Positions 1-64,000 of a DNA stretch of 64,000 nt are shown here, piece after piece. The translations under genes and the position numbers were made by a program. Each line of letters begins with the position of its first letter. Positions within the stretch are counted from its first letter, which is position 1. The notes below the pieces were generated by a model. The model did not search any database and was not told where the DNA came from. It saw nothing but the letters and a program-made list of their open reading frames with translations. Source of the stretch: Bacilli bacterium. GTDB taxonomy: Bacteria; Bacillota_I; Bacilli_A; RF39; UBA660. Where the stretch lies: the NCBI GenBank assembly GCA_017434825.1, contig JAFSGC010000005.1, positions 3 through 64,002 on the forward strand, written 5' to 3'.

Positions 1-1
1 C

Positions 2-886
2 GCTACTCAATGTACAGTTACATGTGGCGGAGGAACAGAATATTATGTTGAATCTTACAAAGATGCATATTTAGATGCGACTTGTCCTGATGTTACTGTA
101 AATACGGGAGAGAGTTGTAATACTCAAGCATGTTGTAGCGAGGGAACATGGACTAAAGGCGATTGCACATTCTATGGGTATAGAGAATATGAAAGATACA
201 ACGAATGTAAAGGCGAATGGGAGTATGAAACACGCACTAAAGCGTGCGCAGGCCCAGACTTCGATTGTTATTGGACTGATTGCGAAGATGGCGTAACAGA
301 GGAAATTTGTTACTACTACTATGGTGACGAATTACAAGATTGGGCCAGAGACGAAGATACATGCGAAGACCCGGACGCTGATATTAAAGGAACGACGCCA
401 TCAATAACTCCAAACGGAAACATTGGTACGCGATATGATGACAACTGCAATTCGTATTTTATTACTACCTGCGCTAGTGCCAGTAATGATTCACTGTGTA
501 ATTACACTCAAATAAATGGTAGATCTCAGTCTGGCACAATTAGAAGAGGAAATTTAAAAACTGCCTTACCAGCTAGTTGTAATCAGCCGACTACTACGAC
601 CAAAGATATATGTGATTACGACGGATCAGAGCTGTTTGGAAGATATAAAGGACATATAACCGGATCGAATGGTGAGAAAAACTACGGCACCTGGTATGGG
701 TCGCTTAGCTTCTCGTATCAATGTTATAATGGCGCCGGATGTTATAGAAGCAATGGTTATGAGAGAATTTGCGTAGCTGATGAATGCGGAATATACAAAG
801 GATGGACAGCAAAACAAATTAAGGATGCCAAAGGTTGCGACTTTTCAAGATTTTGGTGTTCTTGCGCACATGAAGGGAAGTTCTAA
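2..886 (+). CDS. Partial (5'-truncated) Cys-rich extracellular protein, paralog of the 974-aa pilin-like adhesin; contains a thrombospondin type-1-like motif
   Basis: Not in the ORF track. Hand translation of frame 2 is open from base 2 to TAA 884-886: ATQCTVTCGGGTEYY...TGESCNTQACC...GTRYDDNCNSYFITTC...FWCSCAHEGKF*, about 25 Cys in 294 aa. The stop overlaps the next ATG (TAATG). Confidence 0.85.
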   Translation, partial: ATQCTVTCGGGTEYYVESYKDAYLDATCPDVTVNTGESCNTQACCSEGTWTKGDCTFYGYREYERYNECKGEWEYETRTKACAGPDFDCYWTDCEDGVTEEICYYYYGDELQDWARDEDTCEDPDADIKGTTPSITPNGNIGTRYDDNCNSYFITTCASASNDSLCNYTQINGRSQSGTIRRGNLKTALPASCNQPTTTTKDICDYDGSELFGRYKGHITGSNGEKNYGTWYGSLSFSYQCYNGAGCYRSNGYERICVADECGIYKGWTAKQIKDAKGCDFSRFWCSCAHEGKF

Positions 887-1314
887 TGAAAAATAAAATA
901 CTATTAATACTAGGAATATTAATTATACTGTTTGGGATAATTGGAGGCGCATACTTTCTTATGAAAGATGAGCCTTCTTCCCCAACGTCAAATCCGGAAA
1001 ATGGAGAAAAATATCCTGGCACCGGCGGCGAAGAACTTAGAGAGGACTTCTACGACTGGGAAACTGAACTTAATGACAAAATGCTTAAAATGCTTAACGA
1101 AGTTTATCCAGAAAATCATAAATTTGATTTAAATACGGGCGAAACATTGGAAATAAATTTAAATGCATTTGATAAAAAATATAAGCTGGATACTTCTGAT
1201 TTTAATAACGAAAACGTTAAGTGCGATGTATATAAATCCAAAGTAATTGTTTCAAACGATAGTGAATATGGAATAATGCGCGGAGCTCAAGTAGTTTGCG
1301 AAAAATTAAAATAA
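886..1314 (+). CDS. Membrane-anchored small protein with a C-terminal Cys pair (pilin-head-like)
   Basis: N-terminal TM helix (ILLILGILIILFGIIGGAYFL); CD...SKVIV...VVC ending; translationally coupled to the upstream gene. Confidence 0.75.
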   Translation: MKNKILLILGILIILFGIIGGAYFLMKDEPSSPTSNPENGEKYPGTGGEELREDFYDWETELNDKMLKMLNEVYPENHKFDLNTGETLEINLNAFDKKYKLDTSDFNNENVKCDVYKSKVIVSNDSEYGIMRGAQVVCEKLK

Positions 1315-1316
1315 GC

Positions 1317-1352
1317 AAAAGATAGTTTAAATAGCTATCTTTTTTTGTTATA
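1317..1352 (+). terminator. Intrinsic terminator, copy 1 of a 36-bp repeat
   Basis: AAAAGATAG-tttaaatag-CTATCTTTTTTT hairpin plus T-tract; 33/36 identical to 5126-5161. Confidence 0.8.
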
Positions 1353-1379
1353 CTTATACTAGAGAAAAGTAGGGATAAA

Positions 1380-4304
1380 ATGAAAAAGAAAAAAGGATTT
1401 ACTTTAGTGGAGTTACTAGTAGCAATTGTTATATTAGGTTCAATATTAACCTTGGGAGCGTTAGTGGTCTCATCGGTTAATAAAAATGTAAAAGAAAAGC
1501 AATTGCAAAATCTTGAATCTTCAATAAAGGTTGCTGCTAGAAAATATGTAAATGACACAGGTATCAAAAAAGTTTATGTTGAAACTTTAGTTGAAGAAGG
1601 CCTTATAGAGGCTGATGATGAACAAATGGATATTCAAAACCCAATAGATAATACTTCTATGAAATGTTATATAGTAGATTTTTCTACAGACCTTGAAAAT
1701 CCACAATTAGTCCCAGGTACTGCTGACGGGGACAATAATTGCCCACCTGAAAGAATAAATGATTCAAATATCTTCTTAACATATTGTTTGGTTCCAAATG
1801 GGATTTCTGATTGTACTCCTACAACTAAATTAACAAACACAAGTGCTATATATAATAAATGGGTTAATCAAAATATAATACTAGGAGTTGATTATTCTGC
1901 ATGGAAAGCCAAAGAAGCAGACTTTAATCCTGAAAATTTACAAATAAATTGGATTACCCCATATAATCCAACTGGCGTTATTCAGGGAGAAAAATATCCT
2001 GTAGAATTACCAAGCTCAAATTATATTGATAATTTATACCAAGTAAAACTTCATTATAATGGCAAAGATTATGTAACTTCAGGAAGAATAAAAATAGACA
2101 TGCAAGTTCCTGTAGTAAAAGACATGATAGTAGAAAGTTTAAATAAATGGACAACCAAGAAAAAAATGACTCTTCAACTCGAAGACAAAGAATCTGGTTT
2201 ATTGGCATATTCAATATCAACTTCTAATAATGTATCAGACGTTGAATGGACCAATGTTGACGGAAAGTCATCAACAATTAGAAAAGACATATTAGAAAAC
2301 GGAACATACTATGTATGGGTTAAAGATTTAGCAGGTAATACCAATGAAGCTAGCATAGAAGATTCAAAAATAGAAATTAATAAGATTGATAATATACCAC
2401 CAACATGCACTAATAGTGGCGACAACGAGACTTGGACGAATGAAGATATTATTATTTATTGGGGGTGTGCCGATGAAGGCGGATCTGATTGCGAAATTTC
2501 TTCTGGAGGATCTAAAGAATATGATGAAACAACTAAAACAGATACTATTGCCGAGTATATAGTAAAAGATAATGCTGGAAATGAAACAAAGTGTGATTCT
2601 CGTATTGCAAAAGTCTATGTGGACAAAACCGTACCTGAATGCACTCATGGCGGTGATAGCACAGAATGGACTAATGGAAACAGAGTCATAACTTGGGGAT
2701 GTAACGATGAAGATTCAAAGTGCGATCCAAATAATAGTGGAGATAAGAAAGAGTATGATAAAACAACTAAAACAGCCACAATTAACGAATATATAATAAA
2801 AGACAATGCTGGAAACGAAACAAAATGTGAATCGCGAATAGCCAATATATATGTAGATAAAACAAAGCCAACTTGCGCTATTCCGTCGGGATATACAACG
2901 TGGACAAATAGTAACAGAACAATAACTTGGGGATGTAACGATGAAGATTCAAAGTGCGATTCAAATAATAGTGGAGATAAAAAAGATTACACTACTACTA
3001 CCACAACTGATTATATTAATGACTACACAATAAAAGATAACGCGGGTAATAAGCAAGAATGCAAAGTTGGAAGCGTAGGAGTTTATGTTGATAAGGAGAA
3101 TCCTGTAATTCAATCATTCACAATTACAAGCAATCAAGCAGATTACAATTCTAAAAATGTTACTTTATCTATAGAGGCGTCAGATGAATACAGTAAAGTA
3201 GATAAAATTTGTATAACAACCTCTAAAAAGAGTGATAATTGTACTTGGCTGAACATGACAAGCGATACTTACACAAATACTGATTATAACATCTCTACAG
3301 ATGAAGGAACTGGAGATACCAAAACATTATATGCTTTTGTAAAAGACAAAGCGGGTAATATTTCAAACTCTACTAAAGCAACATATACTTTATATGATGA
3401 ATGCGATGAAACGGACTACGTAGATACAATTTATTATTGTGAAGATGATAATGACTGTGGGGGAGCTCAATATAGCTACAAGATAAAAACTGATACATAT
3501 TTAGGAACAAGCTGTAATACGACTCCAAAGAAAACTGGTGAAACTTGTAATTCTGGGTGCGAAGAACCTGAGGAAGATACTGGTGATGAGTATGCATGTG
3601 GTTCAGCGCCAGGTGATAGCTACACCGAACACATTTGTGAGAAGCGATGTATACTTGCATCAAACAAAAAAGTAAAAATAACGTGGTGTGAACCTACAAA
3701 CAAATCAGATGCCAAATGTCATTATGAAGATGGAAATACTACAAAAGAGATTTTAAGAAATAATTTAGGACCCGAGACTTCGTGTGCCACATCAAATGAG
3801 ACAAACGCAAATAAATGTTCTTCAAAAAAAGGGACTTATTACGATTCCGATTGTAACGCGTATAATATAACTTGCTGCACTAGCGGATCGTGTGAATATG
3901 ATGAACGAAACGGGGTTGAAATCAAAGGCACAGTTAAAGAAACAAAGTTAAGTTCTAGTTTATCCCAAAAATGTAAAACAAAAATAATTTGCGCTATTTG
4001 GCTGGGAAAATCAAATGGAAAAGCGAAGTTCTATATGAATAAAAGCATTCCGGAATGCGAAATTATAAAACACGAAAAACTTAGTGGTAAATGTACAATG
4101 GAAAATGGTGGGACTTACTATTTTTTAGGAAATTATTCTTCAGCGGTTAACCAAGGCTGTGGCTGGAAAATTTATACTGCCGGAAAAGTTCTTTCGTATC
4201 AAGGCGAAGATAGGAGCGATAAGAAATGGGTAACATATGACTGTGGAAACGGGAAATTTTGTACTGATAGTTGTGAGCCTGGAAAAGGCGCTTGTTCAAA
4301 TTAG
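1380..4304 (+). CDS. Giant modular type IV pilin-like protein: prepilin N-methylation signal, Ig-like repeats, Cys-rich C-terminus
   Basis: Class III signal MKKKKG|FTLVELLVAIVILG with E5; repeated D..PP.C...W.C.D....KDNAGN units; very Cys-rich last ~300 aa. Confidence 0.85.
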   Translation: MKKKKGFTLVELLVAIVILGSILTLGALVVSSVNKNVKEKQLQNLESSIKVAARKYVNDTGIKKVYVETLVEEGLIEADDEQMDIQNPIDNTSMKCYIVDFSTDLENPQLVPGTADGDNNCPPERINDSNIFLTYCLVPNGISDCTPTTKLTNTSAIYNKWVNQNIILGVDYSAWKAKEADFNPENLQINWITPYNPTGVIQGEKYPVELPSSNYIDNLYQVKLHYNGKDYVTSGRIKIDMQVPVVKDMIVESLNKWTTKKKMTLQLEDKESGLLAYSISTSNNVSDVEWTNVDGKSSTIRKDILENGTYYVWVKDLAGNTNEASIEDSKIEINKIDNIPPTCTNSGDNETWTNEDIIIYWGCADEGGSDCEISSGGSKEYDETTKTDTIAEYIVKDNAGNETKCDSRIAKVYVDKTVPECTHGGDSTEWTNGNRVITWGCNDEDSKCDPNNSGDKKEYDKTTKTATINEYIIKDNAGNETKCESRIANIYVDKTKPTCAIPSGYTTWTNSNRTITWGCNDEDSKCDSNNSGDKKDYTTTTTTDYINDYTIKDNAGNKQECKVGSVGVYVDKENPVIQSFTITSNQADYNSKNVTLSIEASDEYSKVDKICITTSKKSDNCTWLNMTSDTYTNTDYNISTDEGTGDTKTLYAFVKDKAGNISNSTKATYTLYDECDETDYVDTIYYCEDDNDCGGAQYSYKIKTDTYLGTSCNTTPKKTGETCNSGCEEPEEDTGDEYACGSAPGDSYTEHICEKRCILASNKKVKITWCEPTNKSDAKCHYEDGNTTKEILRNNLGPETSCATSNETNANKCSSKKGTYYDSDCNAYNITCCTSGSCEYDERNGVEIKGTVKETKLSSSLSQKCKTKIICAIWLGKSNGKAKFYMNKSIPECEIIKHEKLSGKCTMENGGTYYFLGNYSSAVNQGCGWKIYTAGKVLSYQGEDRSDKKWVTYDCGNGKFCTDSCEPGKGACSN
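2385..3095 (+). repeat. Three intragenic tandem ~234-bp (78-aa) Ig-like repeats
   Basis: ATAACTTGGGGATGTAACGATGAAGATTCAAAGTGCGAT occurs at 2688 and 2922 (period 234); protein units begin DNIPPTC, DKTVPEC, DKTKPTC. Confidence 0.85.
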
Positions 4305-4312
4305 GGAGTAAT

Positions 4313-5134
4313 ATGAAAAAGATAATATATATAATATTAATAATATCAATTATTGTTTTAATTGCCGTTATATCCTTTTTGAAGGGGGTTGAAGATAATA
4401 AAGATCCAATACTTATCGGATGCGTTCAAAAAGGAAACATTTGTAATGAAGCCGCCATTTCTTCGGGAGTTCCTGTTGAAATTAAAGTAAATGATTCCCA
4501 AAAAATAAAATTTTATGTTATTGATAACACAGAAGATAATATGACTTTATTAATGGCAGAAAACCTTGAAGATAATGTTAATTGGCATAATGAACTTATC
4601 AATATTAAAGGTCCGGTAACAGCGATGGAAGTTTTAGGCGAAAATACTAAATCTTGGAGCTTAATTGAAAATATAAATAATTATACCTATGATGACTATG
4701 GATTAAAGTATTTTAATAAGAAATGTTCGTCTATAGATATAAGCGGTTATGATTGTTCGGATGATATCTATGAAGTTAGAGGGTATAAAAAAATAGTATT
4801 ATCTAATAGTTCTTATATAGAATGGAATTTACCTGAAGAAGATGCCATTTATAATTTTGATAATAAGACTTTTAAAGCTCGATTGATTACGGTTGAAGAA
4901 CTTACTAAATTATTGTCAAAAGGTGAAAATAAATGGTTAATAAGTAATTTAAATGAAAATGAAGGGTATTGGACGCTAAGCTCATCCACTGTTCAAAAAA
5001 CTGATTATAACGCAGGTGCATATGCTGTAATAAATCTAGAGGGTAAACCAGTAATTGAACCGGCATATGTAGATATTTATAATAATGACTATAAAATTGG
5101 AATTAGACCGGTAATTGTAGTTGATAAAAGATAG
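4313..5134 (+). CDS. Membrane-anchored extracellular protein, DUF6273-like C-terminal domain
   Basis: RBS AGGGAG before ATG 4313; N-terminal TM; ARLITVEEL, YWTLSS and GIRPVIVV motifs. Confidence 0.7.
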   Translation: MKKIIYIILIISIIVLIAVISFLKGVEDNKDPILIGCVQKGNICNEAAISSGVPVEIKVNDSQKIKFYVIDNTEDNMTLLMAENLEDNVNWHNELINIKGPVTAMEVLGENTKSWSLIENINNYTYDDYGLKYFNKKCSSIDISGYDCSDDIYEVRGYKKIVLSNSSYIEWNLPEEDAIYNFDNKTFKARLITVEELTKLLSKGENKWLISNLNENEGYWTLSSSTVQKTDYNAGAYAVINLEGKPVIEPAYVDIYNNDYKIGIRPVIVVDKR

Positions 5135-5161
5135 TTTAAAACACTATCTTTTTTTGTTATA
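5126..5161 (+). terminator. Intrinsic terminator, copy 2; abuts the TGTTATAAT extended -10 for polA
   Basis: AAAAGATAG-tttaaaaca-CTATCTTTTTTT followed by TGTTATAAT. Confidence 0.8.
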
Positions 5162-5180
5162 ATTAATGTACAGGTGAAAT

Positions 5181-7736
5181 ATGAAAAAAATAGTTTTAAT
5201 AGATGGAAATAATTTAATGTTTCGTAGTTATTATGCAACAGCTTATAATGGCAATATGATGCGTAACAGCAAGGATTTTCCAACAAATGCATTGTATGGT
5301 TTTACTACAATGATTAATAAAATAATATCTGAAGAAGAGCCTAGCTATATTGCTGTAGCTTTTGATATTGGTAAGAACTTTCGAAAACAAGAATTTGATT
5401 TTTATAAAGAAGGTCGTAATGCCACTCCGGAAGAATTAAAAATGCAAATGCCAATTGCAAGAAATCTTTTAGATGCAATGGGAATCTGCCATTTAGAATT
5501 AGAACCGTATGAAGCAGATGATATCATCGGGACTTTAGTAAAAAAAGTTGATGAGGATAATAATTTTGATGCAACTATTATTTCTAGCGACAAGGATTTA
5601 CTTCAATTAATCAATTATGAAACTGACGTAAAACTTTTAAAGCAAACAGGATATATTAGATATAATGAAAAAACTTTCTTTGATGATTATCAAATAGAAC
5701 CGAAGAAAATAATCGATTTAAAAGCATTAATGGGAGATGCTTCGGATAACATTCCTGGTGTTAAAGGAATAGGAGAAAAAACAGCACTTAAACTCTTGGT
5801 GGAATATGGTTCCTTAGAAAATATTTATGAAAACATAGATAATATTAAAGGTAGTGTTCATGACAAACTAGTAAACGATAAAGATAACGCATTTATGTCT
5901 CAAAAAATAGCTACTATTTATACTGATGTTCCGTTGAAAGTTGAACTAGAAAATTTAAAATATAATGGACCCGATTTTGAAAAATTAAAAGAGCTTTATA
6001 CAGAACTTGAGTTTCATTCATTTTTAAAAAATTTAAATGTTCCAAAAGAAGTTAAAGAATATAAGTATATCAGTGTAGATGAGACGATAAACGTTGTTTT
6101 AAAAGATGAAGTTGCGTTATACATTACTACTGACAGCGAAGTATATACAAAAGCTAAGATTATTGGAGCAGCGGTTACTGATGGTAAATATTCATACTAC
6201 TTTGATAAGGATAATCTAGGTAGACTTAACGATGTTCTTAACAATAAAAAAGTCATTACTTATGATCATAAAAAGAACTTATATTATTTAACTAGTGAAA
6301 TGACTTTGCTAGATGACTTGATGATTAGTGCATATTTACTTAATTATAATGTTAAAGATGACCTGGCATTTTTAGCTTCTTCTTTTGGGGAAGAAATAGA
6401 GTATCACTCGGTATTAAATAAAAATTTAAATGTTGATGAAATAGCTAAAAATACTGTACAAAGAGCTAATTTGATTTTTGAAACAAATAAAATTTTAAGA
6501 GAAAAATTAGAAAGCGAAGAGTTAATAGAATTGTATGAAACCATAGAATTACCACTTATCAAAGTATTATCTGATATGGAAAAAGCTGGAGTTAAAGTAG
6601 ACAGAGATGTCTTGATAACTCAAGGAAATGATATATCAAATAAACTTGAAGAACTAACTCAAAAAATATATGAACAAGCTGGCGAAGAATTTAATATAGC
6701 TTCAGTTAAACAACTTGGAGAGGTTCTTTTTGAAAAATTACAAATTGCTAAAGGAAAGAAAAATAAAACTGGATATAAGACTGATGTAGCTACTTTGGAA
6801 AAATTAAAAGATGAACACCCAATTATTGAACTAATATTGGAGTATCGTAACTTAGCAAAATTGAAATCAACATATATTGAAGGTCTACAAAACTGTATCT
6901 TTGCTGATGGCAAAATTCATACAATATTTAAACAAACTATTGCTAGAACCGGAAGACTTTCTTCAGTTGAACCAAATTTACAAAATATACCTGTTAGAGA
7001 AGAACTAGGAAGAAAGATAAGGGAAGCGTTTATTCCCGAAAATGATTTATTTTTAAGCTGCGACTATTCACAAATTGAGCTTAGACTACTTGCACACATT
7101 GCAAATTGCCCTAGTATGATTGAAACATTTAATAATAATGGTGATATTCATACTAAAGTTGCTAGTGATATTAATGGCGTTGATCCTAGCGAAGTGACTA
7201 AAGATATGCGTTCAAAGGCTAAATCAGTAATATTTGGAATTGTGTATGGCATTAGCAGCTATGGATTAATGGAAAATATTCATGTAAATAAAAAAGAAGC
7301 CGATTACTTCATTGAAAAATATTATGCTCTATATCCCGAAGTAAAAGCTTATATGACAAATACAGTTGAAAGAGCAAAAGAATGTGGATATGTAAAAACG
7401 ATGTTTAAGCGTAAAAGAATTATTGATGAAATTAATAATTCAAATTATATGATTCGTCAAACTGGAGAAAGAATGGCAATTAATACTCCAATCCAAGGAA
7501 CTGCTGCTGATATTATTAAACTAGCCATGATTAAGATAAAAGAGGCCTTTACAAAGGAAAATATTAAAAGTAAAATGTTATTGCAAGTTCATGACGAATT
7601 AATTTTTGATGTTAAACAGGAAGAACTTGATAAAGTTACAGAGATTGTAACTAAAACTATGGAAAGTGTTATTGATTTAAAAGTACCACTTAAAGTAAGT
7701 ACAGATACAGGTAAAAACTGGTATGACACAAAATAG
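5181..7736 (+). CDS. polA: DNA polymerase I
   Basis: LIDGNNLMFRSYYA 5'-3' exonuclease start; TGRLSSVEPNLQNIP, DYSQIELR and LLQVHDELIF family A motifs. Confidence 0.98.
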   Translation: MKKIVLIDGNNLMFRSYYATAYNGNMMRNSKDFPTNALYGFTTMINKIISEEEPSYIAVAFDIGKNFRKQEFDFYKEGRNATPEELKMQMPIARNLLDAMGICHLELEPYEADDIIGTLVKKVDEDNNFDATIISSDKDLLQLINYETDVKLLKQTGYIRYNEKTFFDDYQIEPKKIIDLKALMGDASDNIPGVKGIGEKTALKLLVEYGSLENIYENIDNIKGSVHDKLVNDKDNAFMSQKIATIYTDVPLKVELENLKYNGPDFEKLKELYTELEFHSFLKNLNVPKEVKEYKYISVDETINVVLKDEVALYITTDSEVYTKAKIIGAAVTDGKYSYYFDKDNLGRLNDVLNNKKVITYDHKKNLYYLTSEMTLLDDLMISAYLLNYNVKDDLAFLASSFGEEIEYHSVLNKNLNVDEIAKNTVQRANLIFETNKILREKLESEELIELYETIELPLIKVLSDMEKAGVKVDRDVLITQGNDISNKLEELTQKIYEQAGEEFNIASVKQLGEVLFEKLQIAKGKKNKTGYKTDVATLEKLKDEHPIIELILEYRNLAKLKSTYIEGLQNCIFADGKIHTIFKQTIARTGRLSSVEPNLQNIPVREELGRKIREAFIPENDLFLSCDYSQIELRLLAHIANCPSMIETFNNNGDIHTKVASDINGVDPSEVTKDMRSKAKSVIFGIVYGISSYGLMENIHVNKKEADYFIEKYYALYPEVKAYMTNTVERAKECGYVKTMFKRKRIIDEINNSNYMIRQTGERMAINTPIQGTAADIIKLAMIKIKEAFTKENIKSKMLLQVHDELIFDVKQEELDKVTEIVTKTMESVIDLKVPLKVSTDTGKNWYDTK

Positions 7737-7745
7737 GGAGAAAAT

Positions 7746-9086
7746 ATGACATATAATGAAATAAAAGGGAAATATAAGAACTTTATCTATGAAAAATTTG
7801 AGGTTATTGAATTTCCAGAAAGCTATAAAGTTGTATATTATTTTGAAATCGAAGGATTAAAGAAATTTACTCCAAGTTTAGAAATTGAAAAAAAATATAT
7901 TAAAAATCCAAGTATCAATAAAGATTTTCTAAATGATTTGCTGTTTCATGTTGGACTAGTAGAACTAGTTAGCTACTGGAAATGTGCGATGTGCGAAAAT
8001 GTAATTATTAAGGCTGGTCTTTTAGATGAAAAGCAAATAAATTGGTTTAAGAAAATGTATTATTATGGCCTTGGTGAATTTATGTATATAAATAACATCG
8101 ATATAAGTATTGAAGACTTTATGCATATTCATGTAGAGGCACCAAAAATAGCTTATAACGTTAATTACGAAGGCCAAGGCAATTTAATTGCCATTGGTGG
8201 AGGAAAAGACTCTAATGTAAGTTTAAATTTATTAAAAAACATGTACGATGATAATGATGCATTTATGATTAATCCTAAAGCTGTACATTATGAGTGTGCT
8301 AAAGTTGGAGGATACGAAAACAAAAGTATAATAGTTAAAAGGAACTTAGACCAAGGCTTAATAGAACTAAATAAAGAAGGTTTTTTAAACGGTCATACAC
8401 CATTTTCAGCATTAGTATCATTTGTATCACTGCTTACAGCATATTTAACTAATAAAAAGTATATTATCTTATCAAATGAGAGTAGTGCAAACGAAAGCAA
8501 TGTTGAAGGAACTAAAATAAATCATCAATATTCAAAAAGCTATGAATATGAATGTGATTTCAATAATTACGTAAAAGATAATTTTGCAGTAGATATTCAC
8601 TATTTTAGTTTATTAAGGCCGCTTGCAGAAATTCAAATTGCAATGTTATTTGCTAAGTTCAAAGAATATCATAGCGTATTTAAGAGTTGCAACGTAGGCA
8701 GTAAAGCAGAACCATGGCATTGGTGTTGTAACTGTCCAAAATGTTTATTTGTATACATAATATTATGTCCGTTCTTAAGCGATAAAGAACTAAATGACAT
8801 TTTTGGAGAAGATTTATTTACAAAAGAAGATTTATTAGAAACATTCATAGAATTAACAGGGAATTCTGTTCATAAGCCGTTTGAATGCGTAGGTACTTAT
8901 GAAGAAGTAAATTATGCTATATCACGTAAGATAGAAAAATACAATGGTAAGCTTCCATATTTACTTGAATACTATCAAAAACACTTTGAAATTGTCCCAG
9001 AAAACGGATTATTAAAAAGTTTTAATACAGAAAACAATTTACCTGTAGAATTTATAGAGATTGTTAGAGGTGCAATCAATGAGTAA
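7746..9086 (+). CDS. murL: UDP-MurNAc-L-Ala-L-Glu epimerase (MurL-like)
   Basis: GGGKDS PP-loop, LNGHTPFSA, NHQYSKS, SLLRP, WCCNCPKCLF and KPFECVG motifs; overlaps a murD gene. Confidence 0.8.
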   Translation: MTYNEIKGKYKNFIYEKFEVIEFPESYKVVYYFEIEGLKKFTPSLEIEKKYIKNPSINKDFLNDLLFHVGLVELVSYWKCAMCENVIIKAGLLDEKQINWFKKMYYYGLGEFMYINNIDISIEDFMHIHVEAPKIAYNVNYEGQGNLIAIGGGKDSNVSLNLLKNMYDDNDAFMINPKAVHYECAKVGGYENKSIIVKRNLDQGLIELNKEGFLNGHTPFSALVSFVSLLTAYLTNKKYIILSNESSANESNVEGTKINHQYSKSYEYECDFNNYVKDNFAVDIHYFSLLRPLAEIQIAMLFAKFKEYHSVFKSCNVGSKAEPWHWCCNCPKCLFVYIILCPFLSDKELNDIFGEDLFTKEDLLETFIELTGNSVHKPFECVGTYEEVNYAISRKIEKYNGKLPYLLEYYQKHFEIVPENGLLKSFNTENNLPVEFIEIVRGAINE

Positions 9087-10413
9087 GATAAAAGAAATAT
9101 TAGAAAATAAAAATATTGTTATATTAGGTTTTGGAAAAGAAGGAAAATCTACTTTAGAATATATCCGTAAATATTTTCCTGAGCAAAAAGTAACTGTTAT
9201 GGATCAAAACTTCCAAAATATTAGTATTGAAGATGAAAATGTTCGTATCATAGACGTCAATTTCGATGAGCTGGTAAATTACGATTTAATATTTAAAGCT
9301 CCAGGAGTATCATTAAAAAGTGTTAACGTAGCTCCATTTAAAGATAAAATTACTTCACAATTACAATTATTATTGGAAACCACTAAAGGGTTTACAATTG
9401 GTGTAACTGGTTCAAAAGGAAAAAGTACAACATCATCATTAATATATAAAATGATAAATGATCAAGGATATAAATCTTATTTAGTAGGAAATATTGGAAA
9501 TCCTATACTAGATGTTATAGATAATATTGATGAAGACACTTACGTTGTTATTGAGATGTCATCTCATCAACTAGAGTTTGTAAAAAATTCTCCTAATATT
9601 GGTATCATACTAAATTTATTTCCAGAACACCTTGACCATTATCGTAGTTTAGACGGATATTATAAAGCTAAATTAAATATAGCTAACTTTCAAACTAAAG
9701 ATGACTATTTTATTTATTCAACTGACAATGATGATTTAAAACAATATATTACTTACGTAAACACTGAGGCTGAACGCTTTGATTTAAATTTTGAAAAGAA
9801 AGAAAATTCATATGCATATATCAATGAAGACTATATCGTAGTTGATGATGAAAAAACATTTGATATTACAACTGATATTAAACTAAAAGGAATGCATAAT
9901 TTAAAAGATATTATGTTTGCATTATCTGTAGCCAGTTTATTAAACTTAGAATATGATAAGTGTATCAAAACAATAAATGAATTTGAACCTCTTGCTCATC
10001 GTATGGAACTCGTAGGAAAGTATAATGATATAATTTTCTATAACGATTCAATTGCAACGATTCCAGATGCGGCAATGAACGCTGTAAATAGCTTAGGAAA
10101 TGTTAATACACTGATAATTGGTGGCATGGACAGAGGCATTGATTATTCTGGATTCATTACATATTTAAAAGAATGCGATGTCGAAAATATAATTTGTATG
10201 CCTGATACAGGAATTAAAATTATGCAAGAAATCAAAGATGTTAAGAAAACTTATGAAGCAAAAGATATTGAGACTGCAGTAGATATTGCAAAAAAAGTAA
10301 CTAAGAAAGACGCGATTTGCTTATTATCTCCAGCGGCATCCAGTTATGGATTTTATAAAAATTTTGAAGAACGTGGAGATCGTTATAAAGAACATATCAA
10401 AAAGAATAATTAA
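9079..10413 (+). CDS. murD: MurD-family ligase, probably the L-Glu-adding MurD2
   Basis: ILGFGKEG, GVTGSKGKSTT, EMSSHQL, HLDHY, NDSIAT and LLSPAASSY motifs; ATG 9079 overlaps the murL end. Confidence 0.9.
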   Translation: MSKIKEILENKNIVILGFGKEGKSTLEYIRKYFPEQKVTVMDQNFQNISIEDENVRIIDVNFDELVNYDLIFKAPGVSLKSVNVAPFKDKITSQLQLLLETTKGFTIGVTGSKGKSTTSSLIYKMINDQGYKSYLVGNIGNPILDVIDNIDEDTYVVIEMSSHQLEFVKNSPNIGIILNLFPEHLDHYRSLDGYYKAKLNIANFQTKDDYFIYSTDNDDLKQYITYVNTEAERFDLNFEKKENSYAYINEDYIVVDDEKTFDITTDIKLKGMHNLKDIMFALSVASLLNLEYDKCIKTINEFEPLAHRMELVGKYNDIIFYNDSIATIPDAAMNAVNSLGNVNTLIIGGMDRGIDYSGFITYLKECDVENIICMPDTGIKIMQEIKDVKKTYEAKDIETAVDIAKKVTKKDAICLLSPAASSYGFYKNFEERGDRYKEHIKKNN

Positions 10414-10428
10414 AGGAAGTGATGTTAG

Positions 10429-11238
10429 TTGCCAGAGCTAGCAGAAGTACAAACAGTTAGAATCGTTTTAAAAAAACAAATATTAAATAAAACAATTAAG
10501 GACATAAAGATTTTGTATTCTAATATAATTGAAACAAATATTGATGTGTTTAAAGAAAAATTAATTGGAAAATGTTTTATAGATATAAAAAGAAAAGGTA
10601 AATACTTAATATTTGAAACTGAAGATCATTACCTAATTTCTCATCTTCGGATGGAAGGAAAATATTTTATAAAGCCTTTGAGTGATGAAATTAATAAACA
10701 TGAACATATCATATTTAAATTTGATGATTTTGATTTAAGATATCATGATACTCGAAAATTTGGAAAAATGGCTTTAATAGAAAAAACAAATTTAGAATCT
10801 TATTTTCGTAACATTGGTCCAGATGCCAACTCGGATGTTGATGTAAGTTACCTTTATAATAAATTAAATTCTAAGAAAAAGCCCATTAAGAGCTTGCTTT
10901 TGGATCAAAGTATAATTGCCGGATTAGGAAACATTTACGTAGATGAAGTCTTATTTGCATCAAAGATTAACCCCTTGGAATTAGGCAGTAATCTGTCTTT
11001 GGCGGATTGCCAGAACATCCTAGAAAGCTCCAAAAACATTTTAGATAATGCTATAAAATATAAGGGAACAACAATTCGAAGCTATACTTCATCGCTAAAT
11101 GTTGAAGGAGAATACCAAAACTATCTTAAAGTGCACACTAAAGCTGGAATGCCGTGTAATTGTGGTGATGTAATATCATGTATCAAAGTCGGAGGACGCT
11201 CAACTTATTATTGTCCTTCGTGTCAGAGGTTAAAATGA
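10429..11238 (+). CDS. mutM: Formamidopyrimidine-DNA glycosylase
   Basis: MPELAEV N-terminus, HLRMEG, GLGNIYVDE, C-terminal Zn finger (CPSCQ). Confidence 0.97.
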   Translation: MPELAEVQTVRIVLKKQILNKTIKDIKILYSNIIETNIDVFKEKLIGKCFIDIKRKGKYLIFETEDHYLISHLRMEGKYFIKPLSDEINKHEHIIFKFDDFDLRYHDTRKFGKMALIEKTNLESYFRNIGPDANSDVDVSYLYNKLNSKKKPIKSLLLDQSIIAGLGNIYVDEVLFASKINPLELGSNLSLADCQNILESSKNILDNAIKYKGTTIRSYTSSLNVEGEYQNYLKVHTKAGMPCNCGDVISCIKVGGRSTYYCPSCQRLK

Positions 11239-11807
11239 AAAATGAAAAAGTAGCAATATATTTATCTTTTTTATCAATGATCATTTTTCTGTTTAGTGCA
11301 TGCATCTGTTTTATAAAAGTAAATAAACGGGTAGATAATATAGAAAGTACTCCAACAGTGGCAATATTTAATTTTGATCATACATCATCTTCGATGAATA
11401 TTAATCCATTTGATATGTTTAGCGCTAAAGAAGAAGCAATCGCTTCGAACACTATCGAATTATCTGTAACATACTCCGGAGCTACCGCAAAAGCTTATCC
11501 GTTTAAAATAATTATGGATAATTATACTTCATATACCAAATCTGAAGGGGTAGACGGAGTAAACTCATTTGAATATACGTATGAAATTCTTAAGGATGGA
11601 ACAACGGTTCAGGAAGAAAAAGAAATTACATCATATACTGCAGGTAGTAAACTCGATTTATATGAAGAAGAATTAATGCCTTCAGACAAAACTATTAAAT
11701 ATTCCATTGTTTATCGGTTTTATGCTAATGAATATGACCAAAATCATTTAATGGGAACTTCACTTAGTAGTAATTTAAAAATAGAGCCAATTTCTAGCTC
11801 TAAATAA
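11235..11807 (+). CDS. Hypothetical membrane-anchored extracellular protein
   Basis: ATGA overlap with the mutM stop; one N-terminal TM; beta-rich remainder. Confidence 0.7.
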   Translation: MKNEKVAIYLSFLSMIIFLFSACICFIKVNKRVDNIESTPTVAIFNFDHTSSSMNINPFDMFSAKEEAIASNTIELSVTYSGATAKAYPFKIIMDNYTSYTKSEGVDGVNSFEYTYEILKDGTTVQEEKEITSYTAGSKLDLYEEELMPSDKTIKYSIVYRFYANEYDQNHLMGTSLSSNLKIEPISSSK

Positions 11808-11819
11808 AGCCAATTTTTA

Positions 11820-11848
11820 TTGACTAAAGTTCTAAAATATACTAAAAT
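11820..11848 (+). promoter_or_regulatory. Sigma-A promoter of the hisS operon leader
   Basis: TTGACT-17 bp-TAAAAT. Confidence 0.75.
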
Positions 11849-11854
11849 AAACAT

Positions 11855-11990
11855 AGATTTTCTATGGGAAAGTGACGACTTCCATTCAAACATAGAAACG
11901 CTAAATAGCGATAAAAAATAAAGACCTAGAAATAAGGTGGTACCGCGGTGCTTTTTTCATCGCCCTTATGATTTCTAGGTCTTTTTGTTT
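11855..11990 (+). promoter_or_regulatory. T-box riboswitch (compact, atypical)
   Basis: AAGGTGGTACCGCG T-box motif at 11934-11947; antiterminator helices ATAAGG/CCTTAT and GCGGTG/CATCGC; lies upstream of an aminoacyl-tRNA synthetase operon. Confidence 0.85.
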
Positions 11991-12005
11991 AAAGGAGGAA
12001 ATTTT

Positions 12006-13244
12006 ATGATAACAAAACCAAAAGGATGCTACGATATTACAGGAGTAGATTCACATTTATACCGTCAAATCGAGGATACAGTACATAGTTATGCTAATGT
12101 GTATAACTATAAATATATTCGTACACCTTTATTTGAAAATGCCGAACTATTTAAAAGAGGCGTAGGTGAAAGCAGTGATATCGTTCAAAAAGAAACTTAC
12201 GATTTTACAGATCGTTCTGGACGTGTAATGACATTAAGACCAGAAGGAACTGCGGGTGTTGTTCGTAATTTTATTGAAGATAAGTTATACGGTGGAGCAA
12301 TCAATCCAGTTAAACAGTATTATTTAGGAACAATGTATCGTTACGAAAGACCTGGTAATGGACGAAATCGTGAATTTACACAATTTGGAGTTGAGGCGCT
12401 AGGTAGTGATGATCCGCTTATTGACGCAGAAGTTATTTCAATGTCAGTTAATATTTTAAAAGAATTAGGCTTAGATGTAACTGTTAGAATTAATAACTTA
12501 GGAAGTGTTCAATGCCGCGAAAACTACAAACAAGCATTATTACAATATTTAAAACCACATATGAGCAGCCTTTGTGAAGATTGTCAAAAAAGAGCGGAAA
12601 TTAACCCGCTTAGAATATTGGATTGTAAAGTTGATGGTCAAACAGAATTCTTAAAAGGCGCTCCAAATATCTTGAATTATCAAAGTGAAGAAAGCAATGA
12701 AAGATTCCATAAAGTATTAGAATATCTTGATTATCTAGATGTAAACTATGAAATAGATCATAACCTAGTAAGAGGACTTGATTATTACGATTATATGGTT
12801 TACGAATTAGTTTTAGATGATAGTTTAGCCCTAGGAGGCGGAGGTCGTTATAATCATCTTGTAAACGAACTAGATGGTCCAACAACACCTTGCGTTGGCT
12901 TTGCCTGTGGCGTAGAAAGAATCATCAACCTACTTAAAGAAAGGTATACTGAAAATAACCAGGTTGATGTATACGTAATGGCTATTAATGAAGAAGAAAA
13001 AATGAAGGCAAATATTATCCTTCAAGATTTAAGATTAAGTGGCATAGTAGCTGAAACAAATTACCAAGAACGTGGGTTAAAAGCACAATTTAAAGATGCA
13101 GATCGTCACGGCGCTAAACAACTAATCATTTTAAATAGTGAAGATTTAGCTAAAGGATTAGTTAATATTAAAGATAATTTAACTAAGGAAGAACATAAAG
13201 TTCCTGAAGATGAAATAATAGATTATATTATAGGAGTGATATAA
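12006..13244 (+). CDS. hisS: Histidyl-tRNA synthetase
   Basis: LRPEGTAGVVR, YRYERP, LVRGLDYY and GGGRY motifs; RBS AAGGAGG. Confidence 0.97.
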   Translation: MITKPKGCYDITGVDSHLYRQIEDTVHSYANVYNYKYIRTPLFENAELFKRGVGESSDIVQKETYDFTDRSGRVMTLRPEGTAGVVRNFIEDKLYGGAINPVKQYYLGTMYRYERPGNGRNREFTQFGVEALGSDDPLIDAEVISMSVNILKELGLDVTVRINNLGSVQCRENYKQALLQYLKPHMSSLCEDCQKRAEINPLRILDCKVDGQTEFLKGAPNILNYQSEESNERFHKVLEYLDYLDVNYEIDHNLVRGLDYYDYMVYELVLDDSLALGGGGRYNHLVNELDGPTTPCVGFACGVERIINLLKERYTENNQVDVYVMAINEEEKMKANIILQDLRLSGIVAETNYQERGLKAQFKDADRHGAKQLIILNSEDLAKGLVNIKDNLTKEEHKVPEDEIIDYIIGVI

Positions 13245-14609
13245 ATGGATTTAAAAGACATTTTAAAAGATATAGAAAAACATTTAGATACTGAAGTAGA
13301 ACTAAATGGTTGGATTAGAAATCATCGGCCACAAAAAGAATTTGGCTTTATAGCATTTAACGATGGAACTACACAAAGCGGAATTCAAATTGTTTATGAT
13401 AACACATTAGAAAACTTTAATGAAATCTCTAAACTTTTAGTAGGATGTTCATTAAATGTAAAGGGAAAATTAGTTAAATCCGAAGGTAAAGAAGATTACG
13501 AAATTAAAGCAAACCAAATTACATTATTAGGCTCTTGTCCTGAGGATTATCCAATTCAACCTAAAAGACATACTAGAGAATTTTTAAGAGAACAAGCTTA
13601 TTTAAGACCAAGAACAAATCTTTTTACTGCTGTATTTAGAGTGAGAAGTGTAGCTGCTTATGCAATTCATAAATTTTTTAATGAAAATAACTTTGTATAT
13701 GTTCATACACCAATAATCACTGCAAGTGACTGTGAAGGCGCTGGAGAAATGTTCCAAGTAACTACACTAGACTTAGAAAGAGTAAATGGAAAAGCAGATT
13801 ATTCAAAAGATTTCTTTGGTAAACAAGCATCACTTACTGTATCAGGTCAATTACAAGTAGAACCGTTTGCTATGAACTATAAAAAAGTATATACTTTCGG
13901 ACCTACATTTAGAGCTGAAAATTCAAATACTAAAACTCACGCATCAGAATTCTGGATGATTGAACCAGAAATGGCATTTACTGATTTAAATGGTGATATG
14001 CAAGTAATGGAAGCCATGCTTAAATATGTAATTTCATATGTACTTGACAATTGTAAAGATGAAATGAAATTCTTAGATAACTTTGTAGAAAAAGGATTAG
14101 TAGAAAAACTTACAAAACTAATTAACTCTAAATTTACAAGAATTACGCATGAAGAATGTATAAGAATTTTAAAAGAATCAGGACAAAAATTTGAATTCAC
14201 GCCTGAATATGGTGAAGATATTGCAAAAGAACACGAAAAATATATTACAGAACACTTTGATGGCCCAGTATTTATTTATAACTGGCCTAAAGACATTAAA
14301 GCATTCTATATGAAACAAAACGATGATGGTAAAACCGTTGCTGCTGTTGACCTTGAAGTTCCAGGCGCTGGCGAGTTAATGGGTGGAAGTCAAAGAGAAG
14401 AAGACTATGAAAAACTAGCTGCTAGAATGAAAGAATTAGATATGGAAACTGAAGGTCTTGAATGGTATTTAAACCTAAGAAAATATGGCGGTTGTGTTCA
14501 TTCTGGATTTGGAATGGGATTTGAAAGATTATTAATCTATATTACAGGTGTAGACAATATTCGTGACGTTATTCCTTATCCAAGAACTCCAAAAAACTGT
14601 GAATTTTAA
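13245..14609 (+). CDS. asnS: Asparaginyl-tRNA synthetase
   Basis: LTVSGQL, FGPTFRAENSNT, EFWMIEPE, GGSQRE and GFGMGFERL motifs. Confidence 0.97.
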   Translation: MDLKDILKDIEKHLDTEVELNGWIRNHRPQKEFGFIAFNDGTTQSGIQIVYDNTLENFNEISKLLVGCSLNVKGKLVKSEGKEDYEIKANQITLLGSCPEDYPIQPKRHTREFLREQAYLRPRTNLFTAVFRVRSVAAYAIHKFFNENNFVYVHTPIITASDCEGAGEMFQVTTLDLERVNGKADYSKDFFGKQASLTVSGQLQVEPFAMNYKKVYTFGPTFRAENSNTKTHASEFWMIEPEMAFTDLNGDMQVMEAMLKYVISYVLDNCKDEMKFLDNFVEKGLVEKLTKLINSKFTRITHEECIRILKESGQKFEFTPEYGEDIAKEHEKYITEHFDGPVFIYNWPKDIKAFYMKQNDDGKTVAAVDLEVPGAGELMGGSQREEDYEKLAARMKELDMETEGLEWYLNLRKYGGCVHSGFGMGFERLLIYITGVDNIRDVIPYPRTPKNCEF

Positions 14610-14628
14610 TAAATAGAAAGGAAGTAAA

Positions 14629-16383
14629 ATGAAAACGTTATTTAATAATAAAATTAACGAAACATATATTAATCAAACTGTTACACTACACGGATGGGTT
14701 AGTCGTGTAAGAAATTTAGGCGGACTAATCTTTATCGATTTAAGAGACCGTAGTGGATTAATTCAATTAGTAGTAAATCCCGACAACAAAAACTATGAAA
14801 TTGCCAATTCATTAAAAAGTGAATATGTAATTAAAGTTACTGGTAAAGTTGTTAAAAGAGAAAATGCTAATGACAAAATCGAAACTGGAAGTATTGAAGT
14901 GATTGTAGATGAATTAAATGTTCTAAATACATCTTTAGAAGTTCCGTTTCAAATAACTGATGATGTAACAGCATTAGAAGAAACAAGACTTAAATATCGT
15001 TACTTAGATATAAGAAGACCATACATTAGTAATAAATTAGTATTAAGACATAAAATTACAATGGCTATTAGAAATTATTTAGATAGCTTAAACTTTCTAG
15101 AGGTAGAAACTCCAATTTTATGTAAAAGTACTCCGGAAGGAGCAAGAGACTACCTGGTTCCATCAAGAATCTTCAATGGCAAGTTCTTTGCTCTTCCTCA
15201 ATCACCACAAATTTATAAACAATTATTAATGGTTGGAGGAATCGAAAGATATTTCCAAATAGCTAAATGTTTTAGAGATGAAGATTTAAGAGCAGACCGT
15301 CAACCAGAATTCACTCAAGTAGACGTTGAAATGAGTTTTGTTAACGAAGATGACGTAATAACTCTTGGAGAAAACTTAGTAGCACAAGTGTTTAAAGAAG
15401 TAAAAGGAATTGATATTGAGCTTCCTTTACAAAGAATGAAATATAATGATGCAATTAATCTATATGGTAGCGATAAACCAGATTTAAGATTTGAAATGGT
15501 AATCAATGATATCTCGGATGTTTTTTCAAATACAAATGTAGAATTTCTTAAAAGCACATTAAACGAAGGCGGAATCATTAATGCCATCGTTGCTAAAAAT
15601 CTTGCAGATAAATATTCAAGAAAAGAAATAGACAAATTAACTGAATACGTAAAAACATATCGAGCTTCAGGATTAGCTTATATTAAGTATGGAGAAGAAA
15701 TTTCTGGAAGTTTAGTTAAATCTTTAAATGAAGCTGAACTAAATAATATTAAAGAAACTTTAAACGTAGAAAATAATGATATTGTATTCATTATAAGTGG
15801 TAATAAAAAAGTTGTAAAAACTGCACTTGGAGCTTTAAGATGTAAAATAGCTTCAGATAATAATTTGATAAAAGCACATGATTATAAATTATTATGGGTA
15901 ACCGATTTCCCTTCGTTTGAATGGAGCGAAGAAGAAAATCGTTTCATGGCATGTCACCATCCATTTACTTCTCCTAAAGACGAAGATGTTGATAAACTAT
16001 TAACTGATAAAGCCAATTGCTATTCAAAAGCATATGACATTGTAATAAATGGATATGAAGCCGGTGGGGGAAGTATCAGAATTCATGACGGAAGTGTTCA
16101 AGAAAAAATGTTCGAAGCGCTTGAATTAACTCCACAAGACATTGAAGAAAAATTTGGTTTCTTCGTAGATGCACTAAAATACGGAACTCCACCACACGGA
16201 GGGTTTGCATTAGGCCTTGACCGTTTAACAATGTTACTTACTGAAACAGAAAACATTAGAGATGTTATAGCGTTCCCTAAAACTGCATCAAGTAATGATT
16301 TAATGAGTGAAGCTCCTAATGTAGTTGATGAATATCAATTAAAAGAATTAGGAATTGAAATCGGAGGTAAAAAAGATGAATAA
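14629..16383 (+). CDS. aspS: Aspartyl-tRNA synthetase
   Basis: GGLIFIDLRD, STPEGARDYLVPSR, ALPQSPQ, FRDEDLRADRQPEFTQ and PPHGG motifs. Confidence 0.98.
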   Translation: MKTLFNNKINETYINQTVTLHGWVSRVRNLGGLIFIDLRDRSGLIQLVVNPDNKNYEIANSLKSEYVIKVTGKVVKRENANDKIETGSIEVIVDELNVLNTSLEVPFQITDDVTALEETRLKYRYLDIRRPYISNKLVLRHKITMAIRNYLDSLNFLEVETPILCKSTPEGARDYLVPSRIFNGKFFALPQSPQIYKQLLMVGGIERYFQIAKCFRDEDLRADRQPEFTQVDVEMSFVNEDDVITLGENLVAQVFKEVKGIDIELPLQRMKYNDAINLYGSDKPDLRFEMVINDISDVFSNTNVEFLKSTLNEGGIINAIVAKNLADKYSRKEIDKLTEYVKTYRASGLAYIKYGEEISGSLVKSLNEAELNNIKETLNVENNDIVFIISGNKKVVKTALGALRCKIASDNNLIKAHDYKLLWVTDFPSFEWSEEENRFMACHHPFTSPKDEDVDKLLTDKANCYSKAYDIVINGYEAGGGSIRIHDGSVQEKMFEALELTPQDIEEKFGFFVDALKYGTPPHGGFALGLDRLTMLLTETENIRDVIAFPKTASSNDLMSEAPNVVDEYQLKELGIEIGGKKDE

Positions 16384-16672
16384 TTTTACCAAAGAAATGA
16401 TAAATGATTATGCTGAAAAATTATTATTTGGCCTTTCTGAAGAAGAATGTACAACTCTTTTGGAAGAATTCGATATAATCAATGAAAACATGGAAATTAT
16501 AAGCAATATTGCTGGTATTAGCGATGTTGATCCTCAAAGTTTTCCATGTGAATTTACTTTAACTGAATTAAGAGAAGATATTCCTGAAGAATCATTAAAC
16601 ATTGAGGACATTCTTGCTAATTGCGACGAAAAGATTGATCGCGTAGTTGAAGTACCAAAGGTGGTGGGATAA
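16376..16672 (+). CDS. gatC: Glu/Asp-tRNA amidotransferase subunit C
   Basis: ~98 aa, LRED motif, VPKVV end, directly before gatA. Confidence 0.9.
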   Translation: MNNFTKEMINDYAEKLLFGLSEEECTTLLEEFDIINENMEIISNIAGISDVDPQSFPCEFTLTELREDIPEESLNIEDILANCDEKIDRVVEVPKVVG

Positions 16673-18135
16673 TGAGATATTTAGATAAAGACCTACTTAC
16701 AATTCATAACGCGTTAAAAAGCGGAGAAGTAACTTCAAAAGAACTTATTGAAGAAAGTATCAACGAAATAAAAAAATATAATGATCAAATTAATGCATTC
16801 AACCTAATTTGTGAAGATGCAAAAGAAGTTGAAGTAAACGATAATATTCTATCTGGAATTCCATACGGGATGAAAGACATTATTTCTACCAAAGGTGTAA
16901 GAACCACCGCTTGTTCAAACACTCTAAAAGATTACGTTCCTATTTACAATGCGGCTGCATATCAAAACTTATGTAATACTGGGGCAATAATGATTGGAAA
17001 AACAAATCTAGATGAACTTGCGATGGGAGCTACAGGAACTACTGGTAATACTGGAGCTGTTCACAATCCTTGGAATATAAATCATATTGCAGGAGGGTCT
17101 TCTGCTGGAAGTGCTGCCGCTGTTGCTTTAGGTTTAGTTCCTTATGCAATTGGAACAGATACTGGTGATTCAATTAGAAAGCCTGCTGCATTCACCGGTA
17201 CAGTTGGATATAAGCCATCATATGGATTAATAAGCAGATTCGGACTTTTTGCGTTTGCTTCTTCATTAGATCATATAGGAACATTTACTAGAAACGTTAA
17301 AGATGCAGCTATTGTTGTAGATGCAATGAAAGGTGCAGATGTAAATGACATGACATCAATCAGGGATATGGATAACGTATCACTATATAATTCTATTGAT
17401 GGCAATGTTAAAGGTAAAAAGTTATTTTATATTAAAGAGATTTGTGATAAAAATAATTACGATAATGAAGATACAATAAAAATTATTGATGAATTTAATA
17501 AAACGATTGAAAAAGTAAGAAATTTAGGAATTCAAGTAGATGAAGTATCAGTAGATTTTAATTTATTAAATGCAATTAAACCTGCATATGACTCAATTAC
17601 ATGTGCAGAAGCTACTTCAAACGATTCTAACTTAACTGGTATTATTTTTGGCCCAAGAGGAAACGGTAATAGCGTTACCGAAGTAATGAAAGACCATCGT
17701 ACCAAAGGATTTTCTCCGTTTGTTAAAAGAAGATTTGTTATTGGAAGTTTTATTCTTCAAAAAGAAAATCAAGAAAAATATTTTATTAATGCAAAACGCG
17801 TAAGAAGACTAATTTGTGACAAATTTAATGAATTATTTAAAGAATACGATGGATTAATTTTACCATGTTCAGGTTCTGGAGCTACTACTTTAGAAAAAGC
17901 TCAAGATAAAATGACACGTACAAATCGTTATCGTGTACTACTAGAAAATCATTTAGCAGTAGGTAACTTCGGAGGATATCCATCCATTACAATTCCTAAT
18001 GGATTTATTAATGAAATGCCAACCGGAATTAATATTACAGGAGCATTTAAAGATGATGCTAATGTATTGAATATTGCTTCTGCCATTGAAGATGAACTAG
18101 GATTTAAAAATCAAGTAGTAAAGGAGGTAAAATAA
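16672..18135 (+). CDS. gatA: Amidotransferase subunit A
   Basis: Amidase signature GKTNLDE, GGSSAGSA, GTDTGDSIRKPA. Confidence 0.95.
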   Translation: MRYLDKDLLTIHNALKSGEVTSKELIEESINEIKKYNDQINAFNLICEDAKEVEVNDNILSGIPYGMKDIISTKGVRTTACSNTLKDYVPIYNAAAYQNLCNTGAIMIGKTNLDELAMGATGTTGNTGAVHNPWNINHIAGGSSAGSAAAVALGLVPYAIGTDTGDSIRKPAAFTGTVGYKPSYGLISRFGLFAFASSLDHIGTFTRNVKDAAIVVDAMKGADVNDMTSIRDMDNVSLYNSIDGNVKGKKLFYIKEICDKNNYDNEDTIKIIDEFNKTIEKVRNLGIQVDEVSVDFNLLNAIKPAYDSITCAEATSNDSNLTGIIFGPRGNGNSVTEVMKDHRTKGFSPFVKRRFVIGSFILQKENQEKYFINAKRVRRLICDKFNELFKEYDGLILPCSGSGATTLEKAQDKMTRTNRYRVLLENHLAVGNFGGYPSITIPNGFINEMPTGINITGAFKDDANVLNIASAIEDELGFKNQVVKEVK

Positions 18136-19562
18136 TGAACTATCGTTTAGTTATTGGACTTGAAATGCACTGCGAAATGAAAAGTAATTCAAAAGTGTTT
18201 AGTCCAGCCTCTAATATATATAATAAAATTGCTAATGCTAACGTTGTAGGTATTGATCTAGGGCTTCCCGGAATATTACCTAACGTGAATAAAGAATGCG
18301 TAAGAAAAGCATTAATGGCATCTTTAATTCTTAACTGTAAGCAACCGGAATACTTAATGTTTGATCGTAAAAATTATTATTATCCTGATCTTCCAAAAGG
18401 ATATCAAATTACACAAGCAACTATGCCGATAGGAGTAGATGGTCACATTGATATTGAATGTAATGGTAAAATGATTCCTATTACAATTCAAGATATCCAT
18501 CTAGAAGAAGACTCTGCATCTTTAGACCATTTATCATCTACATCGCTAATTGATTATAACCGTGCAGGGGTGCCACTTTTAGAGTGTGTTACAGATCCTT
18601 GTATGCATTCAGCAGATGAAGCTGTAGCTTTCTTAGATACTATGTGTCGTATATATCAATATACTGATATATCTGAAGCAGATACTAAAAAAGGTCAAAT
18701 AAGATGTGACGTAAACGTAAGTTTACAAGATGAAGAAGGTAATTTCTTAACTCCAAAAGTAGAAGTTAAAAATGTTAACTCTTTAGGTAATGTAAGAGAT
18801 ACAATCCTATATGAAGAACAAAGACAATGGGAACTTTATTGTGCGGGACGCGCTGATGAATTAATTCAAGAAACCCGCCGCTTTGACGAAGAAACTGGAA
18901 CAACAATTCATATGCGTAGTAAAGTTGATGCTGTTGATTACAAATATTTTGTAGAACCAAACATTCCTCCGATTAAAATCGATAAAGAATATGTTAAAAC
19001 TATAAAAGACTCAATCCCAATGCTTGCAACAGAACGTAAGAAAATGTATATAGATACATACCATCTAGAAGAAAAAGATGCAAATATCATCGTTAAAGAT
19101 AAGAAGAATGCGGATTATTTCGAAGAATGCATCAATATAGGGATCGAACCTAAAACGGCTTGCAATTGGTTAAATGGTTTAATTATTGCATATATCAATA
19201 AAGAAGATATATCCCTAGATGATTTTTATATTAGACCAAACTTATTAAAGCAAATTATTGATAAGCAAAACGACAATACAATTTCTTCGAAACAAGCTAA
19301 AGAAGTTTTCTATAAAGCCTTAGAGGAAAAGAAAGAACCTAAAGAATTCATTTCTAAAGAAAACAGTCAAATTACCGATGAAAAAGCAATCGAAGAAATA
19401 ATAGATAATATACTTGCAGCACATCCTACTCAAATTGAAGAATATCAAAATGGAAAAACTAATATGTTTGATTTCTTTGTAGGTCAAGTAATGAAGGAAA
19501 CAAGAGGTAAAGCAAGTCCTATTATTACTAAAGAATTATTACGTAAAAAGATTGATAAATAA
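18135..19562 (+). CDS. gatB: Amidotransferase subunit B
   Basis: VIGLEMH, FDRKNYYYPDLPKGYQITQ, DYNRAGVPL and RCDVNVS motifs. Confidence 0.97.
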   Translation: MNYRLVIGLEMHCEMKSNSKVFSPASNIYNKIANANVVGIDLGLPGILPNVNKECVRKALMASLILNCKQPEYLMFDRKNYYYPDLPKGYQITQATMPIGVDGHIDIECNGKMIPITIQDIHLEEDSASLDHLSSTSLIDYNRAGVPLLECVTDPCMHSADEAVAFLDTMCRIYQYTDISEADTKKGQIRCDVNVSLQDEEGNFLTPKVEVKNVNSLGNVRDTILYEEQRQWELYCAGRADELIQETRRFDEETGTTIHMRSKVDAVDYKYFVEPNIPPIKIDKEYVKTIKDSIPMLATERKKMYIDTYHLEEKDANIIVKDKKNADYFEECINIGIEPKTACNWLNGLIIAYINKEDISLDDFYIRPNLLKQIIDKQNDNTISSKQAKEVFYKALEEKKEPKEFISKENSQITDEKAIEEIIDNILAAHPTQIEEYQNGKTNMFDFFVGQVMKETRGKASPIITKELLRKKIDK

Positions 19563-19590
19563 AAGCAAAGTTTAATACTTTGTTTTTTTT
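19562..19590 (+). terminator. Intrinsic terminator after gatB
   Basis: AAGCAAAGT-ttaat-ACTTTGTT followed by a T-tract. Confidence 0.65.
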
Positions 19591-19678
19591 ATGCAACTAA
19601 AAATTTACATATGTTATATAAAATTGATAGTAAAAAATATTAAAACGAGATATACTATAGCCAAGAAGTAGGTGTAGT

Positions 19679-20488
19679 ATGAACTTTTTTGAACAGATTC
19701 TTTATTGGTTGCAGGGAGAAATGAATACTCCTACAGCATATGGTTGGTTTCATTTATTGTGTATTTTTTTAGTCGTTTTATTTATATATCTTTTGTATTT
19801 AAATAGAAAAAAATATAATGATAAGCAGTTAAAGTTAGTATTATTTACTTATGGAAGTATTGCCCTTATATTAGAGCTATTAAAGCAATTAATTTGGACA
19901 TTTAATTATGACCCAGCAACTAAAATTATTACATGGGACTACGAATGGTATGCATTTCCGTTTCAATTATGCTCCACACCAATTTATGTAAGTTTAATAT
20001 GTTTATTCTTAAAAAAAGGAAAAACTAGAACAGCGCTACTATCTTATTTAGCGTATGTCACAATTTTAGGAAGTATCTCTACTATCTTGATACCCGACAG
20101 TTGTTTTACAAGCGATACATTAGTTAACATTCATACCATGTGGCTTCATTTAGGTAGTTTTGTAGTATCTGTATACTTATTGATGAATAAAGAAGTAGAG
20201 GTAAATATAACTAATTTAAAAAATTCAATTAAAGTGTTTTTACTGTTTGCAACCTTAGCGTACATATCAAATATTGTAATATATAATTTAGGTATATTAA
20301 ATGATGAATCTTTTAATATGTTTTACATAAGTCCATATTTTGAAAGCAGTTTGCCTGTTTTTGTTGATATCCAAAAAGTAGTTCCGCATATTGTTTTCTT
20401 ATTAATTTATATTATTGCATTATCAATTGGAGCTTACATAATATATTTTATAGCAAAATTATTTTCAAAAAAGAGAAGAGCTAATTAA
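19679..20488 (+). CDS. YwaF/TMEM164-family integral membrane protein
   Basis: Multiple TMs; YGWFH, FPFQLCS and NMFYISP motifs. Confidence 0.75.
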   Translation: MNFFEQILYWLQGEMNTPTAYGWFHLLCIFLVVLFIYLLYLNRKKYNDKQLKLVLFTYGSIALILELLKQLIWTFNYDPATKIITWDYEWYAFPFQLCSTPIYVSLICLFLKKGKTRTALLSYLAYVTILGSISTILIPDSCFTSDTLVNIHTMWLHLGSFVVSVYLLMNKEVEVNITNLKNSIKVFLLFATLAYISNIVIYNLGILNDESFNMFYISPYFESSLPVFVDIQKVVPHIVFLLIYIIALSIGAYIIYFIAKLFSKKRRAN

Positions 20489-20570
20489 GCTTTTCTTTTT
20501 ATATTGTAAAAACTATTTAAAAAAAGATAAATATTATGTTATAATTATAAAAGAATAAAGAGGTGTTTTT

Positions 20571-22319
20571 ATGTTCGGGAAAATTCTATATATTAGCGAT
20601 AATATAGCCCACGTTCAAAACTTAGCTAAAGGCGCAATTACGGCGGATTTAATGAACTTACATGTAATATTTGAAAGTGGAGAACAAAGAATATTAGGAG
20701 AAATAACAGAACTAAATGATGAATTAATAAAAATTCGTTTCTTAGGAGAATACATCGGTGAAAGATATATTAATGGTGTCCTTAGAAAACCTTTATTATC
20801 TTCTTCAATTAGAATAATAAATGGGCAAGAATTAATGGCTTTAGTAGGCCAATATAATGAAAATAGCTTTGTTTTGGGAGCTAGTGCAATTTATAAAGAA
20901 TTTACAGTTTGCCCAAATATTAACGATTTATTTTCAAATCACTTAGCTATTTTTGGAAACTCAGGTTCAGGTAAGTCATGTGGAGTATCTAGAATTGTCC
21001 AAAATATCTTCTTAAATAAAAATACAACTTCAAAAAATGCAAATTTGTTTATTTTTGATGCTTATGGTGAATATAAAAACGCTTTTAATAAAATTAATCA
21101 AATAAATCCTGAATATAATTATAAGTTTATTACCACAAACCCAACAGATCCTACAGATGTACTATTACAAATACCTGTTAATTTACTTACTTTAGATGAT
21201 TATGCATTATTATTACAAGCAAGCAGTCACACACAATTACCAATATTAGAAAGAACACTTAAATTAACTAGAATATTTGCAATGGATAGTCCAGAATCTA
21301 GAAAATATAAAAACCATTTAATCGCAAAAGCTTTACTTGCAATTTTATTTAGTAGCGAAACTACTTCACAAAAGAAAAATGAAATCTTTCAAATAATAGA
21401 AACTTGTCATACCCCAGAGTTCAATTTTGATACAACAATTCAAGGATTAGGATATACCAGATCTTTTAGTGAATGCTTCGAAATTGATTCAAATGGTTAT
21501 TTTGGAGAATCTGTATTAATTACTGAATACATTTTAAAGAATATTGATGATAGTATCGAAAACATGCAACCAGATCCAATGGTAACATATACTTTAAAAG
21601 ATTTTTCAAAAGCATTGGAATTCACTTTAATCAGTGAAGGTTTCTTACACAATAACACCCTAATGGATGAAGCATCAATATTACGTGTACGTATTAATAC
21701 AATTGTAAATGGTATAGTAGGTAATTACTTTAATGGAACCACTTTTGTTTCTAACCAAGATTATATAAACTCTCTAAAATCATTAGGAGGACAAAAAGCC
21801 CAAATCATTAATATCAACCTTGAGGACATCGATGATATTTATGCTAAAGTTATTGTAAAAATATTCTGTAAATTATTATTTGATTATGCTAAAGGATTAC
21901 AAAATAGAGCTAGTGTTCCATTCCATTTATTCTTAGAAGAAGCCCATAGATATATTCAAAAAGATAACGATACATTCTTACTTGGATATAATATCTTTGA
22001 TAGAATCGCTAAAGAAGGGCGTAAATATGGAGTTTTACTTGATATTATTTCTCAGAGACCAGTTGAAATTTCAGATACAGTTATAGCTCAATGTTCAAAC
22101 TTCTTAATATTTAAAATGACACATCCTCTAGATATTAAATATATTGAAGAAATGCTTCCAAACATGTCTACAGACGTAATTGAAAAACAAAAAACACTTC
22201 AACCAGGTACTTGCGTTGCATTTGGTAGCGCATTTAAGATACCGATGATTGTAAAACTTGAAATGCCAAATCCAATGCCATATTCATCAAACTGTAATGT
22301 ATCTGGATGTTGGAGATAA
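20571..22319 (+). CDS. HerA/FtsK-superfamily ATPase (DUF87)
   Basis: HLAIFGNSGSGKS Walker A, FDAYGEY, LEEAHRYI Walker B, IAKEGRKYG arginine finger, ISQRP. Confidence 0.9.
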   Translation: MFGKILYISDNIAHVQNLAKGAITADLMNLHVIFESGEQRILGEITELNDELIKIRFLGEYIGERYINGVLRKPLLSSSIRIINGQELMALVGQYNENSFVLGASAIYKEFTVCPNINDLFSNHLAIFGNSGSGKSCGVSRIVQNIFLNKNTTSKNANLFIFDAYGEYKNAFNKINQINPEYNYKFITTNPTDPTDVLLQIPVNLLTLDDYALLLQASSHTQLPILERTLKLTRIFAMDSPESRKYKNHLIAKALLAILFSSETTSQKKNEIFQIIETCHTPEFNFDTTIQGLGYTRSFSECFEIDSNGYFGESVLITEYILKNIDDSIENMQPDPMVTYTLKDFSKALEFTLISEGFLHNNTLMDEASILRVRINTIVNGIVGNYFNGTTFVSNQDYINSLKSLGGQKAQIININLEDIDDIYAKVIVKIFCKLLFDYAKGLQNRASVPFHLFLEEAHRYIQKDNDTFLLGYNIFDRIAKEGRKYGVLLDIISQRPVEISDTVIAQCSNFLIFKMTHPLDIKYIEEMLPNMSTDVIEKQKTLQPGTCVAFGSAFKIPMIVKLEMPNPMPYSSNCNVSGCWR

Positions 22320-22557
22320 AAAATAGTTCATTAATTTGAACTTTTTTATTTTTTTAAAAACTCATTAATAAAAGTATAATTAAAATTGCAGTAATATAAC
22401 TAAGCCAAATAGATATATTTTCAAATAAATCTTTCTATTTGACCTGCAATAGATATTAAACGACCCAACATATAATCACTCATATATTTTACGTAGTTGA
22501 TGTAAACATTTATTAAAAATATTTATTTGTATAACTACCTTTGATATAATTAAATTG

Positions 22558-22725
22558 TCTAGATTATAGTTTATCTTAGCATAAAACCGACAATGATAGA
22601 TAAACGGGAATCTAATTGAATTATGGTGTTGAAGATCTACCCATTAAGTGAGTAGAAATCCTAAAGTGATTCATGTGATGCCCACCTGCGTAGAGCGGGA
22701 TTTTATCACGGTAAACTATTCTAGA
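22558..22725 (+). ncRNA. ssrS: 6S RNA
   Basis: Closing stem TCTAGATTATAGTTTATC/GGTAAACTATTCTAGA, Firmicutes 6S-like CCCACCTGCGTAGAGCGGG, ~170 nt, TGATATAAT extended -10 at 22542-22550. Located directly before tcdA, as for the B. subtilis 6S gene in aspS-6S-yrvM. Confidence 0.85.
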
Positions 22726-22747
22726 TTTTTTTTAAAGGAATAAAATT

Positions 22748-23419
22748 ATGTATGAGCGATTAAACGGATTATTTTCTAAAGATCAAATAAATATTTTAAA
22801 TACAGCAAAAATCTTATTAGTGGGAGTAGGAGGAGTTGGGTCTGTTTGCTTTGAAATATTAATTAGAAGTGGTATTAAGAATATTACTGTAGTTGATTTT
22901 GATACATATGAAGAAAGTAATATCAATAGACAATTGCATTCAAATATAAATGTAATTGGCAAAAATAAAGTTGATGTATTAAAAAAATATGCTCAAAATA
23001 TATCAAGAGATATAAAAGTTACTGTCATTAATGAATTTTTAAATAAAGATAGTAATTTAAATTATGACGACTACGATTATATTATAGATGCTTGCGACAG
23101 TATTGGGGCCAAAATTTTACTTATTACTAAAGCTAAGGAATATAATAAGAGTATCATTAGTTCTTTAGGAGTAGGCAATCGAATCGATCCTACGAAGTTA
23201 ACTATAAACAGCTTAAGGAAGACTACGGGCGATCCGTTAGGGAAAAAATTAAGACATGAACTTAATAAAATTGATTTTCATGATGATGTTAAGGTTGTAT
23301 CTTCATGCGAATTACCAATTAAAGCTAATCCTGTTTCCTCATACATGAGTGTATCTGCTACTGCAGGAATTTTACTTGCTGATGCAGTAATAAAGGATTT
23401 AATTAATGAAGGAAAATAA
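22748..23419 (+). CDS. tcdA: tRNA threonylcarbamoyladenosine dehydratase (ThiF family)
   Basis: GVGGVGS, DFDTYEESNINRQ, IIDACDS and DPLGKKLR motifs. Confidence 0.85.
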   Translation: MYERLNGLFSKDQINILNTAKILLVGVGGVGSVCFEILIRSGIKNITVVDFDTYEESNINRQLHSNINVIGKNKVDVLKKYAQNISRDIKVTVINEFLNKDSNLNYDDYDYIIDACDSIGAKILLITKAKEYNKSIISSLGVGNRIDPTKLTINSLRKTTGDPLGKKLRHELNKIDFHDDVKVVSSCELPIKANPVSSYMSVSATAGILLADAVIKDLINEGK

Positions 23420-25265
23420 TAATTTTGATTATAAAAAAATTAAAGAAATGGATGTTAACGAAATGCAAGAACTCGCAGTAAATATGCGAGCTTTTATCTT
23501 GAATAACGTTTCTAAAACCGGAGGACATTTATCATCAAACTTGGGAATAGTGGACTTAACAATTGCGATGATGAAAGTATTCGACCCACAAGAAGATATA
23601 TTTTTATACGATGTTGGACATCAGTGTTATCCGTATAAGATTTTAACTGGAAGATCAGATAAATTTGATACACTTAGAAAAAAAGATGGCTTATCTGGTT
23701 TTCAATCAATAAATGAATCAGAGTACGATAAATTTGAAGCTGGTCATTCATCAACTTCAATTAGCACTGGTTTAGGCATGGCGTGCGCAAGAGATTTAGA
23801 TAATAAGAATTATAATGTCATATCAATTATTGGGGATGGATCAATTAGTAATGGACTAGCCTATGAAGCAATAAACCAAATGGGCGATACCAAAACTAAG
23901 CAAATAATTATTTTAAATGATAATCAGATGAGTATTAGCCAAAATGTTGGAGCAATTCACAATACTCTTGATACAATCCGCGCTGGAAAAGGATATAACA
24001 AAGCAAAAAGCAATACTAAAAATATTCTTAATAAAACAAAATTAGGCAAAAGTCTTGCAAAGGGTATTGATTGTATTAAAGATAACATCAAAAAGGTTTA
24101 TTTAAAAAAAGGATCACTATTTGATGATTTTGGAATTGAGTATTATGGGCCAATTAACGGACACGATTATGAAGAGCTAATAAAATATTTAAATATAGCT
24201 AAGAATGAAACTAATCCAGTTTTACTTCACGTAATTACTCAAAAAGGAAAAGGGTACCAATATGCAGAGGATGATAAAACAGGAAAATTTCACGGAATAT
24301 CTGCATTTGATTATAAAACTGGAGAAGTAACAAATAGTACTAACTTGCCTTCGTATAGTGAAATAATAAGTTCATACGTTTACAATTTTGCAAGAAAGGA
24401 CAAAGATATTATTTGTATAACTCCAGGAATGTGTTACGGAAGCAAATTAGAAACTATAAAAGAAAAGTTACCTAATCAATATATAGACGTTGGCATCGCA
24501 GAAGAACATAGTCTTTTATTTGCAAACGGTTTAGCGCTAAGCAAAAAGAAACCTATCGTTTTTATATATTCTACCTTTTTACAAAGAGGATATGATGAGT
24601 TAGTACACGATATCGCTAGAATGAATAACGGTGTAACATTGTGTATCGACCGCGCAGGATTAGTTCCAAGCGATGGAGTATCTCACCAAGGTATTTTTGA
24701 TATTCCGATGATGATGAATGTTCCGAACATGATAATCTCAATGCCAAAGGACGCTAAAGAAGCTAATAACTTAATTTATACTTCATTACAAACAAATAAA
24801 CCTTTTGCTATACGGTATCCCAAAACAAATATCAAATATGATTTTGGAAAGGCTAAATTACTTCCTATCGGTTCTTGGGAGGTCGTTAAAGGCGGAAATG
24901 ACGGCATTTTAATTACATACGGAGATTTTGTCGCAAGAGCAATAAAAATTGCTGAAGAGCTTTCTAAATCAGATATTAAATTATCAGTAATTAACGCCCG
25001 ATTTATTAAACCTTTTGATACAAAATTATTTGATAAAATTCTTAAAGCTGAAAAACCAATATACATTTACGAAGAAAGCCTAAAATTAGGCTCTTTAGGA
25101 AGTGTTTTGGCTCAAACTGCAGTAGAGAATGGATTCAAAGAAAAGTTTAAAATTTTCGCTATTAATGACGAATTTATACCACACGCCTCGAGAGAGGAAT
25201 TAATTAAATTAGTTAATCTTGACGAGGAAACAATAATAAGCAAAATAAAAGAGGATTTTGAATAA
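23406..25265 (+). CDS. dxs: 1-deoxy-D-xylulose-5-phosphate synthase
   Basis: GGHLSSNLG, DVGHQCY, GHSSTSIS, IGDGS...LNDN, DVGIAEEH and DRAG motifs. Confidence 0.96.
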   Translation: MKENNNFDYKKIKEMDVNEMQELAVNMRAFILNNVSKTGGHLSSNLGIVDLTIAMMKVFDPQEDIFLYDVGHQCYPYKILTGRSDKFDTLRKKDGLSGFQSINESEYDKFEAGHSSTSISTGLGMACARDLDNKNYNVISIIGDGSISNGLAYEAINQMGDTKTKQIIILNDNQMSISQNVGAIHNTLDTIRAGKGYNKAKSNTKNILNKTKLGKSLAKGIDCIKDNIKKVYLKKGSLFDDFGIEYYGPINGHDYEELIKYLNIAKNETNPVLLHVITQKGKGYQYAEDDKTGKFHGISAFDYKTGEVTNSTNLPSYSEIISSYVYNFARKDKDIICITPGMCYGSKLETIKEKLPNQYIDVGIAEEHSLLFANGLALSKKKPIVFIYSTFLQRGYDELVHDIARMNNGVTLCIDRAGLVPSDGVSHQGIFDIPMMMNVPNMIISMPKDAKEANNLIYTSLQTNKPFAIRYPKTNIKYDFGKAKLLPIGSWEVVKGGNDGILITYGDFVARAIKIAEELSKSDIKLSVINARFIKPFDTKLFDKILKAEKPIYIYEESLKLGSLGSVLAQTAVENGFKEKFKIFAINDEFIPHASREELIKLVNLDEETIISKIKEDFE

Positions 25266-25327
25266 TCCTTTTTTAATTGAAAAATATTTAATTTAGTATA
25301 TAATACATAGCAAAAGAAGGGGAGTTT

Positions 25328-25987
25328 ATGGAAAATAAATACGAAAATAAGGAATTATGTGCCAGTTGCGGCGGTAAATGTTGTAAAAAAGGTGGGTGTC
25401 AATATGCACCACAAGACTTCGAAAGTTTAAAATTTGATTATCTTTTAGAAAAACTACAAGAAGGTTATATATCAATTGTATCAGTTATTGATTTCATCGA
25501 TTTTAAAGGAAAATTAATTGCCAATCCTATGTTATATATTAAATCACGTAATGTTAATCGTCCAATTGTTGACTTAATATCAATGAGAACTGCATGTAGT
25601 GCACTAACCGATACAGGATGTCGTTATGATTTTGAACATCGTCCAAGTGGAGGAATAAACTTGATACCTAGCAACGGTCCTGAAGGTTGTTATCCAGAAA
25701 AAAATCCTTTAGAATTTATAATGATGTGGCAATCACAACAACAAGTATTAAGAAAATTAATTAAAAGAATTACAGGAAAGAGTGTTGAAGCTCAGCTTGC
25801 TGAAGATGCATACAAACTATTTAAAGATGTATTTGCTAGAAAGTTCGATGGTGTAGCTCCCGAAGAAATCCAAGAAATCCTAAGTATGCTCCCAAATCTA
25901 TCATTAGTATATCCAGAAAGTTATCATAAAGCTTATAACGAACATCGTGTAATGTGTCCAAACGATCCAATATATCGAAGAAAATAA
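25328..25987 (+). CDS. CxxCxxxCC (YkgJ-like) metal-binding hypothetical protein
   Basis: CASCGGKCC...C near the N-terminus and a second C..L...GC......RP motif. Confidence 0.7.
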   Translation: MENKYENKELCASCGGKCCKKGGCQYAPQDFESLKFDYLLEKLQEGYISIVSVIDFIDFKGKLIANPMLYIKSRNVNRPIVDLISMRTACSALTDTGCRYDFEHRPSGGINLIPSNGPEGCYPEKNPLEFIMMWQSQQQVLRKLIKRITGKSVEAQLAEDAYKLFKDVFARKFDGVAPEEIQEILSMLPNLSLVYPESYHKAYNEHRVMCPNDPIYRRK

Positions 25988-26013
25988 AAAACTTTGGTGA
26001 TATTCCAAAGTTT

Positions 26014-26991
26014 TTATTTTTTACTTATTAAGAAATCTGCTAATTCATGCGGATCTTTTTTGCCATCAATAATATCATTAATTAGACTTATAAGAGGAAT
26101 ATTAATATTCTTTTTATCAAGTAATCTTAATATAATCTTAGTAGTAAAATATCCTTCAACTGTATTTTTTTCTCTAAATTCTTTAATTTTATTAATATCA
26201 CCAGTTGAACCAATTACATAACCAAAAGAGTAGTTACGACTTTTCTTTGACATACTAGTCATTAAAAGGTCCCCAACACCAGCAAACGATAAAATTGTTT
26301 TTGGTTTTCCTCCTAAGAAAGATATTAAATCTTTAATATCATGAAGAGATTCATTAATTAAAAATGCTTGTGTACTTTCTGAGTATCCTAAGCCGCCTAA
26401 AATGCCTGATGCAATAGCTATAATATTTTTTACGCTTCCACAAATTTGAACTCCAATCATATCTCTAGATTTACGTAATTTCAAAGTGTCATTGCTTAAT
26501 GCATCAGCAACTACATTTCTAGTTCTAGTGCTATTTGAAGCAATTGCAAGCGCAACAGGCTCATTGTTTACCATATCAATTGCAAAAGTAGGGCCCGAAA
26601 TAACAGCAATATTTTTTGTCTTTAATGTTTCTTTAACTACGTTAGATAATAACTTACAAGTATTATCTTCAATCCCTTTACTAGCAATACATATTGGAAC
26701 ATTTTTATTATAAAATTCCTTAATATTATTGGATACTTCCCAAATAAAACGAGAAGCACATGTTAAAAAGATTATTTCAGAATCTTTTAAAACTTTCTCT
26801 AAATCACCAGAAACAGAAATATTCTTAGGAAACTTATACGTTTCCATTACAGATTTCAAATTTCCTGTCTTTTCCCATTCGCTTATTTTTTCTTTACTTT
26901 CACTCCACATACATACATCGTGGTTATTTTTGGCTAGAGCAGAGGCAATAGCAATACCATAGGCTCCAGTTCCTAATACTGATACTTTCAT
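26014..26991 (-). CDS. gpsA: NAD(P)H-dependent glycerol-3-phosphate dehydrogenase
   Basis: GTGAYG, ASKGIE, ISGPTFA, KNIIAIASG, GVGDL and SRNY motifs. Confidence 0.95.
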   Translation of the reverse strand: MKVSVLGTGAYGIAIASALAKNNHDVCMWSESKEKISEWEKTGNLKSVMETYKFPKNISVSGDLEKVLKDSEIIFLTCASRFIWEVSNNIKEFYNKNVPICIASKGIEDNTCKLLSNVVKETLKTKNIAVISGPTFAIDMVNNEPVALAIASNSTRTRNVVADALSNDTLKLRKSRDMIGVQICGSVKNIIAIASGILGGLGYSESTQAFLINESLHDIKDLISFLGGKPKTILSFAGVGDLLMTSMSKKSRNYSFGYVIGSTGDINKIKEFREKNTVEGYFTTKIILRLLDKKNINIPLISLINDIIDGKKDPHELADFLISKK

Positions 26992-28187
26992 TTTTTCTTC
27001 TTCCTTTCATTATGTACTTTATTCAAATTATTTTCAATTAAATTATCTTTTGGAATATAATATATTTGATCTTTTAAACTATCTGGTAAATATTGTTGTT
27101 CAACATAACTATTTAAATAATCATGAGGATATTTATAGTCTTTAGATCCATTTTTTATGTGCTTTGGAATCTTACCAGCTTTTCCCATATTTATATCATT
27201 CAATGCGCGATGAAGTGCCATATATGCGCTATTACTTTTTGGAGAAAGTGCCATTTCTACTACAATTTCCGCCAAAGGAATTTGCGCCTCAGGTAAGCCG
27301 ACACGTTCAGCAGCGTTTATTGCACTATCTAAACGAGGTCCAATCCCAGGGTTTGCAAGACCAATATCTTCATAGGCAATAACACTAAGACGTCTTTCAA
27401 TAGAATCCAAATCGCCCGCAATAAGCAATCTAGCTAAATAATGGATTGCCGCATTAACGTCAGATCCTCTAATAGACTTTTGTAATGCGCTTAACATATC
27501 ATAATGCCCATCTTCGCTAGCATCAATATATAGATTTGGTTTACTATTTATCAATTTTATGTGATCAACAGTTATAATTTTATCTTTACTACTATGATAT
27601 GACATTTCGAGTAAATTAAGCGCTGATCGCATATCTCCGCCAGATAGAGTAGAGATATACTTAATAGCGTCATCATTGATTTGAATATCTTTTAGTCCTT
27701 CCGATGCTCTTTTAAGGCCATCAGCTATATTTTCTGGCGTTAATTCATGAAGTTCAAAAATCGAAACACGACTTCTTATCGCAGGATTTACTTTTATATA
27801 AGGATTCGATGTAGTTAGTCCAATTAAAATAATTGTTCCATTTTCAATGTGAGGTAATAAAATATCCTGTTTATCCTTGTTCATCCGATGAATTTCATCG
27901 ATTATTAAAATAGCTTCATTATTTAATCTCGCTTCATTTATTGCATTTTCAAAATCACTTTTATTATTTATTACGGCATTCAAAAAGAAACTTTTCTTAT
28001 CAACTTCATTAGCAATAACGCGAGCCAAAGTAGTTTTACCTGTGCCCGGTCTACCGTAAAGAATCATCGAAAAGATTTGTTTATTCTCAATTAAGTTCCG
28101 TAAAACCTTATCTTTGCCTATTAAATGTTCTTGACCTAAAACCTCATCCAAAGTTTTTGGTCTTACTTGATCTGCTAAAATATTCAT
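26988..28187 (-). CDS. rarA: Replication-associated recombination protein A (MgsA/RarA)
   Basis: GRPGTGKTT, IDEIHRMNK, SALQKSIRGSD, EDIGLA and YKYPHDY motifs. Confidence 0.95.
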   Translation of the reverse strand: MNILADQVRPKTLDEVLGQEHLIGKDKVLRNLIENKQIFSMILYGRPGTGKTTLARVIANEVDKKSFFLNAVINNKSDFENAINEARLNNEAILIIDEIHRMNKDKQDILLPHIENGTIILIGLTTSNPYIKVNPAIRSRVSIFELHELTPENIADGLKRASEGLKDIQINDDAIKYISTLSGGDMRSALNLLEMSYHSSKDKIITVDHIKLINSKPNLYIDASEDGHYDMLSALQKSIRGSDVNAAIHYLARLLIAGDLDSIERRLSVIAYEDIGLANPGIGPRLDSAINAAERVGLPEAQIPLAEIVVEMALSPKSNSAYMALHRALNDINMGKAGKIPKHIKNGSKDYKYPHDYLNSYVEQQYLPDSLKDQIYYIPKDNLIENNLNKVHNERKKKK

Positions 28188-28304
28188 ATAGACCTCGCCA
28201 ATATTATATCACAAGCAAGTACAGATTGTAAAAATGTATAATCTCATTTGACTTAAAACAAGCATTTTGATACAATATCTAAGCACAAATGGCAGGTGAT
28301 ATAT

Positions 28305-28877
28305 ATGGCAAACAAAACATTTCAAACAAAAGTTGATTTATATAAAAGTATTATTCAAAAACACTTATTAGCAAATGGTGTTAAATATGTAGCTGGCCAA
28401 AATGAATACTTTTATTTTATTGATGAAATACCATATCGTTTAATAATAAAAGATGAAGTTATTACTATTGAATGTGGACTAACATCAAGTATTGAGCACT
28501 ATGTATTCCCAATTAATCGTGCTGATATTTTATTAGAACACTATGGATTCACAACTCAAACTGGCGAAGTCACAGAAATAACACACACTAAAATTAAAGA
28601 AGAAGGCGAAAGTTTAAACGTTACTGCAGACGCAGTTAAACTATATGCTTCAAACGACAGAGAAGCCTGCGCTAATAAAATCGTATTTTTCAGTAGAGAA
28701 TTACTTGGAAACGGTTTATTTGACACCCTAGTAAAAATTCGTAGTATAGATAATAGTATTCCGACAGGTTTTATTCAAGATATTCCCAAAGCCACATCAA
28801 CAGCAAGCGCTATTAATGACATAGCAGCTCTAGAATACGAATTAAGACAAGATTTAAGACTAAAACAAACTAGATAG
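28305..28877 (+). CDS. Hypothetical protein
   Basis: Own promoter TTGACT-17-TACAAT (28248-28276) and RBS AGGTGA; no recognised motif. Confidence 0.75.
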   Translation: MANKTFQTKVDLYKSIIQKHLLANGVKYVAGQNEYFYFIDEIPYRLIIKDEVITIECGLTSSIEHYVFPINRADILLEHYGFTTQTGEVTEITHTKIKEEGESLNVTADAVKLYASNDREACANKIVFFSRELLGNGLFDTLVKIRSIDNSIPTGFIQDIPKATSTASAINDIAALEYELRQDLRLKQTR

Positions 28878-28918
28878 CATTTGCTTATCTAGTTTTATTT
28901 TTATATAATTAAATAGTG

Positions 28919-29800
28919 ATGAATATGAAACAATATATAGAGAAATATTTAGATTATTTAAAATACGAAAAAAAACTATCAAATAATACATATCTTTCAT
29001 ATTATTACAATTTGAAACAATTTGATATGTATTTTGAAAAAAAAGATTTATTAAAGCTATCAACAGATGAAATTCGAGATTTTTTATATCAAGATAAGAT
29101 TACAGCCAAAACTAGAGCTCACTATTTAACTGTAATTAACTCCTTTTATAATTATTTAATAGATAATAATTATCTTACTATCAATCCAACTCAAACCATA
29201 AAATTACCGAAATTAGAGAAAAAATTACCAGAATATCTAACAATCGAAGAGGTAGATAGAATTCTTAATATCATTCCAACTAAACCTATTGATTATAGAA
29301 ATATTGCAATGTTAGAAACTATATATGCCTCAGGTTTAAGAGTTAGTGAATTAGTAGATTTAAAACTAAGTAACATCGAATTTGATGAATGTATTCTTAG
29401 GATATATGGAAAAGGAAACAAAGAAAGAATAGTTCCAATTAATGATTCAAGTAGAAAAGCTTTAGAACTATATATTAATGATTACCGAGGTTATTTACTA
29501 AAATCTAAAGATAGCGACTACGTATTTATCAATAATTTTGGAAATAAAATCTCGCGCCAAGGCTTTTTTAAGATACTAAAAAAAGTATGCAATGAAAACG
29601 GAATTAATAAACACGTTTCACCGCATACTTTAAGACACTCTTTTGCTACTCATTTACTTAACAACGGAGCAGACTTAAGAGTTATACAAGAACTTCTTGG
29701 GCACAGTAATTTGACAACAACTCAAATCTATTCACATCTATCTAATGAAAAGTTAAAAGAAGATTATCAAAATCACCCAAGAAACAAAATGGAAGACTAA
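28919..29800 (+). CDS. xerD: XerC/XerD-family tyrosine recombinase
   Basis: YASGLRVSEL, GKGNKERIVP, SPHTLRHSFATHLL and LLGHSNLTTTQIY motifs. C vs D assignment is tentative. Confidence 0.88.
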   Translation: MNMKQYIEKYLDYLKYEKKLSNNTYLSYYYNLKQFDMYFEKKDLLKLSTDEIRDFLYQDKITAKTRAHYLTVINSFYNYLIDNNYLTINPTQTIKLPKLEKKLPEYLTIEEVDRILNIIPTKPIDYRNIAMLETIYASGLRVSELVDLKLSNIEFDECILRIYGKGNKERIVPINDSSRKALELYINDYRGYLLKSKDSDYVFINNFGNKISRQGFFKILKKVCNENGINKHVSPHTLRHSFATHLLNNGADLRVIQELLGHSNLTTTQIYSHLSNEKLKEDYQNHPRNKMED

Positions 29801-29806
29801 GCTATA

Positions 29807-29953
29807 CTATTTTGCTTGGCTTCTTGCATTACTATTTGCACGAGCTTTTGATTGAGCTTGGCATCTAGCAGATGAATTAGCATTTGATCTAGCGTTACTT
29901 TTAGCGCTATTTTTTGCATTGTTTCTTGCATTAGCATTTGATTTACTATTCAT
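29807..29953 (-). CDS. 48-aa basic Ala/Asn/Ser/Lys/Arg low-complexity peptide (SASP-like composition)
   Basis: Strong RBS AGGAGG 9 nt before ATG 29953; MNSKSNANARNNAKNSAKSNARSNANSSARCQAQSKARANSNARSQAK; fills the intergenic gap. Confidence 0.8.
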   Translation of the reverse strand: MNSKSNANARNNAKNSAKSNARSNANSSARCQAQSKARANSNARSQAK

Positions 29954-30068
29954 TATATATAACCTCCTATAAGTATTATGGCAACATTTAAAATAATTAT
30001 CATGGAAATATTTGGTTGATAACAAATTAACGTCATGTTATAATAAAACCTCCAAACGAGGGGATTTT

Positions 30069-31199
30069 ATGACAAAATATTTACCATTAGAATTTCAAGA
30101 CGGAACAAGACTAAGACTTCGCGAAGAACGATATGCCGAAACTAGAGAACAAATCGAATCTTTTTTAAGTGGTGAACGCCATTTACACACTAAAGCATTT
30201 GCAAAGGACGTAATGTTTTCTCACGAAATATCTGCAAACAATCAGGTCGAAGGCTACGCAGACGATGCAAGCACCGTAAAAAGAATAATTGCATCAAAAG
30301 CAAGAAAAGGCAACGATCCCCAATCAAGAAGAATTTTAAACTTATACCATGGATATAACTATATTCTAAAAGAAAGAACTATAGATAAAGAAAGTTTAAG
30401 AAAACTATATACTATATTATCGCGTGGATTATTAGAGCCTCAAGACGAAAAAAGAATGGGCGAGTATTATCGTACTGATAAAGTTTATATTCTAACCTGT
30501 GGGCGATTAGATACAGAATTAGATGAAGGCGTACCAGCAGAACGAATCGATGAATTTATGACTGCCTATTTTGAATTTTTAAATAGCCTCGATTTCTCTG
30601 GTTCAATAACTGATGAATATATCAAAAGTCAAATATTACACTTTTATTTTGTATATATCCATCCATATTTCGATGTTAATGGTAGAACATCTAGAACTGT
30701 TGCTATGTGGCATTTGTTAAACCAAAAAGCATACCCATACATTATTTTTAATCGCGGAATAACATTTAAGGGATCAGAATATGACAGAGCAATTGTCGAT
30801 GTGAAAAAATTTAGAGATATATCTTTTTTTATCGATTACATGTTAAAAACAGTACAAACAGAATTAGAAAAAGAATATATTATGCAATGTATTGCCAGCA
30901 GCACTAATGCAAAACTTACTACAAGTGATTGGCAAACTATGTTGTATCTTTTATCAATGAACGGCATAATAACTGTATCCGATTATGCATCAATGTATAA
31001 TAGACTTAACGGTAAAACAAAAACAAAAGAGATTTATGAAAGTATGATTTTACCTCTCATATCAAAAGGAATACTAGACGTTGAAAGAGAAACTCAAAGC
31101 TATATGTATAACGATATGCATAATCAAGTATTAAGATTCAACCCTAAAGTAATGGATTATAATCCTGAAAAAATTAAAAGATTAGTAAAGTATAAATAA
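30069..31199 (+). CDS. Fic-domain protein
   Basis: HPYFDVNGRTSR variant of HPFxDGNGRxxR; promoter TTGATA-17-TATAAT; RBS GAGGGG. Confidence 0.9.
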   Translation: MTKYLPLEFQDGTRLRLREERYAETREQIESFLSGERHLHTKAFAKDVMFSHEISANNQVEGYADDASTVKRIIASKARKGNDPQSRRILNLYHGYNYILKERTIDKESLRKLYTILSRGLLEPQDEKRMGEYYRTDKVYILTCGRLDTELDEGVPAERIDEFMTAYFEFLNSLDFSGSITDEYIKSQILHFYFVYIHPYFDVNGRTSRTVAMWHLLNQKAYPYIIFNRGITFKGSEYDRAIVDVKKFRDISFFIDYMLKTVQTELEKEYIMQCIASSTNAKLTTSDWQTMLYLLSMNGIITVSDYASMYNRLNGKTKTKEIYESMILPLISKGILDVERETQSYMYNDMHNQVLRFNPKVMDYNPEKIKRLVKYK

Positions 31200-31218
31200 A
31201 AGTTACATATTGTTTAAT

Positions 31219-31959
31219 ATGAATATAATTTATGCTCTTCTAATCTCTTTTTTTGCAGGTATATCTACACTTATTGGTGCCTTATTTATCTTTTTACCCA
31301 TTAAAAGAGATAACATCAACAGATTTTTGACTTTTTCCTTATCTTTTTCTTTAGCTATTATGATTGGAATCTGTATAAGTGATCTGCTTCCCGAATCAAT
31401 TTTTACAATTACCAACGCATATTCTTATCGTTCAATACCTTTGATTATTAGTTTATTTTTATTAAGTTATCTATTAATTAAATTAATTAATAAGTTTTTA
31501 TCCAAATATGAAAGTAATCTCTATAAACTAGGCATTTTATCGATGGTTACACTAATCTTACATAATTTACCCGAAGGAATAATAACCTTTTTAAGTAGTT
31601 ATACAAATCTAGGATTAGGAATTAAACTATCAATAGCTATTGCTATGCATAATATTCCTGAAGGCGTTGCCATCGCCGTTCCAATATATTATTCAACAGG
31701 CTCTAAAAAGGAAGCTATCTTAAAAACAACATTATCTGGGTTATCAGAACCAATCGGAGCTTTAATTGCATACATCTTTCTATCAAAATATATTACTTCC
31801 AATATGATAGCTATAATACTTATCATAGTATCTGGATTAATGATAACGTTAGCAATAGAGCAAATGCTTCCTGAAGCATTAAAATACAAGGAAAATAAAT
31901 ATATATATTTTGGAATTATCTTAGGAATAATTGTCATCATTATAAATACTTTGTTATAA
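31219..31959 (+). CDS. ZIP-family metal transporter (ZupT-like)
   Basis: LHNLPEG, IAMHNIPEG and SGLSEPIGA motifs. Confidence 0.9.
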   Translation: MNIIYALLISFFAGISTLIGALFIFLPIKRDNINRFLTFSLSFSLAIMIGICISDLLPESIFTITNAYSYRSIPLIISLFLLSYLLIKLINKFLSKYESNLYKLGILSMVTLILHNLPEGIITFLSSYTNLGLGIKLSIAIAMHNIPEGVAIAVPIYYSTGSKKEAILKTTLSGLSEPIGALIAYIFLSKYITSNMIAIILIIVSGLMITLAIEQMLPEALKYKENKYIYFGIILGIIVIIINTLL

Positions 31960-31977
31960 TAATATAGGTGATTAAAT

Positions 31978-32583
31978 GTGAAAACAGTAGGCGTACTAAC
32001 AAGAATCGATGAACTTAACAACAAAAGTATTCATTATATTCCAAGTGATATATTTTATAAATTAAAAGACAAAGCAAATGTAATTATCATTCCTTTTGCT
32101 ATGCAAGATGAATTTAAGGACATTATTTCTCTCGTACAACAATGTGATGGAATTATTCTTCCAGGGGGAGATGATATATATAGCATTGAAACAGAATTAT
32201 GTAAATATTTATATGAAAATGATATTCCAACATTTGGGATATGTTTAGGAATGCAAACAATGGCATGCGCTATTGAAGGAAATCTAGGTTCAGTTGGAAA
32301 CTTAAATCATAAAAGCCAAGAAACGTATGTTCATGATGTAACGTTAAAAAAAGATTCTATAATTCACAAAATAATGAATAAAGATGTAATTAATGTTAAT
32401 TCTAGGCATAAAGATTGTGTAGTCTCTACAAAGTTAAACATCAGTGCATATTCTAGCGAGGGAATTATTGAAGCCATAGAAGATCCTAACAAGAAATTCT
32501 TTATAGGAGTTCAATGGCACCCCGAAAACTTAAAAGACGAATATTCAAACAAATTATTCAACTATTTTATAAGTATGCTATAA
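31978..32583 (+). CDS. Class I glutamine amidotransferase-like peptidase C26
   Basis: DGIILPGG, GICLGMQ, VNSRH and GVQWHPE motifs. Confidence 0.9.
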   Translation: MKTVGVLTRIDELNNKSIHYIPSDIFYKLKDKANVIIIPFAMQDEFKDIISLVQQCDGIILPGGDDIYSIETELCKYLYENDIPTFGICLGMQTMACAIEGNLGSVGNLNHKSQETYVHDVTLKKDSIIHKIMNKDVINVNSRHKDCVVSTKLNISAYSSEGIIEAIEDPNKKFFIGVQWHPENLKDEYSNKLFNYFISML

Positions 32584-32605
32584 TTATTATTTATAAGGAG
32601 TAACA

Positions 32606-33928
32606 ATGAAAAAACTATTATTTTTATTAACTTTTTTTATACCATTTATGGTAAATGCAGAAGAAGACTTAACTAGTAAATGTACAATAAAAATCGGAGA
32701 AAAAGAATATTCAAAAATTACAGATAATAATTATTCTACATATTTAAAATTTACTAAAGACAGTGCTATTACAATATCATGTGAAGAAGAAATTCAAAAC
32801 ATCTATGTTATGTATAATGTTAAAAGTACTCAAGGAACAATACAATATGCTGATGTAAACCAAGAAACAGGTACTAATAACTTCTTAAATGAAGTAATTA
32901 AATTAAAAAATAGCACTAAAAATGCAACGATAACATATAACGAAGATTATTCGATTGCAGAAATATATACCTTTAGCAAAGATCTTCCAAATTGGGTACA
33001 AGATTGGCAAACATTAGATAAAGCAGATTTAATGTTATTTTCTACGCACTCTGACGACGAGCAATTATTTTTCGCAGGTCTAATGCCTACGTACATAAAT
33101 AAAGGATATAAAATTCAAGTAGTTTATTTTACCAATCATTATAACAATACACTAAGATATCACGAACAGCTAGATGGTTTATGGACTATAGGAATTAAGT
33201 ATTATCCAGTTATAAGTACATTTCCTGATGCATATTCAGAGTCACTCGAAGGAGCAACTAAAAATTTAAATGCTGCAGGATATTCCAGAGAAGATGCGTT
33301 AGCTTTCCAAGTGGAACAAATTAGAAAATATAAACCTTATGTAGTAGTAGGTCACGATGAGAAAGGGGAGTATAGCCACGGTCAGCATATGCTAAATACT
33401 GACATCCTAAAAGAAGCAATCCATAAAGCAGATGATAAAAGTTTCAATACTACCACAGAATTAAACCCTTGGAAGATTAGTAAACTATACTTACATTTAT
33501 ACAATGAAAACAAAATAGTTTTAGATTACGATATTCCTTTAGAAAACTATGAAGGGAAGACTGCTTATGAAGTATCAAAAGAAGGCTATTCAAAACACTA
33601 TTCCCAACAATATACATGGTTCACAGACTGGTTAAACGGGCCTAATAATTCCTATACATCAGCTACCCAAATAAAAACATATAATCCTGCTCATTATGGA
33701 TTATATTATAGTAGTGTAGGGGAAGACGTTAATAAAGATGACATATTTGAAAATGTTAAATTTCCAATAACTGAAATACTATTTAATAATAAAACAGATA
33801 ATGCAAAAATAAAATTTTTAAATACATATAACGGCTTAAGTACAAATCAAAAATTAATGTATATTGGAATAACTATTATATTAATAAGTTCAATCGGATT
33901 TATAATAATACATAATAAAAAGAAATAA
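32606..33928 (+). CDS. Surface-anchored PIG-L/LmbE-family de-N-acetylase
   Basis: Signal peptide, HSDDE metal motif, GEYSHGQH, C-terminal TM plus KKK. Confidence 0.8.
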   Translation: MKKLLFLLTFFIPFMVNAEEDLTSKCTIKIGEKEYSKITDNNYSTYLKFTKDSAITISCEEEIQNIYVMYNVKSTQGTIQYADVNQETGTNNFLNEVIKLKNSTKNATITYNEDYSIAEIYTFSKDLPNWVQDWQTLDKADLMLFSTHSDDEQLFFAGLMPTYINKGYKIQVVYFTNHYNNTLRYHEQLDGLWTIGIKYYPVISTFPDAYSESLEGATKNLNAAGYSREDALAFQVEQIRKYKPYVVVGHDEKGEYSHGQHMLNTDILKEAIHKADDKSFNTTTELNPWKISKLYLHLYNENKIVLDYDIPLENYEGKTAYEVSKEGYSKHYSQQYTWFTDWLNGPNNSYTSATQIKTYNPAHYGLYYSSVGEDVNKDDIFENVKFPITEILFNNKTDNAKIKFLNTYNGLSTNQKLMYIGITIILISSIGFIIIHNKKK

Positions 33929-33970
33929 GATAGTATAAATAATTATATTATCTTTTTTAAAAGAAACTAA

Positions 33971-33998
33971 AGTTAACATAATATATATTATGCGAAGC
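33971..33998 (-). other. dif: dif site (chromosome dimer resolution)
   Basis: Minus strand reads GCTTCGCATAA-TATATA-TTATGTTAACT, an 11-6-11 layout close to B. subtilis dif (ACTTCCTAGAA TATATA TTATGTAAACT) and E. coli dif. It sits at the gene-orientation switch. Confidence 0.92.
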
Positions 33999-34179
33999 TA
34001 CAATTTGAGTTAAAATATCAGATATTTAAGTTAGTTTTATATCTATTAATATGATTATATCATAAATCATTATTCAAACGCTTAGATAAAATAAAAGTTT
34101 ACAAAATAAAAATCTAAAACAAATTAAGTTTTAGATTATTAAAAAAACATATTTAAATATAAGATATGCGCACACGCTT

Positions 34180-34249
34180 TATAACCTTATTATATATATT
34201 TATAAGGTTATATATATTATCCTATTATATATAAAATAAGGATATATAT
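34180..34249. repeat. Two tandem related AT-rich palindromes
   Basis: TATAACCTTAT-N11-ATAAGGTTATA (34180-34212) followed by TATCCTATT-atatataa-AATAAGGATA. Confidence 0.6.
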
Positions 34250-34278
34250 GCTCAAGAACAATTAATTTGGTAGGGGAC

Positions 34279-35100
34279 TTAATCAGTCACAGGGGAGGAT
34301 GAAATCCAGTAGTAATTCCCCTCTTTATTTTTTTCAAAAACATGAACATACTTTTGACCGTAGTCAATAACGAAGTCTACATCATATTTCTTTGTATCCT
34401 TCAGTTGATTAGTACATTCTGTATTTTCTATACTACCATTAGTATTCATGTAACATTTTCCACTGTTTAGTGATATAAAATTATCATACAGATATATCTT
34501 GTGATTTTTCTTTTTAACTTTTGTAACTACGCGATATACAGTAGGGGCCCACCCCATTTGTAACGTTTGAATTTCAGAAGCACCACAAACATACCTACCC
34601 TCTTCTTCGTCAAAGAAGCAATTTTGAATTCCGTTGATAGAAAAATCTGCATTTTCTTCAATATCCTTACCAAACATTGTGTAGTAGGCTTTATCTAAAT
34701 CTTCTGCAGAGAAGGTAAAAACAGTACACACTTCCCCTTCCTCATCAGTTCTAAACATTTTGTCTTTTGTAAATTTACACAATTTTTTCTTTTTTTCTTT
34801 AGTAAGCGTATCTGAAGAAATCTTATTCTTGTCAATTAGTTTATATGCTAAGCATAACTTCGTAGTGTTATCCATAGTATCTTGAGATACATCATCATAA
34901 AAAACCATACCGCCACAGTAGTCTAAGTTGCTATCTCCCAAATACGAATACAAAGCCTTTGATTCTTCACTCTCAGGATCAATAGTGGTTAACTTTGATA
35001 TAACTAGCCATATAAGCAAAGAAAGTAATAAAATACTAAATCCTACTGTTAATACAAAATACCAAGGAACTCTTTTAAAAGAATTCTTTTTCTTAGTCAT
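34279..35100 (-). CDS. Hypothetical membrane-anchored protein with several Cys
   Basis: N-terminal TM, 8 Cys in the extracellular part, YYWISS end; probably co-transcribed with the HTH gene (2-bp gap). Confidence 0.75.
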   Translation of the reverse strand: MTKKKNSFKRVPWYFVLTVGFSILLLSLLIWLVISKLTTIDPESEESKALYSYLGDSNLDYCGGMVFYDDVSQDTMDNTTKLCLAYKLIDKNKISSDTLTKEKKKKLCKFTKDKMFRTDEEGEVCTVFTFSAEDLDKAYYTMFGKDIEENADFSINGIQNCFFDEEEGRYVCGASEIQTLQMGWAPTVYRVVTKVKKKNHKIYLYDNFISLNSGKCYMNTNGSIENTECTNQLKDTKKYDVDFVIDYGQKYVHVFEKNKEGNYYWISSSPVTD

Positions 35101-35102
35101 AA

Positions 35103-35873
35103 TTATACCTTCCTTGATTGAATTTCTGCAATTTTTTCAAACACTTCAGCAGCATTCGACTCATTTATATCATCATATCCTAATTCATGTAACGCTTGAA
35201 CTTTAATTGTATTTAATTGTTGTGTACGACTCATTTTTTCTTCATTCTTTTGTTCTATTTCTTGAATGAATCTTCTTCTTGATTCTGCTACTTTGCTTTT
35301 TGAAGCACCACCATTATTATATAACGTTAATCCTGAATATAAAATGCCCTCAAATATAAACTGACGATCTTCATCGTAAGCAAATTCTTCAGGTTTAATA
35401 AAGCCGTTTGTCTTTGCAATGTAACCAAGAATATACTTGATTTCCGGAACGTTGTTAATGGATTGTAATAAATAATATAGATACTTCACAGTTGCATTAT
35501 TAGTGTATCCGCCTTCTAATAACTTTTCTTTTAAAAGGAAAAATATATCTGCAAGCAAAGCTTTTGATTCTTTGTCTAATCCAGTCAAATCAAAATTATT
35601 ATCTACAGAATCCTCTTTCTTAATATTAGCATTTAATCTCTTTTCAACTTCTAACAAATAATCAGTTGTAACCTTTATATCTTTAATTGATTTTTCGCTT
35701 CCATCAGCTACATTTAATAATTGTAATAATAATATTTTCTTTTCTTTTGGCCATTTTTCTAAACCATCTAAAGTTAGATAGTTATATACCATTTGACGAG
35801 AAACTCCTAAATATTTTGCTAATTTTACTTTAGAAATTCCTAACTCTTGTAATAAATTGTTTAATGTTTCCAT
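35103..35873 (-). CDS. XRE-type HTH domain protein with an unknown helical C-terminus
   Basis: LGISKVKLAKYLGVSRQMVYNY HTH at the N-terminus. Confidence 0.8.
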   Translation of the reverse strand: METLNNLLQELGISKVKLAKYLGVSRQMVYNYLTLDGLEKWPKEKKILLLQLLNVADGSEKSIKDIKVTTDYLLEVEKRLNANIKKEDSVDNNFDLTGLDKESKALLADIFFLLKEKLLEGGYTNNATVKYLYYLLQSINNVPEIKYILGYIAKTNGFIKPEEFAYDEDRQFIFEGILYSGLTLYNNGGASKSKVAESRRRFIQEIEQKNEEKMSRTQQLNTIKVQALHELGYDDINESNAAEVFEKIAEIQSRKV

Positions 35874-35973
35874 ATCTGCCTCACTACTTTCTTTACATTA
35901 TAATTATATCTTGCTTAACACTTTCTTGTCAATTGATATATATCAAAAATATGATAAAATTATATTGTCTGAG

Positions 35974-36333
35974 GTGATTAAAATTAAAAATAAAAGCATT
36001 AAGATTTTGATTACAATTCTTTTGATCATTCTATCAATTTGTACAATTGCTTATTTATCAAAACTAAAAGTATTTAAAGCAATCGAAAAAGAATACATTG
36101 ATGCCGCGGAATATATATACAAAGAACAAGCGCTCGAAGATATACAAACAAAAGAAGAGATAATACTAACTCGCCAGGAAATAAATATATTATTTACTTC
36201 TGCGCCATTAAGCGCTGATTGTAATGGTTATGTAATAATTGTCCCTAACGGTCAAGAAGCCGACATCAAAGCATATATAAAATGTGCTGATAAATATCAA
36301 AGTTATAACTTTGATGAAACATATTTAGAATAA
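35974..36333 (+). CDS. Small membrane-anchored pilin-head-like protein (start uncertain: GTG 35974 or ATT 35983)
   Basis: GAGGTG RBS, TM helix, AAEYIY and CNGYVII...AYIKC. Confidence 0.65.
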   Translation: MIKIKNKSIKILITILLIILSICTIAYLSKLKVFKAIEKEYIDAAEYIYKEQALEDIQTKEEIILTRQEINILFTSAPLSADCNGYVIIVPNGQEADIKAYIKCADKYQSYNFDETYLE

Positions 36334-36364
36334 AAAAGTGTAAGATTAAATTCTTACACTTTTT
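36333..36364. terminator. Bidirectional terminator
   Basis: AAAAGTGTAAGA/TCTTACACTTTT between convergent genes. Confidence 0.8.
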
Positions 36365-39281
36365 ATTTTGCGTCTTCTAGTTTTACGCTAACCAGTTTAG
36401 AGACCCCGCTTTCTTGCATAGTAACTCCATATAAGATGTCTGCATATTCCATCATCTTTTTCTTATGAGTAATTAGTATAAACTGACTATGTGCCTTCAT
36501 ATTAGATAAGTATTCTCCAAACATATTAACATTTTCTTCATCTAAAGCGGCTTCGGCTTCGTCCAAAACAATGAATGGTACCGGTTTTACATTTAAAATT
36601 GCAAATATTAAACAAATAGCCGTTAAAGCTTTTTCTCCGCCTGATAACGATGCAGTAGAATTTAGTTTTTTTCCTGGAGGAACAGCTAAAATATTGATGC
36701 CGGTATTTAATAAATCTTCTTCATCAGCAAGTTTTAATAACCCATTACCGCCTTTAAACATTATTCTAAACACCTTTGAAAATTCTTTAGATATCTGATC
36801 AAAAGTAGTTTTAAATTTATCTTTCATTATATCATCCATCTCACTAATGACATTTAATAACTCATTCGAAGATGTTTCTAAATCATTTCTTTGTTTATCA
36901 AGGAAATCATATCTGCGCTTTAATCTATCATACTCATCAATACTACCTAGGTTAACATTAGTTAATCCTTTTAATTCACTTTTTAGCTTACTTACCATGT
37001 TTCTAGCTACTTCAATTTCCATATTCAATGAATAATTATTATTAGCATATTCATATGAAATATTATAATCAGAGGACAAGATATTAAGCAAATTATCAAT
37101 TCGAACTTCATATTTGGCAATATCTACTTCATTGTTTTTTATGGTATTTTCAAGTTTATGATAATGACTATTTTGTTCAGACACCATTTTTTCTAAACTT
37201 ACAATTTCATTGCTCAAATCGAATTTACTACTTTGTAGATTACGAAGTTCAACTTCACATAAATCTTTTTCTTTTTGTTTTAAATTTAATTGCTCCAAAA
37301 TTTCTTGAACACGATTATCTACATCGTTATTATCGATAGCACCTAAACCTTTAATATTATCAATAACGCTTTCTAGATTTGATCGATAATCTTTTAAAGC
37401 TATGTCTTTGGCTTCGATTGTCATTCTTCTTTCAGCGATCTTGCGATTTAATTCTCCAGTGGCTTCAACTAATAAATCATATTTACTATCTTCAGCCTTA
37501 ATGGAAATATTTATGTTTTCTAAAGATACCTTCTTGTTTTCTAGTTCTTTCTTTAATTTGTTTAAAGTAGAACGATCATGTGTTTCCTTACTGGTATTAC
37601 CACCTGCTATAGAACCACCAGGATAAATAATTTCTCCTTCTAAAGATACCATTTTATATTTATGTTCAACTACTTTAGCAATACTAAATAAATCATCTAT
37701 AGTATCAACTACTAACACATTTCCTAATTGATTTTCAATAATATCTTGATATTTACTATCAAAATCCACTAAATCAGAAGCCACTCCAATAAATCCAGGT
37801 AATGATGCCAATGTATATTCAATGTCTTTAGAAATATGTCTAGACTTAATAGTATCTATAGGGAAGAATGTTGCTCTTCCTAAACGATTTTCTTTTAAAT
37901 AATTAATAGCTTCTTTAGCACAGTTCATGTTATCTACTATAATAAAATTAGAGTTAGCTCCTAAAGCAGTATTTATTGCTACAGTATGAGCTTCATTAAT
38001 ATCAATAACATTTCCAATTGTATTATGAATTCCTTCTAAACGTGGATTATTAATAATACTACTAACGCTTCTTGGCAAGAAAACATTATTTTCCAAGTTG
38101 CTATTTTCAATATTAATTTTATTTTGTAGAACTAAAATTTCTTTGTTAATTCTATTATATTCATTATTACAGTTTTGAAGTATTACCTTTGTTTTTAATT
38201 CTTCATCAGATTTTGCATTGTATTCCTTTATTAATTGTTGAAATTCATTTCTCATTCCATCCAATTCTTTAGATAAAACCTCAATATTTCTCTCTAAATT
38301 TAATTTTTCTTCATTTAAAGATAATAAATTTGTATCAATCGTATCTTTATCAAGCTTATATTTTGCTCTTTCAAGATTTATTTGTTTTTGACTATTTAAA
38401 GCAGATATTTCATCAGATAATTCTAAGATTTTTTTATTGATATCCGCAATTTTTTCATCAATTTTAATATTTTCTAATTTAAGTTTTTCTAACTCTTCAG
38501 GTTTAGCAAGGTCTAACGAATCTAATTCTCGTTGGATTGATTGATTTTCATTTTTTAGTTTCTCATATTTATTAGTTAAATTTGTGACATCGTGAGCAAT
38601 CAAAGAAATCTCTACATCTTCAAGCTCTTTTTTTATTGAAATATACTTTGTAGCGTCATCTTTTTGCTTTTCCAAAGGTTTTAGAGTAGTCATTAATTCT
38701 TTTATAATTAAGTTTACTCTAGTTAGATTTTCTTTTGTTCCTTCTAGTTTTTTTAAAGATTCTTCCTTACGTTTTTTATACTTTAATACACCAGCAGCAC
38801 TTTCAAACAGTATTCTTCTTTCACTTGATTTATTTTCAACCAAAGCATTTATATTACCTTGGGAAATTATATTAAACTTAGAGGTTACATCAATTAATAA
38901 ATCCGTAATATCTTTAAGTCTAACACGAGCATTATTTATAAAATACTCATTTTCTCCAGAACGATAAATAACCCGCTTAATTTCGACCTCATTAAACTCT
39001 GTGTTTAATCGATGGTCGGAATTATCAAACAATATTGCTACGCTAGCTTTTTTTTGCTCTTCGCGCGTTTTTGAGCCACTAAAAATAACATCACTCATAG
39101 AACTATCTCCACGAAGTGACTTAACACTTTGTTCTCCTAAAACCCATAAAATAGCATCTACAACGTTACTTTTACCACTTCCATTGGGACCTACTATCGC
39201 ACACATTCCCGAACTAAGATCAAGTTCAAGCTTATCGGCGAAAGATTTAAAGCCTTGGACTTTAATACTCTTTATATACAT
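36363..39281 (-). CDS. smc: Chromosome segregation protein SMC (short, 972 aa)
   Basis: GPNGSGKSN, hinge GRATFFP, LSGGEKA, LDEAEAALD and ITH motifs. Confidence 0.96.
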   Translation of the reverse strand: MYIKSIKVQGFKSFADKLELDLSSGMCAIVGPNGSGKSNVVDAILWVLGEQSVKSLRGDSSMSDVIFSGSKTREEQKKASVAILFDNSDHRLNTEFNEVEIKRVIYRSGENEYFINNARVRLKDITDLLIDVTSKFNIISQGNINALVENKSSERRILFESAAGVLKYKKRKEESLKKLEGTKENLTRVNLIIKELMTTLKPLEKQKDDATKYISIKKELEDVEISLIAHDVTNLTNKYEKLKNENQSIQRELDSLDLAKPEELEKLKLENIKIDEKIADINKKILELSDEISALNSQKQINLERAKYKLDKDTIDTNLLSLNEEKLNLERNIEVLSKELDGMRNEFQQLIKEYNAKSDEELKTKVILQNCNNEYNRINKEILVLQNKINIENSNLENNVFLPRSVSSIINNPRLEGIHNTIGNVIDINEAHTVAINTALGANSNFIIVDNMNCAKEAINYLKENRLGRATFFPIDTIKSRHISKDIEYTLASLPGFIGVASDLVDFDSKYQDIIENQLGNVLVVDTIDDLFSIAKVVEHKYKMVSLEGEIIYPGGSIAGGNTSKETHDRSTLNKLKKELENKKVSLENINISIKAEDSKYDLLVEATGELNRKIAERRMTIEAKDIALKDYRSNLESVIDNIKGLGAIDNNDVDNRVQEILEQLNLKQKEKDLCEVELRNLQSSKFDLSNEIVSLEKMVSEQNSHYHKLENTIKNNEVDIAKYEVRIDNLLNILSSDYNISYEYANNNYSLNMEIEVARNMVSKLKSELKGLTNVNLGSIDEYDRLKRRYDFLDKQRNDLETSSNELLNVISEMDDIMKDKFKTTFDQISKEFSKVFRIMFKGGNGLLKLADEEDLLNTGINILAVPPGKKLNSTASLSGGEKALTAICLIFAILNVKPVPFIVLDEAEAALDEENVNMFGEYLSNMKAHSQFILITHKKKMMEYADILYGVTMQESGVSKLVSVKLEDAK

Positions 39282-39284
39282 ATA

Positions 39285-39932
39285 CTACCTTGCACATTTC
39301 TTTAAAGCTGCTGCCGCTGCATTTTGCTCAGCTTCCTTTTTTGATTTACCAACACCAGTTCCTAGCACAATACCATCTACCACAACATTAACCTTAAATT
39401 GCATATTGTGTGCTTCGCCTGATGATTCTACTAATATATATTCTAACGACTTTTTATCAGTTTGAACCAATTCTTGTAAATTAGTTTTATAATCTTTGAA
39501 AAAGCCTTCATTATTTTTTACATAAGGAATTACTATTTCATGAATGTAATTACGGCAAACTTCAAGTCCGCATTCTAAATATATTACAGCAAGTACGGCT
39601 TCAAACGTATCAGCGATAATAGTATCGTTAACATGACCAACTAAGCCATGACCAACTCTAATATATTTGTCATACCCTACTTGTTTGACATAACAAGCCA
39701 AAGCTTCTTCACAAACATAACTAGAACGTTCTTTAGACATTTGTCCTTCTTTTAAATTAGTATTTTTATATAAATACTCACTCATTATTACCTGTAAAAC
39801 AGCATCTCCTAAAAACTCAAGACGTTCATAATCTTCACAATGATTTTCATACGCATATGATGAATGTGTCAACGCAGTTAACAGTAAACTTTGATTTTTT
39901 ATATTGATTCCATATTTACTAAGAAAATCCAT
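39285..39932 (-). CDS. rnc: Ribonuclease III
   Basis: ERLEFLGDAVL signature and dsRBD (GKSKKEAEQNAA). Confidence 0.97.
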   Translation of the reverse strand: MDFLSKYGINIKNQSLLLTALTHSSYAYENHCEDYERLEFLGDAVLQVIMSEYLYKNTNLKEGQMSKERSSYVCEEALACYVKQVGYDKYIRVGHGLVGHVNDTIIADTFEAVLAVIYLECGLEVCRNYIHEIVIPYVKNNEGFFKDYKTNLQELVQTDKKSLEYILVESSGEAHNMQFKVNVVVDGIVLGTGVGKSKKEAEQNAAAAALKKCAR

Positions 39933-40029
39933 AATTTCACCTATCCTACTTACGGATATAAGTATATCATAAAAACAATCTATTTGTAAATTTAATAAAA
40001 CCGTAGTACAATTATTATGTTGGTGATAT

Positions 40030-40254
40030 ATGAAATTGATAATTATATATTTAATAAGAGGATATCAAATAATCCCTTTTACCGGTCATAGTATGTGTAG
40101 ATTTACACCTACATGCAGCGAATATATGATTGAAGCCATAAATAAATTTGGAATAATAAAAGGAATAAAATTAGGAATAAAAAGAATAAAAAGATGTCGT
40201 CCATTCGGTGACTGTGGGTACGATCCTGTTCCCATGAAGGAGGAAAAATTTTGA
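40030..40254 (+). CDS. yidD: Membrane protein insertion efficiency factor
   Basis: [10 protein letters not shown] and RCRPF...GYDPVP motifs. Confidence 0.92.
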
Positions 40255-41114
40255 AAAATATAAAATATGGATTAATGGCACTTTTACTGTTTGTGCTATT
40301 TTTTGCAACTTCGTGTTCGATTCAAACAGATGATCTCGAAGGCGCAACTATATATACAACGGTATATCCTATTAATTTTTTAACAGAATATTTATATAAG
40401 GATTATGCAACAATCTCCAGTATATACCCTGTTGATTGTGATTTAAATACATATTCCCTAACAAAAAAACAAATTAAGAATTACGCCAAAGCAGATTTAT
40501 TTATCTATAACGGTCTTACCGATGAAAAGGAAACCGCTAAAACACTATTAAACAAAAACAAAAACTTATTAATTATTGATGTATCTTATGGTTTAGCATT
40601 AAAATACGCACCTGAAGAATTGTGGTTAAGTCCAAACAATTATTTAATGCTAGCCAAAAATATCAAAGACAATTTAATTGAATATTTGACAAGTAAGATT
40701 ATAATCGAAGACATCGAAAAGAATTATAAAGACTTTCAAGAAAAGATATCAATAATGGATGCGTCACTACATTCTCTTGGAAAAGAAGCAAAAGAAAATA
40801 GTAAAAATGTTATTATCGTATCAAACAATATGTTCAAATATTTAGAAAACTACGGCTTTGATGTAATTAGCCTAGAAGATTCAAGCAACCAAAAAGAAAA
40901 CAAATTAAATTCTATTAAAAGTAATTTTAAATCTGGCAAATATAAACATATTTTAGTAGCAGACATCGATCAAAGTGATGAATTAGTTCAAGACTTAGTT
41001 ACAAACAGCAAAGCAGAAAGTATTGTAGTAGATACTTTAACAATGACACTAACTGATGATTATTTTAATATAATGACAAAGTACATAGAAAATATTAAAA
41101 CTATCGTATCTTAA
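40251..41114 (+). CDS. ZnuA/TroA-like solute-binding lipoprotein with degenerate metal ligands
   Basis: Lipobox-like [19 protein letters not shown] and WLSP motifs. Confidence 0.75.
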
Positions 41115-41162
41115 TTGACAAATAAGCTACTTTCTAGTAAAATTAGAAATGTAGCTTGGTAT

Positions 41163-41254
41163 GGAGTAGTACTCAAGAGGCTGAAGAGGCGCCCCTGCTA
41201 AGGGTGTAGATCGGGTTAACCGGTGCGAGAGTTCAAATCTCTCCTGCTCCGCCA
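41163..41254 (+). tRNA. tRNA-Ser(GCT)
   Basis: Cloverleaf with long variable arm, anticodon loop CT-GCT-AA, TTCAAAT, CCA end; promoter TTGACA-17-TAAAAT at 41115-41143. Confidence 0.97.
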
Positions 41255-41265
41255 TAGTAAAATTT

Positions 41266-41290
41266 AAGAACTAGAAATAGTTCTTTTTTT
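41266..41290 (+). terminator. Terminator after tRNA-Ser
   Basis: AAGAACTA-gaaa-TAGTTCTT followed by a T-tract. Confidence 0.75.
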
Positions 41291-41346
41291 ATGCATATGA
41301 ATTTAATGCATAAAAAAAATCAAGTAATTCTTGATTTATTTTCAAT

Positions 41347-41423
41347 TGGTGACCCGTACGGGATTTGAACCCATGTATGCATGCGTGAAAGGCATGTGTG
41401 TTTGACCGCTTCACCAACGGGCC
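41347..41423 (-). tRNA. tRNA-Glu(TTC)
   Basis: GGCCCGTTGGTGAAGCGG...CT-TTC-AC...GTTCAAATCCCGTACGGGTCACCA. Confidence 0.97.
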
Positions 41424-41428
41424 AAAAA

Positions 41429-41505
<77 letters not shown>

Positions 41506-41629
41506 ACTTCTTTTTGCAGTACTCTTTAATTCTATACTATTTTTTTAAATAATGCAACTATTTTTTCCATTTTTTTAACAAAATCATCAAAAATGCTGTC
41601 TTGCAAATAAAAAAGATGGATATTTCCAT

Positions 41630-41944
41630 CTATTCTTCGCAATTTAATCCCGCAAACTCTTTTGCTAACATATTATATTTGGCATCAATTTTCTTTTTAT
41701 CAACACTTTCTAATTGATACCAACCATTTTGAAACATTATTTCAAACGTAGTCCTTTGACACTCAGAAAAGATATCAAACTGCTTCTTATATTTAAGATA
41801 CAAAGAATTATTACTAACCTCATTCAAAATAACTGCATAATTTGTAACCAACTCTTTTAGCGTTCCTAATAAGCGATTCATATAGTCCTTATCGTTTAGG
41901 TTAACATTTTGCGGTACTTCAGTTTGCTTATTTTGAATCTTCAT
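41630..41944 (-). CDS. Spore coat protein, Coat_F (CotF-like) family
   Basis: LNDKD...LK....Y....NE.SN...Q...FE.MFQNGWY pattern. Confidence 0.8.
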   Translation of the reverse strand: MKIQNKQTEVPQNVNLNDKDYMNRLLGTLKELVTNYAVILNEVSNNSLYLKYKKQFDIFSECQRTTFEIMFQNGWYQLESVDKKKIDAKYNMLAKEFAGLNCEE

Positions 41945-42155
41945 TTAAACCTCCCTCTAATATACTTAAAATATCTTCCATTGCTGTATAAAAAATTTCA
42001 ACAGACTTTTCTAGATGGTTTTCTAACTCAGTATCTTCTACCATATCTAATGCGTCAATAGTATTTTTGTATGCTCCATAATTCCAATTGAACATATCTT
42101 GAAGATATTCCAAATCTTTTCCAGTTATAATTTCTGGCACTTTTTCATATTCCAT
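41928..42155 (-). CDS. Small spore-associated protein paired with the Coat_F gene
   Basis: RBS AGGAGGG before ATG 42155; ITGKDLEYLQDMFNWN. The longer ORF-track start runs into the tRNA-Lys 3' end. Confidence 0.7.
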   Translation of the reverse strand: MEYEKVPEIITGKDLEYLQDMFNWNYGAYKNTIDALDMVEDTELENHLEKSVEIFYTAMEDILSILEGGLNEDSK

Positions 42156-42176
42156 GTATAAATACCCTCCTAATAC

Positions 42177-42205
42177 TAATTTGGTCTCTTTAACTAGATT
42201 TATAC
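42177..42205 (-). promoter_or_regulatory. Possible sigma-G/F-type promoter for the Coat_F pair
   Basis: GTATA-17 bp-CAAATTA on the minus strand, resembling GHATR-N17-CATAMTA. Confidence 0.4.
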
Positions 42206-42247
42206 AAACAAAAAACGAACCTAAATAAGATTCGTTTATTTCCTTCA

Positions 42248-42323
42248 TGGTGGGCTGTTAGGGATTCGAACCCTAGACCCACTGATTAAGAGTCAGTTGC
42301 TCTACCAACTGAGCTAACAGCCC
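42248..42323 (-). tRNA. tRNA-Lys(CTT)
   Basis: GGGCTGTTAGCTCAGTTGG...CT-CTT-AA...GTTCGAATCCC...CCA. Confidence 0.97.
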
Positions 42324-42408
42324 ATAAAGAACAGTACTAATTAAGTATAACATAGGTTATTTAAAAAATAAAGTTTTTTTAAATAAAAAAGGCAAATTAA
42401 TTTTTGCC

Positions 42409-42972
42409 TTAGAACTTAACCTTTACTGTAGCTTTCTCTTCTTCTGAAGCTTCAAAGAAATTTTCTTTTTTAAATCCAAACATACTAGCAACCATATTTG
42501 ATGGGAACAATTCTATTTTATTATTTAAATTTAAAACTGAATCATTATAGAATTGTCTAGCGTAAGTAATTTTTTCTTCAGTAGCAGATAACTCTGATTG
42601 TAAATTAATAAAATTTTGATTAGCTTTTAAATCCGGATACGCTTCAGAAAGTGCAAATAATTTATTTATAGCTTTATTAAGTTCTCCGTCTGCTTTTAAT
42701 TGTTCTTCAGGAGTACTTGCAGATAAATAACTATTTCTAGCGTTTATTACACCTTCTAGTGTTTCTTTTTCATGTTTTGCATAACCTTTTACCGTTTCCA
42801 CTAAATTTGGTATTAAATCAAATCTTCTTTTTAATTGAATATCAATTTGACTCATTTGATCCTTAACACGATTTCTTAATACAACCAAACTATTACGTGT
42901 AGCTATAATATAAAAAACAATTAATAGCACTACAGCAACAATAACTAAGATTATGATAGTTGAAGTTTCCAT
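42409..42972 (-). CDS. lemA: LemA family protein
   Basis: IDIQLKRRFDLIPNLVETVKGYAKHE, EAYPDLKANQNF and ARQFYND motifs. Confidence 0.95.
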   Translation of the reverse strand: METSTIIILVIVAVVLLIVFYIIATRNSLVVLRNRVKDQMSQIDIQLKRRFDLIPNLVETVKGYAKHEKETLEGVINARNSYLSASTPEEQLKADGELNKAINKLFALSEAYPDLKANQNFINLQSELSATEEKITYARQFYNDSVLNLNNKIELFPSNMVASMFGFKKENFFEASEEEKATVKVKF

Positions 42973-43090
42973 TTACTATCCTCCTTTACTATAAAAAGTA
43001 TATCATATCAACAGCAACATCACAATCGTATTTTCCCCTACTTCACTTGATTATCTAACATTATGTGATAAAATAATTCTAGGTGAAATT

Positions 43091-43384
43091 ATGAAAGTTA
43101 AATATCTTAGATTAAGTAAAGAAGAACGAAAAAAAGTTAAAGAAAAGTATTATCAAACAGAAACAGGAAAATATGTAAAGAAAAAGCTTATTTCGTCATT
43201 AATATGTGCAATAGGATGTTTACTATTCTCTGCATATTTAATAACCGATGCTTTTATCAATAATCTATCTACATTTGAAAAAGTGTATGGATTTATGATT
43301 TTAATAGTAGGAATGTTCTTATTAATAGCTTATAGAAAAATATATGTAAGAAAAATTAATGAATATGTAATTAAAAACAAATAA
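43091..43384 (+). CDS. Hypothetical 2-TM membrane protein
   Basis: RBS AGGTGA; two hydrophobic helices. Confidence 0.7.
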   Translation: MKVKYLRLSKEERKKVKEKYYQTETGKYVKKKLISSLICAIGCLLFSAYLITDAFINNLSTFEKVYGFMILIVGMFLLIAYRKIYVRKINEYVIKNK

Positions 43385-43408
43385 TGTGTTTAATTACATA
43401 TTTTTATT

Positions 43409-43750
43409 ATGAGAAATAATTTAGATGAAATAAAAATAGAAAACATTATATGGATTATATACATTTTTCTATCAATTTTTGCTCTAATATCAAATTACTA
43501 CGAATCAAAATATCAAACATTTCAAATATTTCAGGACAAACAAAAATACAGATGCATTAATATAGCTATTTTTGAAGTAGCTTTGATAATATATCTGTAT
43601 TTTCTTTATGTTCATTTTAAACATATCAATAACCAAAATAAATATTCTTACATATCCACATTCGGTTCAATTCTTTTCGTAGTTGCAGGAGCAATATTTT
43701 TATACTGTGAAGTCAAAACAGCTCAAGAAGAAAACATTGGATTTATTTAA
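43409..43750 (+). CDS. Hypothetical 3-TM membrane protein
   Basis: Three hydrophobic segments; fills the gap; no clear RBS. Confidence 0.6.
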   Translation: MRNNLDEIKIENIIWIIYIFLSIFALISNYYESKYQTFQIFQDKQKYRCINIAIFEVALIIYLYFLYVHFKHINNQNKYSYISTFGSILFVVAGAIFLYCEVKTAQEENIGFI

Positions 43751-44936
43751 AATCATAATATACTTGATGATCCTCTAAAGATACTCCTTTAACTTTTGCT
43801 AATTCCGAAATACTAAGCACCTGTACATCCATTAAATATAATATCTCGAGTAAACTTATTGCCGCCTCAATCGAAGTATTATAGGTATCATGAAATAGAA
43901 TTATTGACCCATCTGATAAATTATCCAATACATAAGATTTAATATATTCAACGTCTTTGTATCTCCAATCGTTAGTATCTAAATTCCATCTAATAAATGA
44001 ATTATCAATTGAATCTAAAGTATTTTTATTATAAGCACCATATGGAGGTCTAGTTAATTTAAAGTGACCGCCTGTAATATCATTTAGTATTTTATCCGAA
44101 ATAGCAAATTCCTCTTTGATAGTAGCAGAACTTTGTGATGTAAAATATGCATGCTTATAACTATGATATCCGACTTCGCTATGTGAATCATAAACTTTTT
44201 TAACGGTTTGAGCATCCCCACTTAATTTATACCCAACCATAAAGAATGTTGCGCTCATTTTATAATCCTCAAGGGCATCTACTAGTTCCTGCGTCTTCGT
44301 CCCGTTTGGCCCATCATCAAATGTAAATGATACACTTAGCTTATTTGGGTCAGTAACATAGCCATCTTCAGGTTCATGCTCAACTAATGACGGAGTATCA
44401 AAAACTAGATAATCTTGAATTTCGACATAATACACTTTTAAACTAAAACTTCTTTCCGTTTGAACCAAATTTTCAGTGTCATACAAAATTTCTAAATATT
44501 CTTCCTTAAAAAAATATTCTTTTTTAGCAGACTCTAAAAGGATTTCCACAATCGAAGAAGGATATTTTTTTAATAACAATTCTTTTTCTTTCTTGATAAA
44601 GTTAATCTCTTGTTCATCAACAATAAAATCTTGAATTGATATCTCTTCTCCGTTTTTAATATCTACTAAATGACTTTCAACATCACCATTATTTAAATAA
44701 ACTACATTTAAATACTGTTCCCCTAAGAGGATCTCACTTTGAAGTTCACCTTCAAACTCAAGTTTCTTCGCTGGATTTTCAGTATTTTCACTTTTATATA
44801 ATATTGGTTTATCAACAGTATTTAATGGATAAAATAAATATACAAAACCAATTAATATCAAGATAGTTAAAACTAAAGTTTTTTCAGTTTTTGTAGCTTT
44901 TATTTTTTTTAATTTAAATTGATCCATCTTCGTCAT
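43743..44936 (-). CDS. Polysaccharide/peptidoglycan deacetylase (NodB domain, PgdA-like)
   Basis: N-terminal TM; TFDDGP, HSYKH, RPPYG, DTNDW and ILFHD CE4 motifs. Confidence 0.9.
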   Translation of the reverse strand: MTKMDQFKLKKIKATKTEKTLVLTILILIGFVYLFYPLNTVDKPILYKSENTENPAKKLEFEGELQSEILLGEQYLNVVYLNNGDVESHLVDIKNGEEISIQDFIVDEQEINFIKKEKELLLKKYPSSIVEILLESAKKEYFFKEEYLEILYDTENLVQTERSFSLKVYYVEIQDYLVFDTPSLVEHEPEDGYVTDPNKLSVSFTFDDGPNGTKTQELVDALEDYKMSATFFMVGYKLSGDAQTVKKVYDSHSEVGYHSYKHAYFTSQSSATIKEEFAISDKILNDITGGHFKLTRPPYGAYNKNTLDSIDNSFIRWNLDTNDWRYKDVEYIKSYVLDNLSDGSIILFHDTYNTSIEAAISLLEILYLMDVQVLSISELAKVKGVSLEDHQVYYDFK

Positions 44937-44989
44937 TATAATACTACCTTCATAATCTAATTTTACCAAAAACAATGTAAAAACTCAAT

Positions 44990-45694
44990 TTATCTTAGTG
45001 ATTTAAACAAGCAAATTATCAAACAAACGACAAATACAATTGAGCATAACACAATTACCGCCTGAATATATCTCGAGTAAACATCAAGCTGAACATTATT
45101 AAAATCCCAATACAAAGCAGGAAGAAAGTATAATGATTCCATTTCTTTGCTTACAATTAAAGAAGAGATATAATTTGAACTCAAATATACTCCACAAGAA
45201 ATAATTAATGATAGGTTTGCTCTTTTTACAAGTAAACTCATACATAAACATATATAATTAATAAACACATACATTGGCAAACTTTTAATAAAATACAAAA
45301 AGCAATCAACCAAAACATTTAAATTTATCGTCTGAAACTTATATATAAATAACGAAACATCATACATAAATAATAACGAAATAAAAAATATCATTACTAA
45401 ATATAAGCAAATCATCATAAGTTTTGCAAATAAAAGCCTGTTATTTTTTAAATAAATTATTGTCCCATAATCATATTCCTCTGTCATAACACTCGAAGAA
45501 TAAAAGAGTGAAACAAACAAATAATAAAGCATAAACTCTTGATTAAAGTTACTAAATACATTTTCAACAAAAGCGCCATCGCTCCAATATAAATATCCTA
45601 CTATTAGGCTATATAAAAGTGTTAGGATAAATAATATTTTTAAATGGTTACTGCTAAACAGCTTATAAAATTCACCCTTAATATATTTAGACAT
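44990..45694 (-). CDS. ABC-2-type transporter permease
   Basis: IKGEFYKL start, EEYDYGTI, AKL, about 6 TMs. Confidence 0.75.
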   Translation of the reverse strand: MSKYIKGEFYKLFSSNHLKILFILTLLYSLIVGYLYWSDGAFVENVFSNFNQEFMLYYLFVSLFYSSSVMTEEYDYGTIIYLKNNRLLFAKLMMICLYLVMIFFISLLFMYDVSLFIYKFQTINLNVLVDCFLYFIKSLPMYVFINYICLCMSLLVKRANLSLIISCGVYLSSNYISSLIVSKEMESLYFLPALYWDFNNVQLDVYSRYIQAVIVLCSIVFVVCLIICLFKSLR

Positions 45695-46334
45695 ATAAAC
45701 CTCTTTTAATATAGCTTTCAATAGATTTATTGTGAAGAATATTAATTGGTTCACATTTATGTAATTCAGTCAAAATTATGGCTTTATTACAATATTTATC
45801 AAGTTCTGATAGTATATGACTAGAGATTACAATAGTTTTATTAATAGATTTAAGATATTCGATTACTCTCCTAAACATCTGTATTCCTTCATAGTCTAAC
45901 CCATTTAACGGTTCATCAAATAAATAAGTATCAGCATCTTTCATTAGGCTAAGCGCAATTCCGAGTTTTTGTTTCATTCCGAGCGACATTTTTGCGTATT
46001 TTATATTTTTATATTCCGTTAGCCCCACAAAATTTAATGCCTCATCAATTGATAACAAGCCATTATTTAGTAAACGCCCAAAATAAGTTAAGTTCTGTAA
46101 AGCGGTCATATACGGATAGAATTTTGGTCCCTCAATTAAAAATGACACATCAAACGCTCTAGATTTATTTGATTGAATTATTCCCGCCATAATTTTTAAT
46201 AGTGTTGTTTTGCCACTTCCGTTTCGACCAACTAAAGCAACAACATCTCCCCTATTTATTTTAATATTCACATTATCAAATATTATCTTTTTGCCATAAT
46301 AAAAAGATAAATTTTCATAAGAAAAATTATTCAT
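45687..46334 (-). CDS. ABC transporter ATP-binding protein (BcrA-like)
   Basis: GRNGSGKTT, MSLGMKQKL, FDEPLNGLD and ISSH motifs. Confidence 0.9.
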   Translation of the reverse strand: MNNFSYENLSFYYGKKIIFDNVNIKINRGDVVALVGRNGSGKTTLLKIMAGIIQSNKSRAFDVSFLIEGPKFYPYMTALQNLTYFGRLLNNGLLSIDEALNFVGLTEYKNIKYAKMSLGMKQKLGIALSLMKDADTYLFDEPLNGLDYEGIQMFRRVIEYLKSINKTIVISSHILSELDKYCNKAIILTELHKCEPINILHNKSIESYIKRGLYV

Positions 46335-46385
46335 TTTATCCTTTCCAATTTATCTTTCTCTATATTATATATTACCGAATATATA

Positions 46386-48932
46386 TTAATTTTCCTTTTT
46401 ATTTTTTGAATATTTTTGTTTTAATTCATATAAAACATTCAATGCTTCAATTGGTGTCAAATTCAATGGGTCGATATCATCAAATATATCTTCATCTTCT
46501 TGTGGTTTAGGGTCAAAATCTAAAGCCAGCTGCACATTATTAGTCTTCGGCTTTGTTGCATTTTGTTCATAATGATCTAAAATTTCATTTGCTCTAGCAA
46601 TTAAACTTTCCGGCATATTAGCTAAAGAAGCAACATGAATACCGTAACTTTTGTCGATTGAACCATTTTTAATTTTATGTAAAAAAACTAACTTATCATT
46701 TTCCAAAGTTGCATCCACATGCACATTTTTGATTGTCTTATACTTTTGATCTAACGAAGTTATTTCGTGATAATGCGTTGAAAACAAAGTTTTACATTTA
46801 ATGTTTTCATTCACATATTCCAAAATAGCTTGCGCTAAACTAATTCCGTCATAAGTTGCTGTTCCTCTTCCAAGTTCATCAAATAAAATTAAACTATCTT
46901 TAGTTGCATTTAAAATTGCGTTATTAGCTTCCATCATTTCCACCATAAATGTACTTTGTCCACCAACCAAATCATCCGATGCACCAATTCTAGTAAAAAT
47001 CTTATCGATTACAGGCAAATTAGCTTCCTTACAAGGAACAAATGAACCAATTTGAGCCATCACAATTGTTATGGCAATTTGTCGCATATATGTAGATTTA
47101 CCACTCATATTAGGCCCAGTAATTAATAAAGTAGATGTATGTTCATCCATCACACAATCGTTATCAACGTATTCTTCATTTGATACCATTTCAACAACAG
47201 GATGCCGTCCACCAGTAATCTTTAATATATGATCGCTATTTAACTTTGGTCTTACCAAATTATAATCATCAGTTATTTTAGAAAAAGCTGTTATAACATC
47301 TAATTCACTTAATTCATCCGCAGTTTTACGAATGTCTAATATATATTTTTTAACTTCATTTTTTATAGCAATAAATAATTCATATTCTAAATCAATTATT
47401 TTTTCTTCTGCATTTAGAATCATTGATTCTTTTTCTTTAAGTTCTGGAGAAATAAACCTTTCGCAATTAGCTAATGTTTGTCTGCGTTCCCATCCATAAC
47501 TATCTTTTACTTCTGCAGCTTGCCCCTTGGATATTTCAATGTAATAACCAAACACTTTATTAAAACCAACTTTTAAATTTTTAATTCCAGTTTGTTCTTT
47601 TATTTGAGATTCAAAGCTTGCAACATAATCCTTACCATTAGCTCGTATATCTTTTAATTCATCCAGTTCTGCATTATACCCAGATTTAATAAGCCCGCCT
47701 TCTTTTATTGTAATCGGAGCATCTTCACTAATGGAAGACTCTAATAGTTGATACAACTCTTCAAAAGTCTTAATCTCATAATTAAAATTTAATTTTTTCA
47801 CTATATCTTTAATTTGTGGTAATGTACCTAAGCTTTTTTTAAGTTGTAACAGATCTCTACCATTCAAATTGCCATTCGTTACTTTTCCAGTCAATCTTTC
47901 GATATCATAAACTTCATCAAGTAGGTCACGAAGTTCGTCTTTAAGAATAAATTCTTCATTAAGCTTTTCAATTTGATCATAACGAGAATTTAGCACATTA
48001 ATATTTTTTATTGGATTTAATACCCAGTCTTTTAGTTTTCTTGAACCCATTGCAGTTTTACACTTATCCAAAAGCCAAATAAGCGAATATTGACGTTCTT
48101 TATTACGTAGAGTTTCAACAAGCTCTAGATTACGTATTGTATGCACATCCATTTGGAGATAATCATTTCGATTAATAACCTGTAACTCATTAATTCCAGA
48201 TAAATCTTTAAGTTCACATGAAATTAAATAATAAAATAAATGTTTAACTCCAAGTTTTACTCGAGCATCAATAACTCCATCAAACAACGCCTCATTAACT
48301 TCTTCATATAAGTTATTATTAATCGCAATTTCGATATTATATCTTGTTTTTAATAGATCAATTAGTTCTACTTCCAAGTTATCTTTTAAAACAATTTCTT
48401 TAATTTGATAATGCAGAATCTGATTAACTAATTTATTCTCGTCTTTATTTAAAGATATACTTAATAATTTTCCAGTAGATATATCTAATAGAGTTAAGAC
48501 ATAAATATCTGGATACACTAATAACGATGCAATATAAGATGCACTATAGCTATCAAGCAACTCAAGATCTGCAATTGTTCCTTTACTTATTACATCTGTA
48601 ACCCCACGTTTTACCATTCCCTTTACTGCTCTAGCGTCTTCTAGTTGCTCACAAATAGCAACACGATATCCTTTATTAACCAGCTTTTCGATGTAACCCT
48701 TAACCGAATGATGAGGAACCCCACACATTGGAACTCTTTCATCAAGACCCGCAACACGTCCAGTTAAAGTAAGTTCTAATTCCTTTGAAGCAGTTATACC
48801 ATCTTCAAAAAATAGCTCATAAAAATCACCAAGACGATAAAACAATAATTCATCTTGGTATTGGTCTTTTATTTCCATATATTGGGCCATCATAGGGCTT
48901 AATTTACTTCTATCTACTTCGCTTCTTTTCAT
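46386..48932 (-). CDS. mutS: DNA mismatch repair protein MutS
   Basis: FYRLGDFYELFFED, TGPNMSGKSTYMRQ, DELGRGT and FSTHYHE motifs. Confidence 0.98.
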   Translation of the reverse strand: MKRSEVDRSKLSPMMAQYMEIKDQYQDELLFYRLGDFYELFFEDGITASKELELTLTGRVAGLDERVPMCGVPHHSVKGYIEKLVNKGYRVAICEQLEDARAVKGMVKRGVTDVISKGTIADLELLDSYSASYIASLLVYPDIYVLTLLDISTGKLLSISLNKDENKLVNQILHYQIKEIVLKDNLEVELIDLLKTRYNIEIAINNNLYEEVNEALFDGVIDARVKLGVKHLFYYLISCELKDLSGINELQVINRNDYLQMDVHTIRNLELVETLRNKERQYSLIWLLDKCKTAMGSRKLKDWVLNPIKNINVLNSRYDQIEKLNEEFILKDELRDLLDEVYDIERLTGKVTNGNLNGRDLLQLKKSLGTLPQIKDIVKKLNFNYEIKTFEELYQLLESSISEDAPITIKEGGLIKSGYNAELDELKDIRANGKDYVASFESQIKEQTGIKNLKVGFNKVFGYYIEISKGQAAEVKDSYGWERRQTLANCERFISPELKEKESMILNAEEKIIDLEYELFIAIKNEVKKYILDIRKTADELSELDVITAFSKITDDYNLVRPKLNSDHILKITGGRHPVVEMVSNEEYVDNDCVMDEHTSTLLITGPNMSGKSTYMRQIAITIVMAQIGSFVPCKEANLPVIDKIFTRIGASDDLVGGQSTFMVEMMEANNAILNATKDSLILFDELGRGTATYDGISLAQAILEYVNENIKCKTLFSTHYHEITSLDQKYKTIKNVHVDATLENDKLVFLHKIKNGSIDKSYGIHVASLANMPESLIARANEILDHYEQNATKPKTNNVQLALDFDPKPQEDEDIFDDIDPLNLTPIEALNVLYELKQKYSKNKKEN

Positions 48933-48934
48933 AC

Positions 48935-49840
48935 CTATCTCTTTTTAACTTCTTCTCTTTCTTGCAACATCCAAAAAGGATTAATTTTATTTAATGTTTC
49001 TATATAACTATTATCTAACGATTTGCGATTTGTCAACCTTTTTTCAGGATTAACCATCAAATAGTTAAAGTGATTAAATAGTCTTTCAATTTCTTCTTCA
49101 GAATCAGGGAATGTAAATAAATCTTCCTCTATTGCTTTATTAATAATCGCATTTATTGGTAATTTATTTACTTTTAAAAGACCGCTAACCGCTAAGTCTT
49201 CAAAAACATCAGCATACATTATCCTTATTAAGAACGGCTGACTAGTTTTAAGCAATTCCATGTCTTGTTTTAATTCTTCGTTCCCATTTACAAACGCATA
49301 TCCATTAATTGCCATAATAAATAATTGTGGTGGTGATACCGGTGTTCCAGCACGCAAACACACATTATTATAAAACCGATAAAAAGCTTGTCTTATCATA
49401 TCTGGCAAACATACAACTTTAGCACTTGTATCAAACTTCATTTTAAGACCATATACCTCATCAAAACCTTGAGTATAAACTTTATCTACATTTGCAATAA
49501 AGTCTCTAATTAAGCCGATTCCAAAATGAGGATTTTCTGTAAAAAAAGTATATACTTCTGACGGCTCATTGTTTGCAAAAAATTTTGTAAGATAATCATT
49601 TTTATCAGGATGATTATCTATGTAACGACGAATCAAGCAACTGATTACATCGTTTGGTTGCAAACCATTTTTCTTAGATATTACCAAAGTATTTTGATAC
49701 ACATAATTTAAAACTTCTGGGTCCGTAAAGATTTCTTGATTATCTTTAACAAAACCTACAACATCTTTTATTTCTGTAACTTTCATACCCTTCGCAGAAT
49801 ATAAAAGTGATAATACATAAACTTCTTCTCTACTACTCAC
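48935..49840 (-). CDS. Hypothetical protein
   Basis: ~300-aa ORF, RBS GGGAG, TGGTATACT extended -10; start uncertain; no recognised motif. Confidence 0.7.
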   Translation of the reverse strand: MSSREEVYVLSLLYSAKGMKVTEIKDVVGFVKDNQEIFTDPEVLNYVYQNTLVISKKNGLQPNDVISCLIRRYIDNHPDKNDYLTKFFANNEPSEVYTFFTENPHFGIGLIRDFIANVDKVYTQGFDEVYGLKMKFDTSAKVVCLPDMIRQAFYRFYNNVCLRAGTPVSPPQLFIMAINGYAFVNGNEELKQDMELLKTSQPFLIRIMYADVFEDLAVSGLLKVNKLPINAIINKAIEEDLFTFPDSEEEIERLFNHFNYLMVNPEKRLTNRKSLDNSYIETLNKINPFWMLQEREEVKKR

Positions 49841-49883
49841 CAAAAACACTCCCTTTTTGCATGAAATAGTATACCATAAATAA

Positions 49884-50900
49884 TTATTTTATGCTATTTA
49901 AATAATTAACAGCTTCATCAAAGTTTTTTACACATTTAAGCTTAAAATCTAAATCATATTTTTCATACACAGCTGTAGCTTCATCACAATTTTCCTGTGG
50001 AGCTAAATACACATCAGCGCCATTACGATTTGCTCCAATCATTTTATATTTAATTCCACCGATTTCTCCAACTTTTCCATTTTGATTTATTGTGCCGGTT
50101 CCTGCAATTACCTTCCCTGAAGTTAAGTCTTCATCTACTAATCTATCATAAATCGTTAGCGTTAACATCAAGCCTCCACTAGAACCGGCTTCTGAACCCT
50201 TGCTTTTAAATTCAACTTCAAGATCTGTTTCATATTCAAACTTTTCAAAGAAAGTTATGCCTACGACTTTTCGATTATCGTATTTATATACTACAGCATA
50301 TCTTTCTTTATATCCATCATCAGTCTCTACATAAAATGACACTTTATCGCCATATTGCAATGTACCAATGTATGATCTGACATCTTCAATATCTTTACAG
50401 TCGATTCCGTTTATTTTCTCTATTCTATCTAGCACCTGTAAATCAGTTTTCGCAACTTCCTCTACAGTATTTACTACTAATTGCTTCTTATTTACTTTAA
50501 CATCGTAACCAGCTTTCTTAAAAGCTACCATTTGTGCTGTGTCCACAGAATTCTGTAAATCTAATTGCGATAAACGAAAATTCTCTTCATAATTTCCATC
50601 GTATAAAGTTCCTTCTTCTTTCTCAATATCCCAACCGTCAAAAAGAAAAGATAATAATATATTTGGTAATGTTCCTTTAGCCATAGTTACATACGTCATA
50701 TTATAGCTACCTATAGTATCTTTAGTGCCTTCGACTTCGATCCTTTCATTTAAATCAATTAGACCACCCGGACGATAAACTACATATGGAAACGGATAAT
50801 AGCAAATAACAATTAATCCAAATAAAAAAATCACATTAAATAAAATTAATTTATAATTATCTTTAAAATAAGCATATACTTTATTAATTAGCTGTTTCAT
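49884..50900 (-). CDS. ylbL: YlbL/SepM-like PDZ-Lon (S16) protease
   Basis: N-terminal TM, GSSGGLM Ser, IAGTGTI, IGGIKYK Lys; divergent from ylbJ. Confidence 0.85.
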   Translation of the reverse strand: MKQLINKVYAYFKDNYKLILFNVIFLFGLIVICYYPFPYVVYRPGGLIDLNERIEVEGTKDTIGSYNMTYVTMAKGTLPNILLSFLFDGWDIEKEEGTLYDGNYEENFRLSQLDLQNSVDTAQMVAFKKAGYDVKVNKKQLVVNTVEEVAKTDLQVLDRIEKINGIDCKDIEDVRSYIGTLQYGDKVSFYVETDDGYKERYAVVYKYDNRKVVGITFFEKFEYETDLEVEFKSKGSEAGSSGGLMLTLTIYDRLVDEDLTSGKVIAGTGTINQNGKVGEIGGIKYKMIGANRNGADVYLAPQENCDEATAVYEKYDLDFKLKCVKNFDEAVNYLNSIK

Positions 50901-50940
50901 TTTATTCACCCTATTAATTATAACAAACTATGGAGATTTT

Positions 50941-51813
50941 ATGAATAAAAAATACATTAAATTCATTTTGATATCATTTAGCTTTTTACTTATATATTTA
51001 GCTTTTATAAACGCCAATCTTGTTGGTTCGTCTATCCAGCAAAGTTTAAAACTGTTTACTAGTAAAGTATTTCCATTTTTATTTATCATGATGGTAATAA
51101 ATAATTTTTTAATAGGTATGAATTTACCTTATTATATCTATAAAATTTTTCCTAATATATACATCTACATTTTTATTTTCTCTGCGTTATCTGGTAGCCC
51201 AATAAATGCAATTATAATAAATAAATTACTCGAGGAAGCCGAACTAAATGAAACACAAGCAAGCTACGCCCTTTGTTTTTCTACATTAAATAATCCATTA
51301 TTTTTATATAACTATTTTAATATTCTTTTCAACAATAACAATCTAATCATAAAGTTATTTATAATAATATATGTCTCAAATATTTTAATTCTATTATATA
51401 CGATTATAAGACACCCAATTAATAAAAGTTTAATACTGCAAAATAAAGAATGCTCTCCAGCAAAAGAATTGGTAGCAGCAATAAAAAATAGCACTTTAAA
51501 TTTAATTACAATTTTTACTACGATTGCCTTTTTTAAACTAATTACTGACTTATTGCTTCCGTCAAATAATATCCTATCAGTAATTATTAAAGGATTAACA
51601 GAAATAACTCAAGGATTAAATTCTATATGCATTTTAAATGTTTCTATCAAAACAAAAGAATTACTTACACTAGTAATTCTTTCATTCGCAGGATTTTCTA
51701 TTCATATCCAAATTTCTAGCATTCTAGAAAAGTATAATATTAATTATAAATACTTTTATTTATCAAGATTGTTTTTGATGATTATATCAATAATAATTAT
51801 ATGTCTATCATAA
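50941..51813 (+). CDS. ylbJ: Sporulation integral membrane protein YlbJ-like
   Basis: VFPFLF, LSGSP, NPLFL, EITQG and FAGFSIHIQ motifs; synteny with ylbL. Confidence 0.8.
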   Translation: MNKKYIKFILISFSFLLIYLAFINANLVGSSIQQSLKLFTSKVFPFLFIMMVINNFLIGMNLPYYIYKIFPNIYIYIFIFSALSGSPINAIIINKLLEEAELNETQASYALCFSTLNNPLFLYNYFNILFNNNNLIIKLFIIIYVSNILILLYTIIRHPINKSLILQNKECSPAKELVAAIKNSTLNLITIFTTIAFFKLITDLLLPSNNILSVIIKGLTEITQGLNSICILNVSIKTKELLTLVILSFAGFSIHIQISSILEKYNINYKYFYLSRLFLMIISIIIICLS

Positions 51814-52369
51814 AAGAAAATTCAATATCATCAATAGTATTATTGTTATCGATTATTTTATTTGCGTCCGAATCATAATAATCGGTATTTTTAGTGTTCT
51901 CAGTATAAACTTTAATTTTACATTCAACTAAACGTTTATTAAATGCAGCGTTCTCAACAGAACTGCATTTCAATCTTTCTTCTTTTATATCAGAAAATTT
52001 ACCACCTTTTAATTGCCATTCGTACAGAGTCGACTCAGCTTTAATTATTTTTAAAATGCCGCTTGCTTTAATAGCTTGAATTTCTATTGTAGATGATGGC
52101 GTTGATCCGATTAAAGTCAATTTAGAAAGTGTATCTTCATTAACCGGACTGTATCCAATGATGCTATCAATATTATCATCAATTGTCTTTTCAATTTTGT
52201 GAATCATTTCAATACGTTGTTCTTGGTTTTGGGATGCAAAATATTCATTGTCCTTTTGAAAAGTTATATCTGCGAGCATTCGATACATAAATAGCATAAC
52301 AACAGATATTAAAGCAACACTTACTAACAATTCGGTAATAGTTAAACCTTTATTATTCAGCTTTTTCAT
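51797..52369 (-). CDS. Type IV pilin-like protein (prepilin signal)
   Basis: MKKLNNKG|LTITELLVSVALI. Confidence 0.8.
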   Translation of the reverse strand: MKKLNNKGLTITELLVSVALISVVMLFMYRMLADITFQKDNEYFASQNQEQRIEMIHKIEKTIDDNIDSIIGYSPVNEDTLSKLTLIGSTPSSTIEIQAIKASGILKIIKAESTLYEWQLKGGKFSDIKEERLKCSSVENAAFNKRLVECKIKVYTENTKNTDYYDSDANKIIDNNNTIDDIEFSFMIDI

Positions 52370-52387
52370 TCTTGTTCACCCCCATGA

Positions 52388-53263
52388 TTAACTTCCCGCA
52401 ATAATATTATAAGGATTAGTAGATGTTCCTGTACCACCAGAAACCTTTACATTATCCTTCAAATAAAGAACCGGACGATATGCAAGCGCACTCGTACAAG
52501 GCACAGTGTCAGTTACGGAACCATCGGCATTAATACTATAGACTTTATTTGTAGTACCGCTAGCAGCCTTAACCATAGTCCATTCGTTATAACCGCCAAG
52601 CCAATTGTATGGCCTACAACTTTGAACTGCAGACAACGTTTGTGTACAACTACTACTTGGAGCAGCATATAAGTAATCATCAGTATGCATTAAACCTACT
52701 GGTTTCGAAACCACGAATGATCCTTGATATCTATGATTAGTATCAACAACTAACTCTTTATACGGAGAGGTAAAACCATTGTACACTGCTGTCAGCATGG
52801 TACTCATGTGGGTATCAGTCCAAGAATTAAACGAAGAAACATTAATACGACTTTCCGGATTGGATTCTGCACTAATAATCTTAACTAAATATTGGGCAGT
52901 TCCAGGAACATTCAATATTCCTATTATTCGCCACAATTTTCCATTAAAATTTATATAATTATTAGGGTTTGTCCCTTGATAACGATACTCACTTCCATTT
53001 TGTGCAATCCAATAAATATAACTTGTATCATTAATTCCTCCGTATTCAAATTCTGTTTGAATTTTCTTTATTAGCGTAGGATAACTGTCAACAATATCAT
53101 CACCTTTTCCAGATATCTGCTGTTTAATATCCGTTTTATATATGTTGTACACATACCGGTTATTTACATATGTCGACATCATTAAAGTAAGTAGTAATAA
53201 AAACACTATAAAAAAGGAATAAATTACTGATATTGAGATAAAACCATTCTTTTTCTTCATCAT
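52388..53263 (-). CDS. Minor pilin-like protein lacking E5, with a DUF6273-like C-terminal domain
   Basis: KKKNG|FISISVIYSFF; YQGTNPNNYINFNGKLWRIIG; YRPVLYLK...GGTGTSTNPY; ATGA overlap with the upstream gene. Confidence 0.75.
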   Translation of the reverse strand: MMKKKNGFISISVIYSFFIVFLLLLTLMMSTYVNNRYVYNIYKTDIKQQISGKGDDIVDSYPTLIKKIQTEFEYGGINDTSYIYWIAQNGSEYRYQGTNPNNYINFNGKLWRIIGILNVPGTAQYLVKIISAESNPESRINVSSFNSWTDTHMSTMLTAVYNGFTSPYKELVVDTNHRYQGSFVVSKPVGLMHTDDYLYAAPSSSCTQTLSAVQSCRPYNWLGGYNEWTMVKAASGTTNKVYSINADGSVTDTVPCTSALAYRPVLYLKDNVKVSGGTGTSTNPYNIIAGS

Positions 53264-53994
53264 AAATACACCCACGAAATATAGTACGCATTTTGACAAG
53301 CCATATCAAAATTTACCTTATCATTAGCATCATATTTTTCAAATTTCTTATTAATATCAGATAAACCTGCTACCCCATTATAATGTTCATCTACCTTCTT
53401 GTAAATACATTCTGAATATTTACCTCTACCTACTGAAACAACATTATTTGAGTCAACTAAAGCATCTCCATTTTTAGCTTCATAAAATAAAGCGACTAAT
53501 ATTCCATCATGGCTATGCCCACTATCAGGAACATCCAAAGTCGTTAAATAATAAGTAAGTTGACTATATCCATAATCATTTATATGAGTTTTGGTTCTAT
53601 CACACATTCCAGCATCTTCTGGATTATTATTTAAACATTTCTTTAAAGGAACAATATCTTCGTTTCTAATATACACTAATTGAGAAAATTTATATAATTC
53701 ACTCGCGTCCATAATAAGCGAACTATCAGAATAAATATCAGTTAAAATATTAAAAATAAAAACATATTTATCATTTGCATCTACCGCTTTATCAAATTTG
53801 ACTGTATCTATTGATAACTTTAATACATCCGCAATATGTTTGGTTTTATAGATATACGAAATATCATCATGATATAATCTATTTTGTTCATTAATTATAA
53901 CTTTGCTAAATGCCGAATACAACAAAAGAAGTGTAGCCATTACAACTACAACAGTAATTATTGTCTCAATAAATATAAAACCCTTTTTGTTCAT
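53260..53994 (-). CDS. Type IV pilin-like protein (prepilin signal)
   Basis: MNKKG|FIFIETIITVVVV. Confidence 0.8.
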   Translation of the reverse strand: MNKKGFIFIETIITVVVVMATLLLLYSAFSKVIINEQNRLYHDDISYIYKTKHIADVLKLSIDTVKFDKAVDANDKYVFIFNILTDIYSDSSLIMDASELYKFSQLVYIRNEDIVPLKKCLNNNPEDAGMCDRTKTHINDYGYSQLTYYLTTLDVPDSGHSHDGILVALFYEAKNGDALVDSNNVVSVGRGKYSECIYKKVDEHYNGVAGLSDINKKFEKYDANDKVNFDMACQNAYYISWVYL

Positions 53995-54124
53995 ATTCTT
54001 CTACCCTATATAAAATTATAGCAAACATTTTATCTTTTTTAAATAAAAATGCAAAAAATCAAGATTATTATTCTTGATTTAACTTTATTTTAATTATCTT
54101 CATAAAATACAATAGGTGATTACT

Positions 54125-54298
54125 ATGCGACCATGTCGGCCAACTTTTAGTGTGATTTTAATTTTTATCCTTGGAATTTTAATATTTTATCAATTATTAA
54201 TTACGTTTATCTTACCATTTCGTTTTAATGTTTTTGTTCTGATTGTAGAAATATGCTTATTATTCTTTTTGCTCGCCCGAATAATATGGCCCTATTAA
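54125..54298 (+). CDS. Small 2-TM membrane protein
   Basis: RBS AGGTGA, two hydrophobic helices; 3' end overlaps ysxE by 39 bp. Confidence 0.5.
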   Translation: MRPCRPTFSVILIFILGILIFYQLLITFILPFRFNVFVLIVEICLLFFLLARIIWPY

Positions 54299-55153
54299 CT
54301 TTTCCGTAATATGAATGTAACTAACATTTTCTTTAACAACCTTGGTATTTAAAAATTCTTTTTCTTGAAATTCAAAATATAACGGTAAGCTAATTAATAT
54401 GAATAAAAGTTTCCGCTCATAATCTAACAACTCGAAAGTATTAAAGTATTTTTCCATAAATGGAGTAAAATCCAAATTCAAATACTCAGTATGATATAAA
54501 TGAATAAAATCGATTATAGGGGTATCTGTTTTATAAGCATCCCAACTAATTAAGGCAGTTTTATCTCTAGTTTCAATGAAATGATCAAGCGACAAGTTGT
54601 TATGTACTATAGCTACTCTAGCCTGGTCCTTTTCTTTAACAAGATCGTACCATAAATCTAATTCTTCTTTGCAAAAATTTAAACACTCTCGAAATTTGTA
54701 ATAATTTCTTGAAAATAAGTATTTTCCGGGACTTAAATACTCTTCCTTACACGTACTTAAAAAAAGAGATTCATAATAGTTACTCAAATAACTTATGTTA
54801 TTCCCTATCGATTCATAAATCTCTTTATAATCGTCTATAGATACTTTTTTGTAGTAAACCGTTTTATTATGAAGTGAAGCTAATAACTCTGCGAGATCAA
54901 TTAACTTTTGTTCTTTAGGAATATTCTCTTCCTCAAGATATTCAAAAACATTTTCTTCATTACGATAATTTTTTATTATTTCCGGATAATTATTAAATCC
55001 ACGATTTTCCAAATAATTAAATAACGAAAACAAATCTTTTTGCTGTTTTTTTACAACAAACTTCCCAGATGTACTTTCGACGATTGTCACATTCTTATTT
55101 AATGTATACCGATATGGTTTATAAACACTTTTTAATATTTCTAAACTACTCAT
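54260..55153 (-). CDS. ysxE: Spore coat protein YsxE/CotS-like (kinase-like fold)
   Basis: LASLHNKT, VHNNLSLDHF and LISWD motifs; follows the spoVID-like gene as in Bacillus. Confidence 0.75.
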   Translation of the reverse strand: MSSLEILKSVYKPYRYTLNKNVTIVESTSGKFVVKKQQKDLFSLFNYLENRGFNNYPEIIKNYRNEENVFEYLEEENIPKEQKLIDLAELLASLHNKTVYYKKVSIDDYKEIYESIGNNISYLSNYYESLFLSTCKEEYLSPGKYLFSRNYYKFRECLNFCKEELDLWYDLVKEKDQARVAIVHNNLSLDHFIETRDKTALISWDAYKTDTPIIDFIHLYHTEYLNLDFTPFMEKYFNTFELLDYERKLLFILISLPLYFEFQEKEFLNTKVVKENVSYIHITEKLIGPYYSGEQKE

Positions 55154-55847
55154 TGATAATTGGAATAATTAACTTCATGTCTTTAGCCAAATTAGATACA
55201 TCATTAATTTTTTCAATATCATCTTTTGTTACCTTGTATTGTAATGCAATTGTTTCAATTGTTTCATTTTCTTTTACTACATGAATATGATATGTCATAT
55301 AGTCATTTTCAGTCTCTAAAGCAGACACCATCTCTGGAGCAATTACCTCGGTAATTTCGTCTCTATCATCTTCGATTATTTCAGGATTAGAAATTACTTC
55401 TTGAATTACTTCTACTGGGGCTTCAATAATTCTATCTTCAGGATCACTAATAACCACAATTGGGTTAGTATCCTCAATTAAATCCAAAGGGTCTTCTTCA
55501 ATTACTTCTTCCTCAATAATCTCTTCTCGAACATCATCCGCAGTTACAATATAATCAATTTTAACAACCATTTCTGATTCATCCATATCATATGTAAAAT
55601 TATCAATACTAAATTCTAAAGAATCATTTTCAATTCTTGTAGTTAGCTCAACATTAAAAGGTATTGTAAATTTAAAATCTGAAGTGTTTACACTAAGTTC
55701 ATGTTCTTTATATGTTCCACTTACTATAAAATTACCAAGAATTTCCGAATCATTTTTCGTAATTTCATGCTCTAATGAAATGCTACATATTTCTTTAACT
55801 GTTCCAGGAAACTTCACTTTGCTTTCAAATGGTATTATACAGTTCAT
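55146..55847 (-). CDS. spoVID: SpoVID-like coat morphogenetic protein with C-terminal LysM
   Basis: EICSISLE N-terminal domain, Glu-rich linker, HVVKENETIETIALQY LysM; RBS AGGAG. Confidence 0.75.
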   Translation of the reverse strand: MNCIIPFESKVKFPGTVKEICSISLEHEITKNDSEILGNFIVSGTYKEHELSVNTSDFKFTIPFNVELTTRIENDSLEFSIDNFTYDMDESEMVVKIDYIVTADDVREEIIEEEVIEEDPLDLIEDTNPIVVISDPEDRIIEAPVEVIQEVISNPEIIEDDRDEITEVIAPEMVSALETENDYMTYHIHVVKENETIETIALQYKVTKDDIEKINDVSNLAKDMKLIIPIINE

Positions 55848-55909
55848 CTTATCATCTCCTACAAAAAGATATGCATAAAAAAAGAGATTATTCATTTATT
55901 AATCTCTTT

Positions 55910-56359
55910 TTATTTTCCGTTTTCTTTAGAATCAATAATAATTGTAACTGGTCCATCATTTAAAATATTCACTTTCATATCCGCTCCAAATTTACCAGTT
56001 ACACATGGTACATGTTCCCTTAATTTTTCGTTAAACTCATCATATAAAATTGTTGACTCATCACCTTTTAATGCTTTTAAGTAAGAAGGACGATTGCCTT
56101 TTACGGTGTCAGCATATAAAGTAAATTGTGATATGGATAGTATGCTTCCACCAACATCTAGTACCGACTTATTCATAACGCCGTTTTCGTCATCAAAAAT
56201 TCTTAAATTAACAATTTTTCTTACAATGTAATCGATATCTGATGATGTATCTCCTTGAGTAAAACAAGAAAAAACTACTAAGCCACTTTCTATTTCATTA
56301 TAAACAGCCCCGTCAATAGAAACATTACTCTTACCACTTCTTTGTATTAATACTTTCAT
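55910..56359 (-). CDS. dtd: D-aminoacyl-tRNA deacylase
   Basis: SQFTLY, KGNRPSY, GKFGADM and NDGPVT motifs. Confidence 0.97.
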   Translation of the reverse strand: MKVLIQRSGKSNVSIDGAVYNEIESGLVVFSCFTQGDTSSDIDYIVRKIVNLRIFDDENGVMNKSVLDVGGSILSISQFTLYADTVKGNRPSYLKALKGDESTILYDEFNEKLREHVPCVTGKFGADMKVNILNDGPVTIIIDSKENGK

Positions 56360-58464
56360 TTTCTTCTTACATCCTTTACATATCTAAGCTTACGCATATT
56401 CTTAATTACATTATCAATATCCTCAGTATTTTTTACTTTCAAATCTATTCGATAAGTATTTTCTTTTTGTGTATCAATTGTAACTATATTTAAATTTTCT
56501 GTGGTAATAACTGCAATTAAGTCAGATAACGGATTCTTATCACTAGATACTTTTACAATAAGACTAGTAAAGTATTGATTATCACTCTTGCCAGACCAAG
56601 AAACATCAACCATTCTATCACTATACATCGATACATTAGGACAATCCTTTCGATGGATAGCAATTCCCGCTCCCTTTGTGATAAACCCAACTATTTCATC
56701 ATTTTTAACTGGATGACAGCATTTTGCCAAATGAGTTAGTATTGATACCTTATTGTCTACTAAAATGTCAGATTTGTGATTAAAATTAACATTAGAGGTT
56801 CTCTTAATTACTAACGAATCTTCTGCTTCTTCACTACCAGTAACATAATTAATAATAAAATTAGCAGTGTATCTGAATGAACCAATTGAAACATAGATAT
56901 CTTCAAGATCTTTAAGTTTTAATCCATTACATATCTCCTCAATGTTTTCATTAGATAGAATTTCATTTATTGATAATTTTCTTTTTCTTAATTCTTTTTC
57001 TAAAATACTCTTACCCTTAGCAATATATTCTTCTTTATCAATCTTAGAAAAATAAGCTTTAATTTTATTTTTTGCTTGGCTAGTTTTAACTATATTTAGC
57101 CAATCTTTATTTGGCTTTGCATTTGGATTAGTCATTACTTTAACAATGTCATTTTCTTTTAAAACACTATTAATCGGAACCATTTGATCATTAACAATAG
57201 CACCTACCATAGTATCTCCTACTTTTGAATGAATACGATATGCAAAGTCTATTGGAGTAGAGCCTTTAGGAAGTTCTACAACATCTCCCTTTGGTGTAAA
57301 TACATAAATCAAATCACTTAAAATATCACTATCGATTACCGATGCAAACTCTGTATCTGCACTATTTTCAGTATTTTCAATTATACTACGATATAACTCT
57401 AGCTTTTGTTCCATCATAGTTTGAATCTTTTTAGCACCTTTTTCTTTATAAGACCAGTGCGAAGCAATACCCTTTTCAGCAATTTCATCCATTTCATAAG
57501 TTCTTATTTGGACTTCATAAAGCATTCCGCCTTCGCCAAAAACAGTCGTATGTAACGATTGATACATATTCTCTTTTGGAACAGCAATATAATCCTTGAA
57601 ACGATTTTGCATAGGACGATATTTTGAATGGATAATTCCAATTACAGCATAGCAATCACTTTCTTTTTCTACAAAAATACGTAACGCTAAAATATCATAA
57701 ATGTTTTCCCATTTTTTTCCATTGCTTAACTTATTATAAATACTATATACGCTCTTAACTCGACCTTTAATTTCAAATTTAATGTTATTATCAATTAAAA
57801 GATGAGAAAGACTTTCCTTCATTTCTTGTAATGATTCATTTAAACCTTCGACAGTATCGTTTAACTTTTCTAAAATGTCATTATATACTTCAGGTTTCAA
57901 ATAATATAAACATAAGTTTTCTAATTCACTTTTTATAGAGTTAATACCTAATCTGTGAGCTATTGGAACTAAAACAGATAAAGTCTCATTAGCTACCTTC
58001 TTTTGGTGTTCTTTTGATAGACACTCCATAGTTCTCATATTATGCAAACGATCAGCAAGTTTAATAAATAACACCCTTACATCTTCACATAATCCAACCA
58101 TAACCTTACGTAAATATATGGCTCCATTTTCACTTTGATCTACCATTTCCAAACGATTAATTTTAGCAACAGATTTAATAATGGTATAGACATCATCGCC
58201 AAACTCCTGAAGAATCATCTCAGTATCATAATCATCTTTATCAGCACCTTCATGTAACAAGGCACTAACTATTGTAGTTGTGTCTACATTTAAATCTAAA
58301 AGAATATTGGCAACTTCCAAACAATGGCTGATTTCTGGATCCCCATTTTTTCTTACACGATCTTTTAATGTCTCAGCAGCTAATTCATACGCTTTTTTAA
58401 TAACCGGAATATCATCAGGATTCTTAATTTTTAATAATAATTTTTCTATAGTAATAGTAAACAC
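56356..58464 (-). CDS. relA: Long RelA/SpoT homolog (Rel)
   Basis: IKLADRLHNMRT, GRVKSVYSI, YQSLHT, EVQIRT and TGS (FTPKG...DFAYRIH) motifs, C-terminal ACT region. Confidence 0.96.
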   Translation of the reverse strand: MFTITIEKLLLKIKNPDDIPVIKKAYELAAETLKDRVRKNGDPEISHCLEVANILLDLNVDTTTIVSALLHEGADKDDYDTEMILQEFGDDVYTIIKSVAKINRLEMVDQSENGAIYLRKVMVGLCEDVRVLFIKLADRLHNMRTMECLSKEHQKKVANETLSVLVPIAHRLGINSIKSELENLCLYYLKPEVYNDILEKLNDTVEGLNESLQEMKESLSHLLIDNNIKFEIKGRVKSVYSIYNKLSNGKKWENIYDILALRIFVEKESDCYAVIGIIHSKYRPMQNRFKDYIAVPKENMYQSLHTTVFGEGGMLYEVQIRTYEMDEIAEKGIASHWSYKEKGAKKIQTMMEQKLELYRSIIENTENSADTEFASVIDSDILSDLIYVFTPKGDVVELPKGSTPIDFAYRIHSKVGDTMVGAIVNDQMVPINSVLKENDIVKVMTNPNAKPNKDWLNIVKTSQAKNKIKAYFSKIDKEEYIAKGKSILEKELRKRKLSINEILSNENIEEICNGLKLKDLEDIYVSIGSFRYTANFIINYVTGSEEAEDSLVIKRTSNVNFNHKSDILVDNKVSILTHLAKCCHPVKNDEIVGFITKGAGIAIHRKDCPNVSMYSDRMVDVSWSGKSDNQYFTSLIVKVSSDKNPLSDLIAVITTENLNIVTIDTQKENTYRIDLKVKNTEDIDNVIKNMRKLRYVKDVRRK

Positions 58465-58469
58465 ATCCT

Positions 58470-58709
58470 TTATTTTGTTTTATTTATAAAATTCTTTAAC
58501 TTTAATTCATCAACATTCATAATATCATTAACCATATCATAGATACTAAGACTCGTATTATTGGACCAAACATTTTCTTTAAGAAAATTCCATAGATCAA
58601 TTTCTCTAACGTCAATACCTCGATACTTTAGTTCTCCTTTTTTAGTATTAAAAGCAGGATATAATCTTGTATATAATTCATTTAATGATTTAAATTTAAT
58701 TTCTTCCAT
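58470..58709 (-). CDS. Post-transcriptional regulator, ComN/YrzD-like
   Basis: PAFNTKKGEL...DLWNFL...W...MVNDIM pattern; divergent from spoVB as in Bacillus. Confidence 0.75.
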   Translation of the reverse strand: MEEIKFKSLNELYTRLYPAFNTKKGELKYRGIDVREIDLWNFLKENVWSNNTSLSIYDMVNDIMNVDELKLKNFINKTK

Positions 58710-58824
58710 AATAAAAATTTATCTTTCTTTCCATAAATATTATACTAAATTGAAGCATTTTATTCAACTTCAGCAATCTAAATTTATTAATAATTATTTA
58801 TTAAATTTAATATTATTTATTACA

Positions 58825-60132
58825 ATGAAAATTTTCAAAAATAAATTTATTACATCAACTTTTATCCTAATTCTAAGTGGTATGGCAACTAAAGTATTGG
58901 GATTAATTATAAAAATAATCTTTACAAGAATTGTTGGTACCACAACAATAAGCTTATATACAATTGTTATGCCCACTTATTCTTTATTACTAACTATAAG
59001 CACTATGGCGATGCCAACAACAATTTCCAAATTAATATCGCAGAAAAATGATCCTAAAGTATTAAATAGTGCCACAATACTAATACTTTTACTTAACGCA
59101 GTTCTAATTATCGCAATGTTTATTTTAAGTCCATTTATAGCTAACAATTTATTAAAAGAACCCGATGCCTACCCTTTACTAATCGCAATGTCTTTGACAC
59201 TACCATTTGCTTCTCTAGCTTGTATTTTAAAAGGATATTATTACGGAAAACAAAAAATGATTCCTCATGTTGTTTCTAATACAGTTGAACAAATCATTAG
59301 ACTAACATTAGTTATCACCGTTATGCCTATTTTAATCAAGAAATCTTACGTACACGCAGCTACCGGATTAATTTTTACTTCTTTTTTTACAGAGCTTGCA
59401 TCAATAATTGTATTCTTACTATTTATGAATAAGAAAGATGCTATTAATCTTGCCAAAATCAAGTATAACTCAAACGACGCCAAAGACATCCTTTCCCTAT
59501 CTGTCCCAAGTGTTGCAAGTAGAATCGTCGGAAATATTTGCTATTTCTTTGAACCAATCATTTTAACAAATGTCCTTTTGCATTCAGGCTACTCCGGAAG
59601 TTATATATTAACTCAATATGGAGCGTATAACGCTTATGCAATATCTACGTTAACTATCCCTTCTTTTTTTGTTACTGCTATCGCTTCAGCGCTCATTCCC
59701 GAAGTTTCCAAATACATCGAAACAAAAGATTATTTACTAGTGAAAAAAAGACTTAAACAAGCCTTTATTTTTACATTTTTAATTGGTTTATCTTTCACTT
59801 TTATAATATTTGTCTTTAGAAATAATCTACTATCATTTTTGTATAACACAACACTAGGTTCGGATTATATTCGTATTTTAGCCCCGTTTTTTATTCTGTT
59901 TTATTTTGAGGCAGTATTTGCATCTTTTATGCAGGCAATTGGAAAAGCAAACATCACTCTTAAAATTACAATTATAGGATCTATTATAAAGCTTCTTTGT
60001 ATCGCAGGACTATCTCTATTAAAAATCGGACTGTATTCATTAGTCATCGCAGAAATATTAAACATTATTTTAGTAGTATTCTTAAATTATTTATATATGA
60101 AATTATTTTTTATAAATCTTAATGACAAATAA
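58825..60132 (+). CDS. spoVB: SpoVB-like MOP-family flippase
   Basis: STFILILSGMATKVLG, PTTISKLIS, LKGYYYG, VEQIIR and ALIPEVS motifs; probable start ATG 58825. Confidence 0.82.
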   Translation: MKIFKNKFITSTFILILSGMATKVLGLIIKIIFTRIVGTTTISLYTIVMPTYSLLLTISTMAMPTTISKLISQKNDPKVLNSATILILLLNAVLIIAMFILSPFIANNLLKEPDAYPLLIAMSLTLPFASLACILKGYYYGKQKMIPHVVSNTVEQIIRLTLVITVMPILIKKSYVHAATGLIFTSFFTELASIIVFLLFMNKKDAINLAKIKYNSNDAKDILSLSVPSVASRIVGNICYFFEPIILTNVLLHSGYSGSYILTQYGAYNAYAISTLTIPSFFVTAIASALIPEVSKYIETKDYLLVKKRLKQAFIFTFLIGLSFTFIIFVFRNNLLSFLYNTTLGSDYIRILAPFFILFYFEAVFASFMQAIGKANITLKITIIGSIIKLLCIAGLSLLKIGLYSLVIAEILNIILVVFLNYLYMKLFFINLNDK

Positions 60133-60477
60133 ATCTTTACAAGACTCATTTTTATCATAAATAGTATTATTAATTATTGGTATCATATGATAATAATCTT
60201 TTTTGTCATAACAAAATACAATATGTGAACCATTATCTAAATTTAAATCTTTGACAAGCATATCATAACCATAAGATATTGGCATAATTTTATGATTTAA
60301 CATATAAGTTTCAAAAACATCAATATCATTATACGAATCTTTTTGCAAACTAAATTGTATATCACACAATTCTTTAAATACATCATCATATTCTTTATTA
60401 AGTAATTTACAAAAACTTCTTACAACACAATTACTTTTACCTTCATAATTAGAAATATTAAACTGACAAAACTGCAT
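60103..60477 (-). CDS. Hypothetical protein with a possible papain-like Cys-His-Asp motif
   Basis: N...NCVVRS...H.I.I....IYD; RBS GAAAGG. Confidence 0.65.
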   Translation of the reverse strand: MQFCQFNISNYEGKSNCVVRSFCKLLNKEYDDVFKELCDIQFSLQKDSYNDIDVFETYMLNHKIMPISYGYDMLVKDLNLDNGSHIVFCYDKKDYYHMIPIINNTIYDKNESCKDLFVIKIYKK

Positions 60478-60514
60478 AAAAATCCTTTCTATCGTTAGAT
60501 CATAGAGCTATTAT

Positions 60515-62056
60515 TTATTGGCACGCAGATTCCCCACTTATAGAGCCATACTTATTTTGTCCCTTCGTTCTAGTCAATACGTATGTGATTTGTTTGTTAC
60601 CATTTGTTGTATTAGAGAATACTAAATAATTGCCTGATACCCAGAATGATGCATCTTGATTTAAACGATATTCACCGCCACCGTCATAACTTGCCATTAA
60701 CCTATAATTCCACGGATCATATCCGAATGACATGTATGACCACATGTCTATGCTATAATATATTTTAAAACATACATCTGAATAACCTGGGTAATACCAT
60801 ACTCCTTTAACTTGATCTATACTTGTTACGTTTGTTCTAGTTTCATCAATAATTATTTCTGGTAATTGTACACCATTTACTTCTGAAGCAGGAATTGTTA
60901 TTTTTTTGGGTTCGTTTACTGTTACGGTATTGGTTGCAAAATTGTCGTTACACGTTACCTTCACTTCATATGTACCCGGCTTTTTATTACTAATTTGCGA
61001 TACATCAATTATGCAATTCAAATTATCATTCAATTCAAAATAATGTTTTGCTTCAAATGGTATGTTGCCATTATAGTCAATTGTTATATTTTGTTTTGGT
61101 TCTATTTTTGTATTTCTAGGTTTGGGTTCTTCTTCGACAGAATTGTTGGTTCCGTTATTATTATGATTCCCGCTGCTTCCATTATTACTTTTATTATCAT
61201 TGTTGTTTCTGTCTTCTTTGGCACCTTCTTTTTTTATAGCTTCTTTTATTATTTCATTTTCATTATATAAGTCTTCTTCTTCATACCCTATTTCTTTTAA
61301 TGCCACAGATAAAGCGTTCATTTCCCTTATGCTTTCTAAATAGTTTACTTTTTTATTTAACATTAAATTATTTATTATTATTTCCAACGATTCTGCCGAT
61401 ATAGACATTCCAATAGATGCGTTGTCTGTTGCATATGTATTGATTCCCAGCAATTCTCCTTTAGCATTTATTAACGGGCCACCTGAGTTACCAACATTTA
61501 GTGATATATCTGATTGCAAGAATTCTATGCCGGCTGCACTTCTTCTTGCGGATAATATTCCCTTCGTTGTAGTTGCTTCACCCTCTAAAGCATAAGCAAA
61601 ACCGATTGCATATACATCATTTGTAACTTTTAACTCTAATGTGTTAGCAAAACTCATAGCTTTTATTTTGGGCGCTTCTACAGCTAATAAAGCGATATCT
61701 GATTTGATATCATTGCTTACCAATTGTGCTGTTACTTTATCTCCATTATGATAACTTACAGTTATTTCACCTTTTATGTCGACAATATGACTATTGGTTA
61801 CTAGATACCCACTTTCGTGAAAAAAACCAGTTCCTATAATTACGTGTTTATCAGTGACTTTATTTGATATTCTAACTGTATTTTCTTTTATTAACTCTGT
61901 TGCTAATGCAGAATTTGAACTTGATAATGGTTTTATTTTCTCAATACCATTAATCTCTATGTCCTTTTGATTAGACAGACACAAAAACAATATAATACCA
62001 GTTGCCAATAATAATATCGTACATATTGTTCCTATTATTATTTTCTTTTTATTCAT
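60515..62056 (-). CDS. Membrane-anchored trypsin-like (HtrA-type, no PDZ seen) serine protease with a C-terminal Ig-like region
   Basis: TNSHIV, DIALL and GNSGGPL triad motifs; Asn-rich linker; PGTYEVKVTC. Confidence 0.88.
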   Translation of the reverse strand: MNKKKIIIGTICTILLLATGIILFLCLSNQKDIEINGIEKIKPLSSSNSALATELIKENTVRISNKVTDKHVIIGTGFFHESGYLVTNSHIVDIKGEITVSYHNGDKVTAQLVSNDIKSDIALLAVEAPKIKAMSFANTLELKVTNDVYAIGFAYALEGEATTTKGILSARRSAAGIEFLQSDISLNVGNSGGPLINAKGELLGINTYATDNASIGMSISAESLEIIINNLMLNKKVNYLESIREMNALSVALKEIGYEEEDLYNENEIIKEAIKKEGAKEDRNNNDNKSNNGSSGNHNNNGTNNSVEEEPKPRNTKIEPKQNITIDYNGNIPFEAKHYFELNDNLNCIIDVSQISNKKPGTYEVKVTCNDNFATNTVTVNEPKKITIPASEVNGVQLPEIIIDETRTNVTSIDQVKGVWYYPGYSDVCFKIYYSIDMWSYMSFGYDPWNYRLMASYDGGGEYRLNQDASFWVSGNYLVFSNTTNGNKQITYVLTRTKGQNKYGSISGESACQ

Positions 62057-62085
62057 CTATATCCCTCATTTAACTAAAGTATAAC

Positions 62086-62113
62086 AAAAAAGGCTAGATT
62101 TCTCTAGCCTTTT
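62086..62113 (-). terminator. Intrinsic terminator; a related copy lies at 63702-63727
   Basis: AAAAGGCTAGA-tttc-TCTAGCCTTTT. Confidence 0.7.
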
Positions 62114-62130
62114 GATTGTAATATCAATTC

Positions 62131-62760
62131 TTATTTTACCTTTATGGATTTAGCAATAAATTCTCCTAATTGCGACCATTCACTCTGATGGTTTTCTGTA
62201 CAATTAAAGTTTAAAATCATTATTTCATCATCGACTGAAAATATAATCATATAATTATAAATTTTTGAATCTATTGCATTTGTATTCAAAGCAATTGTAT
62301 GTACATCCAAACCATTTACTTCAAGAGGAAAATAATAGTAAAAATATCCCATTTGACTGAACGTTGACTTCGACGTCTCTACAAATTCGGTAAGATTCAT
62401 ACCAGATAGCTCAGTATTGTTGCCATTGTAAACAATACTTATAGATGCATCCTCATTAGCATAAGCTTTCTTCGGAGTATTTCCAAGCGGATACTTTAAT
62501 TCTAAAAGTTCCTTACTCATTGGTTTAAAATCACTTGGAACTCTAATAAGAAACTTGCCTAAGTCTTTATATACTGTTTTAATTTTCTTCCCACTCTGAG
62601 TAGTAAAAATCGTATCAGTAGCATTTGTATGCCCATCAGTTTTAGGATCATTAAAACAGACAAATAACGCCAATATTATTAGTAGCACAACTACAACAAT
62701 AAGAATTAAACTTAACTTTTGATTCTTATCAAGATTTGTTAAAGATGAACCATTTTTCAT
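62131..62760 (-). CDS. Membrane-anchored hypothetical protein (DcrB/PsbP-like)
   Basis: TM; IRVPSDFKPM...LKYP; AIDSKIYNYM; LNFNC...W......IAKSI. Confidence 0.65.
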   Translation of the reverse strand: MKNGSSLTNLDKNQKLSLILIVVVVLLIILALFVCFNDPKTDGHTNATDTIFTTQSGKKIKTVYKDLGKFLIRVPSDFKPMSKELLELKYPLGNTPKKAYANEDASISIVYNGNNTELSGMNLTEFVETSKSTFSQMGYFYYYFPLEVNGLDVHTIALNTNAIDSKIYNYMIIFSVDDEIMILNFNCTENHQSEWSQLGEFIAKSIKVK

Positions 62761-62831
62761 ATCTCCCACACCTCGTTTTAAATATACACCCTTATTATTT
62801 ATAAGTCAAACTGTATATTATTTGATTTGTT

Positions 62832-63614
62832 TTAAACAAATGATTCCGGTAATGTACTTCCACCGTCAATTACTAATCCATGGCCTGTTACATAACTGGA
62901 TTCGTCTGAAGTTAGGAAGCAAGCCACTTCGGCCACTTCTTCAGCATCGCCAAGGCGCCCCATAGGAATTGCTTTTGCAGCAGCAGATAACGCAGCATCA
63001 ACTCCGCCTTCTACACCCTCATAAACTTTTCTAATCATCGGAGTGTCAATTACGCCCGGAAGAATTGCATTTACCGTTATATTACTTGAAGCAACCTCAG
63101 ATGCTAACGCTTTTGTAAAAGCCATAACCGCTCCTTTTGTTCCAGCATAAGCAGAAGATCCTGGATCACACACCATAACACCTGTAACAGATGAAAAGTT
63201 TACAATTTTACCATATTTTGCTTGTTTCATATAGGGAATAGCTGCTCTACAAGAATTCCATACACCAAAATAATTAATATCAATTTCTCTATGAGCCTCT
63301 GCATCTATAGAGTCATCTGTAAAGTCAGTAAATACAGCTACACCTGCAGCATTTACAACTGCGTCAATCCTTCCATATTTTTCACATACATTTTTGTATA
63401 TTATCTTTAATTTTTCAGCATCACGAACGTCTGCGACGCAACCATTTACTTCATATCCTGCATTTCTTAATTCTTCAGCATAATCCATCACTTCAGGTAA
63501 GAAGTCAATGGCTACAACTTTTGCTCCATATTCAGCCATTTTCTTAACAGTTGCTCTTCCCATACCGTTGGCAGCCCCTGTTACAATAGCAATTCTGTTT
63601 TCTAATTTTCTCAT
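62832..63614 (-). CDS. SDR-family oxidoreductase (UcpA-like)
   Basis: TGAANGMG, NAAG, SSVTG, YAGTK and IDGGSTLPE motifs. Confidence 0.92.
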   Translation of the reverse strand: MRKLENRIAIVTGAANGMGRATVKKMAEYGAKVVAIDFLPEVMDYAEELRNAGYEVNGCVADVRDAEKLKIIYKNVCEKYGRIDAVVNAAGVAVFTDFTDDSIDAEAHREIDINYFGVWNSCRAAIPYMKQAKYGKIVNFSSVTGVMVCDPGSSAYAGTKGAVMAFTKALASEVASSNITVNAILPGVIDTPMIRKVYEGVEGGVDAALSAAAKAIPMGRLGDAEEVAEVACFLTSDESSYVTGHGLVIDGGSTLPESFV

Positions 63615-63732
63615 ATTTCTCTCCTTTACCTATATAAGCTTGTAGGCTTATATATTCTAATATCATTTTAACATATATATTTCAAAATACTAACAAAATT
63701 CAAAAAAGACTAGATTACTCTAGCCTTAATTA

Positions 63733-63921
63733 TTATTTTATTTCAATCGTTTGAATGTATTGAATATTAATCATTGAATTATCTTCAAAAACTATAAAGT
63801 TGTCATCGTATGCTACCAAAACACCTTCAAAAGCCGTTGTATATAAACCACGAGGCAATGAATCACTATATAAAGCAACACTAACTTTAATTTTTTTATT
63901 TAATAACCTATCTAACATCAT
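63733..63921 (-). CDS. Small hypothetical protein (LSm/Hfq-like beta pattern)
   Basis: KKIKVSV...FEGVLVAYDDNFIVF...MINIQYIQTIE. Confidence 0.6.
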   Translation of the reverse strand: MMLDRLLNKKIKVSVALYSDSLPRGLYTTAFEGVLVAYDDNFIVFEDNSMINIQYIQTIEIK

Positions 63922-63930
63922 AATCACCAA

Positions 63931-63999
63931 TTAATTATTTTTTCCTTGATAGCTGCTTGTACCGCACACCGTTTTAAGGGGCAATAATAAACTATTAAA
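63931..63999 (-). CDS. C-terminal fragment of a gene starting beyond the window
   Basis: Open frame FNSYYCPLKRCAVQAAIKEKNN* up to the window edge. Confidence 0.4.
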   Translation of the reverse strand, partial: FNSLLLPLKTVCGTSSYQGKNN

Positions 64000-64000
64000 A

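Follow-up and report, generated by a model that had tools for sequence, protein, structure and literature searches.

Introduction

PilV of the IncI1 shufflon is a minor pilin with exchangeable C-terminal specificity domains, and CDI, Rhs and LXG are polymorphic toxin/immunity systems. Modular type IV pilins carry extra modules at the C-terminus, which are proposed to be exposed at the pilus tip (bioRxiv 10.1101/2021.01.27.428410). A phage tail fibre and its cognate chaperone are exchanged as one module, and the chaperone is sometimes dispensable or acts as a cap (PMC10579305). CpaB and LipB are membrane-anchored chaperones of type II secretion systems (T2SS) with secreted enzymes as clients (PMC4713064), and TpsA/tpsC/IORF is a further polymorphic toxin/immunity system (PMC3848433).

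The locus described here lies in a member of the RF39 lineage, which is reduced and auxotrophic (PMC12306168). These gut Bacilli of about 1 Mb are uncultured. The locus contains giant Cys-rich type IV pilins with variable tips. Its novelty lies in the range of interchangeable tips, which extends over the genus and over part of the family, and in the separate exported partner family that goes with each tip. A search of the open literature on RF39/UBA660 pili, modular pilins, pilin-linked toxins and prepilins with TSP1 modules turned up no account of cassettes of this kind; in the main text of bioRxiv 10.1101/2021.01.27.428410, as distinct from its 264-architecture supplement, the words 'thrombospondin' and 'shufflon' are absent.

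Results

Genome and sample

The window, that is the whole stretch of 64,000 nucleotides analysed, is the start of contig C19 of genome G000 (1.07 Mb, 29% GC; 93.4% complete, 5.8% contaminated), which is present in gut metagenomes. Comparisons were made with 22 genomes of the genus and 401 genomes of the family, the latter from at least 214 genera. In G000 itself, contig C4 holds second copies, 65-78% identical, of stretches that other contigs also contain, and a dnaA-dnaN pair is on C3; both are possibly bin contamination. Genes like those of conjugative elements, as judged by eye, are on C1.

The N-terminus of the giant pilins was found in 17 of the 22 genus genomes by a profile search, the profile having been built from several of those same genomes, and in 30 of the 401 family genomes (18 of 214 genera), with five candidates scored per genome. 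A generic prepilin pattern used as the scan query retrieved unrelated pilins for the most part.

Two cassettes at the start of the window

The original prediction described two units, each made of a large Cys-rich gene, a closely coupled membrane-anchored partner gene and a near-identical terminator, and both the open reading frames and the repeat are present in the sequence, all on the plus strand. Gene 1 (positions 2-886) is a 5'-open frame of 294 aa with 25 Cys, the 3' part of a giant pilin that we call X, and it ends in a tip of about 90 aa (599-883; class A), in which 8 Cys are invariant among 9 aligned members. It overlaps by its stop codon (TAATG) the start of partner A (886-1314, 142 aa). 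Cassette junction 1 follows (1317-1356), with a hairpin, a U-tract and an extended -10 element (TGnTATACT). The second unit begins with GP974 (1380-4304), a giant pilin of 974 aa and 44 Cys, which ends in a tip of class B; then comes partner B (4313-5134, 273 aa from ATG), with an N-terminal transmembrane helix and a DUF6273-like domain. At junction 2 (5126-5165) the hairpin lies over the stop codon of partner B and the extended -10 element (TGnTATAAT) lies ahead of polA (5181-7736), which is outside the system and forms the conserved downstream boundary of the array.

The near-identical terminators are a 40-nt repeat, 90% identical between the two copies; its hairpin occurs seven times in the genome, five of them at giant-pilin cassettes. 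Because each copy ends, beyond hairpin and U-tract, with an extended -10 element, the junction repeat is read as a terminator plus a promoter.

Behind polA, a MurL-like epimerase gene (NF041275, E 2e-75, under the cut-off) adjoins murD (window 7746-10413), and the same pair stands 3' of polA in G004 and G003. It is possibly the alternative D-glutamate route of peptidoglycan synthesis in a reduced-genome member of the Bacilli.

Modules of the giant pilins

A class III prepilin signal had been proposed for the 974-aa protein, and the models PF07963 (E 6.9e-8) and TIGR02532 both match GP974 over their cut-offs, as they do for GP844, another giant pilin of the same genome. The order of modules in the giant pilins is prepilin, a conserved region of about 330 aa, Ig-like repeats, a TSP1-like module, an SH3-like module and the tip; the repeats, the SH3-like module and TSP_1 in relatives are thus extra, non-pilin modules at the C-terminal side of the kind that marks modular pilins. 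Across the system the proteins range from 650 to 1,400 aa.

The stalk of GP974 does consist of repeats as predicted, three of 78 aa at a spacing of 234 nt (2382-3383), but their Ig-like nature is inferred, the matches to HYR, DUF7743 and Big models being weak. The TSP1-like module begins at 3384. TSP_1 (Pfam) is over the cut-off in six of the scanned relatives and below it in the window proteins, and the structural model of the module gave weak Foldseek matches to TSP1 and properdin. One or more SH3-like modules follow at 3621-3974, placed by motif and alignment. The corresponding module of gene 1 (404-571; aa 135-190 of the fragment) is a small beta-barrel block with pLDDT 70-78 in an AlphaFold model that is poor overall (pLDDT 50), and its structural match to SH3/KOW folds is modest (Z about 5). 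Gene 1 and GP974 share modules, as had been claimed, with 29% identity over 198 aa (E 8e-8). The last 90 or so residues of gene 1 had been called unrelated to those of GP974, and the two ends indeed belong to different tip classes. Tip B (3975-4301) is a Cys-rich domain of about 110 aa, separate from tip A, and is common to the pilin on contig C7 and to pilins of other stalk families.

In G001 a giant pilin (L023, 8206-11059) has four ephrin-receptor-like Cys repeats (PF07699, E 3e-21) in place of TSP1-like modules.

The 5' end of gene 1 and the number of giant pilins

Whether gene 1 starts with a prepilin signal was a point on which the original prediction depended. The first 141 nt of C19 are identical to those of C7, and contigs C12 and C14 for their part have their last 141 nt in common, within an identical 65-aa prepilin start. 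Positions 2-139 of the window are the end of this two-copy repeat, within the TSP1-like module, and the sequence is unique from 140. Window 1-139 lies in a unitig of 1,171 nt at depth 27.6, against 13-15 in the flanks, and C12 1-220 lies in unitigs of 1,283 or 1,537 nt at about twice the flank depth in 3 of 4 runs; in both cases the runs may be the source of the assembly. PF07963 is over the cut-off at both candidate 5' ends. The 5' part of gene 1 is therefore almost certainly a collapsed two-copy repeat that opens with a class III prepilin, the same start at either possible end, and X would be about 1,050 aa or more at full length.

In G004, G012 and G018 a Tad-like operon, two membrane proteins, giant pilins and polA follow one another, and this synteny suggests that C12 adjoins the window. 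With the two-copy repeat and this join, G000 has four giant pilins: X and GP844 with tip A and partner A, and GP974 and X' with tip B and partner B. A spare partner B gene is upstream of GP844 on C12. X' stands directly 3' of pnp (L043, C14 18074-18328), and its terminator-promoter junction matches the one on C12; this position and the matching junction suggest that X' is a copy into a new site.

Exchange of tips between stalks

That tips are exchangeable was the central claim of the original prediction, and the tips have moved between stalks. First, X and X' match exactly through position 139, show 45-73% amino acid identity beyond it and end in different tip classes with unrelated partners. 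Between them dN is 0.24-0.78 and dS 1.2-2.0, near saturation, with no sign of dN above dS. The mosaic seen in X/X' is recent, and the 3' ends that it combines are old. Secondly, the members of a tip class lie scattered across the stalk tree: in a tree of 36 N-termini, the starred branches require four or more changes for each of tips A, B and C and three or more for tip D, and there are starred sister pairs with different tips. Eight N-terminal matches in 7 of the 22 genus genomes run off the contig end, as expected of repeats.

At the level of close strains, where swaps had been looked for on the suggestion of the same prediction, none was seen in the low-depth contigs of a second study: stalk, tip B and partner B are about 98-99% identical, and 7 of the 11 listed differences in GP974 are synonymous. 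At a depth of 3-5x, window 258-1285 has low cover in run X5 and one contig of run X6 does not fit before 1289; these anomalies might reflect another cassette in those strains. Parts of a shufflon, namely inverted silent tips, inverted sites or a recombinase, were not found in window 1-8000 or in the flanking contig ends.

Coupling of tip and partner

The coupling set comprised 36 hand-collected C-termini, 29 of them with an adjacent partner and 7 without; truncated genes and the C-termini of L053 and L134, which have no partner-like neighbour, were left out. Among pairs of cassettes (n=29; kin are not independent), those of the same tip cluster had the same partner cluster in 73 of 73 cases, and those of different tips in 22 of 333. 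The reverse search agrees. For partner C, 12 of 14 matches were strong, and all 12 were at class-C tips (9 directly behind one, 2 second in tandem, 1 a pseudogene behind one); for partner D, 13 of 18 were strong, and all 13 were at class-D pilins (11 directly behind, 2 in tandem). The pairing is also kept in other genera: in G163 tip B is followed by partner B on a different stalk family, and in G056 tip C is followed by partner C. The partner gene is closely coupled, as predicted, but it is more than an accessory neighbour, its family tracking the tip class across genera. X and X' have the pilin end in common but not the partner, so the specificity would have to reside in the C-terminal part.

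This coupling has limits. Adjacent genes are co-inherited in any case, and part of the coupling is therefore linkage; within class D (n=10) the similarity of partners correlates with that of tips at rho 0.3 and with that of the upstream region equally at rho 0.3, no higher for the tip. In G005, synteny with G006 shows that partner C has been lost behind an intact tip-C gene, and two queries found no partner C elsewhere in that genome (91% complete). G018 (96% complete) has three class-C tips, 30-40% identical in the variable part, and one partner C. Outside the genus, 32 complete giant pilins were inspected by eye: some 12 come with a coupled exported partner and some 20 lack one, after removal of two rule-based partner matches that were a housekeeping gene. 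Conversely, surplus partners occur in five genomes: on C12 of G000, in G012 and G021, and as tandem pairs in G016 and G008. The closest relative (51%) of the spare partner B of G000 goes with the divergent tips of G004.

At L242 (G009, C2) a partner C pseudogene with 13 stops lies behind an intact class-C pilin, and another partner C is on a separate contig.

Classes of tips and partners

There are at least six matched classes of tip and partner. Tip A gave no family match and no PDB match (model pLDDT 74), which does not establish a new fold; among the 401 family genomes it occurs in G000 only, and seven further members are in a protein library from which genomic context is absent. Class D tips are Cys knots of 30-45 aa at the very end, after Gly linkers. 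Searches of the tips against toxin and enzyme families gave no match in Pfam, NCBIfam, PADLOC or the PDB.

Partner A has an N-terminal transmembrane helix and a domain of about 100 aa that is predicted to fold similarly to a pilin head (TM 0.68 against a cluster that is 98% N_methyl); the partner of the second tip-A pilin, on C12, shares 30% identity with partner A. An assignment to TcA_TcB_BD (Pfam E 0.11) was noise, and an apparent relation to the giant-pilin N-terminus was discarded, the profile comparison having aligned the membrane helix only. Partner B has a predicted DUF6273-like fold (feature score 0.96; the family is on 17-52% of cluster members) that also occurs in N_methyl proteins; Pfam DUF6273 gave no match at partner B loci. 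Its homologues are on C7 and C12 and in G004 and G163. Partners A and B are not related (best E 0.69), and N_methyl models match neither, so that the class III pilin nature of a chaperone of the PilA-PilC type is lacking in both.

Partner D is a lipoprotein; 5 of 13 mature parts weakly match the BSAP-5i immunity lipoprotein family (E 2e-4 to 8e-3), with scores far below the cut-off of 150. Sequence searches of the PDB gave no convincing match for partner C or D. Partner C was considered as IseA (PF16800) and rejected, with no match at partner loci in five genomes, and a resemblance of partner E to DUF3298 was unsupported. A further class with partners of about 640 aa occurs in four genomes.

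Assembly machinery

The pilus reading called for a type IV assembly machinery in the genome, and PilB-, PilC- and PilD-like genes are present together with two Tad-like sets. Three T2SSE ATPases are over the cut-off, one of the GspE/PilB type (C12) and two of the TadA type, with no PilT among them; a PilC-like platform and an A24 peptidase are on C6, and small pilins also occur. The PilB/PilC/PilD-like genes are unlinked, and their scores are below the NCBIfam equivalog cut-offs. One TadA-type ATPase set, with TadE-like and TadB/C-like genes, is immediately upstream of the array. As a Tad-like operon precedes the array in several genomes, it is uncertain which machine assembles the giant pilins; their GFxxxE leader better fits a PilB/PilC/PilD machine.

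Several other genes may belong with pili. Two related membrane-anchored proteins of 313 and 728 aa (L041, C12 4102-7208), without a confident Pfam family, precede giant pilins in at least seven genomes of the genus, whether or not the Tad operon is there, and are candidate dedicated assembly factors. Three adjacent pilin-like genes on the minus strand of the window (51797-53994; 190, 303 and 244 aa, the prepilin model matching the 190-aa one only) are possibly a minor-pilin set. Two membrane-anchored CxxC proteins (C10 4467-4961 and C15 67338-67946), recognised by motif only, could be candidate disulfide oxidases for the Cys-rich pilins. The second Tad-like locus (L273, C18 13500-21100) is beside a Cys-rich secreted protein of 1,353 aa (C18 21059-25120).

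Discussion

The gene architecture, the machinery genes, the coupling of tip and partner classes and the mosaicism of stalk and tip are directly supported. We give about an even chance to the explanation that the locus encodes giant modular type IV pilins in which tip and partner are exchanged together, the tip being an adhesin and the partner a class-specific folding or capping factor. PilD would cleave the prepilin, and a PilB/PilC machine would place the subunit at the tip of the pilus. The Ig-like and TSP1-like stalk would then project the SH3-like module and the disulfide-rich tip outward, where the tip may bind a target surface, plausibly that of another bacterium on which the reduced-genome organism depends. 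Outside the membrane the tethered partner may bind the tip, either as a folding aid or as a shield until display. Tip and partner could be replaced jointly by homologous recombination within the stalk sequence that the pilins share, and possibly also at the terminator-promoter repeat. An adhesin with a chaperone or cap is favoured because partners are shared or lost, the modules are of adhesion type and no toxin domain was found. Some observations speak against it. Surplus partners would be more usual for immunity genes, partner D has a weak likeness to BSAP-5i, and the partner folds are unrelated between classes, which one chaperone mechanism does not need.

A different reading, which we regard as tentative, with roughly one chance in three, is a weapon or recognition system at the pilus tip, with small disulfide-rich effector tips, cognate exported partners that neutralise or recognise them, and spare partners for protection. 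A polymorphic toxin/immunity system, in which the pilus delivers a small disulfide-rich envelope-acting toxin to neighbours and the exported partner protects the producer, seems to us somewhat unlikely. The layout fits: as in TpsA/IORF (PMC3848433), the N-terminus is conserved, the C-terminus varies and the next gene downstream is tightly coupled to it; every partner class seen is exported, five genomes, G000 with its spare partner B among them, have surplus partners, and the Cys-knot ends of class D go with the lipoprotein like BSAP-5i. However, the tips match no toxin or enzyme family, an immunity gene is expected wherever the toxin gene is intact, and in the 91% complete genome G005 two queries found no partner to go with an intact tip, three variant tips in G018 have one partner, and the partner is absent beside many giant pilins of other genera. 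The shared partner of G018, the loss in G005 and the roughly 20 of 32 pilins without a partner favour a chaperone or cap over allele-specific immunity.

It is improbable that the partner acts as a receptor on the cell surface for its cognate tip, serving kin aggregation or the avoidance of self-binding. The outward-facing partners are matched to tip class and one genome displays several pairs, as self or kin recognition would have it, but matching in G018 is by class and not by allele, G005 has lost its partner, and the partners are short and membrane-proximal. Slightly less probable still is that the partners hitch-hike without a functional tie, or are non-canonical minor pilins on the pilin moiety as PilA is on PilC: linkage alone would explain co-inheritance and the predicted folds of partners A and B do occur in N_methyl proteins, but the pairing survives between genera, where identity is about 40%, and on different stalk families, X and X' have unrelated partners despite a common pilin end, and the PilA-PilC contact is made through the pilin moiety (PMC9934059), whereas the partners here are without a class III signal.

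About 14 kb of a small genome are spent on four giant pilin cassettes, and the tips therefore likely matter. If they bind a host, they offer concrete bait with which to look for the partner organism; should they be effectors, they would make up a polymorphic toxin system carried on pilins, with tip families that are new. In either case the matched classes are small enough for direct expression and testing.

The comparison with known systems can be summarised as follows. Modular type IV pilins have the same class III signal, pilin module and C-terminal modules as the giant pilins, but the latter are Cys-rich, have TSP1- and SH3-like modules, and come as arrays of paralogues with exchangeable tips and a non-pilin partner. 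The comparison with PilB and PilC of S. sanguinis made in the original prediction applies to the modular pilin and does not extend to the tip-matched partner. PilV of IncI1 differs in another way: no inverted silent tips or adjacent recombinase were seen here, and every tip belongs to a complete gene of its own that has a partner. In polymorphic toxin/immunity systems there is likewise a conserved carrier, an exchangeable C-terminus, a co-varying cognate downstream gene and a surplus of partners; here neither a toxin domain nor silent tip cassettes truncated at the 5' end were detected, and the partner is sometimes lost or shared. CpaB and LipB are alike in layout, being encoded by an adjacent gene, having a single N-terminal transmembrane helix, being client-specific and being linked to a type IV filament machine, but their clients are secreted enzymes and not pilins. 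Finally, phage tail fibres and Tfa also consist of a variable binding tip and a downstream cognate partner that move together; there is no homology to them, and in the system described here a pilin acts as the carrier and the exported, membrane-anchored partner has a fold that depends on the class.
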